Assembly (NCBI GenBank): GCA_030390025.1
Contig: CM059431.1
Coordinates: 145,640,001 to 145,704,000, forward strand
Source of the DNA: Squalus acanthias
Taxonomy: Eukaryota
DNA length: 64,000 nt
Direction: 5' to 3'
Shown here: positions 1-64,000 of the stretch, in pieces
Layout: the number at the start of each line of letters is the position of its first letter
Numbering within the stretch: position 1 is the first letter of the stretch
Notes under the pieces: model-generated
Database searches by the model: none
What the model was told of the DNA's origin: nothing
Seen by the model: only the letters and a program-made list of their open reading frames with translations
Translations under genes and position numbers: made by a program

Positions 1-1511
1 TCTTCTGCACTGCTCGTGATTCAATCCACGCATCCGTTCGCCCTCCGGCTCTATACCTGATGCTCCCTGTCTTTTCCCTTTTCATCTTTTCTATACCTGA
101 TTACCTTCCCTGCTTCCCTCTCCATTCTGCTACATGTCTGATTTCCCATTCACCACAAAGGGCATTTCAAAGCTATTCAAAGTACTCCAGCGTCACACTA
201 AATGTCCACATAATCCCTCATAATCTACAGCGTCCATCTCATGTTAACTTCAGCGAATGCAGCTACCGATTGGCAAAATGCTACCTACAATACCAGGCTA
301 GCAGCCGCCTCATGTTTCTCTTCAATATTCCTTTATTTTTGCTCACAAATCCACATATTATAAACATTCCATTGTTTCTCATTCAAGTTAAGCTTGGTGA
401 TTTGCTGTGGATAATACAGACTGCAGCAATAGTGAACTGATGGTAGACGGGGTAGATATTATGGACATAGAATCAAGGAGAATGCTTTATCCTGGATGTC
501 GCCGAGCTTTATGAGTGGTGTTGTGGGTGTATCCATTTAATACAAGTAGTGATTATTCCATCACATTCCTAACTGGAAGCCGAGTGAAGAGGTTTTCAGA
601 GATCAGGAAGAGAGACAATTATCGTGAAGAACCCAGTCGCTGCCGTTCATCTGCAGTGTTGATACAGCAGCTGCCGTTAATCTTCTGGTCAATGGGCAGG
701 ATGTTGATGGTGCGGCAGTAGGTGATTTTGTTGCCGCCAAATGTTGCAGCGATTTGTTGCGCATTTTCCTGTTGGATCTGGTAATTGCCCGGCACTGACA
801 TGGCACAAATGTTACCTACCTATTGTTAGCACACGCCTGGAATTATTCTGGCCCTTAAATAGGCTGTCATGGGCTGCTGCATTATTTATGTAGTTGTAAA
901 TGAAGCAGGGCATTGTTGAATGAACGGAGAACGGATCGATTCCTGAAGTGATGACAGAGAGAATGTTATTTATGAATGTGCCTAGCCAAGGGTGCAGCCC
1001 TGAGAAAGTCCGGCAGCGACAACTGTGATGCTTGCCTAAACGGCCATTATACTGAAAAGGATTCCCTTAGACCCCCGTTAAATATAATCACATTTTAACA
1101 GGGCTTCTTGATGTCGTCCTTGATCGAATTTTGCACTCCTGTCTACGGAAGTTACTCTCACAACTCGTGTAGCATTGTCTCTTGTATCCAGATCTGGATC
1201 AAGGCTGTGACTAAGTTTTGAGCAGAGTGGTCCTGGCTGAGCAGGAACCGAATGTTTGTGAGTCGAATATTATTTTGTATGTGACCCTCGATGGCTCTAT
1301 AATAGAATAATTCCTTCACTGTATTGATGATTATTATGGTATTAGTAGGGCCATCATTGGCTCGGTAAATTGTGTCATTTTCAAATGGATTGAACGTAGG
1401 TGGCCAATTCCTACGTTATCAGGTATACTAGTCACACAGCTGTACCGGAATAGACTGGCTGTGGTGGGGGTGGCAAATTGTTTTCGGCAGGTCTTCGAAA
1501 CTACAGGCAGG

Positions 1512-2128
1512 TACATCAAGCAATTAGGAAACCAAATGGTATGTTAGCCTTTATTACAAAAGGATTGGAGTATAGGAGTAAAGAAGTGTTACTGCAATAA
1601 AATAAGGCCTTGGTGAGACCACACCTGGAATACTCTGTACAGTTTTTGTCTCCTTACCTGAGGAAATATATACTTGTCTTAGAGGGAGCGGAACAAAGAT
1701 CCAAGAGATTGATTCCTGTGATGAGTGGATTGTTCTATGAAGAGAGATTGAACAGACTAGGCCTAGATTCCCTAGAATTTAGAAGAATGAGAAGTGATCT
1801 CATTGAAAAGTATAAAATCTTGAAGGGTTTTGACAGGGTAAATGTTGGCAGGGTCTGGAAATAAGTGTCACTGTCTCAGAATAAGGGGTCGGCCATTAGG
1901 ATTGAGATGAGGAAAACTTTCTTCACTCAAAGGGCTGTCAATCTTTGGAATTATCTACTCCAGAGGGCTGTGGAGGCTCAATGCATGATTATATTCAGGA
2001 CCGAGATACTAAGGGAACCAAGGGACATCGCGATAGTGTGGAGGATGGACTTCAGGTAGTAGATGAGCCATGATGTTATTGAAGGGCCGAATAGCAGACC
2101 CCTGCTGCTATTTCTTATGTTCTTATGC
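1512..2128 (+). mobile_element. CR1 LINE 3' fragment (decayed)
   Basis: Encodes LVRPHLEYSVQFLSPYL...LEFRRMR.DLIE and FFTQRAVNLWN; ends in a TTCTTATG-type tail. The same insertion is present in the paralogous unit at 52205-52855. Confidence 0.9.
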
Positions 2129-2628
2129 TCGTAATTAGGATTTTGATAGAACCCATCATCTTCTCTGTGGCCAGTGTGTTCCAGCGCTTCCTAATGTCAC
2201 GTGGAGTGATCTCCATTGGCTTGACGCTGGGCTGAAGGCTAATGGAGCCACGTTTGATCGTTAAAATTGTACTTTTGTCTGAATCTGCTTCGAGCTGTGC
2301 AGCCTTGTCTCCATCACGAGCATTTTCTTGGACCCGCTCCTGCCTGAGAATCTCCTGTTGCCACTTCCATTAATAAATGGATGCGGCAGACAATGCAAGC
2401 TTACTTCTTATCCATTTACTGTGGAATGTTTTAACTCGATCTGCAACACGCTGCTTTTGTCGTTTTGGTCTTATTTCTAGTTTCACTAAGTTGGCGCCGC
2501 ATTCTCAGTCTCAATGTTCTTGTTGATGTCACGTTATTTAATTTTCACAATTAAATACAAAGTTGGCATTTTGACTATCTAGTGGCGGGAGATTGCAGGG
2601 TCTAATAGGTCAGGCGATCAGACATTGT

Positions 2629-3535
2629 CATAGAGCCATAGAGTCATAACGGCACAGAAGGAGGCCATTCGGTCCATCGAGTCCGTGCCGGCTCTCTGCA
2701 GAGCATCGAGTCAGTCCCATTCTCCCGCTCTATACCCGAAGCGCTGCAAATGTATTTCCCTCAAGTGCCTATCCGATCTCCCATTGAAAACATTGAGTGT
2801 CTCTGCTTCCACCACTTCCATCGGCAGCGAGTTCCAGGTCCTCAACACTCGCTGCGTAAAAAAGTTTATTCTCACATCTCACCTGTATCTCTTGCCCAAA
2901 ACCTTAAATCTGTGTCCCCTCTTCCTTATATCATCAATTAATGGGAACAGCCTTTCCCCGTCTAGCCTATTCAAACCCGTCATAATCGTGTTCACCGCTA
3001 TCAAATCATCCCTCAACCTCCTTTGCTCTAATGAAAACAAATCCAACTTCTCCAACTCGTCCTTGTAGCTAAGTTCCCCCATCCCTGGAACCATTCTGGT
3101 AAAACTCCTCTGCACCCTCTCAAGGGCATTCACTTCCTTCCTAAAATGTGATGACCAGAACTGGATGCAATACTCCAGTTGTGGCCTAAACAGCGCTTTA
3201 GAAAGATTCAGCATAACTTCTCTACTATTGTACTCAATACCTCTACTTGTGAAACCCAAAATCCGATATGCTTTGCTAACCATTCTCTCAATATATCCTG
3301 CCACCTTCAGGGACCTATGAACATTAACTCCCAGGTCCCTCTGTCCCTGCAAACTCTTTAAAGCTGTACCATTAAGTGTATTTTGCCTCTCCCGGTTCCT
3401 TCTGCCAAAATGCATCACCTCACACTCCTCTTTTTTAAATTCCATCTGCTAATAGTCTGCCCATTCTGCTAGCCTTTCTGTGTCCTGTTTGAGTCTATTG
3501 GTATCATCCTCACAGTTTGCCACACATCTGTTTGC
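2629..3535 (-). mobile_element. CR1 LINE 3' fragment, inserted after the segmental duplication
   Basis: ORF 2879-3445 has RPQLEYCIQFWS..F and LEQRRLRDDLI; tail at 2629-2650. It is absent from the paralogous position 53349/53350 (GACATTGTC|GAGGGATATAA). Confidence 0.9.
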
Positions 3536-4378
3536 CGTAGGATATAATTCTGCGATTGCGAAGGGCCCACAACACCTTATAGACGCCCAGTATCTGGCTA
3601 CTAGTTATTGCTTCACTTGTACCACTGCACAACAGAGGGTGTTCGCATTGTGGAGTGCAGGCCTTGTCAATAGAAGGATTGTGTGGTGGTTACACCGATC
3701 AACGCAATCGTCTAAAAACGTGTCTCTGACCGGTGCGTTATTGAAGATGAGATCGGGTAGGTTACTCCATCCTGTCAGTACTCTCACAACACATGCAGTA
3801 GTCTGGGAGATTGTCTTTGTAAATATAATCTGTATCAGGCTGTTGCTTGAGCAATCTGGGGGGGAGCTCTTCCAAATTAGCACCAGTCCCCAGATGGCAA
3901 TCACGAAGCTTTTTCCGAATGTGCTCGTCTGCAATTGGCTGAGTCTTGTCCTGAGTTGATGCTGAAGTGCTGTTGATTGGTCGATATTCAAGTTCCCTTA
4001 TTTATTGTTTCAATCGCGCGATCGCAATATCCCTTTGTTTGTCAGCACACTTGCGTGTTCTTTTTCTGTGAATATTCTTTCCCAGGCCCGTGTTCTCTTT
4101 GGCAGGGATGTGGCCATCTTGCAATGGAAAGTGAGAACGAAGGAGAGACATCTTTATTAATAATGTTGAGAGATTTATTCACTTCCATGGATTGTTCCCA
4201 TTTTTCAACAACAATTTTTTACATCAGATATTCTGGAATGTGTAAATATGCTTTCATGTTTGTTTGGATTAATAGCGATTGATTCTGTCTAACAGGATCA
4301 TCTTTTTGACTGAATATTGGCAAGTTTCTCCGGCCTGCTACACGCCCATAGTGCCGAGTTGAAAATATACAAAATAAT

Positions 4379-4518
4379 TCTGACGAAAGGTCAGCGATCT
4401 TAAACGTTAACTCTGTTTCTCTCCTCACAGATGCTGCCTGACCTGCTGAGTATCTCCAGCATTTTCTGTTTTTATTTCAGATTTCCAGCATCTGCTGTAT
4501 TTTCTTATTTTCTTTTTG
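4379..4518. mobile_element. Short Penelope-like terminal fragment with 11-bp TSD
   Basis: Contains TGACGAAAGGTC..AAACGTTAACTCTGTTTCTCTC..ACAGATGCTGCCTGACCTGCTGAG, flanked by direct repeats TACAAAATAAT (4368-4378, 4519-4529). Absent from the paralogous copies. A second copy lies at ~42820. Family name is from recalled consensus. Confidence 0.55.
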
Positions 4519-4630
4519 TACAAAATAATCCTGTCCTTTTCTCTCTGCAAGTATCTCTGGCGGAGTCTAAGCAGCTTTATTTCCAGAGTTTGGATACCAT
4601 AGATGTACAGACAGTTTGAGCAAATATAGC

Positions 4631-5196
4631 CCACCAACACTGCAAACATTGCATCAGGACAACTACGACGCGCGCGAATATGCAGTCTTCAGAGAATACA
4701 ACCGCTGCACCAGCAAAGACATGCCGATCCAGGCCGACTTGAAAAACCTACCACCATCCCATCTCAAATCTAGAAGGCCATTTTGGACCGTCGCCAAAGC
4801 CCTTCAGCGATCTACTCTCATACTTGATGACCGATGGCGAAATTCTTGAAAGAACTGCGACAAACGGAATGTGTTCCTTACAGAGTTCCACACAGTACAA
4901 CCTGAAGGATCAAACCTTCCTCGCAAACATTGGGCAAATATCAACCTCCTCAGAACCGGTCATGGTAGATGCAGCCTCCTTCTCTCCATAGATGGAAGAT
5001 CATAGCATCCCCATCATGTGACTGTGGAGCTGCTAATCAGATCCTGGAGCACATCATTGAGCACTGCCCTCAGATGAAATTCACAGGCATCCTACAAGAT
5101 ATCCACACTGTTACACCGGAAGCTTTGGCCTAGATATCTAACTTAGCTATTGATATTTGTTCTGCTTTGCTACGACCATACAAAAGAAGAAGAAGA
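4631..5196 (+). mobile_element. Vingi/Ingi-like non-LTR retrotransposon 3' fragment
   Basis: Decayed peptide LPRKHWANINLLRTGHGRC...SPSCDCGAANQILEHIIEHCP (C-terminal Cys/His motif) and a CCATACAAAAGAAGAAGAAG tail; flanked by a ~130 bp direct duplication. Confidence 0.65.
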
Positions 5197-6611
5197 AGTG
5201 CAGAGTTGCAAATATACAAAATAATCCTGTCTTTTTCTCTCTGCATGTATCTCTGGTGGAGTCTAAGGAGCTTTAGTTCCTGGGTTTGGATTCCATAGAT
5301 ATGCTGACTGTTTGAGCAAATATAACATGGGAGAAAATATATTTTTCTGATCCATTCTTTTGATCCATTGGGCGGCGAAAGCTTGGGTTCCTGTCCCGGA
5401 TTCGCCTCTGGGTCTGCGATGGCTGTGAAACTTGCTGCATTGTATCCCTTTGGGCAAAGCCCGTCTTGGGCTTGCCCAGTGCCAGTCTGCTGCTCCACCT
5501 CCACATAGTCCCAGTCCAGTGTATTTATTAGATTGTGTTCAAAGTGCCTCGTCACAAAGGACGCCTTCTCCTGGGGGACTGTAACATGTGTGAGGGATTA
5601 ATTTGGGACCTTGAACGAAGTGAATCCCAATAGTTTCTTCTGTAACTGATGTTCTAAAGTCGGCGCTCTTTAGAGTAGTTCGTTTCCTTTACAGATATAG
5701 CGACACCTTTCCCTTTCTCTCCTCCCATATCGATCCAGAAAAATATAACTTTAAGGAGAGGAGTTTTTCTTTAATGCGACAACATTGATACTAAAGAAGC
5801 TATGTTATTTTTGAACAGTAACAGGTGGTCAATTATATAACCTAAGTATTCTTCCACAGAGTGTTTAGCTGGAAGATCTGTTTATTTTTATAAAGCTGGT
5901 CGGCCTTACAAAAAGGACCACCTCGCACTGCTCCACTGTATCGAATGCTTCCGCCTGTACCACGTGGTTCCTGTTGGACTATTTTAGGCTCGAGGTGCTT
6001 CACAATGTTTTTCCATTGTTACAGTTCTCTCACTTTAAACTGTGAGATAGATCCTTTTCCTTACTTGCTGCACATTTCCATTTAATGCGTTGTGCTAAGA
6101 TGTTGAATTGATTCCTAATATTACTTGTATTGTTGTTGTGTTTATGAGGTGCTATCTAGCGCTAATGACCTTCTGTCCCCCATACCTTCAGTACAGCCAA
6201 TCCCAGGTCAGCAAGAGCGACTTTGATAATCTCTTAACTAACAATTGGTGATCGAACAAAGTTGTTGCATTTTAACAATTACTATTTGGAACAATAGTAA
6301 ACATGATAACAAGACGCAGTTTTCTAGGCTTTCCTTTGCCGCAGTGAACTCTAGGAAATTAGACTGTGATTCAACACATGTTTGCATCTAAAGAACAGGC
6401 AGCTTCCCTCTACATCTACCGATATTATTACAATATTGATTAAAGCATTATTTAACACAGTGTGCCTGTTTATATTGACTTGTCCTGGTGGCTGTGTGTT
6501 GTAAATCTATTTATAGTGAGTCATCAACGAGTTTTGGAATGAAATGTGTGGTTAAATCGTATAAATATTCAGGATTATTATCAAACATCGGACTGTATTT
6601 TGTCCTTTCAG

Positions 6612-7340
6612 CTCACCGTACTGATCAGGGAATCTGAGTAAAATAATTTATCAGTGTTACACACATTCTTCGTAACAATATGCAGAAGCTCCACAAGACT
6701 GGACAGGTCCGTGCAATTCACCCTCTCCTTTATCATTGAACGCTTTGTGGCGATATGCTGCTCGAAGTTTACAAGGTCGTATTGCAGGGAGAGGACTGCA
6801 GCCGCGGTCTAACAGTGATCACCGATCTGGTCTGGTTAAGTGACAGCCTCTGATGCCTTGAACCGGAAGAAACAATTGACAATGGGCAGCACACGTGTGG
6901 AATTCCTAACATTCCCCTCATGGGCAGAACATTCCCGGTGAAATCCATGTTTTCCCCTTGCTGCCATTTGTTTTGATTTCACTGTTTAGTTATCTGAACG
7001 TGAGACTCATGTTGCCGTCCAATCGAGTCCGCAGGTAACTCCGGATCATAGCAGCGAGAAGGAGAGCGATCATGAGAGGGAGAACCGAAACAGATCGATC
7101 ATTTCGCTCTTCACTCTATCGCATAGTTTTATCTTCTGGTGGTTGACGGCTGCTGCGAGTTATTTAGTTGTCAGAATGACGGCAAGCGCTCATTACCAAG
7201 CTGATTACACCAACCCGAAAACCTCAATCCGGGTTCAGGCTCATGTATCTGAATTCCTGCACGAACATGCGCAATTATGGATCAACTTTGACCAAATACA
7301 GAGAAGAGCTGAAGACTTAGCTGATATTTCTCAGCCTGGT
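6612..7340 (+). pseudogene. Decayed GPR139/GPR142-like GPCR pseudogene (exon 2 remnant)
   Basis: Acceptor-like TTTGTCCTTTCAG, followed by SFIIERFVAICCSKF (6726-6770), YCRERTAAAV and SSEKESDHERENRNRSIISLFTLS. These match the intact paralog (SFTFDRFVVICC, SENQSDPEMENRRKSIILLFTIS). Multiple stops, frameshifts and deletions. Confidence 0.85.
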
Positions 7341-7715
7341 TTAAAGATAAAAACATAAATTAAGTCAAAACAAAATTTGCAATCCAACATTAGAGCTCAG
7401 TGTCAGTTCTTGATGCAGCTTTGATTAGTTCACTGTTCAAGAACACAGTAGGATGGTTCTTGTAAACAATACCAGGTGAACGGAAATATCCCCTTTATGT
7501 AGCATACGATTCACGTAGGCATTGACTCTGGGTACCTGGAGAAAATGAAGCTGCAAAGTGCAGTGTGGAACAGGAAGGAAAGTGGAAAGACATGACCGAA
7601 ATTCCGATGTGGGTGAAGCTCATGGTCAGGAGACACGCCACCGACTTATTGTGACAGCCTCTTGGGCCTGTTACACAGGAACAGGAGAAAGTGAAGCAGC
7701 CCATCTAGTCAGTTA

Positions 7716-10700
7716 CATAGAACCATAGAATGGTTACAGCACGCAAGCAGGCCATTCGGCACATCAAGCCAGTACCGACTCTCAGCCAGTCCCACTCCCC
7801 TGCCCCTTCCCCGTAGCTCTGCATTTCCCCCCCTCAGATACTCCTCCAACTCCATTTTGAAGGATAAGAGTAAGTCTGCCTCCACCATCCTTTCAGGCAG
7901 TGTATTCCAGATGTTAACCACTCGCCGCGTAAAAAAGTTTTTCTCATGTTGCATTTGGTTCTTTTGCCAATCACCTTAAATCTGTGTCCTCTGGTTCTCG
8001 ACCATTCTGTAAATAGAACAGTTTCTCTCTAACTAATCTGTCCAGTCACTCATGATTTTGAACACCTCTATTAAATCTCCTCTCAAACTTCTCTGCTCCA
8101 AGGAGGATAACCACAGCTTCTCCAGTCTATTCAAGTAACTGATGACCCTCATTGCTAGAATCATTATCGTATATATTGTCTGTACCTTCTCGAAGACCTT
8201 CACATCCTTCCTAAAGTGTGGTGCCCAGAATTGGACACAGTACTCCAGTTGGTGCCGAACCAGTGTTTTATATAGGTTCATCATAACGTCATTGATTTTT
8301 AACTCGATACCTCTATTTATGAAGCCCACAATACCGTAATCCTTTTGTAACTGCTTTCCCAACCTGCCCTGCCACCTTCAACGATTTGTGCAAACATAAC
8401 CCCAGGTCCTTCTATTCGTGCAGCCACTTTGGCATTGTACCCTTTAGTTTATATGTTCTCTCCACATGCTTTCTACCGAAATATATTAATTCACACTTTC
8501 CTGCATTAAATTTCATCTGACACGTGTCCGGCCATTTCACCAGCCTGTCTTCCTGAAGTCTATTACTATCCTCCGCATTGTTCACTATAGTTCCAAGATT
8601 TGTTTCATCTACAAAGTTTGAAATAGTGCCCTGAACACCCACGTCCAAGTCATTAATATATATCAAGAAAAGCAGTGGTCCGAGAACGGACCCCTGGGGA
8701 ACACCACTATATAGCTTCCTCTCGTCCGAAAAACAACGGTTCACGACTGCTCTCAGTTTCCTTTCACCTAGCTAATTTAGTATCCATGCTGCCACTGTCC
8801 ATTTCATTCCATTAGCTTCAACTTTTTACAAAGCCTATTATGTAATGAGAAAGGATTAATTAGCAATCTTGTTGTGCGAGGCCCCTTGAGGAGGAGCGAT
8901 CATACTTTGATAGAATTCCGCATTAAAATGGAGAGTGAAGTAGTTAACTCAGAGATTAGGGTCCTGAATTTAAATAAAGGAAACTACGATGGTATGAGGC
9001 ACGAGTTGGCTAGGATGGATTGGGAAACGTTACTTAAAGGGTTGACGGTGGTAAGGCAATGGCAAACATTTAAAGATCGCATGGATGAACTACAGAATTT
9101 GTTCATCCCTGTTTAGCATAAAAATAAAACAAAAAAAGTGACACAAACGTGGCTAACAAGGGAAATTAGGGATAGCATAAGATCCAATGAGAGGACATAT
9201 TATTTGGCCAGAAAAAGCAGCAAAACGGAGGATTGGGAGCAGTTTAGGATTCAGCAAAGGAGGACAAAGTGATAAATTAAAAAGGGGAAAATAGATTATT
9301 ACAGTAAGCTTGCAGGGAACTTAAAAGCTGACTGTAAAAGCTTCTATAAATATGTGAAGAGAAAAAAGATTGGAGAAGTCAAGTGTAGGTCCCTCGCAGT
9401 CAGAATCAAGGGAATTTATAATGGCGAACAAAGAAATGGCACGCCAATTAAATACATACTTTGGTTCTGTCTGCACAAAGGAGGACATTAATAACCTCCC
9501 AGAGATGTCGGCGAACATAGGGTCTAATGAGAGGGAGGAATTGAATGAATTCAGTATTTGTAGGGAAATGCTGTTCGGGAAATTGACGGGATTGAAGGCC
9601 GATAAATCCCCAGGGCCTGATAATCTACATCCTAGGGCACATAAGGAAGTGGCCCTAGAAATAGTAGATGCATTGCTGGTCATCTTCCAAAATTGTATAG
9701 ACTCTGGAACAGTTCCCATGGATTGGAGGATAGCTAATGTAACTTCACTATTTAAAAATGGTGGGCTAGAGAAAACGGGGAATTTTCCACCTGTAAGTCT
9801 GACATCGGTAGTGGGGAAAATGCTAGAGTCCATTATAAAAGATGTAAAAGCAGAGCACTTGGAAAACAGTGACAGGATCGGACAAAGTCAACATGGATTT
9901 ACAAAAGGTAAATCATGCTTGACTAATCGACTGGAATTTTTTGAGGATGTAACTGGTAGAATAGATAAGGGATTACCAGTGGATGCGGTGTATTTGGACT
10001 TTCAGAAGGCTTTCGATAAGCTCCCGCAAAAGAGATTAGCGTGCAAAGTTAAAGCACACAGAATTGGTAGAAAGGTACTGTCTTGGATAGAGAACTGATT
10101 GGCAGACAGGAAGCAAAGATTTGGAATAAATGAGTCTTTTTCCGAGTGGCAGCCAGTGACTAGTGTGGTACCGCAGGGATCGGTGCTAGGACCCCAGCTA
10201 TTCACAATATATATAAATTATCTAGACGAGGAAACTAGATGTAATATCTCCAGGTTTGCAGATGAAACAAAGCTGGTTTGGCGTGTGTGCTGTGAGGAGG
10301 ATGCAGAGAAACTGCATTATGATTTGGACCGGTTGGGTGATTGGGCAGATACATGCCAAATACAGTATAATGTGGATACATGCGAGTATATCCACTTCGG
10401 CGGCAAAAACAGGAAGACAGATTATTATCTGAATGGCAATAGATTGGGAAAGTGGAAGTGCAACGAGACCTGGGTGTCCTTGTGCACCAGTCGCTGAAGG
10501 TAAGCATGCAAGTGCAGCCGACGGTTAAGAAGTCAAATGGTATGTCGGCCTTCATAGCGAGAGGATTCGAGTACAGGAGCAAGGACCCTGTAGTCGTACA
10601 AGGCCTTGGTGAGACCACACCTTGAGCATTGTGCGCAGTTTTGGTCACTTTATCTGAGGAAGGCTGTTCTTGCCATGCAGAGAGTGCAGCGAAGATTCAC

Positions 10701-12078
10701 CAGACTGATACCTGGGATGGCAGGAATGACATATGAGGAGTGGTTGGGTCGATTAGGCTTATATTCGCTAGAGTTTAGAAGAATGAGAGGGGATCTCATT
10801 GAAACTTTTAAAATTCTAACAGGACTAGACAGACTAGAAGCAGGAAGGATGTTCCCGATGGCGGGGGAGTCCAGAACCAGGGTTCACAGTCTAAGGATAA
10901 GGGGTAAGCCATTTAGGACTGAGATGAGGAGGAATTTCTTCAACCAGGGAGTGGTGAACCTGTGGAATTCTCTACCACACAAGGCAGTTGAGGCCAATTC
11001 ATTAAATATATTCAAGAAGGATTTAGATATATTTCTTAAGGCTAAAGGGATCAAATGATAAGGAGAGAAAGCAGGTACAGGGTACTAATTTTGGATGATC
11101 AGCCATGATCTCATTAAATGGCGGAACAGGCTCGAGGGGCCGAATGGCCTACTCCTGCTCCTATCTTCTATGTTTCTATGTTTCTATTATGTGGCACTTT
11201 CACAAACGCATTTTCAAAATCCATGTTCCCGACGTCAACCGCATTACCCTCATCAACACTTTCTGATACCTCATCAAATAACTCCATTAAGTTGGTTAAA
11301 CACGATTTGCTATTAACAAATCCGTGTTAGCTTTCCTTAATTTTCGACACCTATCGAAGTTACTGCTAATTCTGTCCCTGATTACTGTTTATAAAAACTT
11401 CCCACTACCGAGGTTAAACGGACTGGCCTATTGTTGCTGGGTTTATCCTTACACACTTTTTTAAAAAATAGTGTAACATTTGAAATTCACAAGTCCTCTG
11501 GCACCACCCCCATATCTATGGCGGTTAGGAATATTATAGCCAGTACCTCCACGATGTCTGCACTCAATTCCCTCATAATCATGGGATGCATCCCATCCGC
11601 ACCTGGTGATTTATCTACTTTAATAGAGCCAGCCTTTCTAATTCCTCGTCTTTATCAATTTTTACACTAACAAATGTTCCACTACCTCCTCCTTCACTAT
11701 GTCTATGTCAGCAACCTATTCCTTGGTGAAGACAGTGAAAAAGTACTCGTTTATTACATCAGCCATACGCTTTGTCTCCATGCCTCGGTCTCCTTTTAGG
11801 CCCCTAATCGGCCCCACCCCTCCTCTTACTACCCTTTTACTATGTATATGCCTATAGAAGATTTTAGGATAACCTTTTATGTTGACTGCCATTCTATTAT
11901 CATGTCGTCTCCTTGCCCCTCTTATTTTCCTTTTCACTTCTCCTCTTAACATTCTATATATAGCCAGATTCGCATATTCTTTGCAACCTGATATCTGCCA
12001 TACGAGATCTTTTTCTGCTTCATCATATTCTCTATCTCTTTCGTCATCTAGGAAGCCCTGACTTTAGTGGCCCTGCCC
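7716..12078 (-). mobile_element. CR1 LINE ORF2 fragment, split by a nested + strand CR1 (8844-11183)
   Basis: Tail ACATAGAACCATAGAA at 7716; peptides SGVPQGSVLGPLLFLIYINDL and LVRHQLEYCVQFWAPH. The RT-upstream part resumes at 11193. Confidence 0.88.
8844..11183 (+). mobile_element. 5'-truncated CR1 LINE nested in another CR1, 9-bp TSD
   Basis: KSPGPD, PVSLTSVVGKMLE, QHGF..GKSCLTN, LDFQKAFD, PQGSVLGP, FADET; (TTCTATGT)n tail; TSD CTATTATGT at 8835-8843 and 11184-11192. Confidence 0.92.
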
Positions 12079-13280
12079 AGTCCTAGATTCGCCAACCATC
12101 CGAAATAGTTTATCTTTATCTACTCTATCAGTTCCCCTTAATATTTTGAAAACGTCTATCAAATCGCCCATTAACCTTCTAACTTCCAGGGAATGCAACC
12201 GTAGTTTGTGTAGTCTCTCCTAGAAATTTAACCCATGGAGTCGAGTAAATCTACGCTTCAGTCTAAAAGGCTAATACATACTTCCGAAGGTGTGGTGGAG
12301 AGAACTGAACACAGTCTAACCAGGGGTTGTATAGCTGTAGCATAACTTCTACCCCTTTTAGTGTAGTCCTCTAGATATAAATACCAGCATTACATTAATC
12401 TTTTTGATTATTTTCTGTACCTGTCCACGATAATTTAATGATATATTTGCAAGGACCCTTAAGTCTCTATCGACCTCCACTGATTCCAGCTTTTCACCAT
12501 TTAGATAGTATTCTGATATATTGTTTTTAGGTCCTAACTTGATACCTCACACTTGCCTATATTGAAAATCATTTGCCACAGTTTTGCAAATTCAATTAAT
12601 CTATTGATATATTTGTAATGTTATACGTTCATCTACAATGCATGCAATGCAGCCTATCTCTGTGTCATCGTCATACTTGTATATGTGGCTCTCAATCCCA
12701 TCATCTAAATCGTTAATAACTAGGATGAATAGTTCAGGCTCAGTACAGATCACACAGGGTCACCACGAGTCATATCCTGGCAATGATGGTACCTGCCCAT
12801 TATCCGTACACTCTGTAACCTATCGCTCAACCAATTTCCTAACCAAGAGAGTAATTTGCCTTCAATTCCTTGAGCGTCAACCTTAGCGAACAGTCTCTTA
12901 TGCGGGACTTTACTGAATTCATTTTTGTACATGTATGCTAGTTTTTAATGATTTGTGAACTGGGACTCACAAACCTTTTTGTTCCTCAACAGTTAATAGC
13001 TTCCCATGATTTCTAAATTACTCCGAATTATCTAACTTGTTTCTAAAGTGGATGATGTCACACTTTTGAAAAATGAACACGATTTGCCATAATTTTGCCA
13101 CACACTTAATCTGCCTCTGTTCCATTGGTACGTCCCGCTCCCATTTGCACTACTGCAGTGCACCCGAATTTAGTGTCATCTTCAAACTAGGATCTACAGC
13201 AAACTGTTGCTCCATCCAAATCATTAATAATTATAGTGAAAAGTTGAGTATCCAATAGAGATGTCTGGGGAACAGCAGTG
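12079..13280 (-). mobile_element. Decayed CR1 RT fragments
   Basis: FSKVPHKRL...WLGNWLSDR.Q.V peptide and adjacent CR1-type DNA; many disablements. Confidence 0.7.
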
Positions 13281-13399
13281 CTGACATCTGATGCCGCTGA
13301 TAAAGAGCGTTTCGTACGTGGGATGGAGACTGTATCTTAAGTGAAGCCTATGGGAGGCAATCAGTCTGCGTCTTTTTTGAGAAATGTGCTGTACAGGCG

Positions 13400-14204
13400 G
13401 GATGTGAGGTTAACCAATTTGGTCGAAAAATAGCAAGCGGAATATATTTTAACGTTGAGAGATTGGGAAATATTGGTATTCACCGGGACCTGGGTGTCCT
13501 TGTACAAGAATCACAGAAAATTAACTTGCAGTTACATAAATTGATTAGGAAAGCAAATGGTATGTCAGCCTTTATGACAAAAACGATTGGAGTAAAAGAT
13601 TAGAGAAGTCTTACTGCAATTATGTAGGGCCATGGTGAGACCACACCTGGAGTACTATGTACAACTTTGGACTCCTTATCTAAGGAATGATATACTGGTC
13701 TCAGAAGTAGTACAACGAAGGTTTACTAGGCTGATTCCTGGAATGGCGGATTGTCCTATGAGGAGATATTGAGTATACCAGGCCTATATTCTCTAGAGTT
13801 TAGAAGAATCAGAGTTGATCTCATTGAAACGTATATAATGTTTAAGGGGCTTGACAGGGTAGATGAAGGGAGGATGATTCCCCTGGCTGGGGACTCTAGA
13901 ACTAGGCGTCACAGTCTCAGAATAAGTGTTCGGCCATTTAGGACTGAGAGCAGGAGACATTTCTTCACTCAAAGTGTGGTGAATCTTTGCCAGTTTCCAC
14001 CCCAGAGGCCTGTAGATGTTCAGTCATTGAGCATATTCAAGACAGCGATCGATAGATTTTTTGTACTGTTGAATCAAGGGATATGGGGATAGGACGGGAA
14101 GATGGAGTTGTGGTACATCAGCAATGATCTTATTGAATGGCAGATCAGGCTTGAAGGGCCGAATGGCATACCCCTGCTCCTATTACTTATGTTCTTATGA
14201 TCTT
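13400..14204 (+). mobile_element. CR1 LINE 3' fragment
   Basis: MVRPHLEY, LYSLEFRRIRVDLIETY, FFTQSVVNL; TTATGTTCTTATG tail. Confidence 0.88.
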
Positions 14205-15580
14205 ACTTGTGTCCCCCAGAACTTATATCACTGGTGCTGCAAAAATGCTCAGTACTTGTGTCCCAGCAGTACGTATACCACCATTGCTGCGAGACTAGTC
14301 AGTACTCGTGTCCCAGCAGTACATATACCACAGATACAGTGTCAGCTATGGTTCAGCTGGTAGCACCCTCGCCTCTGAGTCAGGAGTTTGTGGGTTCAAT
14401 TCCCACTACATGGGACTTGAGCACAAAAAATCCAGGCTGACACTCCAGTGCAGTATTGAGGGAATACTGCACTCAGAGAGGTGCTGTCTTTCGGATGAGA
14501 CGTTAAACCCCGGCACCGTCTGCCAGCTCAGGTGGACGTAAGAGATCTTATGGCAATATTTCGAAGAAGAGCAGGGGAGTTTCACCGGTGTCCTGGCCAA
14601 TATTTATCCCTCAATCAATATTACTAAAAAAAGCAGAAATTCTGCTAATTATCATAGTGCTGTTTGTTGGAACTTGCTCTGCGCCAATTGGCTGCCACGT
14701 TTCCTACATTACAACACTGTGACTACACATCATAACGTACCTCTGTAAAGTGCTTTGGGACATCGGGTGCACGTCAAAGGCGTTAAATAAATGCAAGTCT
14801 TTCTTTCTTTCATTGCTGCAAAACTGGTCAGTACTCGTGTTCCAGCAGTCGGTGTTCCACCAGTGCTGCAAAGTTTGGGTCATCATCAGTAATGCAGTAG
14901 TTGCGTCACCATCAGTGCAACAAGAGTGGGGCCTCGAACAGGAATATTATCCCTGATAGCAGCGGAAGAGCATTGTCACCTTTGGTGTAACTGTAGACAA
15001 TCTATTACCAGAGGAACACGGTCACATCTAGTATATGTGGAGACGTACCACTTGTACAAAAGGAGCAGGATCACCACTGGTGTAAGATTATGGAACCACT
15101 AGTACCGGACGACCACGTTCACCGCTAGTTTAAGTGCAGGGCCAAAACTAGTGCTGGAGGAGGACAGTCACCTCACCTGTAAATGTCGATTGCCACTAGC
15201 AACGTAGAAACACTTTCTCCACTAGTGTAAGTGTAGTGGTCCCACTAGTACAGGAGTAGAACGGTCAACTCGAGTTTAAGTGTAGGATTTCACTAGTACA
15301 GGAGTAGCACGCTCACTCTAATCTAAGTGCAGGTTTACTACAACTGCAGGAGGAACACCGTTACTTTTAATGCTGCAGAATTGGGTTCATCAACAATATT
15401 GCAAGACTTGTTGTTTCACCGCCTGTTCTGGAGAAGTTGGGGCACTGGGACTGAGTCAAGCGCAGGGTCAGGGTGTGAAGTGCAAGGGGAGCTGCCTTCA
15501 CTACTCAAGTGGGAATAGGGTCTGCACATTTACAGGAGAGGTGACTGTCCTCCTCCACCGCCAGTACTGCGAGATTACAA
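14205..15580. repeat. Degenerate ~48-50 bp minisatellite upstream of GPCR copy 1, interrupted by a SINE
   Basis: ACT(T/C)GTGTCCC recurs at 14205, 14254 and 14304 and resumes after the SINE (~14833). ACTAGTACAGGAGTAG recurs at 15244 and 15292. Confidence 0.65.
14341..14811 (+). mobile_element. tRNA-derived Deu-domain SINE (SacSINE1/AmnSINE-like), full length
   Basis: Box A TGGTTCAGCTGG, box B GGGTTCAATTCCC, Deu-type core GTCTTTCGGATGAGACGTTAAACC...GAAGAAGAGCAGGGGAG...CCTGGCCAATATTTATCCCTCAA, and L2-like tail ATAAATGCAAG(TCTT)n. Confidence 0.85.
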
Positions 15581-15837
15581 TTTCTACTTGCAAAGAATGT
15601 TTTTTAAACATTTCCAATATCAATTTCAAAAATGACCCTTAATCTGACGTATAGGACAAAAGAAAACTTACCTGAGTCTATTTGTTAAATGACTGTAAGT
15701 AATACTAATTATGACTTAATCTGATTGACTCGCTGGAGGATTGATGTGTGGATAAATATAGGTTCACTTCCATTGCCTCAGCCGTGCGCCAGTCAGAGTC
15801 TTCCTGCTCCGACAGAATTCATCCATTCTCACAGAAA

Positions 15838-17304
15838 ATGGGGCGGCCAACTATTCTGCTGATAAAAGATATTTACTTCAAGATTCTCGCAGCTGTCGGT
15901 GTCCCCGGTGAGCCATTCTAACCTGTTTATTGTTAATCGGCGTTAACTGTGTCCTTCATCTTAATAGCTGTTGGTTAAGGTAACGCGTTCTCCGATGTCA
16001 GCATTACACAGTCAGCAGTGACTGGGCCTACTAGTGAACCGCGGGTCCACACTTCCGTGTTCCCCTTAATATGAACACGTTAATGATGTTACAAAGTTCT
16101 TTGAAGCTCCAATACAAGGATTTTAGCGGATTTCCGGACCGTCTTGTCCCCCCGTGCAGAGTGAGCGCTGCAGCAGCTCATTAAAATGTGTGGGTGGGTT
16201 TCCCAGGTAATGGCTCCAATACCAATCCTGTTCTCACACTGCTCCGTGTGGATAATCACACTGAATGGAGTAAAATGCTCTCAACAGGTATCTCCATATA
16301 TATTTCAATCAGACACTGGAACATTATTTCTCTCCTCTCTCTTTCTTACAGCGAATTTGGTGACAATGGTGATTCTCTCCCGAGGAAACTGCAGCCTTTC
16401 CAAGTGTATCTCTGTCTACATGGTGGCCATGGCAACAGCAGATCTACTGGTCATGGTCTTCAATGTAATGGTGTATTTTATTTTCAGTCGTCGCTTTCCA
16501 CTTTCATTCCTGTCCCACACTCCCGTGTGTAAGTTCATTCTATACATCACTGCTGTCAACCTCGATTTGTCTGTTTGGTTCACCGTCTCCTTCACATTTG
16601 ATCGATTTGTAGTTATCTGCTGCCAGAACATTAAAGTTAAGTATTGCACCGCGAGAACTGCGGTCGCGGTAGTAACAACGTTCTCTGTTCTGATCTTGTT
16701 AAAGAACATTACCTTTATGTTTGCATATGAACGTCAGCAAATAATTAACAATGTGCAGTGGGGCTGCGGGCCAAGTGTAGCTTTCTTTTCCTCACCTCCA
16801 GGTGCAGCGTACTGCTGGTTTCACATCGCCTGGGTAGTTTGGCTTCCTTTTACTTTAATCGCCTTTTTTAATTATTTGACAATCAGACGCATTTTAGTGG
16901 CCAGCAGAGCCCGCAGGGGACTCCGGGCTCACCGGAGTGAGAATCAGAGCGATCCAGAGATGGAGAACCGAAGGAAATCCATCATTTTACTCTTCACTAT
17001 ATCGGGCAGTTTTATACTGTTGTGGTTGACATTTTTCGTTAGTTTTGCAACTACCGGACTGACAAACCCCAATTATTACCGAGGTGACCGCACAAACTCA
17101 GCCTATATCGCCACTGAAACCGGAGCCATGCTGAAGCTTTTGAGTTCCTGTATAAACCCGTGTATTTATGCAGCGACCCAGAGAAAATTCAGAGAAGAGC
17201 TGAAGAAGGTGCTGAAATCTCCCTGGACACTGATTATAAGATTGGTTAAAAATAAAAGAAATACGAACTGGAGCTCCCTTTGGAACATCAGAATTCACGT
17301 TTAG
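15838..17304 (+). CDS. Intact two-exon GPR139/GPR142-like class A orphan GPCR (exon 1 15838-15907, exon 2 16352-17304; 340 aa)
   Basis: Exon 1 MGRPTILLIKDIYFKILAAVGVP/G ends at G|GTGAG. A phase-1 intron ends at TTTCTTACAG|. Exon 2 has ANLVTMVILSR, MATADL (TM2), FTFDRFVVIC (DRY-equivalent), CINPCIY (NPxxY) and FREEL (helix 8); seven hydrophobic segments, no disablement. Confidence 0.9.
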
Positions 17305-17999
17305 CTCCTACTCCAGCTTAGACTGGGGTTCTCAATCCTTACAGCTTCACCAAGATGGCTAATGTAAAATCTCAGAGTTACGTCACTATATCTATGCCCC
17401 TTGTTGCATTTAACCCAACATTGACCTTGGGATTGCACAGTTCATTAACTGATGACTCCTATCCAATAATGACATTCCGCCTTTAGTACGAAAAGTGTCA
17501 GTGATGAATGAAGTTTAATAATGGAATCGAATATTTGATCAACGGTTTAATATCTGACAGAGCGAGGACTGTAATTTAATTCTAACGTGTAATTGACAGG
17601 AATATCCGCCAGATTTAGGATAACACTCGGTGGTTTAGAACTCCTGGTGAACTTATTTTTTCTATCAGGTTTGAGGAAAATGTTGCTTGGACTGATTGCA
17701 GCTGTTCCGACCACTTCATCCCGTTTCCTGGGCATAAGGAGCGGTGCCGCTGTCTCGTTCGCAGTGTCGTGACGTTACACCATCTCTTTGAATATTAACT
17801 GGCGTTGCCTCGTTTTACCTGTTTTTTTCTGACGTCTCTATTATTCAGAAGGAGTTGAGGGGTGGTCCAGCAACATTAAAATAAAGTTATTATTTGTTAT
17901 TGCTAAATTTGTCAGAGGGAATTTGACTGCTGTTAATCTGAAGTAGCGACAGGGGTAAACAGGTAAAGCTGTGTAAGATTTATAATGGGCTAAATAATG

Positions 18000-18700
18000 G
18001 GGGAAGTTAATTCAACGATCTGCGCAATGTAATAATCAGGTATTGAGCTGGAACAATCCTCTCTCTGTGTTGGTGCACAGGCAGTAACAAATAATACCTG
18101 CTGCCGTTTACCAACTGGTGTTGAACCGGTGTCCCCAGTGCAAGACTGTGCATTCGGAGCTGCGTGTGACACCACTGGGGACCTGGGTTTGAGACCGTTG
18201 CTCGCTGGAAAGACATCAGCTGAATACTTGAAACAAGTAAATAACATTGTGTCTGCCCTCCTGTTCTGCTTCAGATAAAACTGTTTTAACATGTAATCTG
18301 CAGAGTGTGGGTTGTAGATTGGAAGATGTCGAGGAGAAGCTGCCCCAGGCATTGGTAAATTCCACCGTTCACACTGCAGGATGTGTAAAATCAGCAGAGG
18401 CAATGTTCCGACTGCTTCCACTCTTCTCTTCAATATACCCGGATACACGTAGAATACAGCCAGTGCAGTGTCCACTGCATCTTTACTCGCCTTCTGTCAT
18501 TGATGGGCATCGCATATATTGGTTGCTTTGTTGGTTCAAATTTTCTTGAAAATTTATTGTCTTCAATGTGGGTTTTTTTCACAGCCGGTTTGTGCGCTGT
18601 CAATCTTCTGCCGGGTGTCTGCACTCCTCCTGATGGCGTTGTTTTGCGCCCAGTGCGGGAACTTCCTGACCTGAACACAAGGGGTGGGGTGCAGCGGTCG
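18000..18700 (-). mobile_element. Possible very decayed Ty3/Gypsy gag-protease remnant
   Basis: Frame-jumping peptide PIYAMPINDRRRVKMQ/MDTALAV..., SVNGGIYQCLGQ and KYSADVF resembles the Gypsy protease region (MxxDTGAxxS...YNGxxIxxLG...YxDVF). Weak. Confidence 0.3.
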
Positions 18701-18884
18701 TCAGGTTAGAGCTCTAGTTGCCTGTCTCTAATGGGCTCGGCTCCACAAGTAAAACAGTAACTGAGCTCGGGGTTTGCTAAAGAGTTTTTAATTTTTACAC
18801 GAATCGGCCTTGCATGGTATCTCTATTCTTCCGGTGTCCTGGTCAGTAATTATTGCTGAACAAACAGAATTACAACAGCTCATT

Positions 18885-19069
18885 GGGGGTGCAGTTGGAC
18901 ACGGAAGGGATCGCAAACCAGGCGAATCACATTAGCCGACAATTATACGACAAGCACGATATTAATTTCTAGTGAAGTCAATGTAAGTGAATATCGGGCC
19001 CAGCGTATAACAGACGATGATGAGATACAGGTCGTTTCGTGTCCCTCCGCCCATGCCCAATTTTGGCCC
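18885..19069. mobile_element. Degenerate palindromic MITE (same family as 27542-27726)
   Basis: Inverted arms TTATACG..GCACGATATT / GAATATCGGGC..GCGTATAA around a GTGAAGTCAATG core. Confidence 0.5.
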
Positions 19070-19210
19070 ATCTGGTCATTTATCGTATTAGTGTTTGTGG
19101 GACCTGGCTATGCGCAAATTGACTTCCGCATTTCCTGACATTACTGCAATGACTTCACTTTAAAATTACTTTGTTAACTGTGAGGCACGTTACGAAGTCC
19201 TGAGGTCTTG
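19070..19210 (+). mobile_element. 3' fragment of Deu-type SINE
   Basis: Aligns to 14640-14770 (CTGGTCATTTATC..GTTTGTGGGACC..GCGCAAATTG..TTTCC..ACATTAC). Confidence 0.6.
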
Positions 19211-19434
19211 AATGGTCCCCAATGTGATACTCCAAATGAACGGAACACTAAACTAATTAAAATAGTTACAGCAGAAGTGACAGATAAGATGTATGTTAAG
19301 TTAAATGGTGTAATTAATATAGCATCAGGTGAAAAGGTCAGGTTATTGTCTCTTTCCACAATAAGAGTATTATATACGAAAGCACGTGCTATAACAAATA
19401 CATTTAGTGAATTAGAGGTTCAAATGTGTCAAAT

Positions 19435-20335
19435 GGACCCGAGTTTGCTGATGCTACAAAGCTCGGTGGCAAAGTACGTTGTGAGCAGGATGCAAAGATG
19501 ATGCAAAGGGATATAGACAGGTTAAGTGAGTGGGAAAGAACATGGCAGATGGAATATAACATGGGGAAATCTGAAGTTATCCACATTGGTAGGAAATATA
19601 GAAAAACAGAATTTTTAAAATGGTGAGATATTGCAGCATGTTGGGATTCAGAGGGAACTGGGTGTCCTTGTACACTGCAAGTCAGCATGCAGGTGCGGCA
19701 AGCAATTAGGAAAGCAAATGGTATGTTAGCCTTTATTAAAAAAGGATTGCAGTATAAGAGTAAATAAGTCTTACTGCAATTATATAAATCCTTGGTAAGA
19801 CCAGTCGTGACGTCCTGTGTAAAGTTTCAGTCTCCTTATTTGAGGAAGGATATACTTGCCATAGAGGGAGTGCAACGGATGTCCATCAGACTGATTGCTT
19901 GGGGCGAGGGGACTGTGCTATGAGGAGAGATTGTATAGACGAGGATTATATTCTCTAGAATTTAGAAGAATTGAGGTGATTTAATTGAAACATGTAGATG
20001 CTGGAAGGAGGTTTCCCCGGGCTGGGGAGTCTAAAACGAGGGGTCACAGTCACAGAATAAGAGGTCTGCCATTTCGGACTGAGATGAGTAGAAATTTCTT
20101 CATTCAGAGGGTGGTGAATCTTTGGAAAACTCGACACCACAGGGCTGTGGAGGCTCAGTCGTGAGTATACTCAAGACAGATATCGATAAATATTTGACAA
20201 CGAAGGGAATTAAGGGGTATGGGGACAGTGCGGGAAATTGGAGTTGAGGTAACAGATCAGCTATGATCATATTGAATGGCGGAGTCGGCTCTAAGGGCCG
20301 AATGGCCTAATCCTGCTCCTATTTCTTTTGTTTTT
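19435..20335 (+). mobile_element. CR1 LINE 3' fragment (nested)
   Basis: FADATKLGG...QRDIDRLSEW..TWQMEYN; CR1 3' UTR GGGCCGAATGGCCT..TCCTGCTCCTATTTCTT. Confidence 0.88.
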
Positions 20336-20426
20336 AAATGCAGCTTAGAGGGTACGACATGGTGGCAATTACTGGGACATGCTGTAATCTGGTCATGATC
20401 GGGAGTTAAATATTCCAGGTTATATG

Positions 20427-22035
20427 AACATAAGAATATAAGAAATAACAGCAGGAGTATGCCATTTGGCCCCTCGATCCTGCTCTGCCATTCAATAAGA
20501 TCATGACTGATCTAATCTTGGCCTCAACTCCACTTCCCTGCCCGCTCCCCATAACCCTTGACTACCCTATAGTTGAAGAAGCTGTCTAATACATCTTAAA
20601 TATATTCAATTACAAAGCCTCCACCGCTCTGTGGGGTCGAGAATTCCAAAGATTCACGACCTTCTGAGAGAAGAAATTTCTCCTCATCTCCGTTTTAAAT
20701 GGGCGTCGCCTTATTTTGAAACTATGCCCCCTAGTTCGAGATTCCCCCACGGGGGGTACAATCCTCTCTGTATGTACCCTGCCAAGTCCCCTCAGAATCT
20801 TATATATTTCAATAACACCATCTCCCTTTCTTCTAAACTCCAATGAGTAAAGGCCCAACCTGCTCAACCTCTCTTCATAAGACAACCCCCTCATCTCAGG
20901 AATCAACCTAGTGAACCTTCTATGAACTGCCGCTAATGCAAGTATATCTCTCCTTAAATAAGCAGACCAAAACTGTTCGCAGTACTCCAGGTGTGGTCTC
21001 ACCAAGGCCTTCACAGTTGTAGCAAGACTTCCCTACATTTATACTTCATCCCCCTTGCAATAAAGGCCAACATTACATTTGCCTTCCCAATTACTTTCTG
21101 TACCTGCATGCTAACTTGTTGTGTTCCATGTACAAGGACACCCAGATCCCTCTTTACCGCAGCATTTTGCAGTTTCTCTCCACTTAAATAATAATTTGCT
21201 TTTCTTTATTTTTCCGACCAAAGTGGATAACCTCACATTTTCTCACATTTTATTCCATCTGCCAAGTTTTTGCCCACTCACTTAACCTATCTGTATTCCT
21301 TTTCCGATTCTTTGTGTCCTTCTTTCCCACCTATCTTTTTATCATAAGCAAATTTCGCTACATTACACTCGGTCCCTACATCCAAGTCAATAATATTGAT
21401 TGTAAATAGTTGAGGCCCGAGCACTGATCCCTGTGGCATCTCACTAGTTAAAGTTTGCCAACTTTAAAATGACCCATTTATCCTGACTTTTCTGTTCTCT
21501 GTTGGTTAGCCAAACCTCTAACTATGCTAATATATTACCCTCAACCCCGTGAGCTCTTATCTTGTGTAGTAACCTTTTATGTGGCACCTTATCGAATGCC
21601 TTCTGGAAATCCAAATACTTTACATCTACTAGTTCCCCTTTATCCACCCTGCTCATTACATCCTCAAAGAACTCTAGCAAATTTGTAAAACATGATTTCA
21701 CTTTCATACACCCCTGCTGACTCTGTTTGATTGTATTATGATTTTCTAAATGTCCTGCTGCTACTTTCTTAATAATCGACTCCAGCATTTTCCCTATGAC
21801 AGATGTTCGGCTAACTGGTCTATAGTTTCCTGCGTTCTGTCTCCCTCCTTTCTTAAATAGGGGCTTTACATTTGCGGTTTTTCAGTAGGCTGGGACCTCT
21901 CCATAATCCAGGGAATTTATCCACTATCTCTACAGCCACTTCTTTTAAGACCCTAGGATGTAGTCCTTCAGGTACAGGGGACTTTTTCACCTTTAGTCTC
22001 ATTAGTGTGCCTAGTACTTTTTCCCTAGTGATAGT
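20427..22035 (-). mobile_element. CR1 LINE 3' fragment (nested)
   Basis: LDFQKAFDKVPHKRLL and LVRPHLEYCEQFWS; tail GAACATAAGAATATAAGAA on the + strand. Confidence 0.9.
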
Positions 22036-24525
22036 GTTCTGTAGAAAGGATAGAGAAACTGTAAGAGGAGGAGGGACAGCCTAAATGATGAATCGTATAT
22101 TACAGCATTAGTGAGAGAGGATATAGGTAAGGTAAAGAAATCAGCTGAGAGTCTGTGTTGGGAATTTAGGAATAAGCAAGTACTTAAAGCTTTAACGGGA
22201 GTTGTCTACAGGCTTCCCGATAGCAGCAATGAAGATACTGCATGTGTTAAATCGGAGATTAGAGATGATTGTAGCAAAAGCAGGGTTGTGTAAATTGGAG
22301 ACTTTAATTTTCAGCTAACATGGGAAGAGCAGAGTAGATCAAGCCGGAAAAGTAGTGAATATATTGAGATCATTCAAGATAGTTTTCTGGAGAAATATGT
22401 TGAATAACCAACAACATTTAGTTGATTTAGTAATGAACAATGATCCAGTCTTAGTTAATAATATAACAGTAAGAAAACTATTATCTAACAGTAGGCATAA
22501 TATGATCGAATACAATGCTCGGTTTTAAAGCAGAAACGTAACACAGTTTTAAGATTCTACATTTTGGTAACTTTAACTGGAAGAAACAGAGACTCACGAC
22601 TGCAATCTGGTCAAAATTGTTATCGAGTAAGAGCACAGATGAACAGCGGCAGGTGTTCAGAATTTATTTTAGTTTAATACAGGACCAGTATATACCCCTA
22701 AAGGGCAAGAGCTCTACTTACCAATTAAAAAAGACATGGTCGACATAGAGTTGAGAGATAACATAAAACTATAGGAAATAGCGTGCAAAAGTGCAAAGAA
22801 CAGTGCAGATGCAGAGGATTGGAATAAACATAAATGACAACAAAGCAAGACAAAAAATGATAGTAAGAGTTGCAAAAATGAGTATAAAAGAAACTTGTGA
22901 GAGTAACCAAGATTAACACGAAAGGTTTTTTACAATGATATTAGAAGAAAAATGCATAGTCACGGGTAATGAGTTTGATTTAGAAACATATGTGGGTAAT
23001 ATCGCAAATTCAAATACGACAATGGCAGACATGTTGAAATATTAATGTTTGTCTGTCTTCATAGTAGGTGAAGGGGATAATGTGCCTAATATTCCAGTGA
23101 AACTAGTAATGAATCCAGGATTGGAACTCGTAAGCAAGAAAACAGTATTTGAAAAAAATAATGGCACTAAAGTGTAAGATGTTCTCAGGACCTGAAGGTT
23201 TCCAGCCAGAGTTTTAAAGGAAGTGACTGAGCAAATTGCAGATGCGTTTGCAATAATCTTCCAAAACAATCGCGATTCGGGAATTATCATTTTAGATTGG
23301 AAACTTACAACTGTAACTCTAATATTTTAGAAAGTTGTGAGAAAGAAACCAGGAAATTATGGACCTTTTAGTTAACTTGTGTTACAGGGAAGTTATTGGA
23401 ATCTATAATTAAGGACAGAGTGCTGAGCACTTAGTCAATATCGAGCTGACTAGAGAGAGCCAACATGGATTTGTAAATAGTATGTCAGGTATAAAGATAC
23501 TAATTGATTTTTTTGAGGAAGTAACTAAAGTGATCGAGATGGAATGGATATGGATGTAGTTCCACCAAAGCGACTGTTCGCTCAAATTAAAGTTCATGGA
23601 ATTGAAGGTAAATTATTGTTCTGGTTAGGACAGTGGTTAGGCGGCAGAAGAGAATAGAATAATGAGTATGTACTCTAATTGGACGGAAGTGACTAGTGGT
23701 GGTCCACAAGGATGTGCGCTGGGCCTTCAACTATTCACATTATTTATTAATGACTTATAACAATATCAAGACACACATATGCAAGTTTGTCGATGAAACA
23801 AAGATGGGTGACACAGTAAGTAATGTAATCGGAGCATAAAATTACGAAGACATCTTGATAGATTGAGTGAGGAGCTAAACTGTGGCAGATGGATTTCAAT
23901 AAACCTAAGTGTGTGAGTGTACATTTTGGACGAAAACAGGATAGATCTGAATATTTGGAAAATATAGGAGCAGTGGAGGTCCTAAGAGATTTAGGGGTCC
24001 ATGTGCACAGATTACTAAAATATAATAGTCAGATACAAAATAATCAAAACGGCTAATGGAATGACAGCAAATTGCAACCAGTGGGCTATAATATAAAGGG
24101 TAAGATGTTTTTCTACAGCTATACAAAGCCCGGGTTATAGAACATCTGAAGAACTGTGTACTGCGCGGGGAACAGCACCTAAGAAAGGATATATTGATTG
24201 ATGAAGGATTGCTGCGCAGATTCGCCAGAATGTTACTGGGGCTCCAAGGGTTAGATTATAAGGAGAGATTACATAAACTAGGCCTCTATTCCATGGAATA
24301 TAGAAGTTAGCGGGTGAAATATATTGAGGAATTTAAGGTTTTGGAAGGAATTGAAAGAGTAGAGAGAAACATTTTCTACTGTTGGGCGATTCTGGGACGG
24401 GGACATAACCTTTCAATCAGAGCGAAACATTTTAAGAGAGAAGGTCGGAAATAATTCTTCAATAAAGGGTAGTGGAAGTGTGGAACTCTCTCCCACAAAA
24501 TGCAGTACATGCTGGCGCAATTAAT

Positions 24526-25336
24526 GTCCCAGAATTTGTGGTACGGATGACAGGTAACTGGCAGCATTCGCTGTCAATCCACCTTTGAAACTGACCGCAA
24601 ATTCGTGAATTGACGCATGTGCAGGCGTATGTGCAAATCCTGAATTTGAGGTCTGTCATTCACTGCTCCGACACAGGTTGCGCTGTACACCCACCCCCAC
24701 CCCACTCCCCACGGCTACTCTTCCCCCTCCCCACCCCGCCATAGCCATCAGTCAGTGTAATCACTCAAATCAGCTAAACTGACGAAATCTTCGGCTCGAC
24801 CGGAGTAATTACGCTGTTAAAGTCCGCAATAAAATTTAGCTCCAAATGGATTAGTTGCAACTGGGGTTTTTGACACCGTATTGACTGCTAAACAAAGGTT
24901 ACGAGTCTGAAAAACTAATTATAATTTTGGCAGTGTGAAATTTATCTGCTTCAGTAAAAAATAAATTTGTAGAGAATTTTTTGAAACAATATTTTTTGCA
25001 GTTTGTTCATCTTCATTTCAGGTTTGCCTTTTCCCAATGTGAGCGCCCCAATCATTGTTTTACTCTATCTAACATTTTTAAAAATGTAGAATTTTAAGAG
25101 CTTACCCACTTCCATGATCGCTGTCTGAGAGAATTATGTGTTTTGATTGGCTGCTTAGACAGCCTGTTGACGTCAAAGCGGCTTGCACAAGGGATCCCCG
25201 CTATTCTCCGCTGATTGAATTGAATGTTGGAAAACCAGAACTTCTCCACCTAGCGATCGTAAGATCGTTGTGTGAACCTTATTTCCGGGCCAGCGGTGAA
25301 TGCCTTCACTTCGCCACTGATTGAAAATTCTGGGCC
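24526..25336. mobile_element. Non-autonomous DNA transposon (PIF/Harbinger-like MITE), 3-bp TSD
   Basis: TIRs GTCCCAGAATTT / AAATTCTGGGCC (11 of 12 match) and TSD AAT (24523-24525, 25337-25339). It cleanly interrupts the CR1 3' region. Confidence 0.7.
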
Positions 25337-25496
25337 AATAAGTTTAAATCAGAGATCGATAGGTTTTTTGCTAGCCAAGGGTATCCAAGTATATCGAGCG
25401 GGAGCGGGTAGATATGGTTAGGGTACCGATCAGCCGTGCTGTAATTGAATCGCGGAGCAGAATGGTCTACTCCTCTTGCTATGGTTCTATGTTAAA

Positions 25497-25870
25497 CAGC
25501 CACACCCTCCATCACTGGCGCACCGTCTCCGCAGTGTGGACTAATTCCAGGAGGAATTGCAGCAACTCGCCAAGGCTTCTTGCAAAGCATCTCCGAAACC
25601 CGCGATCATTACTGCCTAGTAGAAGGATAGCATACAGAATGGAAACACTATCACGTCCAGGTTCCCCTTCAAGAACACAATATAGTGACTTGGGCATCTA
25701 TCACCGTTACTGGATCAAAATCATGGAAATCCTTACTTAACAACACTGAGAGAGCACCTTCACCAGTAGTTCAAGAAGACAGCTCGCAGCACCTTCTCAA
25801 GGGCAACTATGAATGGACAATCATTACTGGCCTTCCCAGCGACGGCCACATCTGAAGTATTAATTTTAAA
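25497..25870 (+). mobile_element. Family-B LINE 3' end fragment
   Basis: Aligns to 36145-36545 (CACC.TCCA.CAC.GG.GCA..., TCTCAAGGGCAA, TGGCCTT..CAGCGAC). Confidence 0.7.
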
Positions 25871-26309
25871 ATCGGTGTAAATCTTGCTATTTGTACCCAT
25901 GTTATTTCATTACCACCGGTGAGGTAGAAGTTCATTGTTTGATTTTAGCAAGTCGCAGATTTGGCATTTGAGCTGATCCTTGCCTTGTCCAGATCCTTGA
26001 GGAAGTATTTATTTCCCCAGAGAATAGAGGACCTCTTGAACAGGCTACTCTCTCCTGCGGTGGACGGCGACTCTCTGATGTTCCTCGAGAGACCTGGACC
26101 TGTTTCTGTCTGGGGTGGAGATCCCAGTTTACAAAAGGGAGGTTCTGCCAAATCCAGGATCGGAGAGATCACCTGGAATAGTTTCAATCGCCTAGATTGG
26201 TCGGAGAGGAATTTTCTCCCCAAATTGGCCTGGGTTTCTACATGGGTTTTCTTCTCTCACAAGAACTCACATGGTTTTGGATAGGGTGGACAGTGAACCA
26301 CATTCAGAC

Positions 26310-27230
26310 CTGGGCTGATAAATGCTGCCTTGATGACAAGGGCAAGCACTCTCACCTCATCTATTGAATTCAGATCTTTTTTCATGTTTGGTCTAAGGCT
26401 GTAATGAGGTCTGGAGCCGAATGGACCTGGCGGATTCCAAACTGAGCATTGATGAGCAGGTTATTGGTGAGTAAGCACTGCTTGATCGCACTGTCGACGA
26501 CACCTTCCATCATTCTGCTGATGATTGAGAGTAGACTGAAGGGGCGGATTGGATTTGTCCTGCTTTTTGTGGACAGGGCATACCTGGACAATTTTCCACT
26601 GTGTCGAGTATATGCTGTTGTTGTAGCTGCACTGGAACAGCTTGGCTAGAGGCGTAGCTAGTTCTGGATCACAAGTCTTCAGAACTACAGCCGGGTTGTT
26701 GTCGGTGCCCATGGACTTTAATTTATCCAGTGTGCTGAGCCCTTGCTTGATATCACGAGGACTGAATCTAATTTGCTGAAAACTGACTTTGTAATGCTGA
26801 GAACCTCAGGAGGAGGCCGAGATGAATCATCCGCACGGCATTTCTGTCTGAAGATGGTTGCAAACTCTTCAGCCTTGTCTTTTGCACTCACGTGCTGGGC
26901 TCTGCCACCATTGAGAATGGGGATGTTAATGGAGCCTCCTACTCCGATTAGTTGTTTAATGGTCCACCACCATTCATGACTGGATGTGGCAGGACTGCAG
27001 AGCTTTGATCTGATCCATTGGTTGTGGGGTCGCTTAGCTCATTCTGCAGCATGTTGCACCGCTATTTAGCATGCATGTAGTCCTGTGTTTTAACTTCACC
27101 AGATTGGCATCACATTTTTAGGTACGTCTGGTGCTTTTCCTTGCCTGCTCTTCTACACACTTCATTGAACCAGGGATGTTCCCCTGGTGGCTTGATGGTA
27201 ATGGCAGAGTGATTGATATGCTGAGAAGAT
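26310..27230 (-). mobile_element. Family-B CR1-group LINE RT fragment
   Basis: GTDNNPAVVLKTCDPELATPLAKLFQ..WKIVQVCPVHKKQDKSNP; QFGIRQVHSAPDLI. Confidence 0.8.
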
Positions 27231-27541
27231 CGCAGAGCGACCCTGGTTACAAATGATTCGAGGATGAACGGTACTGTGGACAGTAATTTATCTTTATGCA
27301 GCACAAACAAGACTTTATACATTACAGTATTCGAGCAGCAGTTTACAGTGGACACTTGCGACTTATATTATCCCTTATCCTTTGGGTCGAAGCGCAACCG
27401 TGATGAAGCTGCTCCCTGTGTCTTGGGTCTCTCTTCTCTCTTTGTCTCCCAGGTTTCTCTTGGAATATTCCTGAAATCTTCTAAAATTTGTGGCTGTTAC
27501 GATCCCCTTGATATACCCTTACTCTTATTCAAAACCTTTTT

Positions 27542-27726
27542 GGCTAGATATTCGTCTCGGGCGGTGACGTAAAAAAGGCGATATCGGATCGGCCGCCCGT
27601 TATACGCAGCGCCCGATATTCAGAGCCATTGACAGCAATAGAACTGAATATCAGGCGCTGCGTATAACTGGCCACTGATCCGATCGCGCCCGTTTCTTGC
27701 CACCGTCCGAGACGAATTTCTAGGCC
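27542..27726. mobile_element. Palindromic (fold-back) MITE, ~185 bp
   Basis: GGCTAGATATTCGTCTCGGGCGGTG pairs with CACCGTCCGAGACGAATTTCTAGGCC. Inner TTATACGCAGCGCCCGATATTCAG pairs with CTGAATATCAGGCGCTGCGTATAA. The centre is CCATTGACAGCAATAG. Confidence 0.8.
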
Positions 27727-28299
27727 ATGGAGTTTTACTGAACCAATCTTTGGTTGACATCCAAACCCCCAAATCCAATCACAGAAATGCCACGTTCGCA
27801 GCAACTTGGCTTACGCAGGTTCTAATATTATGACACACATCATCTGTTTTTGACCATCAAGGCTCATATTTGGGGTAGTTATGGCAACACAACGGAACAT
27901 GTCTCCAGGGTGAAGAGATATGGCGTCCTTGCTGTTTCTGTGAAAGGCTTATGTTTTAGTTTCACCGCAGACATCATAACATTCCAAAAGAGTGGCAGCT
28001 ACACCTGACCTTGCTTCCCAGGCTAGCTGCTCTCTATGTCTCATCCTTACTGTGGCTAATATCCACCTTTCACCCACAGCCTCCCTATTCGGCTGTAGCA
28101 ATCCTCTTTCTCACCCAGCCTTTCAGGTTACAGCTAAATCACAGAGTTTTAATTATAAGCAAAAGGAGTGCATATCATATATAATTTAGGTTACCATTGC
28201 ATAAAATTGATGATAACAGCTGCCTACATTTAATTCTTACACACGGTTGTAAAATCATTACAGATGATTTGGACTGGAGGAAGTTATACACTGGTGTAT

Positions 28300-31200
28300 A
28301 ACTTATGCAGCAGCAGTGGCTGCAGTGCGAACCTGGGAGGAGTGGCGTGGCGGCAGTGGCTGTATAAAGTAAGCCCGAGCCACAGGTAGGCCCCACAGCC
28401 GCAGCAGCGGCGGCAGTGCAGACCTGGGAGGAACGGCGAGGCGGCAGCGGCCGTACCAACTCAGCACTGGCAGAATTTTCAAAGAGTGATGTCAGAATTC
28501 AAAAGTTACGCCGGCACAAAGGGTGAGAGCTGATTGGTGAGTATCTGGTAAGTATTTATACATGGCTTTCTGAAAGCTTTTAAGTTTATTCCAGCTAGGT
28601 TAGTAAATAGACTGTTAATTAGAGTTATGGCAGGGTAGCTGACACCCGTGGAATGCACATCCTGTGCCATGTGGGAAGTCCTGGACACCTCCCGTGGTCT
28701 GGACGACCACATGTGCGGGGAGTGTCGCCAGCTACAGCAGCTCGAGCTGGAGCGGCGGCTGCAGTCACTGTTGTGCATCCGCGAGTCTGAGAGCAACGTG
28801 GATAGCACGTTTCGGGACGTTGTCACCCCGCAGCTTAAGAGTGTGCAGGCAGAGAAGGAATGGTTGACTGTCAGACAGAAGAGGAGGACCAGGCAGGTAG
28901 TGCAGGAGTCCCCTGTGACCATCTTGCTCAACAAGCAGTATTCGGTGCTGGTACTGGTGAGGGTGTTTGGTTTCTCTGGGGATTGCAGCCAGAGCCAAGT
29001 CAACAGCACCAAGAAAGGCTCAGCTGCATGCGGGGGGGGGGGGGGGGGGCGGGGCGAGGAGGAGAGGGAGAGCAATAGTGATAGGGGATTCAATAGTTAG
29101 GGGAGCAGACAGGCGTTTCTGCGGCCACAGACGTGAATCCAGGATGGTATGTTGCCTCTCTGGTTCCAGGGTCAAGGATGTCACTGAATGTCTGCAAGGC
29201 ATTCTGAGGGGGGAAGGTGAACAGCCAGAGGTCGTGGTCCATATCGGTACCAACGCCATAGGTAGGAAGAGGGATGAGGTCCTGCAGGCAAAGTTTAGGC
29301 AGTTGGAAAGTGGTTATAAAGCAGGACCTCGAAGGTATTAATCTCTGGATTATTACCAGTGCCACGGGCTAGTAATACAGAAATCGGAATATAGAGCAGA
29401 TGAATGTGTGGCTGGAGAGATGGTGTAGGAGGGAGGGATTCAGATTCCTGAGGAATTGGAACCGTTTCTAGGGGAGTTGGGACCTCTACAAGTCAGACGG
29501 GATGCACCTCAACGGGTACGGAACCAATATCCGCGTGGAAGGGTTTGCTAGTGCTGTTGGGGAGGAGTTAATAGAGTCAGGAGGGAGGGAAGAAAAACTG
29601 GAATATGAAAACATAAACGTAGAAAGTAAATTGGTAGGACAGAGGAATCAAGGGCTAGATAGTAGTCAACAAGGAGGTTTGCCTGTACTAAATTGTTTAT
29701 ACTTCAATGCAAGGAGTATAGTGAACAAGGCAGATGAGCTGTGGGCACAGGTAGATACTTAGGACTATGATATTATAGCTATTACAGAGACGTGGCTGAA
29801 AGAGGGACAGGTATGGCAGCTCAACATTCCTGGTTACAGGATTTTCAGACGGGATAGAGAGGGAGGAAAATAGGGAGGGACGGACGTGTTATTGATTGAA
29901 GAAACTACTACAGCTGTGAGGAGGGATGATATGTTGGCGGGATCATCAAACGAGGCCATAATTGAATTGAAAAACAGAAAATGGGCGATCACACAGCTGG
30001 GAGTGTACTAAAGACCCCCAAACAGTGAGAGGGAGATAGAAGAACAAATCTGTAGACGCATTTCTGAGAAATGCAAAAACTATAGGGCTGTAATAGTGGG
30101 GGATTTATACTAACCCAGTATTAATTGGGATAACATTAGTGTGAAGGGTATAGAGGTTGCGGAATTCCTAAAATGCATCCAGGATAACTTTTTTTAGCCA
30201 GGAGAAGGCGGTTCTGGACTTACTTTTAGGGAATGAAGCAGGACAGTTAGAAGGCGTATCAATGGGGGAGCATTTTGGTGCTAGTGACCATAGTTCTGTT
30301 AGATTTAAGGTAGTTATGGAAAAGGACATATATAGATCAGGAATAAAAATTCCCAATTGGGAAACAGCTGATTTTGCTACGCTCAGAGGGGATTTAGCCA
30401 TAGTTGAATGGAAAGAGCTACGTGAAGGTAAATCAGTGTCAGAGCAGTGGGAGGCGTTCAAGGATGAGATCCGGAGGGTTCAGACCAAATCTGTGGCCTT
30501 AAAGGAAAAAGGTGTGGCTAACAAATCTAGAGCCTCCTGGATGTCTAGGGACATACAGGGTAGGATAAAGAAAATAAGGGAGGCTATGACAGATAACGAG
30601 TGCTAAATACTCCAGAATCTTTAGAGGAGAACAGAAAGTGCAGGTTGCAATTACAAACGACATTAGGAAAGCAAAGAGACAGCATGAAAAATTCTTGGCC
30701 ATTAAAATCAAGGAAAACGAAAAGATGTTTTATAAATATACTAAGAGTGAGAGCATGACTAAATAAAGGGTAGGGACTATTAGAGATAATGAGGGTAATC
30801 TGTGCGTAGAGGCGGGGGACGTCAGTGGCGTTCTGAATGAATAATTTGCGCCTGTTTTCACAAAGGAGAGGGGCAAAGCAGACATTGCTATCAGGGGGGA
30901 GGAGTGCAGAATAATAGATGAAATATACATTGTGAGAGAGGAAGTATTAAGGGGTTTAGCAGGTTTTAAAATGGATAAATCCCCAGTCCCGCATGAAATG
31001 TATCCCAGGCTGTTAAGCGAAGCAAAAGAGGAAGTAGCAGAGGCCCTGACCATCATTTTCCAACCCTCTCTGGCTTCAGGTGTGATGCCGGAGGACTGCT
31101 AATGTGGTACCTTTGCTTAAAAAGGGAGAAAAGGATATACCGAGTAATTACAGGCCAGTCAGCCTAACCTCGGTGGTGGGAAAATTATTGGAAGGAATTC

Positions 31201-32487
31201 TGAAGGGCAGGATAAATCTTCGTTTAGAAAGACACGGATTAATCAAGGATAGTCAGCACGGATTTGCTAAGGGAAGGTCGTGTCTGACAAACTTGATTGC
31301 ATTTTTTGAGGAAGTAACAAGGTGGGAAGATGCGAGTAGTGCGTTGGATGTATTGTATATGGATTTTAGCAATGCTTTTGATAAGGTTCCACATGGCAGA
31401 CTGGTCACAACGTTAAAAGCCTATGGGATCCAGGGCGAAATATCAAATTGGATTCAAAACTGGCACGAAGTTAGGAAGCAGAGGGTAACGGTTGATGGAA
31501 GTTTTTGTGACTAGAAGGCAGTTTCCAGTGGGGTTCCACAGGGCTCAGTCCGAGGTCCCTTTGCTTTTTGTGGTAAATGTCAATGTTCTAGACTATCGGG
31601 GGTATGATTAAGAAGTTTGCAGAAGGAACTAAAATCGGCTGTGTGGTTGATACTGAAGAAGGAAGCTGTAGACTGCAGGAAGATACAAATCAATTGGTCA
31701 GGTGGGCAGAACAGTGGCAAATGGAATTCAATCCGGAGAAATGTGAGGTTATGCATTTGGGGAGGGCGAACAAGGAAAGGGAATGCACATTAAATGGAAG
31801 GACACTAAGTCGTGTAGTGGAACAAAGGGACCTTGGAGTGCATGTCCACAGATCCCTGAAGGTAGCAGGCCAGGTAGAAAAGGTGGTTAAGAATGCATAC
31901 GGTATGATTGCCTTTATTCGCCGTGGCATAGAATACAAGAGCAGGGGGGTTATGCTTCATCTGTATAAAACACTAGTTAGGCCTCAGCTAGAGTTATGCG
32001 TGTAGTTCTGGTCACCACATTACAGGAAAGATGTGATTGCACTGGAGAGGGTACAGAGGAGATTTACAAGGTTGTTGCCGAGAGTAGAGAATCTTAGCTA
32101 TGAGAAAAGATTGGATAGGCTGGGTTTGTTTTCCTTGGAACAGAGGGGGCTGAGGGGAGACCTTATTAAAATGTATAAAATTAAGAGCGGCTTTGATAAA
32201 GTGGATAGAAAGGTAATTGGTGGAAGGTTTACAGAGGATTTGAGGGGGAATTTCTTCACACAGTGGTTTATGGGGGGCTGGAACTCACTGCCTGAAAAGG
32301 TGGTAGAGGCAAAAACCATAACCACATTTAAAAAGTACTTGAATGTGCACTTGGGATGCTATAAACTGCAGGACTACGGACCAAGAGCTAGGAAGTGGGA
32401 TTAATCTGGTGAGCTCTTTGTTGGCCGGCGTCGACACGATGGGCAGAAATGTCCTCCTTCCATGCTGTAACTTTCTATTATTCTATG
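28300..32487 (+). mobile_element. Near full-length CR1 LINE (5' UTR, ORF1 zinc finger + SGNH esterase, ORF2 APE-RT), disabled
   Basis: ORF1 from ATG 28627: VECTSCAMWE..HMCGECRQLQQLE, VIGDSIVRG, VVHIGTNAIG, DGMHLN. ORF2 from ~29688: CLYFNARSIVNKADEL, ASDHSSV, YRPVSLTSVVGKLLE, MDFSNAFD. Tail TTCTATTATTCTATG. Many stops and frameshifts. Confidence 0.92.
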
Positions 32488-33500
32488 TATTCCCCAGAGG
32501 TCGTTACTAGGACCACAGCTTTTCTTGATATATATTAATGACTTGGACTTGGCTATACAGGGAACAATTTCAAAATTTGCAGATGACACAAAACCTGCAA
32601 GTTTAGTGAACAGTGAGGAGGATAGTGTTGGACTTCAAACAGACATAGACAGGCTGGTGAAATGGGCGGACACGTGGCAGATGAAATTTAACGCAGAAAA
32701 GTGCGAAGTGATACATTTTGGTAAGAAGAACGAGCAGATGCAATATAAACTAAAGCGTACAATTCGAAAGTGAGTGCATGAATAGAGAGACTTGAGGGTA
32801 TATGTGCACAAATCGTTGAAGGTGGCAGGGCAGGTTGAGAAAGCGGTTAAAATAACATACGGGATACTGGGCTTCGTAAATAGAGGCATAGAGTACAAAA
32901 GCAAGGAAGTTATAATGAACCTTTAACAAACACTGGTTCGGCATGAACTGGAGTATTGTGTCCAATTCTGGGCGCCGCACTTTAGCAAGGATGTGAAGGC
33001 CTTAGAGATGATGCAGAACAGATTTCCAAGCATGATTCCAGTGACGAGGAACTTCATTTACGTGGATAGACTAGAAAAGCTGAGGTTGTTCTCCTTAGAG
33101 CAGAGAAGGTTGCAAGGAGATTTGATAGATATATTCAAAATCATGAGGGGTCTAGACAGAGTAGATAGAGAGAAACTGTTCCCATTGGCGGAAGAGTCGA
33201 GAACCAGAAGACACGGATTTAAGGTGATTGGCAAAACAACGAAAAGCGATATGAGAAATATCTTTTTTATGCCGCGAGTGGTTAGGATATGGAATGCACT
33301 ACCTGAAAGGCTGGTGGAGGCAGATTCAATCGGGGCTTTCAAAATGGAATTGGAAAAGTACCTGAAGGAAAAAATTGCTGGGCTACGGGGAAAGGGCGGG
33401 CGAGTGGAAGTTAGCTGAAGTGCGATTGCGGAGAGCCAGCACAGGCTCGGCGGGCCGAATGGCCTCCTTCTGTTCTGTAACCTAACTATGATTATAAGAT
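32488..33500 (+). mobile_element. CR1 LINE 3' fragment
   Basis: YINDL..ISKFADDTK, LEQRRLQGDLI, RVVRIWNALP; CR1 3' UTR. Confidence 0.9.
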
Positions 33501-33599
33501 ATTTATTATTATAAGATACTAAATCAATATTCTAAAATGCAATTAATGCATGATAATCTTGCACCACGACTTTACAGAATGTGATGGTATACAATTTTG

Positions 33600-34247
33600 T
33601 TGCTGCTGATAGCCCAGAGCGACTCGTAGAAGCTAAGTTTTGAGCTGCTAAATCTGTTCTGAATCATTTAGCAAGGGGATAGTGCCACACAACACGTTGG
33701 AGGTTCTCCGCAGTGTATAGACGTCACTTCGTCTCAACAAGAACTGTGCGGTGGTCACTCCTAAATATACTGCCATGGACAGATGCCTGTGCGACAGGTA
33801 GATTGTTGAGGACGCGGTCAAGTAGGTTTTCCCCCGTTGTTGCTTCTCTCACCTCCTGCCCCAAGCCCAGTCTGGCAGCTATGTCCTTCTGGAGTCGGCC
33901 AACTCGGTCAGTAGTGGGGCTATTGAGACAGTTTTGGGCATTTGAGTCCGCCTCCCAGAGAACATTCTGTGTCATTGCTAACATCAGTGCTTCTTCCAAG
34001 TGGTGTTCAACATAAAAGAGTACTTCTTCCTCACTGACGGATGTCGGTAGGTGATAATCAGCATGAGGTTCCCTTGCCCATGCATGACCTGATGGCATGA
34101 GACTTCATGAGGTCCGAAGTAAATGTAGAATACTCCCAGTACCACACCTTCACGACTGTATACCACTGTGTTGGCACCTCTTGGAGGTCTGTCCTGGTGG
34201 TGGGACAGCACATACCCAGAGATAGTGATGGAGGAACCTTGGACGTT
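33600..34247 (-). mobile_element. Family-B LINE endonuclease fragment
   Basis: GQGNLMLIITYRHPS, NVLWEADSNA and ENLLDRVLNNLP..SDHRTVLVETK. Confidence 0.75.
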
Positions 34248-36548
34248 GGCTGCCGGACTGGGCTTTTGACAGGTGGTGAGAGAACAATCACGAGGGTAAA
34301 AACTACTTGACCTCGTCCTCACCATTTACCTGTTGCAGATGCATCTGACCATGACTGCATTGCTAGCAGTGAAAGGGCACAGTCCTTGTGGAAATGGAAT
34401 CCCCTGCTAAATGGGATAGATTCAGAAAAGATCTAGCAGCTCAAAGCCGGGCTCCGTGAGGCACGTGGGCCATCAGCAGCAGCAGCATTGTATTCCACCT
34501 GAATCTGTAAACTCATGGTGCGGCATATCCCTCACTCTACTGTTACCATCAAGCCAGGGGACTAACCCTGGTTCAATGAAGAGTGTAGAAGAGCATGCCA
34601 GGAGCAGCACCAGGCGTATCTTAAAAATAAGCTTCCAACCTGGGGAAGCTGAAACACAGGACAACATGCATGCTAAACAACGGAGGCACATTGCTATAGA
34701 AAGAGCTCCGCGATCCCACACCTAACGCATCAGATAAAGTTCTGCAGTCCTGCCACATCCAGTCATTAATGGTGGTGAATAATTAAACAAATAATAGGAG
34801 GAGGAAGGTCAATTAATTTCCCCATTCTTAATGATGACGACGGAGCCAAGCATGGGAGTGCAAAAGACAATGCAGAAGCGTTCGCAACCATCTTCAGCCG
34901 GTATTGCCGAGTTGATGATCCATCTCGGCCTGCTCCTGAGGTCGCCACCATCATAATGTCATTTTCAGTTTATTCGATTCACACTCACGTAACATCAAAA
35001 AACGACTGAGCGCGCTGGATACGGCAAAGGCTGTGGCCCGACACCACCACGGCTGTGGTACTGCAGATTTGTGCTCCAGATCCAGCTGCACTTCAAGCCA
35101 AACTGTTTCAGTGCAACTACAACACTGGCATGTACCGACATAGTGAACAATTACCCCGGAATGTCCTGTCCACAAAAAGCAGGACAAATCAAATTCGCCC
35201 AATTACCTTCTCATCACCTTACTCTCAATTATCAACAAAGTGATGGAAGGTGTCGTCGTCATTTCTATCAAGCATCCCTTGCTGATCAATAACCTGCTAA
35301 CCGATGTTCAGTTTTGTTCAGCCAGGATCACATGGCTCCAGATCTCATTACAGCTTTGTCCAAAAATGGAGAAAGGATCAGAATTCCAGAGGTGAGGGAA
35401 CAGTGATTGCCCCGGACATCAAAATGTATTTGACCGAGTGTGACATCCATCAGCCCTGGTAAAATTGATGTAAATGGGGTTCAGGTGGAAAGGACTTCAC
35501 TGGCTGGAGTCATACCGAGCATAAAGGAAGATTGTTGCAGGTCAGTCATATCAGCGCCAGAACATCGGTGAAGGATTTCCTCAGGGCAGTGTCCGAGACC
35601 CAACCATCTTCAGCAGCTTCATCATTGAAGTACCGGCCATCATAAGAACAGAAGAGTCAGGAAGTTCGCGGCTGTTTGCAGAGTGTTCCGTTCTATTCGC
35701 AGTTCCTGGGACAATGAAGCCCACATGCAGCAAAACAAGGACAACTTGCAGGCTTGGGCTGAAACCATTGCTGACAGACATGTGCCGGGACATGACAAAC
35801 TCCATAATGAGAGAGTGCAAACACCTTCTATTGACATTCAACGACATTACCATCATCGAAACTCCCACCACAAACATCGTAGGGGACACCAATGACCAGA
35901 ATCCTAATAGTATGAGCCAGATAAATAATGTGGCTGCAAGACCAGATCAGAGATCGGGTATTCTGCGGCGAGTATCCCAAAAGCTGACTCCCCAGATCCT
36001 TTCTCCCATTCACAAGGCACAATTCAGGAGTGTGATGGAATACACGCTATTTGCCTGGATGAGTGCAGCTCCAACAACACATAAGAAGCTAAACACCATC
36101 CAGGACAAAGCAGCCCCCTTGATTGGCACCGATCCACCACTTTAACCATCCACTCCGTCCACCACCGGTGCATTGTGACTGCAGTATGTACCATCTACAA
36201 AATGTAATGCAGCAACTCGCCAAGTTTCTTCGAAAGCACCTTCCAAACATGCAACCTCTGACGCCTGGAAGAACAAGAGCAGCAGGCTTATTGGGAACAC
36301 CACCACCTGCAAGTTCCCCTCCAAGTTACACACCATCCAGACTTCGAAATATATCACCGTTCCTTCGTCGTCGTTCAGACAAAATCCTGGAAATCCCTCC
36401 CCAACAGTACTGTGGGAGGAACTTCAACAAATGGACTGCAGTGGTTTAAGAAGGCGGCTCACCACCAAATTCTCAAGGGCAAAAAGGGATGGGCAATAAA
36501 TGCTGGCCTTGACAGCGACAACAACATGCCATGAACAAATAAAAAAAC
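34248..36548 (+). mobile_element. Family-B CR1-group LINE, 5'-truncated, disabled
   Basis: Decayed RT (PQGSV..PTIFSSFI, RSVMEY..FAWMSAAPT); 3' end GGGCAATAAATGCTGGCCTTG...AAATAAAAAAA. Confidence 0.8.
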
Positions 36549-36554
36549 ATGTCA

Positions 36555-37660
36555 ACAGCAGTAATGTTGGAGAGGAGTTACCACCCATTAACTTAGAGTA
36601 TTACCAGCAGTAACTTTTGGGAACAGTCACTACCAGCAATATTAGAGACGGATCACCACGAATAATGTTAGATTAGGGTCACCTACAGTAATATTAGAGC
36701 TATGTGAGCACCAGTAATATGGTCGTAGAGCCACCAGAAGTAATGTAACAGTAGGACCAAAGCCATTAATGTTAGAGTAGGGTCACCCCCAGTCATGTAA
36801 AAGTAGGGTCACCACCAGTAATGTTTGAGTAGTGTCACCCCCAGTCATGTTAGTGTCCAGGCAAGAGCAGTAATGTTAGAGCAGGGTCATCACCAGTTTG
36901 TTAGAATAGGTGCAACACCAGTAATGTTAGAGCAGGTTCACCACCAGTAATGTAAGAGTAGAGTGAACACCAATAAGGTTAGAGTAGAATCACCACCAGT
37001 AAAGCTAGCGTGGAGCCACCACCAGTAATGTTAGAGTAGAGTTACAACCAGTAATGTTAGAGTAGGGTCACCACCAGTAATGTTAGAATAGGGTCACCAC
37101 CAGTAACGCTAGAGTAGGGTCACCACCAGTTATGTTAGAGTAGGGTCACCACCAATAATGTTAGATTAGGGTTACCACCAGTAAGGTTAGAGTAGTGTCA
37201 CCATCAGTGTTGTCAGAGTAGAGTAACCACCAGTAATGTTAGAGTAGAGTCACCACCAGTAATGGTAGAGTAGAATCACCACCAGTAATGTTAGTGTAGG
37301 GTCACCATCAATAATGTTAGAGTAGGGTTACCACCAGTAATGTTAGAGTCGGGTCAGCACCAGTGTAGTTAGAGTAGAGTCACCACCAGTAATGTTAGTG
37401 TAGGGTCACCACCAATAATATTAGAATAGGATCAGCACCAGTAATGTTAGAGCAGAATCACCAGCAGTATAGTTGGAGTAGCGTCACCACCAGTAATGTT
37501 TGAGTAGAGTCACCACCAGTGATGTTAGAGTAGGGTCACCGCCAGTAATGTTAGAGTAGGGTCACCACCAGTAATGGTAGAGTAGGGTCACCACCAGTAA
37601 TGTTAGAGTAGCGTCACCACCAGTAATGTTAGAGTAGGGTCACCACCAGTAATGTTAGAG
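36555..37660. repeat. 26-bp minisatellite (AGTAGGGTCACCACCAGTAATGTTAG)n, roughly 40 units
   Basis: Period 26 (e.g. 37581 and 37607). Degenerate at the left end, nearly homogeneous at the right end. Confidence 0.95.
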
Positions 37661-38007
37661 CCGATTCAAATTATTCATCATCACAGTACAAAACAAATTT
37701 TAATTATGCAATGGATGAGTAACGATTTCACCAAATTAAGATGAGGCTCACAGAAATCAACGCAGTGTCCGGAGGGACGTTTGCTTTATCCTTCAAGGTT
37801 TACTGGACACGCGCAGTGTCCATTTCCTCTGCGATTACTTTCCGTTCATTGAATGTAAAGGACGATGTTTCATGGACTAAGCTGTTCAATTTCCCCATTG
37901 GCGACCCAGGCGCACTGAAGTTGACATTCGACCCTTGTTTGTTAACTAACTGTAACTAACGCCAATTATTGTGCAACCTGATTATCTCACCGGGCCACCG
38001 ATTGTTC

Positions 38008-38014
38008 TATAAAG
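38008..38014 (+). promoter_or_regulatory. Candidate TATA box of GPCR copy 2
   Basis: TATAAAG 85 bp upstream of the exon 1 ATG (38093). Copy 1 has GATAAATATA at a similar distance (15751-15760). Confidence 0.4.
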
Positions 38015-38092
38015 GGGGCGCATTTACGGATCTCAGAAACACTCTACTCGGAATCGTAAAGCAGCGCAGAATTCACACAAATCTTCAAAACA

Positions 38093-39798
38093 ATGGTACG
38101 GCCAATAATTTTACAGATACGGGACATTTACTACCATATCCTCGCAGCATTTGGCATTCCCGGTAAGTCAATGTATCCTGTTGCCTAATACCTGCTGACT
38201 ATCTCAGTGTTAATGTAAGAGATTCCGAGAATGTCCATATTGCAGAGTCATTTATTCACCGGGATCTGTCGGTGAATATTAGCGGCAATCCTAGTCGTCC
38301 GCGCGACCGCTGAGGCACTGTTCTGGTCGCTACATCCCGGGCACCGGACGCTCAAAGTTCCTCCCTATACTGAGGGAGGGCGAGGCTGATTCCCCGGCCC
38401 CTCCAACAACACATAGCTCACTGAAGAATGTGCTGCTCAGTGCCCATAGCAATCACCTCATTTGTGCCGTAGTTCCCTTTCTACATTAAGTGACTCGGAC
38501 TGCAGAAATCTCCAACCAACAGGGGATTGTGAAAGGTATTTTACGAAATAATTTTCACTCAGGAAGGTGCTCCCCTCCTCTCGGCAGCTTTTGAGTATAA
38601 TTTGAAAGTTTTTTTTTGTCGGAGTTGAATGTTTTATTTGAATTATATCTTTCCTTTAATTGCTGTGGAATTATATTTAATACTTGATTGAAGTTTGCTG
38701 GACGGACGGCGGATTTTCAGTTCCTCGATATTGAATGTTCAGTGATTTCATTCCTTTAAATAAAGTGTCTTCACCATCGCCTAAATTAATGAAAAAACCC
38801 GTCCGCATAACGCTGACTAGGACCACATCTGATCATTTCCCCACAATAATCTGTGAGATTTATCTCAATGAACCAATTACTGACCTCTTCTCCCTCATTC
38901 TCACAGCGAACCTACTGACAATCGTGATTCTCTCCAGAGGAAACTGCGGCCTTTCCATGTGTATCTCAGTCTACATGGTGGCCATGGCAACAGCAGATCT
39001 ACTGGTCATGACCATCAATATATTAGTGAACCGCATTTTACGTTATCACTTTCCACATTCATTTCTGTCGTTAACTGCCGTTTGTAAGATCATTATATAC
39101 CTGCAATGTGTCGCCCTGTATTTGTCGGTGTGGTTTACAGTCTCGTTCATATTAGACCGATTTGTAGCTATATGTTGTCAGAAGTTTAAAACAAAGTATT
39201 GCACAGTGAGACCTGCGGCCGCGGTTATAACAACGGTCTCTGTCCTGATCTGTTTACAGAGCCTCGTGTTTTGGTTTGCATTTGAACCTGAGCAAATCAT
39301 TAACAATGTTCACTGGGGTTGCCGCTCCAGAGTGGAGTTTTCTTCATCGCCTGTAGGAGTGGCGTTTCCCTGTTACGTAGCATTTGTTTTTCTTGGCTTA
39401 GTTTCGCTTTGATATTACTGTTTAATTGTTTGACAGCCAGACGTATTTTAGTGGCCAGTCGAACCCGCAGGGGACTCCGGGGTCACAGCAGTGAGAATCA
39501 GAGCGATCCAGAGATGGAGAGCCGAAGAAAATCCATCATTTTACTGTTCACTCTATCGGCCAGTATCATACTATTGTGGCTGACAACTATGGTTACTAAT
39601 TTAACTACCAGACTGACAAGCACCGTGCATTACCGAGGCGATTATGCGGCCCCTGCCTATATTGCCACTGAAACCGGATATATGCTCATGTATTTGAGTT
39701 CCTGTACAAACACGTGTATTTATGCAGCTACTCAAACTAAATTCAGGGAAGAGCTGAAGCAGGCGATGAAAACACCTTGGACATTTATTTGCAAATAA
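38093..39798 (+). pseudogene. Two-exon GPR139/GPR142-like GPCR with a single frameshift (exon 1 38093-38162, exon 2 38907-39798)
   Basis: Exon 1 MVRPIILQIRDIYYHILAAFGIP/G|GTAAGT; acceptor TTCTCACAG|. Exon 2 has ANLLTIVILSRGNCGLS, MATADL, ILDRFVAICC, CTNTCIY and FREEL. Apparent 1-bp deletion near 39372 (CCC TG- TTA CGT). Confidence 0.85.
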
Positions 39799-41484
39799 AA
39801 GAAAATATAAAACAAGGATTTCGGTCCAAACTAGAGTCCAATAACTATGGGTTGCTGTTGTGAATATAAAAAGTATCAGAAAACCTACCTCCCACTTTGT
39901 GTCGTGTGTTTGATGTCTGCCGCTTTCCCCGGGTGAACATAATCGATTTCCGTAAAACAGCGCCCTTCCCGCTCAAGTTCCAAAGAGAATAGTCATGATT
40001 GAGCTTCAGCAGTGGAGTAGAACATGTATGCGTCAGCGTTAACTGCCTCACACCGCAGGGACTGGAATGAGACGCCCCAGTTTAATTAATAGTTAAAGTT
40101 TCCTTTAGTGCGGATACAATGAGTTGCAATGGTGGTTATCTGTAATTCTGTAATCTCGGTGTGAATGTTGCAGGTGCTGGTCTCCCCATCAGACTCCGGC
40201 CCCCATTGTCTCCTGGACCAATAGAACGGGGCCTGTCTCCTGATTAGTGTCTGATGTTGGAGACAGCAGGAACTTGTCTCGTCAATGTGACATTAGACAT
40301 CTTTGGTCACAGATGTTTACTTAAATCCCAAACTGGTCATCAAATTTTGTAGAATTGATGACAGGAGAACAGATAATTTTACCCAACCAGTCCGTGTCCG
40401 CGTTTACACTGCACCCGAGAAAATAGTTCCATTCACTTTACCCACCTTATCTCAACATCCCATCAACCTTTTTTTATTCATTGTTATATCCAATCCACAG
40501 CCTCACAACTCTCCATGAGGTTTATGCTACACTCAGTTCTAAATTTCTTCCATTTATCATTTTATCTATGGCAGTTAATTTTTGATCCTCAACTAATGGA
40601 AGTTGTTTCCTTCTATCTATGCTGTCAAGCCCCTTCTTAACGTAAGTCACCTTGGCACGACTCGCAAAAAGGTATAAATCTGGAATCAATGCACAATCTC
40701 GTGAAAGTCAATACATTTTAGTTAAGATTGTTAATTGATAGCTTTCCGTTGGAGACGTTTGTGTCCTTGCTTAAACTGAATAATGAGAAGAATGTAGTTG
40801 ATAGCTTGAAATCTAGCACCTACAGATTCCGCACCACCCCCCGTGACCCGGATTGACAGAAAAGGCAGGAATGGTTTGTGTCGGATGTATTGCGCTGCAT
40901 GATCTTGGATTATCGCTGTGTGTGCAGAAGTGACGTGTTGTGCAAGAAGCAACTAGCCTGCGATATTCATGATGAAGATTCCATGGCGAACAGGTCCAAG
41001 ACACGGTCAATCATGCTGAAAACAACCCTACTTGAAAAGGTTAATGTGGCTCTGGAGAGTTTAATGTGTAAAACCCATCGGTAGAGATCTGCACAAAAGA
41101 ATAGACCGCAATAGATATACGTTGCTGATGAGATATAGTTTAATGCTGACCTTAAATACTCTAATGCTACGACAGAGGGCACTGTACGGGAAGGGAGAAT
41201 CAGACGGTCCTGAAGTTTGATAATATTATACTGTATTGGTTGATCTTAATATTGTTGTAATGTTAACCTTTAGCCTTTGCCTGTTAAGCAGTAAATTTAA
41301 AGAAGAACTGAGCTGATGACCGAGGGCTCGCCCCGCAGCAATGGTCAGATTCAGGATTCAGTAGAAGAAATGTAATTAAAGACATGTCATTGTAAACTGA
41401 TTCATACATTTCAGAGAACTTTAATCATTTGATAACAGTGTTGGAAATCTGTTAATTATTTAAAGATAAACATCTGGACTGTCA

Positions 41485-41825
41485 TCATTTTTTTATTCGT
41501 TCATGGGATGTGTGCGGCGCTGGCAGGGCCAGCATTTATTGCCCGTCCCGAATTGGCCTTGAGAAGGTGCTGGTGATCCACCCACTTAAACCGCTGCAGT
41601 CCCTGTGCTGAAGGTATTCCTACAGTGCTGTTAGGGAGGGAGTTCCAGGATTTTGACCCAGTGCTGATGAAAAAAACGGCGATAAACTTCCAAGTCAGGA
41701 TGGTGTGAGACTTGGAGGGAACTTGAGTGGTGGTGTTCCCCTGGGCCTGCTGCCCTTGTCCTTCTAGGTGGAAAAGTTTGCGGGTTTGGGAGGTGCTGCC
41801 TAAGGAACCTGGGCGAGTTAATTGG
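41485..41825 (-). mobile_element. Family-B LINE 3' end
   Basis: Reverse complement of the 36230-36548 tail (TTTTTTTATTCGTTCATGGGATGTG..GGCCAGCATTTATTGCCC). Confidence 0.8.
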
Positions 41826-42819
41826 TACAAATGGTGCAGAAATAAAGACAGAGTTATAATTAAAGTATTCATTTGGTCGAATTGCAATTAAAGGATCAAG
41901 AGTGAAATTATTGGTAATATAATGAATTAAGGTAAATTGCGTGTCAGCCCAAAGGAAAACGTGCTCTTTAAATAAATGAAACTATCATTTATGATAAAAA
42001 GATGAGTCCATTAAATTTTCCTTATATGGAGTTGTATTTTCACTTCTATATGATTAGATAATGCAAAATTGTGAGGATTGATATGAAGAGGCAGTGGAAA
42101 TGTGTTCGTTTGGAATGAACATTCGCAATGGTCCAAGATACTGAGTTCAGAACTACAACACGTTTGAATCCCCAACCAACAATCAGCAGCTGTGATTGTA
42201 GTTAGTAGCTTTAATTGTATGTTTAAGTACTATTGCATATACTGTGTGCTAAAAATACCTATGCTACCTCACTTCATTGTTCAAGAACCTGATTGAAAAC
42301 CTTTCGCTAACAATAGCTTCAGTACTTTGTGAATGAGCTTCATTTATTAATTGTGATCAAGTGCCCCCTTTACCCGTCGCTCTTCAAAGTTCCGCTTGAT
42401 CCTGAGTTTCTGTAAAAGCCAATCTCCACTTGGTTTCAAGTCTCTGTGGAGACCAGGCTTTGCCAATCCGGCTGCCATCCAGCTTCTGGGGCAGTGATTA
42501 TGAGTTTGGAGTAATTCTGTGTAACAGGCACATTCTCATTTAACTGGAGTCAGACGACCAACAGTACTTAAGGCACCAGTCAGGCTTCATGCAGAGGTTT
42601 TCACTCCATCAGACTCAGATGCGATGTATCTGCACCCAGCTACAATCGTGTGAAGTCGATATGTAATCATCCACATCATCCAAAATCAAAAAGTAAAATA
42701 GAAAGCAAAGTTAACCATTACATTAGAGTGTCAAATTCCACCCCATATGGTTGTGATTCTCGCCCACGTTTCGAGTTAAACAGCCACTACTTAAAAATCT
42801 CTCTTCCCTATACTTTTCC

Positions 42820-42955
42820 AATTCTGACGGAGGGTTCGATCCGAAACGTTGACTCTGTTGCTCTCTCCTCGATGCGGCCTGACCTGCTGAGTGTTTCCAG
42901 CAGTTTCTGTTGTTATTTCAGATTTCCAGCATCCGCTCTATTTTGCTATTCTTAT
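42820..42955. mobile_element. Penelope-like terminal fragment (as 4379-4518)
   Basis: CGAAACGTTGACTCTGTT..CCTGACCTGCTGAG..TCCAGCA..TATTTCAGATTTCCAGCATC. Confidence 0.5.
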
Positions 42956-42959
42956 TGAA

Positions 42960-44930
42960 CATTTGTTGTGTTCTCCTGGCATTCCTGTGCCCTCTATTTG
43001 TTATTAAACGGTTAATATCTTTCCATGACCCTACTTCTAAATAAATGGTTTATGTTCCCCCTGGTCCCAATTTATAATTAAACAGTTACAGCATTCCCCA
43101 TAATTCCCCTGTCCTCTCTTTCGAATTAAAAAGTTAACATCTTCCCATTACTTCCCCTGTCCTCTATTTCTAATTAAACAGTTACTGTGTACCCCTAAAT
43201 TACCCTCTCCTCTATTTCTAATTAAACAGTTACTGTGTTCCCCTAAATTACCGTGTCCTCTATCTCTAATTTCACAGTTACTTTGTACCCCTAAATTACC
43301 CTGTCCACTATTTCTAATTAAACAGTTACTGTGTTCCCCTAAATTACCATGACCACTATTTCTAATTAAAAAGTTACTGTGTTCACCTAAATTACCCTGT
43401 CCTCTATCTCTAATTACACAGTTACTGTGTTCCCCTAAATGAACCTGAACTCTATCACTAATTACACAGTTACTGTGTTCCCCTAAATTACCCTGTCCTC
43501 TATCTCTAATTACACAGGTACTGTGTTCCCCTAAATTACCCTGTCCTCTATCTCTAATTACACAGTTATTGTGTTCCCCTAAATTACCCTGCCCACTATT
43601 TCCAATTAAACAGTTACTGTGTTCAGCTAAATTACCCTGTCCTTTATCTCTAATTACAGTTACTGTGTTCACCTAAATGACCCGGTACTCTATCTCTAAT
43701 TACACAGTTACTGTGTTCCCCTGAATTATCCTGTCCTCTGTCTCTAATTAAACTGTTACTGTGTTCCCCTAAATTATCCTGCCCTCTATCTCTAATTACA
43801 CAGATACTGTGATCCCCTAAATTACCCTGTCCTCTATCTCTAATTACAGAGCTACTGTGTTCATCTAAATTACCCTGTCCTCTATCTCTAATTACACAGT
43901 TACTGTGTTCCCCTAAATTAGCCTGCCCTCTATCTCTAATTACACATTTACTGTGATCCCCTAAATTACCCTGTCCTCTCTCTCTAATTACAGAGTTACT
44001 GTGTTTCCCTAAATTACCCTGTCCTCTATCTCTAATTACACAGTTTCTGCGTTCCCCTAAATTACCCTGTCCTCTATCTCTAATTACACAGTTATTGTGT
44101 TCCTCTAAATTACCCTGTCCTCTATCTCTAATTAAACTGTTACTGTGTTCCCCTAAATTACCTTGTCCTCTATCTCTAATTAAACAGTTATTGTGTTCCC
44201 CTAATTTACCCTGTCCATTATATCTAATTAAACTGTTACTGTGTTCCCCTAAATTACCCTGTCCACTATTTCTAAGTAAACAGTTACTGTGTTCCCCTAA
44301 TTTACCCTGTCCATTATCTCTAATTAAACTGTTACTGTGTTCCCCTAAATTACCCTGTCCTCTATCTCTAATTACACAGTTACTGTGTTGACCTAAATTA
44401 CCCTCGCCTTCATCTCTAATTACACAGTTACTTTGTTTACCTAAATTACCCTGCCCTCTACCTCTAATTAAACTGTTACTGTGTTCCCCTAAATTACCCT
44501 GTCCTATATCTCTAATTACACAGTTGCTGTGTTCCACTAAATTACCCTGTCCTCTATACCTAATTACACAGTTACTGTGTTCCCCTAAATTACCCTCTCT
44601 TCTATCTCTAATTGCGCAGTTACTGTGTTCCCCTAAATTACCCTGCCCTCTATCTCTAATTACACAGTTACTGTGTTCCCCTAAATTACCCTGTCCTCTA
44701 TCTCTAATTACACAGTTACTGTGTTCACCTAAATGTTTCCTGTCCTCTATCTCTAATTACACTGTAACTTTGTTCGTATAGTTCCCGTTATTCTCCTGAT
44801 AAGTAAGCAATTGTTATATTCACCTAAGGTCTCCTTTATTCTATTTTTAAATAAAGAGTTGCTGCCTTCCCCTCAATTTACCTGTCCTGTAATTTAATTA
44901 AACACTTACTGTATTCCCGTGAATTCCCCT
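42960..44930. repeat. 48-bp minisatellite (TTACACAGTTACTGTGTTCCCCTAAATTACCCTGTCCTCTATCTCTAA)n; core ~43090-44760, about 35 units
   Basis: Clear 48-bp period; the minus strand translates as (GQGNLGEHSNCVIRDR)n; flanks are degenerate. Confidence 0.95.
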
Positions 44931-44939
44931 ATAACCCGT

Positions 44940-46005
44940 CGTGGACGGTCCAAGCTCATGTTGTCCCCTAAAACCATTTCCTGCTTCCTGAACCCCATTG
45001 CCTCTAAACTGCTGACCTTCCAGTTCCTGTTCCTAGCCCCATGCTATCTGATATTGTGAAGGGTTCCATCTGCTCTGGTACTGTCCCCCTCCCTTTCAGA
45101 ACTGCCGCCATCACTCCCTCCTGACAAATCCACCCTTGACCTCTCTGACTTTTGCAATCTACCGCCCCATCTCCAACATCATATTCCTGTCAAAAGTATT
45201 TGAACTTATTGTCGCCTCCCAAATTCGTGTCCATCTTTCCCGTAATTCCCTGTTTGAATCTCTCCAATCATTTTTCTGCCTTTGCACAGCACTTGAAACG
45301 GCCCTATTGAAGTCACAAATTATATCCTCTGTGACTGAGACCATGGTGCACTGTCCCCTTTCATTCTTCCCGTCTTTGACACGGATGACAACTCCATCCT
45401 TCTCCACGCCTCTCCTACATTTTTCATCTGTGTGGAACAGCCCACGCCTCGTTCCACTCTAACCTATGCAGCCTGAGCCAGAGAATATCCTGAAATGGCT
45501 TATCTTCGCGCTCTCGCACCGTTACCTCTAACCCCAAAGGTTATCCTCTTTGATCCTTCTATTTCGCATCTACATGCTGCTCCTTGGCGACATCAGCCGA
45601 AAACACAACATCAGATTCCACGTGTGTGCTGTAGACACACAACTCTTTCTCACTACCAACTCTCTCAACTCATCCACTGTCTCTGTGTTGTCAAATAGCT
45701 TGTCTGCCCTCCATACATGGATGAGCCAAAATGTCCTCCTGTGCATCGTCCACTGTCTTCGCCCTACAATGCCAGCCGTGCCTTTAGATGCATCGGCTCT
45801 AAAAACGGAAATTCCCTCCCTGAAACTCGGCATTTCTGCTCTCCTTTAAGACTCTCCTTAAGACCAACCTCTGATCACGATTTTGGTCACCTGTCCGCAT
45901 ATCTCCTTCTTTGGCTCCGTGTCCTTTTGTGTCTGATTACGCTCATTGGAAGCGCCTTGGGGCGTTTTATTAATTTAATTGCACTACATAAATGAACGTT
46001 GTTGT
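44940..46005 (+). mobile_element. L2 LINE remnant
   Basis: YRPISNIIFLSKVFELIVASQIRVHLSRNSLFESLQS..ETALLK; L2-type 3' end AAGCGCCTTGGG...ATAAATG..GTTGTTGT. Confidence 0.75.
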
Positions 46006-46149
46006 AATAAAAAGTCCATGCTGGCCAGTCCTCTCAGCCAGATGCATCTAGGTAGTTATGTCCATTTTGGGTTGCGGGGGTGGGGGGAGGTGGGTGGGGG
46101 AGGACGTTGGGCTGCAGCGATCAATCTATTATAATGAGCAGAGCATCAT

Positions 46150-46975
46150 AGTCAAGTTTCTGGTCAATGGTGAACCCTAGGATATTGATGGAGGGATATT
46201 CAGTGATGGTAATGCCGTTGAATGTCAAGGGCCAGTGGTTAAACTTTATCTTGTTGGAGATAGTCATTGCCTGTCACTTGTGTGGCGCGAAAGTTACTTG
46301 CCTCTTATCAGGCCAAGCCTGAATGCCGTCTAGGTCTTGCTGCATGCGGGCAGGGACTGCTTCATTATCTGAGGAGATGCGAATGGAACTGAACACTGTG
46401 TAATCATCAAGGAACATCCCCAATACTGACCTTATGATGGAGGGAAGGTCATTGATGAAGTAGCTAAAGATTGTTGGGCCTAGGAAACTTTTCTGAAGAT
46501 ATCCTGCAGCGTTGTCCTGGGGCTTTGATGATTGACCTCCAATCACCACAACCATCTTCATTTGTGCTAGATATGACACCAGCCAGTGGAGAGTTTTCCC
46601 CCTGATTCCCATTGACTTCAGTTTTACTCGGGCTCCTGGATGCCAAACTCGGTCGAATGCTGCCTTGATGTCAAGGGCAGCCACTCTAACATCACCGCTG
46701 ATTTCAGCTATTTTGTCCATGTTTGGACCAAGGATGTAATGAGCTATGGAGCCCAGTGGACCTGGCGTAACCCGAACTGAGCATTGGTGAGCAGGTTAGT
46801 GTTGAGTGAGTGCTTGATAGCAATGTCGATGACACCTTCCATCACTTTGCTGATGATTGCGCGAAGACTGATGGGGCAGTAAATGGCCGGGTTGGATTTG
46901 TCCTGCTTCTTGTGGACAGGGCATACCTGGGCAGATTTCCACAATGTCGAATAGATGCCAGTGTTGCAGCTGTAA
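46150..46975 (-). mobile_element. Family-B LINE RT fragment
   Basis: ALDIKAAFDRVWH, LGPTIFSYFINDLP, FLDDYT and YCPISLRAIISKVME. Confidence 0.85.
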
Positions 46976-47642
46976 AGTTTTAAAAGGCCTAACCCTTATC
47001 CTGAGACTATGCTCCTTAGCTCTAGACACTCCAGCCGGGGGAAACAACCTCTCAGCATCTATCCTGTAAAACCCCTTCAGAATCTTGTATGTTTCAACGA
47101 GGTCACCTCTCATTATTCTAGACCCCAGAGAGTATAGGCCCATTCTACACAATCTCTCATCATAGGACAGTCCTCTCTTCCCAGGAATCAATCTAGTGAA
47201 CCTTCGTTGCACCAGCTTCAAGGCAAGTATATTAGATAAGGAGACCAAAACTGTGCACAGTACTCCAGGTGTGGTCTCACCAAGGCCCTGTACAATTGTA
47301 GCAAGATTTCCTTACTCTTATATTCCAACCCCATTGCAAAAAAGGCCAACTTGCCATTTATCTTCCTTATTGCTTGCTGTACCTGTATGCTAGCTTTCTG
47401 TGTTTCTTGCACGAGGACACCCAAATCTCTGAACACCAACATTTGAAAGATGCTCACCATTAAATAAAAATCTGTTTTCCTATTCTTACTACCAAAGTGA
47501 ATAACCTCACATTTCGCTACATTATACTCCATCTGCCACAATACTGCCAATTCACTTAGTCTATCGATATCCCTTTGCAGACTCTTAGTGTTCTCCTTAC
47601 AGCTTACTCTCCCACCTAGCTTTGTATCATCAGCAAACTTGT
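46976..47642 (-). mobile_element. CR1 LINE RT C-terminal fragment
   Basis: KFADDTKLGG..LQRDIDRL and LVRPHLEYCAQFWSPY. Confidence 0.88.
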
Positions 47643-50600
47643 AACGAAGGAGAAACAGCTTTATTAGTAATGTTGTTAGATTTATAATCACGTCCATGGA
47701 TGGTTCCAATTTTTCAACATTTTTTTTGCATAAGATACTCTCTAATGTGAAAATCTGGTTTCATGTTTGTTTGGATTAAGTGCGATTGACTCTGTCTAAC
47801 AGGATCATCTCTTAGATTGAATAGTTGCAAATCTCCATGGCCTGCTGCACGCCCACAGAGGAGAGTTGCAAATATACAAAATAATCCTGTCTTTTGCGAT
47901 CTGCAAGTATCTCTGGTGGAGTCTAAGGTGCTTTATTTCCGGGGTTTGGATTCCACAGATTTGCAGACAGTTTCAGCAAATATAGCAAGGGAGACTTTTT
48001 TAGCTCGGTTTTCGATAATTTGCGGCCCTTTGATGTGTGTCTGAATCAGGGCGGGCCAGGCTCGATGGACACTGGGCAGGATTGGACGGAAGTAAGCTTT
48101 CTACAGCCTGAGGGGTGTTCAAGGTTTGACTGTTCTTTTCGCAGAGCACGCACACGTATTCCCGTCTTGCTGGTGAATTGATCGTGATGTAATAGATGGG
48201 TCCAGACCACATCTCGCTGAGAATTTATACCCGGAACTTCTGCTCTTTGCTTGATTTGTTTTGACAGTAACTCTATCCTCGCCTGCTGTGTGATTTCTTT
48301 TTTTGGACTATCTCTAGTTTCGACTCTAAATCGCTGTGTTAAGACACAAACTTTAATAACGTCAAAAAACCTTTTGGCTGTTGTGGCCTCTACGCCGGAT
48401 GATTCACAAAGAATGTCAGGAAACTAAAATCGTCCATAATACAGACATTTCCCAATCCAATGCCCATCCAAGGACTCTTGGCCATAGCAGGCCATTGATT
48501 GCTTTAGAGATAATAAAAAACCGGATTATGATTTAATTCTACTTTGTACACATCTCTATTTGAGCGGATGATCTCTATAGTCGTATAGGAGTTGTGCTCT
48601 CATAAGGGAGGAAACAGTTGAAGAGATTATTTCGTGCTGATCTCATTGGACGAGTCCGGAGTCATTCCCCTCATCCACTTCAAATTGACCTCAGTTTACT
48701 TACGTTGGCCAAGTGGTGAAGCTGCTGCGCTCCAGATCCATTAGGCGGTGCAGGTACGGATTCCTGTCCCGGATTCGCCTCTGAGTCAGTGACGGTTGTG
48801 AAGCTTGCTGCATTGTATCACATTGGGCAAAGCTCGCCTTGGACTAGCCCAGTGCCAGTCTACTGGTCCAACTGCACCTAGTCCCATCCAGTATATTTAT
48901 TCATTTGTGTTCAGAGTGCCTCGTCAGAAAGTACTCCTTGACCTGGGGACTGTAACAGGTGTGAGGGATTAATTTGGGATTGTTACCTTGAACTGACTGG
49001 ATCCAAATAGTTCAGTCTTTAACTGATTTTCTGACGTCGGCGTTTTCTAGAGCGATTAATTTCCTTTACTAATATAGCGACATCTTTCCCATTCTTTCCA
49101 CCGCTCTCCATCCGGAAACAAATATAACCTTTATGGAGGGGAGATTGGCTTCAATCCTACAACACTGGCACTGAAGAACCTAAGTTATTGATAAACAGTA
49201 ACAGGTGTTCACTTATATACCTGAGTACTCTACCACAGACTGTTTAGCTGGAAGGACAGTTTATTTTTATATAGCAAGTCAGCCTTACAAACAACGGCCC
49301 CCTCCCACTGCTCGACGGTATCGACTGCATCTGCCTGTACCACGTTGTTCAAGTTGGACTATATCAGCCTCGAGGTGCTTCAAAAGGTTTTTCCCTCGTT
49401 AGTTCTCACACTGACAACTGTGAGATAGAATCTATTCCGTACTTATTACATTTTTGTTTCATTATTTTGATTCTAACATGTTCAAATTGATTGATAATAT
49501 TACTTTTATTGTGTTGTGTTCCTCAGGGTGTTATATAGCGCTTATTATATCATTTCCCCACAACTTCAATGCAGTTAATCCCAGGTCAGCTGCGGCAGCT
49601 TCTGTATTCTCTGAACTCTGTGAATTGCGCTTCTGCATTGATCAGGTAGAAAGACAAATAGGATGTAATCAAACATGTTTGCAAAAATTAAAGGCATCTA
49701 ACACTGAGCTAAACAGAGTTGAGTGCAAGAAACAGCTAAAGAAAACGAAGGCTGCCATTAGATCAGCTAAAAGGCTTATGGAAAAGATGATGGTTGATAA
49801 TTGTGGAAGTTATGGTGAAGTTTTTTCAGTGATGTGAAGAGTCTGTGAACTGTGAAAATCTGTATTGGGCCATTGAACATTGGTCAAGGTCACCTTACAA
49901 CGGACTCACTGGGTCTGGATAAATAATAAATTATCACTTTTCATCGGTCCTCACTCTTGAAGACTATATTCGACTGTAAGAATTGAATGATTTGAATAAT
50001 AAAACTAGTAATACAATAAATGAACATTTAGCTTTATAAAGATTTAATAAGGATAAATTTGACAGAGCAGCCTAAACTCAGGAGTGATCTGATTGCGGAT
50101 CACAAGAAAATGGTTTGTAACATTACCAGTTAACTTTTATTAGTGGTGTTGTAAATTTACCTTTACATTTCATTGTATAAGTATCTGTCAGCGGATTCAA
50201 TTCATTATGAGACTGAGACACGCTGCAAAATTAATGAATTTCAGAATAAGAATTTGCATTTAACATAAATATAAAACGTTCTAATATATCTGCCGACTCC
50301 TCTGTGTCTGATTCCCCCTCCTCCTTCTCCGTGCCGCTCCTTCCAGTGCTTCATGTCTGGTTCCCCACCTGTTCTGTTCCTGATGTTTCCTTCCCTCCCC
50401 CACCTGCTACAATCCTAATTCTCCCCTTTACCTTCCTTTTCTCCTGCACGGTTCCTGATTCAGTCCCTGCTTCCGTTCACCCTCCGGCTCTGTATCTGAT
50501 GTTCCCTATCCTTCCCTTTCCATCTCTTCTGCAACTGATTATCTTCCCTGCTTCCCTTTCCATCCTGCTACATGTCTGGTTCTCACTTCCCACAAAGGAC

Positions 50601-53600
50601 ACATCAAAGCTATTCAAAGTACTCCATGTCACACTAAGTGTCCACATAATCCCCCATAACCTACAGAGTCCCTCTCCTATTAACTTCAGCGAATGCAGTT
50701 ACCGATTGGGAAAACAGTTCCTACAATACCAGGCTAGCAGCCGCCTCCTGTTTCTCTTCAATATTCCTTTATTTTTGCTCACACATCTCCATATTAAAAA
50801 CTTCCATTGTTTCTCATTCTACCCGATGGTTTTATCTTTTGTCTGTCGCTGCCTCAAATAGGTCCTGGTTGGTCTTTTTGAACCGCTGCAATCCTGTGGT
50901 GACGTTGAAAAATCCACTTGCAGGATTTTTAGTCAGCAATGATGAAGGAACCATGATATGTGTTCAGGTCAGGTTAGCCTGTGATTTACAGGGAAGATTG
51001 GAGCAGCGGGTATCTCAGGACTTTGCTGCTCTTATCCTTATCAATGATGGAGAGAGCTGGTATGAGCGGTGATGTTAATTTAAGCTTGGTGATTTGCAGT
51101 GGATAATACAGACTGCAGCAATAGTGCACTGATGGTGACCGGTGTGGATATTGTGGATTTGAATCAAGCAGAATGTTTTGCCCTGAATGACGCCGAGCTT
51201 TATGGCTGGTGTTGTGGGTGTAACCATTTAAGACGAGTGGTGATTATTCCATCACATGCCTAACTTGAGGCCTAGTGAAGAGGCTTTCAGAGATCAGGAC
51301 GAGAGACACATATCGTGGAGAACACAGCCTCTGCCGTTCATCCGCATAGTTGACACAGCAGGTGCCGTTAATCTTCTGGTCAATGGGCATATCCAGGATG
51401 TTGATGGTGCGGCAGTAGGTGATTTTGTTGCCGCAAAAAGTTGGGGGTATTGTTGTGACTTTTCCTGTTGGATCTGGTAATTGCCCAGCACTGACATGGC
51501 ACAAAAAAATACCTGCCTCTTGTTAGCACACGCCTGGGAAATGTTCTTGTCCTGAAATAGGCTCTCATGGGCTGCTTCATTATTTTGGAAATGGAGCAGG
51601 GCACTGTTGAATTAACAGAGAACGGATCGATTCCTGAACTTATGACAGAGCGATTGTTATTTATGATTGTACCTAACCAAGGGTGTAGCCCTGAGAAAGT
51701 CCAATTGTGATGCTTGCCCTCTAACAGCCATGCCCATTTTACTGATAATGATTCCCTTATACCCCCGATAACTATTACCTACGGTTTAACAGGGCTTCTT
51801 GATGTTGTCCTCGATCGGATCTGCACTCATGTCTACGGAAGTTAATCTCACATCTCGTGTCGCATTTTCTCTTATATCCAGGTCTCTATCAAGGCTGTGA
51901 TGAAGTTTGGAGCTGAGCGGTCCAGGCTGAGCAGGAACTGATTGTTGGCGAGTCGAATATTGTTTTGTAGATGACCCTCGATAGTTCTACAATTGACTAA
52001 TTCTATCACTGTATTGATGATTATTAAGATATTAATAGGGCAAAAATTGGCTTTGTAAATTGTGTCATTTTCCAATGAACTGAGCAGAAGTCGGAAATTT
52101 CTTATTTTATCAGGTATACTAGTAACACAACTGTACTGGAATAGACTGGCTGTGGGGGTGGTGGTGGTGGTTAATTGTTTTAGGCAGGTCTTAGTAACTA
52201 CAGACAGATACATCAAGCAATTAGGAAAGCAAATGTTATGTTTGCCTTTATTACAAATGGATTGGAGTGTAGGATAAAGAAACATTATTGTAAATATATA
52301 GGGCCTTGGTGAGACTACACCCGGAGTACTGTGTACAGTTTTTGTCTCCTTACCTGAGGAAGCATATACTTGCCTTAGAGGGAGTGGAACGATGGCCTGC
52401 CAGACTTATTCCTGGGATGGGAAGGGGGTGGGATTGTCCTATGAGGAGATATTGAGGAGACTATCCAAATATTCCCTAGAGGTAATCTCATTGTAACGTA
52501 TACAATTCTTAAGAGGCTTGACAGGATAAATGTTTAGAGGATGTTTCCCCTGGCTTGGGAGTCTAGAAGTAGGTGTCACTCTCTCAGAATAAGGGGTCAG
52601 TCATTTAGGTTCGAGATGAGGAGAAATGTCTTCACTCAGAGGGTTGTGAATCCTTGCAATTATCTACCCCAGAGGGCTGTGGATGCTCATTCGTTGAGTA
52701 TATTTTCAGAACAGAGATGGATTTTTGGATACTAAGGGAACCAAATAATATGGGACTATTGTGAAAGGTGGACTTGAGGTAGAAGATGAGCCATTATGCT
52801 TTTGAAGGGCCAAATGGCAGACTCCAGCTCCTATTTCTAATGTTCTTATGTTCTTAACTAGGGTTCTGTTAGGATCAGTTATCTCTGTGGTCAGTTTGTT
52901 CCAGTGCTTCCTATTGTCACGTGCGGAGATCTCCATTGGCTTGACGCTGGGCTGAATGCTTATGGGAGCCACGTTTGCTCGTTAAAATTTCACTTTTGGC
53001 TGAATCTACTTCGAACACTGAAGCCTTGTTTCCATCAGCGGGGTGTCTTGGACTCGCCCCTGCCTGATAATCTCCTGTTGACACTCCCATTAATAAATGG
53101 ATGTGGCAGGCAGTGTACGCTTAGTTCTTATTGTTTGGCCGTGGAACACATTAACTTGATCTGCAACACTCTGCTTTTGCCGTTTTGGGTTTAATTGTAG
53201 TTTAACTAAGTTAGTGCCTCATTCTCAGTTTCAATGCTCTTGTTCCTGTCACGTTATTTAATTGTCCCCAATTAAACCCATAGTTGGAATTTTTACATTA
53301 TAGTGCCGTTAGATTGTAGAATTGTATAGGTCAGGCATCAGACATTGTCGAGGGATATAATTCTGCGAATTTGAAGGGCCCACAACACCTTATGTACGCC
53401 CAGTATCTGGCTACTAGCTATTGCCTCACTGGTAGAACTGCACAATAGAGAGTGTTCTCATTGTGGAGTCCAGACCTTGTCAATAGAAGGATTGTGTGGT
53501 GGTTACATCGATGAAAGCAATCATCTACAGACGTGTCTCTGACTGGTGCATTATTGAAGATGTGATCAAGTAGGTCACTCCACACTGCCAGTACTCTCAA

Positions 53601-54678
53601 AGCACATGCAGTAGTCTGGGAGACTGCCTTTGTAAATATAATCTGTATCAAGCTGTTGCTTGAGCAATCTGTGGGGGAGCTCTTCCAAATTAGCACCAGT
53701 CCCCAGATGGCAGTCAGGAAGAATTTTCTGGTTGGGCTGGTCTGGAATTGCCTGAGTCTTGTCCTGAATTGATGCTGTAGTGTTGTCGATTGGTCGATAT
53801 TATAGTTCCCTTATTTATTGTTTCAATCACGTGCTCTGAATACCCCTTTGTTTGTCAGCACAACTGCAGGTCCTTTTTCAGTGAATATACTTTCCCAAGG
53901 CCCGTGTTGTCTTTGGCAGGGATGATGCCTGCTGGCAATGGAAAGTGAGAACGAAGGAGAGACAGCTTTATTAGTAATTTTGGGAGATTTACAGTCACGA
54001 CCATTGTTTGTTCCCATTTTTAAACAACATGTTTTTATATCAGATACACTGGAATGTGTCAATCTGGTTTCATGGTTGTTTGGATTAAGTGCGATTGATT
54101 CTGTCTAGCAGGATCATCTCTTTGACTGAATATTGGCAAATCGCCCCGGCCTGCTGCACGCCCACAGTGCAGAGTTGCAAATATACAAAATAATCCTGTC
54201 TTTTTTCTCTCTGCAAGTATTTCTGGTGGAGTTTAATGAACTTTATTTCCAGGGTTTGGATTCCATAGATGTGCAGACTGTTTGAGTAAATATAGCATGG
54301 GACACAACACATTGTCTTTTTAGCTCAGTTTTCGATAATTTGCGGCCCTTTGATGTGTGTCTGACTCAGGGCGCACCAGGCTTTGCGAAGTCTGGGCAGG
54401 ATTGGACGGAAGTAGGCTTTCTGCAATCTGAGGAGTGTTCAAAGGTTGACTGTTCTTTTTGCAGAAGACTAATAATTGTTGCCGGCTTGCTGATGACTTG
54501 ATCGTGATGTAATGGCTGGGTCCAGGCCACATCTCGCTGAGAATTTATACCCAGGAACTTCTGCTCTTTGCTGGCCTTGATTTGTTGTGACCGCCACCAT
54601 GTGCTGTGCGACTGTTCCGTTTGGACTATCTCTAGTTTCCTCACTAAATCGCTGTGTTGGGACACAATCTTTAATAAC
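47643..54678 (+). repeat. Tandem copies B/C of the ~6.3 kb unit
   Basis: AACGAAGGAGA.ACAGCTTTATTAGTAAT at 47643 and 53950 gives a period of ~6307 bp. 47643-48360 aligns to 53950-54678, where the ERV interrupts. Confidence 0.9.
52205..52855 (+). mobile_element. CR1 3' fragment, paralogous to 1512-2128
   Basis: Same boundaries and sequence as in copy A, so it was inserted before the duplication. Confidence 0.85.
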
Positions 54679-55772
54679 TGTAAGGGGTATCTTAAGTGAG
54701 CGGTTCGAATCGAACAACACCCCTCCGGTTCCTAGACTTTGGGCTTATTTAGGGGTTGTGAACAAAATTGCAGTAAACAGGTTCTGAACAAAGAAATTTA
54801 CTTTCTTAAAAGAAAAAGGTAACAAACTTGAAAACACACGTATTACTTAAACACAGATTCGGGGAACACACGGTACAAGCGAGGGAAACGACAATAAATC
54901 AAACAAAACCCTATCCCTCCCAAATATCCCACTATCTGGCTAGGTTTTTGGTTTCAGGAGATCAGGGATAATGCTCACCAACGAGTCCTTGACAGGATAT
55001 TAGAGTCTTTTTGTTTAAAAGGACTCCGGAAGGCCCTTATGGTTTCTTCTTGCGTGCTGGTTTTCTTCCTCGTGGGTTGTGGTAAGTTTTGCTGGAGCAG
55101 GGAGAGAGCTGTGTTCGCGTCGCCAGTCAGTCCAAAGAGAGAGAGATTATGGCACAGGCTTTCAAATTATACTGTATCTTTTTTCGCGCTCAAAACCCCT
55201 TAATAAAACGAATTCCTTTTAGAATGTAAATGACCCTCTGTCTCGTTTTTGGCGGGCTGGCCAGCTCCGATGGTTCTTGCTTAGTGTTAATCGCTTTCCG
55301 ATTTAAACACCGCCTTATCTACACGCCAAATCTTCACTCTATTGTCCTTCTGTTTGGCAGGCTTTTAAATCGGTTCTCTGATTACCTGATTGATTGTTTT
55401 TTTTGGATGGGATAATGGCTATGAAACTGTGTGATCGAAATTAAATTGTCATTGAATCGTTTTTAGATTTCCAGCATCTTTAAGCCCCTGGGGATCCATA
55501 TTTGAATGTGTTTGTGAGTTTTTTTTTTGGTTTTGTCGAGAGATTACTGCACTGCCTGGCCACGCTCCTCTGCAGCCTGTGTGTTTGTGAAGGCGTCTTT
55601 CCCCAGTAAGATTCGAAAAGTCAGTTTTCTCAAGGTTTTCTTCTTGTGGTCTTAGGTTTTTACATCAAATCACTTCACTGAGGTCCCATCATCCCAAGTT
55701 TGTATGAAAAGTCCAAAAATCACTCCCTTTAGGGCTCTGTTCGAGTTTCTGGGGGATTTTGCGAAGCCTACA
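54679..55772 (-). repeat. 3' LTR of the ERV (~1094 bp)
   Basis: Termini TGTAAG...CCTACA (TG..CA, imperfect inverted repeat). The left edge is exactly where homology with the paralog (48360) stops, and the right edge abuts the PPT. Confidence 0.8.
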
Positions 55773-55787
55773 TACCCCACTTTGAAA
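55773..55787 (-). other. Polypurine tract (PPT)
   Basis: The minus strand reads TTTCAAAGTGGGGTA|TGTAGG immediately before the LTR. Confidence 0.65.
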
Positions 55788-56058
55788 CTAACACTGACTT
55801 AGTATCATTAACAGGTGAGCAAAATTTCCGATCCCCGAAAACCAACCTTCCCCTGTATTACCTAAACTAAAAACCCAAACATTAATTCCCCTTTTGAAAG
55901 TGGTGTTTCAGGTACATACAGGTAAGAATCAATCTTTATTTCACATCCAAGCACAGAGAGAGTACAACTCCCCTGCACAGCTTGGAAAAAAACACATCAT
56001 ACACATCGTAAAAATGACACAACACACATACAATTTTTTTTTAATTAAAAGACGAAAT

Positions 56059-58336
56059 TCAAGTTTCGTTCCATCCCTGGCCACAGCCTTTCTTTTGATG
56101 CACTTCCCAAGTCCCTTCGTGTCTGGAGCGGAGCTCCCCGTCCCTTCCCCTGCACTTTGTACACAGCAGGTAGAGAACTATCCCGAGCTGGCAGACCACC
56201 AAAAGATGGGAAGCCATCCTGATCCAGGACGGCACCTCTATATTCTCGAAAATATCTAACCAGGGTGGAACTACTATATTCAAAATCTCTGCCCCTATTT
56301 CAACTGTTTTCTGTTCTAGGGTGTAGAAATATTTTTGTGAAATCTCTACAGCTTTAAGTAGGATGGTAAGATGTTCGGGTAGAGTGGGAATTTTATATCC
56401 AAAGTAAGTCACATACTTTTGCAGGTTGGTGATGTTTTCTGTTACAGTGACGTGAACAGTGGGGGGTTCAGGATGGGGGACAATCCGTTCCTGGGCCACT
56501 TGAACTTCTGCCTCGGGTTTAAAGCATAAACTGCTGTCGCTTACCGGACACCAGAAGTGTCCATGCTGGTAGTGAGTCGCACCTGTGGTGACACAATATG
56601 TCCCACCGCCTATATATGCTACCTTTGGGGAAACATGGCCGTGTGCCATCACCTCCATGGTACAATTGATAGGTCGTGCTCCAGCAACTTTAAACCCGCA
56701 CTGTGGTTTGGAATAGGCGTTCAAGTGCTGGGGACACAGTATTATGTGTGAACCCCGGCTCCGGCACCCGGAGAGGTCAGTACCTGTCATGGCGTGCTCC
56801 CACTTTATGACATAAGGTGGGACCGCTGTAAAACGGATGTGTGCACCCACTTGAATGACTCCAATGTTCTCCACCCTGTATACCGTTACGGGTCGGGCTG
56901 TCCCACTCATGACCGGCATTCTCACTACTATTCCCATGATAGTGTGATTTGAACGCCCACAATATATTGGGACAGGGTAGGCTTCAGAGGCTAGTCGAAA
57001 TTGGCATGGGCTCAGAGAATTACTAAACGGGTGGAGGGCTGCAAGGTGCTTGTTGCTGATACAGGAGGGGACTAAACCTTGCTTTAAATCCTCCAGGTTG
57101 CTACGGCCCTCGACAGCAACCATGCCCCGTACAGCACACACACCTCATTCTGTGCAGCCTGATCCGATGCATTCCTATCCTCCCGTATGAGTGCATTTAC
57201 TGTTTTGACATGCCTTTACTATTCTGCAATAATTTCCTTTAAATGAACCGTCATAGCTTGCTCCTCATGTAGCTCTGAGCCTACCACTGTGTTCCCATCC
57301 TTCAGGATCTTTCCTAACTGGGTTTTTAACCATTTATCTGTGTCTGTAATTCCATGTCATCCCGTGCCCATAGGGTTATCAGGGTGTATTCTGTATAGCT
57401 CTACTTTGCCTATATTGGCAAAATCAAATTCGTAAAATTTCCGAAACAGTTCCTTTAGCAGGGCCTGGTACAGCTGCTCCGTCTCCTTAGGACACCACTC
57501 AGGTAAGTATACCTCGGTAAGGTTTAATATTACTGAAGCTACTGCATAGTGTACCCCCTGGTATAGTACCTTTTCGTTTGGTACTAGGACTAACCCATTC
57601 CCTGGTCCCTTGGTGGTGGTAGGGCACTTTTCTTCCAGGGTTTTCGGTACCTGGGTCGTGGGTAGGGGCTTTCGGGTGTGTGCCACGAGTTCAGTGGCAT
57701 TAACTGGGACCGGAATGTATGGGACCACGCACCCATGCAGGCTAGAATCCCACCCTATCCCCTCCCCGGCATCTTTCCATTTGCTGGAGATGATGACGGA
57801 TACCCCTGTGGGGCAGGCTTCCTCTGATCCCCACATACAAACATAGACTCCCTGTTCTGAAACCCACCACTTATCCCAACAAACACTAACTCCTCCTTGT
57901 GTCCCTGTGATTGTCCGGTGGGTGTCGTTCCCTAATCGTTCCCAGTGGGCTGAATGGTCCCCTGCGTCCCTGCTCAGCTTCCTGAGCCACCACCACCTAT
58001 TCAAGGGAATTCGTCCCTTACAGGTAAGGCACACACGCTTCCCCTCGGTGACACTGACCCTTGTGGCAACGACCTGTATTCTGGGGCATGGCGGGGAGGC
58101 CTCCCCGTACGCGAACCCGGGCTGGTTGGAGTATTTAGTAGAGTTAGACACCAGCCACCCTGGCCACCTTCCCTCGTGGAAGTAGATGGCGAGCTCCTCC
58201 ACTCCCCGCTCGCCACCCCCTGTGGTGACGACTGGTGCTCTCACTCCTGAGCACCCATAGATGTCGGAGTCCTCCACGTCACCTCGGTCACCGATGCTCA
58301 CCCTACCAGGGCGAGCAGGACCAGAAACCTTGTCAT
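56059..58336 (-). pseudogene. env: ERV env: signal peptide + Ig-like domain + paramyxovirus-F-like class I fusion ectodomain + TM; disabled
   Basis: ATG 58336 gives MTRFLVLLALVG*AS (signal-peptide-like). Ig motif VTEGKRVCLTC..WWWLRK..EQGVYVC. F2-like GLVLVP..VILNL..CP...Y..LL. F1-like RMPV..VYRVENIG..VPPYV..DLSGC..LCP..CG..NC. TM ASHLLVVCQLGIVLYLLC. Several in-frame stops and about 3 frameshifts. Confidence 0.8.
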
Positions 58337-58349
58337 CCCGAAGTCCTTT

Positions 58350-58372
58350 CTGTAGGGGCACACACAAAACAT
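58350..58372 (-). promoter_or_regulatory. Candidate env splice acceptor
   Basis: The minus strand reads GTTTTGTGTGTGCCCCTACAG|AAAGGACTTCGGG ATG, an AG 13 nt before the env ATG, as expected for a subgenomic env mRNA. Confidence 0.5.
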
Positions 58373-58453
58373 ATATCCATGTCCCAAAAAGGTTCTCTGG
58401 CTGGATAATTAATCAAACCCTTAAACTTAAAAAAAACTCTACAAACAACTAAA

Positions 58454-61400
58454 CTAGCGATAACCATAACTACCAAAACTGCAATTACTTAAAACCGAAA
58501 AATTCTGTACATTTGCCGCCCGTCTCCTGTTTAGTCTCTGCCTTATGTGGCCTCTGGATGGCTTGTACACCTGGGTATAGTGCGGCCTGTTCCGCCGGAC
58601 CCAGAAGGCCTTCCTCAAAACCGCTGGGGGTAACTTAACATCCCAGCTGCGTCCTGTACTGCAGCACACTACCCCCTTTTGTGTGACTGCAGCGCCCTCG
58701 TTCATATCTGTGGGCTCCTCCCAGCCTGAGGCTGCGGGCGGGGGACCCTTCTCTCTCTCTTCTTCCAGTACTACCTCTCCTGTGAAACCCTCACTCTTGG
58801 AGGCTGCAGGCTGGGAATCCCCAACTTTAGAACGCTCCCTGCTCTTGGGCGCTCTTTTTCGGGTTGCAACCCTCTTTGGGTGGGACCTTTAAACAGATAC
58901 ACCTGTGGAGACTGAAGCCTTTGCTGTGGTGTGCGGGGAGACCTTCTTAGGGCTCTGGCCACTGGGGGTGTGCTTGAGTCCCACATAATCGGTGGAGTGA
59001 CCTCTCCTGTGAGACAACACACTGTCCCTCCCGCTGCAGCTTGTGCGTCTGCCACAGCTGCGGCTGGCTGAGGATTTCTAACTTGGGGGCCATCCAGCTT
59101 TGCCGGCTGTTCCCTTTTAGGTTTAAACAGTTTGCATTGTTTGATGTGAAACCACGTTGTACGGCGGGGCATCTTTATGGCATAGACCATGGGGCTTGCC
59201 TTGTCTACAATGTTGTAGGGCCCCATGTACAATGGTTCGAAACTCCCTACCCGAGCAAAATTTCTAACCATGACCTGATCTCCAACCTCCCACTCGTGGT
59301 GCTTGCGGGGTTCCAGCAGCAATCGGTTACCCCAATGCTGTTTTCCCATGTTACTCGCAGCCTGCCAGTGGACCTTTTTAAGGTGGTCCAACAGATTCCT
59401 GACGAATATGTCCCGGTTCACCTCCCTGAGCTGCCCTTCCCTGAGCACCGGGGCTAGCACATAGGTGGGGGTCCGCATAATCCTGCCAGTCATGAGCTGG
59501 TGTGGGGAATACCCCGTGCTTTTTGACTGGCTGGCCCGGATCCCCATTAGGACCAACAGTGAGGCGTCTACCCACTTTTTGGGTGAGTCTCCCATCTCCT
59601 TTCGCAGCCTTTCTTTGATGGTACGGTTTAAACGCTCCACAATCACTGATGACTGTGGGTTGTGGGCGATGTGCCATTTCCCTTCTATGCCGAGTACCCT
59701 GAGGATCTCTTGCATGACCTGCACAGTAAAGTGACTCCCCTGGTCTGACTCCACATACTGTAGGAGCCCCCATCGTGACAACACTTCCCTGACCAGGATC
59801 CTGGCTGTACCCAAAGCGGTAGCTGTTCGACATGGAAAAGCTTCCACCCACTTTGAGAACACATCCACCAGGACTAGGCAGTATTTGTAGCCACCCTGAG
59901 CGGTGGGTAGGTGCCCGATGTAGTCGACCTGGATCGACTGCCATGGTCCCTTTACCCTCCTGATGTGTCCCATAGATACCTTCCTTTTCTGTGGGTCAGT
60001 GTTGTTAGCAGCACACACCAGACAGCCTGCACAGAACTCGCGGACATCCTCCCTCAGTCCTGGCCAACATCCTGCCTGTTCCACCCGCTGCCAGGTGGTC
60101 TCAAGCCCGGGATGCCCCGCTCCTGGACCCTCACGGGTCAGTTGGAGGATTTCCCTTCGGTGCTGCTGCGGCACTACCCATTGTTCCCCACTGAACAGCA
60201 TCCCTTCTTTGCGGGTGATGGCTGCTGCGCCGTAAGGGCCCTCTACCTTCTCCCCTCTAGCCAGCGTTTCCAGGACAGTTTTTAGGATGGGATCCCGTGC
60301 CGGGACCGTCTTTAGGTCCGGGGTCAATGCTACCCCTGCACTCCCTTGGGTCCCTCCTCTGCCTCTGATTGATGCTACCGGGTTTGATCCATATGGATCC
60401 AACAACGTGCCTGTACTGGCACCCTCTTTGGCCAGCATGTCGGCTTGGTGATTGCCCTCTGCGCGGGGCTTTACCTTGGAATGGGCCTTCACCTTTTGCA
60501 TGTATACCCTACCTTCCTCCCCTACTGCCCTCATGATTTTCTCCAACAGAGCCTTGATGGCCAGGGATCTCACATCAGCGGAGGCGTATCCACAACGGGA
60601 CCAGATGGCCAGGTACTCTGTACACGAATTGCATGTGAACATGCTGTCCGAGCAAATCGTGTATGGCGTAGGGAATTCCTTGGGGTGTGTGACTACATAC
60701 ACCACCGCAGACAGTTCAGCCTGCTGGGCACTCATGGTGCTGGGGAGCTTGATTGCCAGAGCAATGCCTGCCTCTGGGTCATAAATCCCACACCCTGTGG
60801 GTCGTTTGCCAGCTGATACTGTGCTTGAACCGTCCACGTAGATTTCGCGGCCTGTGGGGTGTATCCCAGCTCGCAAACCTATGTTGACTTCCCATACCCC
60901 TTCAACGGAACTCCGGTGGGCTGTCCCTGAGTAAATCATGTTTGCTACGAGCTTTGGCTCGCAGAGACCTTTTACCCTCAGATCCATTTGTGAGAGAAGC
61001 AGGGTCCAGCGAGCAATGCGAGCACTGCTCACTGTCCCATCTTTAATTCTCCCATCCAAGAGCATCTGGGTGGGCGTGTGGTGAGTGAGGAGTGTGATGG
61101 GAGAGGTGCCTGTGAAGATCAATGATCTTTTCACAGCCCAGTGAGTGGCTAGGAGGTGCCTCTCACAGTTGGAGTAGCTCCTCTCCACATCAGTGAGCAT
61201 TCTGGTGAAGTAAACCACTGGTCTCAGCTTGCCATGCCTGTCTTGGAGCAGCACTGTACTCAGACTGTCCCCACTGGCTGCTACCTCCAGGAAAAACTCT
61301 ACCCCTCCATCAATGGCCCCTAGAGCCATGGCGGTTTGCAGATCTCTCCTGAGTTTCAGAATGGTAGCCTCGCAACCCTCATCCCAAACCTGCTCCACTC

Positions 61401-62785
61401 CCTTGTGTAGGAGTCGGAGCAGAGGGGCTGCTGTGGCTGCGTAATCCTCAATGAAATCTCTGCAGTACCCAGTTAGCCCTAGAAAAGACCTTACCCCTGT
61501 AACTGTGTTGGGGGCTGGTAACTCCTGAACTGCTTCCCTTCTAGCTTTGTCAATGGCCCTCTCCCCTGCTCGCACAGCCAGGCCCAGGAATTTGACTTCC
61601 CGCTGGCCAATCTGTGCCTTCTTTAGGTTTACCGTAAAGCCCTCTTGCCTGAGCAGTTCCAGCAGTTCTGCCAGAAGGAGACCATGTTCCTCTCACTCAT
61701 CGGTAAAGAGGATTAGGCCGTCCACATACTGGACCAGCTGATGGGGCCTGCTGAAGCCCTTCAAGCAATTCACCATACATTGGGGAAACATGCTGGGCTG
61801 TTGTGGGAGCCCTAGGGCAGACAGTTCCATGTGGACGGTTGGCCTTTAAATGTAAAGGCGAACTTGTACTGATCCTTAGAGGGATGGACCAGAAACCGTT
61901 GGAAATATCCAGCACTGTAAAGGTGGTCGCAGATGCCGGGAAACTTCCAATGAGGTCGGCTACGGCTGCAACCGTGCGGGCACAGGCGGGGATGTTTCGG
62001 TTGAGTACTCGATAGTCTACTGTGGCCCTCCAGGATTTATCTGGTTTTCTAACCGGCCACAGTGGGGAGTTCACATGGGTAACTATAGATCTCAATATCC
62101 CCTGCTTGACTAAAGAAGTCAAAGCCGTTTCCAAGTCTGTCTAAGCTTCCCTGGGGAAGTTATACTGCTTTTGTGGGCGGTTCATGGGGTCCCCACTGAC
62201 ACTAACCTCGACCCCGGTTACACTCCCACAGTCGTGCTTGTGAGTGGCAAATGCTGCGAGGTTTTCCGGCACAAATGCCTGGTACTCCCTTGGAGTGTGA
62301 CTGACCATGAGTTCTAGGTCGTAACCATCCTTTGGTTTTACTGTGCACAAGGTCCCCTTGCCTTGTGCCTCCGGGATGACTGCTACCTCACTACTATTTT
62401 GGGTACATGCTCCCCATAGACAGTGGTTCCTTAAATCCACTAAAATCCTGTGGCCTGTGATAAAGTCGGCCCCCAGGATCCCCTTCCCTTCTTGCTCCCA
62501 CTTCATTAGGACACAGGTCCACTTGGTGTGGAGCGTTCACAAATGAATGGACAGCGGGATGGAGAATGAGCCAGCCTGCTCGTTACCTGTGAATCCCACT
62601 AGGCTGCACGGGACCCCGTTATACAGAGGTGAATTGGCTGGGTTATCTGAATAAATGAGGGTGCTCGAAGCTCCTGTGTCTAACAGATAGTTCCCTTCTA
62701 CCTTTTCTACCTCCATCTTAACATGCGGTATCTTCCAGGCATCATACTCGAGGGGACACAGGTAGACCGGCTGTGCTAGCTCCAG
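58454..62785 (-). pseudogene. pol: ERV pro-pol (protease, RT, tether/degenerate RNase H, RNase H, integrase with GPY/F and long C-terminal extension)
   Basis: PR LLDTGASS (DTGA 62669-62680) and ILGADF. RT YVDG (61717-61728; YVDD mutated). FFLEVAASGDSLSTVLLQ (degenerate RH). EIYVDGSS..AQQAEL..ICSDS..KAHS..GNHQAD (RH). GHPG..CLVC, VDYIG, SDQGSHF, ERLNRTIK (IN), YMGPY. 934-aa uninterrupted ORF at 58771-61575; stops and frameshifts in PR/RT. Confidence 0.92.
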
Positions 62786-64000
62786 TCATGCCTCTGGGTT
62801 GAATGGGGCAGATGGGATCAGAGCGCCAGTGGCTGTAGCCACCTTCCCTGGGCCACAAACAGGACTCTGATGGCCACTACTATTATGTCCAGTGTGAGGG
62901 AAGACGTCGGAGCCTCTACTTTTGGGGCAGGAGTTGGGGACTTCTTTGCTAGGCTCTCCTTCCAGGGATTCCTACAGTCCTTTCTCCAGTGCCCAGTCTT
63001 CCCGCACCCGAAGCAGCTACGCTTCGTGTCGGAAGGTTTACCACCTTCCTGGTGCCACTCCTTCTTATCCTGACTGGGCTTTATCTCATGCACCTTCCCT
63101 TTCGGTGGGGTGTCTTCATCTCCCCTAACGTTCCAGTAGGCTAGTGTCAGTTGCCTGACCACTGCCTCCTCGGTGACCCGGGGCTATCTTGGGTCAAACC
63201 AAAGCTCAGCCTTGGCTTTGACTCGTGGCAAGCTGTTTGCCACTACTCTACGGAGCCAGTGGGCCAGCTCGTCCCGGTTCAGGTAAGCCCTGTCGAGAGC
63301 CCCATTACAAGCACCCCTGTACACCGGCCACAGCCTGTCTGCGAAAACCTGTTGGGTCTCCCCTGCGAGCTGCACTGTTTTCTCCACCCGGGAGAAAGGA
63401 CATCCCTCAGTCATTCCCATGGCCTCTAATACTTCCTCCCTGAAGGCAGCATACCCGGTCTGTCCTCCCTTGCTCTCAGTAGAGAGTGACTGGTACAATT
63501 TGCCATCTAATGAGAACAAGAGCAATTTTGCCATATCGGCATCGTCAATCGTTAATGGCTCCTGATTGTTCCACCTCCATGAAGTGGACTGAGGGGTCTT
63601 CCTTTTGGGTAAGTTTACTCAGGTGGCTTACCATAGCCCTAAGCTGTTGTGTACCGTGGGGAGCCAAGAATTGACTTTCAAGGGGTCCCTGACCTCCACC
63701 ACCGGCGTGCGGGCCGAATTTTTGCTGTCGTGCTGGGCACATTGGCCCTGGCTCCGACTTCTCGTGCATCGATTCGCCCCCCTCTCCCTGCTGCCAGAAC
63801 GAGTCAAAACTCGGCGCCACAGGTGCTGGTGTGCACTCCCTGTCAGCCTCACAGATTGACTGCACCTCCTGCTGCCTAACCAAGCTTCTCCTTGGCGCCA
63901 CAGGTGGTGGTCGAACAGTCTCCCCCTGCTCTTCCAGGTCTGACCTGGCCGCACCCGGACTTATCAGGCACAGCATGCCTTTCGTCTTGGACAGAGCAAG
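62786..64000 (-). pseudogene. gag: ERV gag (capsid-like region, CCHC zinc knuckle, C-terminal PSAP); 5' end outside window
   Basis: Zinc knuckle CFGCGKTGHWRKDC (62974-63015); MHR-like QLAGETQQVFADRL; ...LIPSAPFNPEA* ending at TGA 62786-62788. Internal stops and frameshifts. Confidence 0.85.

Follow-up and report, generated by a model that had tools for sequence, protein, structure and literature searches.

Organization of the provirus

On the minus strand of the window (the whole stretch of Squalus acanthias DNA analysed, 64,000 nucleotides) lies an endogenous retrovirus with the order gag-pro-pol-env. The provirus measures 11,066 bp including both long terminal repeats (LTRs), and its 5' LTR and primer-binding site were retrieved beyond position 64000, as the original prediction had proposed. 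The features are as follows.

54679..55772, minus strand: 3' LTR, 1094 bp, TG...CA ends
55775..55783, minus strand: polypurine tract, two bases ahead of the 3' LTR, read from the sequence
56059..58336, minus strand: env, disrupted in the window copy, for a putative fusion glycoprotein of F type (class Ib-like)
56059..57355, minus strand: F1-like part of Env, with a heptad helix, cysteine-rich beta region, second heptad, transmembrane helix and short tail
about 56165-56230, minus strand: transmembrane helix in the F1-like part
57360..57630, minus strand: F2-like part of Env, from motif order and a weak collinear alignment to the Env of snakehead retrovirus (SnRV)
57837..58085, minus strand: probable immunoglobulin (Ig)-like domain in the N-terminal extension of Env, with a Thr/Pro-rich linker after it
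59131..60174, minus strand: integrase with HHCC zinc finger, core and SH3-like end (PF17921, PF00665, PF24626)
60418..60846, minus strand: catalytic RNase H (PF00075, E 7e-20)
60988..61386, minus strand: tether/connection, a degenerate first RNase H (PF17917, E 1e-17; PF17919, E 1e-15)
61300..62170, minus strand: reverse transcriptase (RT), its frame disrupted at two places and by stops
62400..62785, minus strand: protease with DTG motif, in frame with gag; weak Pfam match on relative P0001
62786..62788, minus strand: in-frame TGA between gag and pro, CTG/CTA next; probable readthrough site
62789..64000, continuing to L013:1606, minus strand: gag, broken, with coiled-coil N-terminus, capsid region and one CCHC zinc knuckle
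62971-63018, minus strand: the CCHC zinc knuckle, from a Pfam search
L013:1588-1605, just outside the window: primer-binding site, tRNA-Arg(TCG)
G000:C7:145704609-145705744 (L013:1609-2744), beyond the window: 5' LTR, 1136 bp

The predicted ORFs of 934, 360 and 336 aa lie on the minus strand; measured between stops, their frames have 973, 361 and 351 codons, and the predicted lengths follow from a GTG/TTG-type start. The two predicted RNase H domains were found in pol, with the integrase zinc finger and core after them. The element had also been described as near full length with ORFs still open. The former held, both LTRs being present, but the open ORFs mask decay of gag, RT and env. In the window copy, gag carries stops and frame breaks, and the catalytic motif of RT is altered as well. 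The signal peptide of env contains a stop, its frame is interrupted by breaks and further stops, and a deletion of ~20 codons near 57355-57362 has cost it the furin site together with the first residues of the fusion peptide. The integrase sits inside the open 973-codon frame, and the env frames of sister copies run uninterrupted for about 808 codons. The window copy makes no functional protein and was later copied passively through segmental duplication.

The in-frame TGA between gag and pro was found in 29/29 rows compared (19 distinct places), and Gag-Pro-Pol would arise by readthrough of this UGA. As read from the sequence, the genome is LTR-driven and primed by tRNA-Arg, and integration leaves a 4-bp target duplication, as seen in three sister copies. 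Foamy viruses, which make Pol independently of Gag, are not known to have a CCHC knuckle or an in-frame gag-pol, whereas the shark family has the knuckle and an in-frame gag-stop-pol.

History of the window copy

The family is high-copy, and every named close relative is from a shark or skate, which agrees with the predicted cartilaginous-fish host. LTRs were compared in 19 attempted pairs, 12 of them incomplete. Those of the window copy were 5.9% apart (K2P 0.0586), as divergent as LTRs from unrelated copies, and no target-site duplication was found at this copy; intact sister copies (n=3) showed LTR divergence of 1.3-2.0% and 4-bp target duplications. Because of its LTR distance and the absent duplication, the window copy is probably a recombinant. 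An LTR age, which had been suggested as a means of dating the insertion, was rejected on the same grounds, since the LTRs of a probable recombinant without a target duplication cannot date it.

The polymerase groups with canonical retroviruses

In an RT tree of 45 rows, lokiretroviruses (lokis) formed one clade (100/99) and the canonical retroviruses, including the window RT, another (100/97), the window RT lying outside both the foamy (100/100) and the gamma/epsilon/delta/lenti (100/99) groups. A 33-row tree of RT plus connection again placed the window on the canonical side (branch 100/98) and contained a shark-frog-coelacanth group (88/91). In both trees the window RT was outside Ty3/Gypsy (Metaviridae), and its RNase H is dual, not single. 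These trees were built without ERV-L, ERV-S and fish foamy-like ERVs, and their loki RTs (n=4) were picked by likeness to Dataset S3 of the defining loki paper. AU tests rejected a clade with lokis (p 0.0325 for RT; p 0.006 for RT plus connection) and did not reject one with SnRV-like rows (p 0.243), which do not form a single clade in either free tree. RT of relative P0001 was 50% identical to frog ERVs, 42% to SnRV and 33-38% to lokis; loki RTs are 55-68% identical among themselves. By these trees, the polymerase belongs with canonical retroviruses, probably in a basal group that unites SnRV with ERVs of shark, frog and coelacanth. The predicted lokiretrovirus membership is not supported, and the placement next to SnRV partly matches the outcome that the prediction had named as refuting it.

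SnRV is an unclassified orthoretrovirus (PMC12193657), and the elephant shark was already known to carry SnRV-like ERVs (PMC4422223); its CmiERV lineage I resembles the shark family, as judged from published descriptions. SnRV and its clade Huo, or class III (PMC4422223, PMC6001957, PMC12193657), are like the shark family in RT motif and near-basal canonical position. SnRV also has an 11-kb provirus, a coiled-coil Gag with one CCHC and, according to PMC13517186, gag and pol in one frame across a stop, which is UAG in SnRV and UGA in the shark family. The shark family differs further in that its integrase and tether are not SnRV-like and no 3' accessory ORF was seen. The best non-shark Pol matches were frog, coelacanth and turtle ERVs (P0039, P0040, P0042, P0131; 39-43% over length), annotated 'NYNRIN-like' or 'Gypsy integrase-like' and falling in the same RT plus connection group (88/91). 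Shark Pol and loki Pol as queries found no match among viral contigs. A loki would be expected to have an integrase nearest the CGIN1/NYNRIN type and an RH that groups with foamy RH; in a quick RH tree, the window RH fell on the SnRV/gamma/epsilon side (SH 89, unstarred).

Env looks like an F-type fusion glycoprotein

The motif order predicted for Env is present in its two frames, and the prediction of an endogenous retrovirus with dual RNase H and an F-type Env agrees with our results. The top Atlas clusters for the Env core carry Fusion_gly or Baculo_F (score 0.93, based on protein-language-model features, 201-203/256 of them shared), and sister copies have a signal peptide, an RxRR site, heptads and a transmembrane helix. 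By these features and this layout, Env looks F-type. RxRR was present in 15/20 env loci. CX6CC occurred in none of the 20, as predicted, but the stated lack of CxxC did not hold: the Ig-like head contains one and the cytoplasmic tail another, neither of them a gamma-type SU/TM pair. TLV_coat gave no Pfam match to Env in the window or sister copies, and hhalign against 11 gamma Envs gave E 0.24.

Pfam Fusion_gly (PF00523) did not match the window or sister Envs; in a genome-wide search it had no match, and the search controls were likewise unmatched. Sequence and profile searches of PDB with Env found no F proteins. AlphaFold models of a natural uninterrupted Env were unusable, with pLDDT 32 from a single sequence and 30 from a 23-row alignment. 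Env homologs (E down to 1e-103) lay 3' of pol in 7/10 loci of other SnRV-like families in the same genome; the shark Env query had no match in metagenomes.

The Ig-like domain matched Pfam Ig_3 at E 0.008, which falls short of the curated cut-off (E 0.003-0.6 in relatives), and weakly the CRTAM Ig domain in PDB (E 0.65). Probable Ig-like heads occur in a number of shark families, and SnRV shows a faint sign of one. From the layout, furin would cleave Env at RxRR, leaving a front piece made up of Ig-like head, linker and F2, and an F1 that bears the fusion peptide, two heptads and the membrane anchor. The head would most likely bind the receptor, which would make Env a single-protein attach-and-fuse machine; paramyxo-/pneumovirus F relies on a separate attachment protein instead. 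These F proteins, foamy Env (class Ib, PMC11468914) and shark Env probably have in common an F scaffold that accepts receptor-binding modules. In foamy Env the binding domain is inserted between the subunits, whereas the extra module of shark Env is N-terminal, as in coronavirus spike.

The Env of SnRV, a cultured virus that requires Env for its spread, likewise has a long N-terminal extension and a furin site, and its core reaches an F-type Atlas score of 0.94 with the same top clusters. No mention of an F-type SnRV Env was found in the literature searched; papers outside that search may have one. The two Envs (784 aa in the shark, about 1130 aa in SnRV) align weakly and collinearly (BLAST E 0.015, hhalign E 0.016), with a profile score of 1.0 bit that was equalled in 4/1000 shuffles; with a wider Env profile (33 rows), SnRV Env was not above shuffles. 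The SnRV Env query had no match in the genome, in a stricter first look, or in metagenomes.

Origin of the shark family

We consider it likely that the locus holds one copy, decayed and probably recombinant, of an abundant shark/skate ERV family that is canonical, basal and SnRV-like (clade Huo, class III), with an F-type Env and an Ig-like head. A different origin is suggested by the integrase, which scored 168-191 bits against lokis and 109 against SnRV, and by the tether (67-71 bits against two full-length lokis, 36 against SnRV): the lineage itself could be recombinant, with an SnRV-like RT and a loki-derived integrase and env, the F-type Env then being a local swap uninformative on the ancestor. 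RH and IN domain shuffling is documented (PMC7947760), and class III backbones are known to receive env swaps (PMC8278194). However, adding the tether to RT strengthened the rejection of a loki grouping. The integrase group with lokis is weak (81/78, in a tree without CGIN1), and frog and coelacanth ERVs stand in it on an equal footing with lokis. SnRV, moreover, has an F-type Env although its integrase is not loki-like. We regard a recombinant lineage as unlikely.

Much less probable still is a lokiretrovirus, the first from cartilaginous fish, with a loki F-like Env. Lokiretroviruses/lokiorterviruses (PMC7947760, PMC9040795) resemble the shark family in their dual RNase H, in their integrase and in an Env that looks F-type and contains a signal peptide, an RxKR-type site, heptads and a transmembrane helix; short Env motifs are also common to the shark family and Loki-Xtr. 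Dual RNase H, however, is common to all retroviruses and Odin and hence not diagnostic of lokis. Besides their separate RT clade, lokis have PFG in 24/24 RTs of Dataset S3, whereas the shark family has LPQG, and Loki-Xtr Env, the one loki Env compared, is without the N-terminal extension and its Ig-like head. Among 150 scored matches of a loki RT query on the genome, identity reached 37-43% at best; 30 loci were fetched with it, of which 29 were LPQG-type and one was unread by pattern. Lokis have no report from cartilaginous fish, the defining survey having found them in 0/6 such genomes.

A basal foamy-like (clade Tu) virus, its Env a simpler form of the foamy Env that cryo-EM shows to be F-like (PMC11468914), is hardly credible: a clade with foamy viruses was not rejected (p 0.312), but in both trees the 4-5 foamy RTs formed a 100/100 clade that excluded the window RT, RT of P0001 was only 32-34% identical to three foamy RTs, the lowest among the groups compared, and a profile comparison of Env with 16 foamy Envs gave no match (hhalign E 0.24).

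Implications for the origin of retroviral Env

The loki papers list four scenarios for the origin of retroviral Env and report no detectable similarity between loki Env and canonical retrovirus Env (PMC7947760, PMC9040795); in the preferred published model, the two groups gained Env independently (PMC9040795). With an SnRV-like canonical family as the preferred reading of the locus, we tentatively put forward, as a proposal with somewhat less than even chances, that a class Ib (F-type) Env was ancestral to all retroviruses. The shark family would then be a slowly evolving, basal canonical lineage that has retained its F-type Env along with an integrase like that of lokis. Together with lokis, foamy viruses, SnRV and perhaps walleye dermal sarcoma virus, it would surround the root; Envs of gamma and beta type would have replaced the original one later, and the Ig-like head would go back to an early receptor-binding module that was joined to the F scaffold. 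An F-like env alone is not enough for the label lokiretrovirus, and cartilaginous fish remain a group with no known lokis. That an apparent F-type Env occurs on an SnRV-like canonical backbone as well as in SnRV speaks for a shared ancestor with this type of Env, which, if true, would contradict the independent-gain model (PMC9040795). The origin of retroviral Env thereby becomes testable by structure on SnRV, an existing laboratory virus.

Structure of the provirus

Both LTRs of the window provirus were located, the 5' LTR in the DNA beyond the window end (L013).

Features of the window provirus
54679 to L013:2744, minus strand: provirus, 11,066 bp, both LTRs located
54679-55772, minus strand: 3' LTR, TG...CA ends
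L013:1609-2744, just past the window end, minus strand: 5' LTR, TG...CA ends
Immediately before the 3' LTR, minus strand: polypurine tract, located by sequence

The original prediction had expected the 5' LTR and primer-binding site past 64000, and both were retrieved there. The primer-binding site matches the 3' end of a host tRNA; a genome search for its pattern gave 424 places versus 0 for a reversed control, and ARAGORN called tRNA-Arg(TCG) at 2 of 2 tested loci carrying it. At G000:C26:38.9-42.2 Mb of this genome, tRNA-Arg(TCG) genes form long tandem arrays with ~1.6-kb spacing, one tested unit of which additionally contains tRNA-Ser(GCT). The gag frame is open from an ATG, a candidate start only, that overlaps the primer-binding site (L013:1588-1606).

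Pfam matches fell on a CCHC knuckle of gag, the RT end, the tether (PF17917, PF17919), the catalytic RNase H (PF00075) and, in the integrase, both the zinc finger and the core. The three previously noted ORFs (934, 360 and 336 aa) correspond to stop-to-stop frames of 973, 361 and 351 codons. Between gag and pro, an in-frame TGA followed by CTG or CTA was present in 29 of 29 rows, which represent 19 places; 28 of these rows read in frame. UGA-CUR is a leaky stop context.

Tandem arrays of 26 bp and 48 bp occupy window 36626-37660 and 43075-44775 and L013:2746-3850, a 26-bp array directly adjoining the 5' LTR. The window also carries an intact, single-exon rhodopsin-family GPCR gene (16165-17304; 7tm_1, E 7e-22) and a shorter frame resembling it (38735-39412). 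Cartilaginous fish have large expansions of rhodopsin-family-type receptors.

Decay, duplication and abundance

The window copy is decayed: gag is interrupted by stops and broken frames; RT carries stops, a changed catalytic motif and two frame breaks; env has a signal-peptide stop and frame breaks, and a deletion has cost it the furin site together with the beginning of the fusion peptide. Its LTRs differ by a K2P distance of 0.0586 without target duplication. Among 7 complete LTR pairs (19 attempted), three were the window integration and its duplicates (0.059-0.063, no target duplication), three had 4-bp target duplications and divergences of 0.013-0.020, and one diverged by 0.026 without target duplication. 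Because of this LTR divergence, the missing target duplication and the comparison of pairs, the window copy most likely arose by recombination between two proviruses. By t = d/2u, the three clean copies would be ~29-45 million years old at 2.2e-10, the shark rate assumed in PMC4422223, or 3-4.5 million years at a mammalian rate, both rates being uncalibrated for this shark. The window copy was later duplicated together with its flanks: a segment from 30624 to beyond 64000, provirus included, recurs in tandem 62.4 kb downstream at 99.7% identity, and older duplicates (95-96%) lie at C7:138-139 Mb of the same contig and on C3383.

The family is abundant. Of 9,994 candidate env matches in the genome, 113 were scored (identity 86-100%), and 10 of these lay within uninterrupted frames of at least 799 codons. 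All named close relatives were from elasmobranchs, which points to a probable cartilaginous-fish host: for Pol, Heptranchias (80% identity) and Scyliorhinus (72%); for Env, Pristiophorus, Rhinoraja and Scyliorhinus (61-78% across long matches). Several family members (L172-L176, L008, L010) have lost ~3 kb between gag and env through internal deletions; in their gag-pro junction they make up a second subfamily. Two Pristiophorus annotations, P0037 and P0038, fuse parts of the env to a zinc-finger gene and a Niban 1-like gene; these are probably annotation read-ins or exonisation.

The provirus groups with canonical retroviruses

Lokiretroviruses are defined by RT in PMC7947760, the paper that established the group, which reports none in 6 cartilaginous fish genomes. 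Reference proteins were natural; four lokiretroviruses were picked by likeness to Dataset S3 of that paper (carp, eel and coelacanth among them), and the foamy, gamma, epsilon, delta and lenti genomes were labelled partly by RT likeness. In a 45-row tree, built from a selection of the RTs collected, the window RT grouped with canonical retroviruses (100/97), apart from lokiretroviruses (100/99). A 33-row tree of RT plus connection, with delta and lenti omitted and the family represented by the relative P0001 and a sister family, gave the same canonical grouping (100/98). A forced clade with lokiretroviruses was rejected by the AU test (p 0.0325 for RT; p 0.006 for RT plus connection). The lokiretroviral motif PFG was found in 24/24 sequences of Dataset S3, whereas the shark family, snakehead retrovirus (SnRV; genome 10,688 nt, PMC12193657), foamy and gamma viruses have LPQG. 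A lokiretroviral RT query of this genome gave at best 37-43% identity among 150 scored matches, and 29 of the 30 loci fetched from it carried an LPQG-type RT. Judged from its RT sequence, the provirus is not a lokiretrovirus; the original prediction had been a member or close relative of that group.

Placement inside the canonical retroviruses is less sure. The window RT branches near the base, from an open fork that it shares with SnRV and with ERVs of shark, frog, coelacanth and turtle, and it lies outside both the foamy and the gamma/epsilon/delta/lenti viruses, in a sampling without ERV-L, ERV-S and fish foamy-like ERVs. A forced clade with foamy viruses was not rejected (p 0.312); a single clade with SnRV was absent from free trees, yet was not rejected either when forced (p 0.243). 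Genome features (the CCHC knuckle and the in-frame TGA) favour the SnRV side; SnRV likewise has an in-frame stop between gag and pol, a UAG (PMC13517186). The picture is complicated by the integrase, which scored 168-191 bits against lokiretroviruses versus 109 against SnRV and formed a weak group (81/78) with lokiretroviruses and frog and coelacanth ERVs; the tether leans the same way. This could reflect descent from a shared ancestor with slow change since, or the swapping of domains. SnRV-like ERVs were already known in a cartilaginous fish (PMC4422223) and have been named clade Huo (PMC6001957, PMC8922424; related literature: PMC9040795, PMC13524379, PMC11521997, PMC8278194, PMC10435555).

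A probable F-type envelope

Natural uninterrupted Env copies have 784 residues. Their signal peptide is followed by an extension of ~220 residues and an F2-like part; after RxRR (15 of 20 env loci) come a weakly hydrophobic fusion peptide, heptads and a cysteine-rich region, and the protein ends with a membrane anchor and a short tail. CX6CC was found in none of the 20 loci. This layout and ESM Atlas agree with the predicted likeness to Mononegavirales-type fusion proteins (F), but Pfam and PDB searches gave no F match. In the Atlas, the Env core was nearest to clusters that carry the Fusion_gly, Baculo_F and Gypsy env families, at 0.92-0.93 with ~200/256 features. Scores of this size are reached by 4-10% of shuffled proteins, though the number of shared features speaks for a true relation. 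A sub-threshold Ig match lies in the extension, both of the window copy (E 0.008) and of relatives.

Further SnRV-like ERV families with homologous env in this genome
L123, L127, L130
L129
L124, L128, L132
L126

In these families, with RTs 47-71% identical to P0001, 7 of 10 loci have an Env homolog after pol, some with a similar Ig-like head, so the Env layout is a lineage trait.

The sequence itself shows the enzyme domains and the Env layout, together with the LTRs, the 4-bp duplications, the in-frame stop and the primer site for tRNA-Arg. The stop between gag and pro would be read through; Env would be cut by furin and undergo F-type refolding, and the Ig-like head would most likely bind the receptor. 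The family probably spread by reinfection, because many copies retain long env frames.

Envelopes of SnRV and other retroviruses

Unexpectedly, the core of SnRV Env (Env at L042:6131-9535) gave an F-type Atlas answer equal to that of the shark core (Fusion_gly cluster, 0.94, 214 features, at a low recognition value). The N-terminus of SnRV Env had a faint Ig V-set match (E 0.32). The shark and SnRV Envs aligned collinearly, with weak likeness (19% over 420 residues, E 0.015; 1.0 bit, equalled by 4 of 1000 shuffles); a wider profile gave no significant match between them, and hhalign scored 26.7 over 273 columns, exceeding all 40 shuffles. A weak, collinear hhalign alignment, of about the same quality as that of SnRV Env, joined the shark core to a WDSV-like Env (L056:5962-9648; 31.3, E 0.0076, 186 columns), and gamma, delta, lenti, foamy and SSSV-like Envs gave none comparable. 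By these alignments, the Env of exogenous epsilonretroviruses may be F-type too; PMC9967133 describes it only as without gamma-type hallmarks. A literature search, which did not reach all relevant papers, found no report calling SnRV or WDSV Env F-type, and the parts of Viro3D that were searched list no retroviruses among its 251 F-like proteins. Cryo-EM shows foamy Env to be F-like, and binding modules can be added to the F scaffold (PMC11468914); Ig-fold binding domains are known from gamma- and alpha-type Envs (bioRxiv 2024.03.17.585361). That an F-type Env was ancestral to all retroviruses is a tentative idea, nearly balanced and tilting slightly against.
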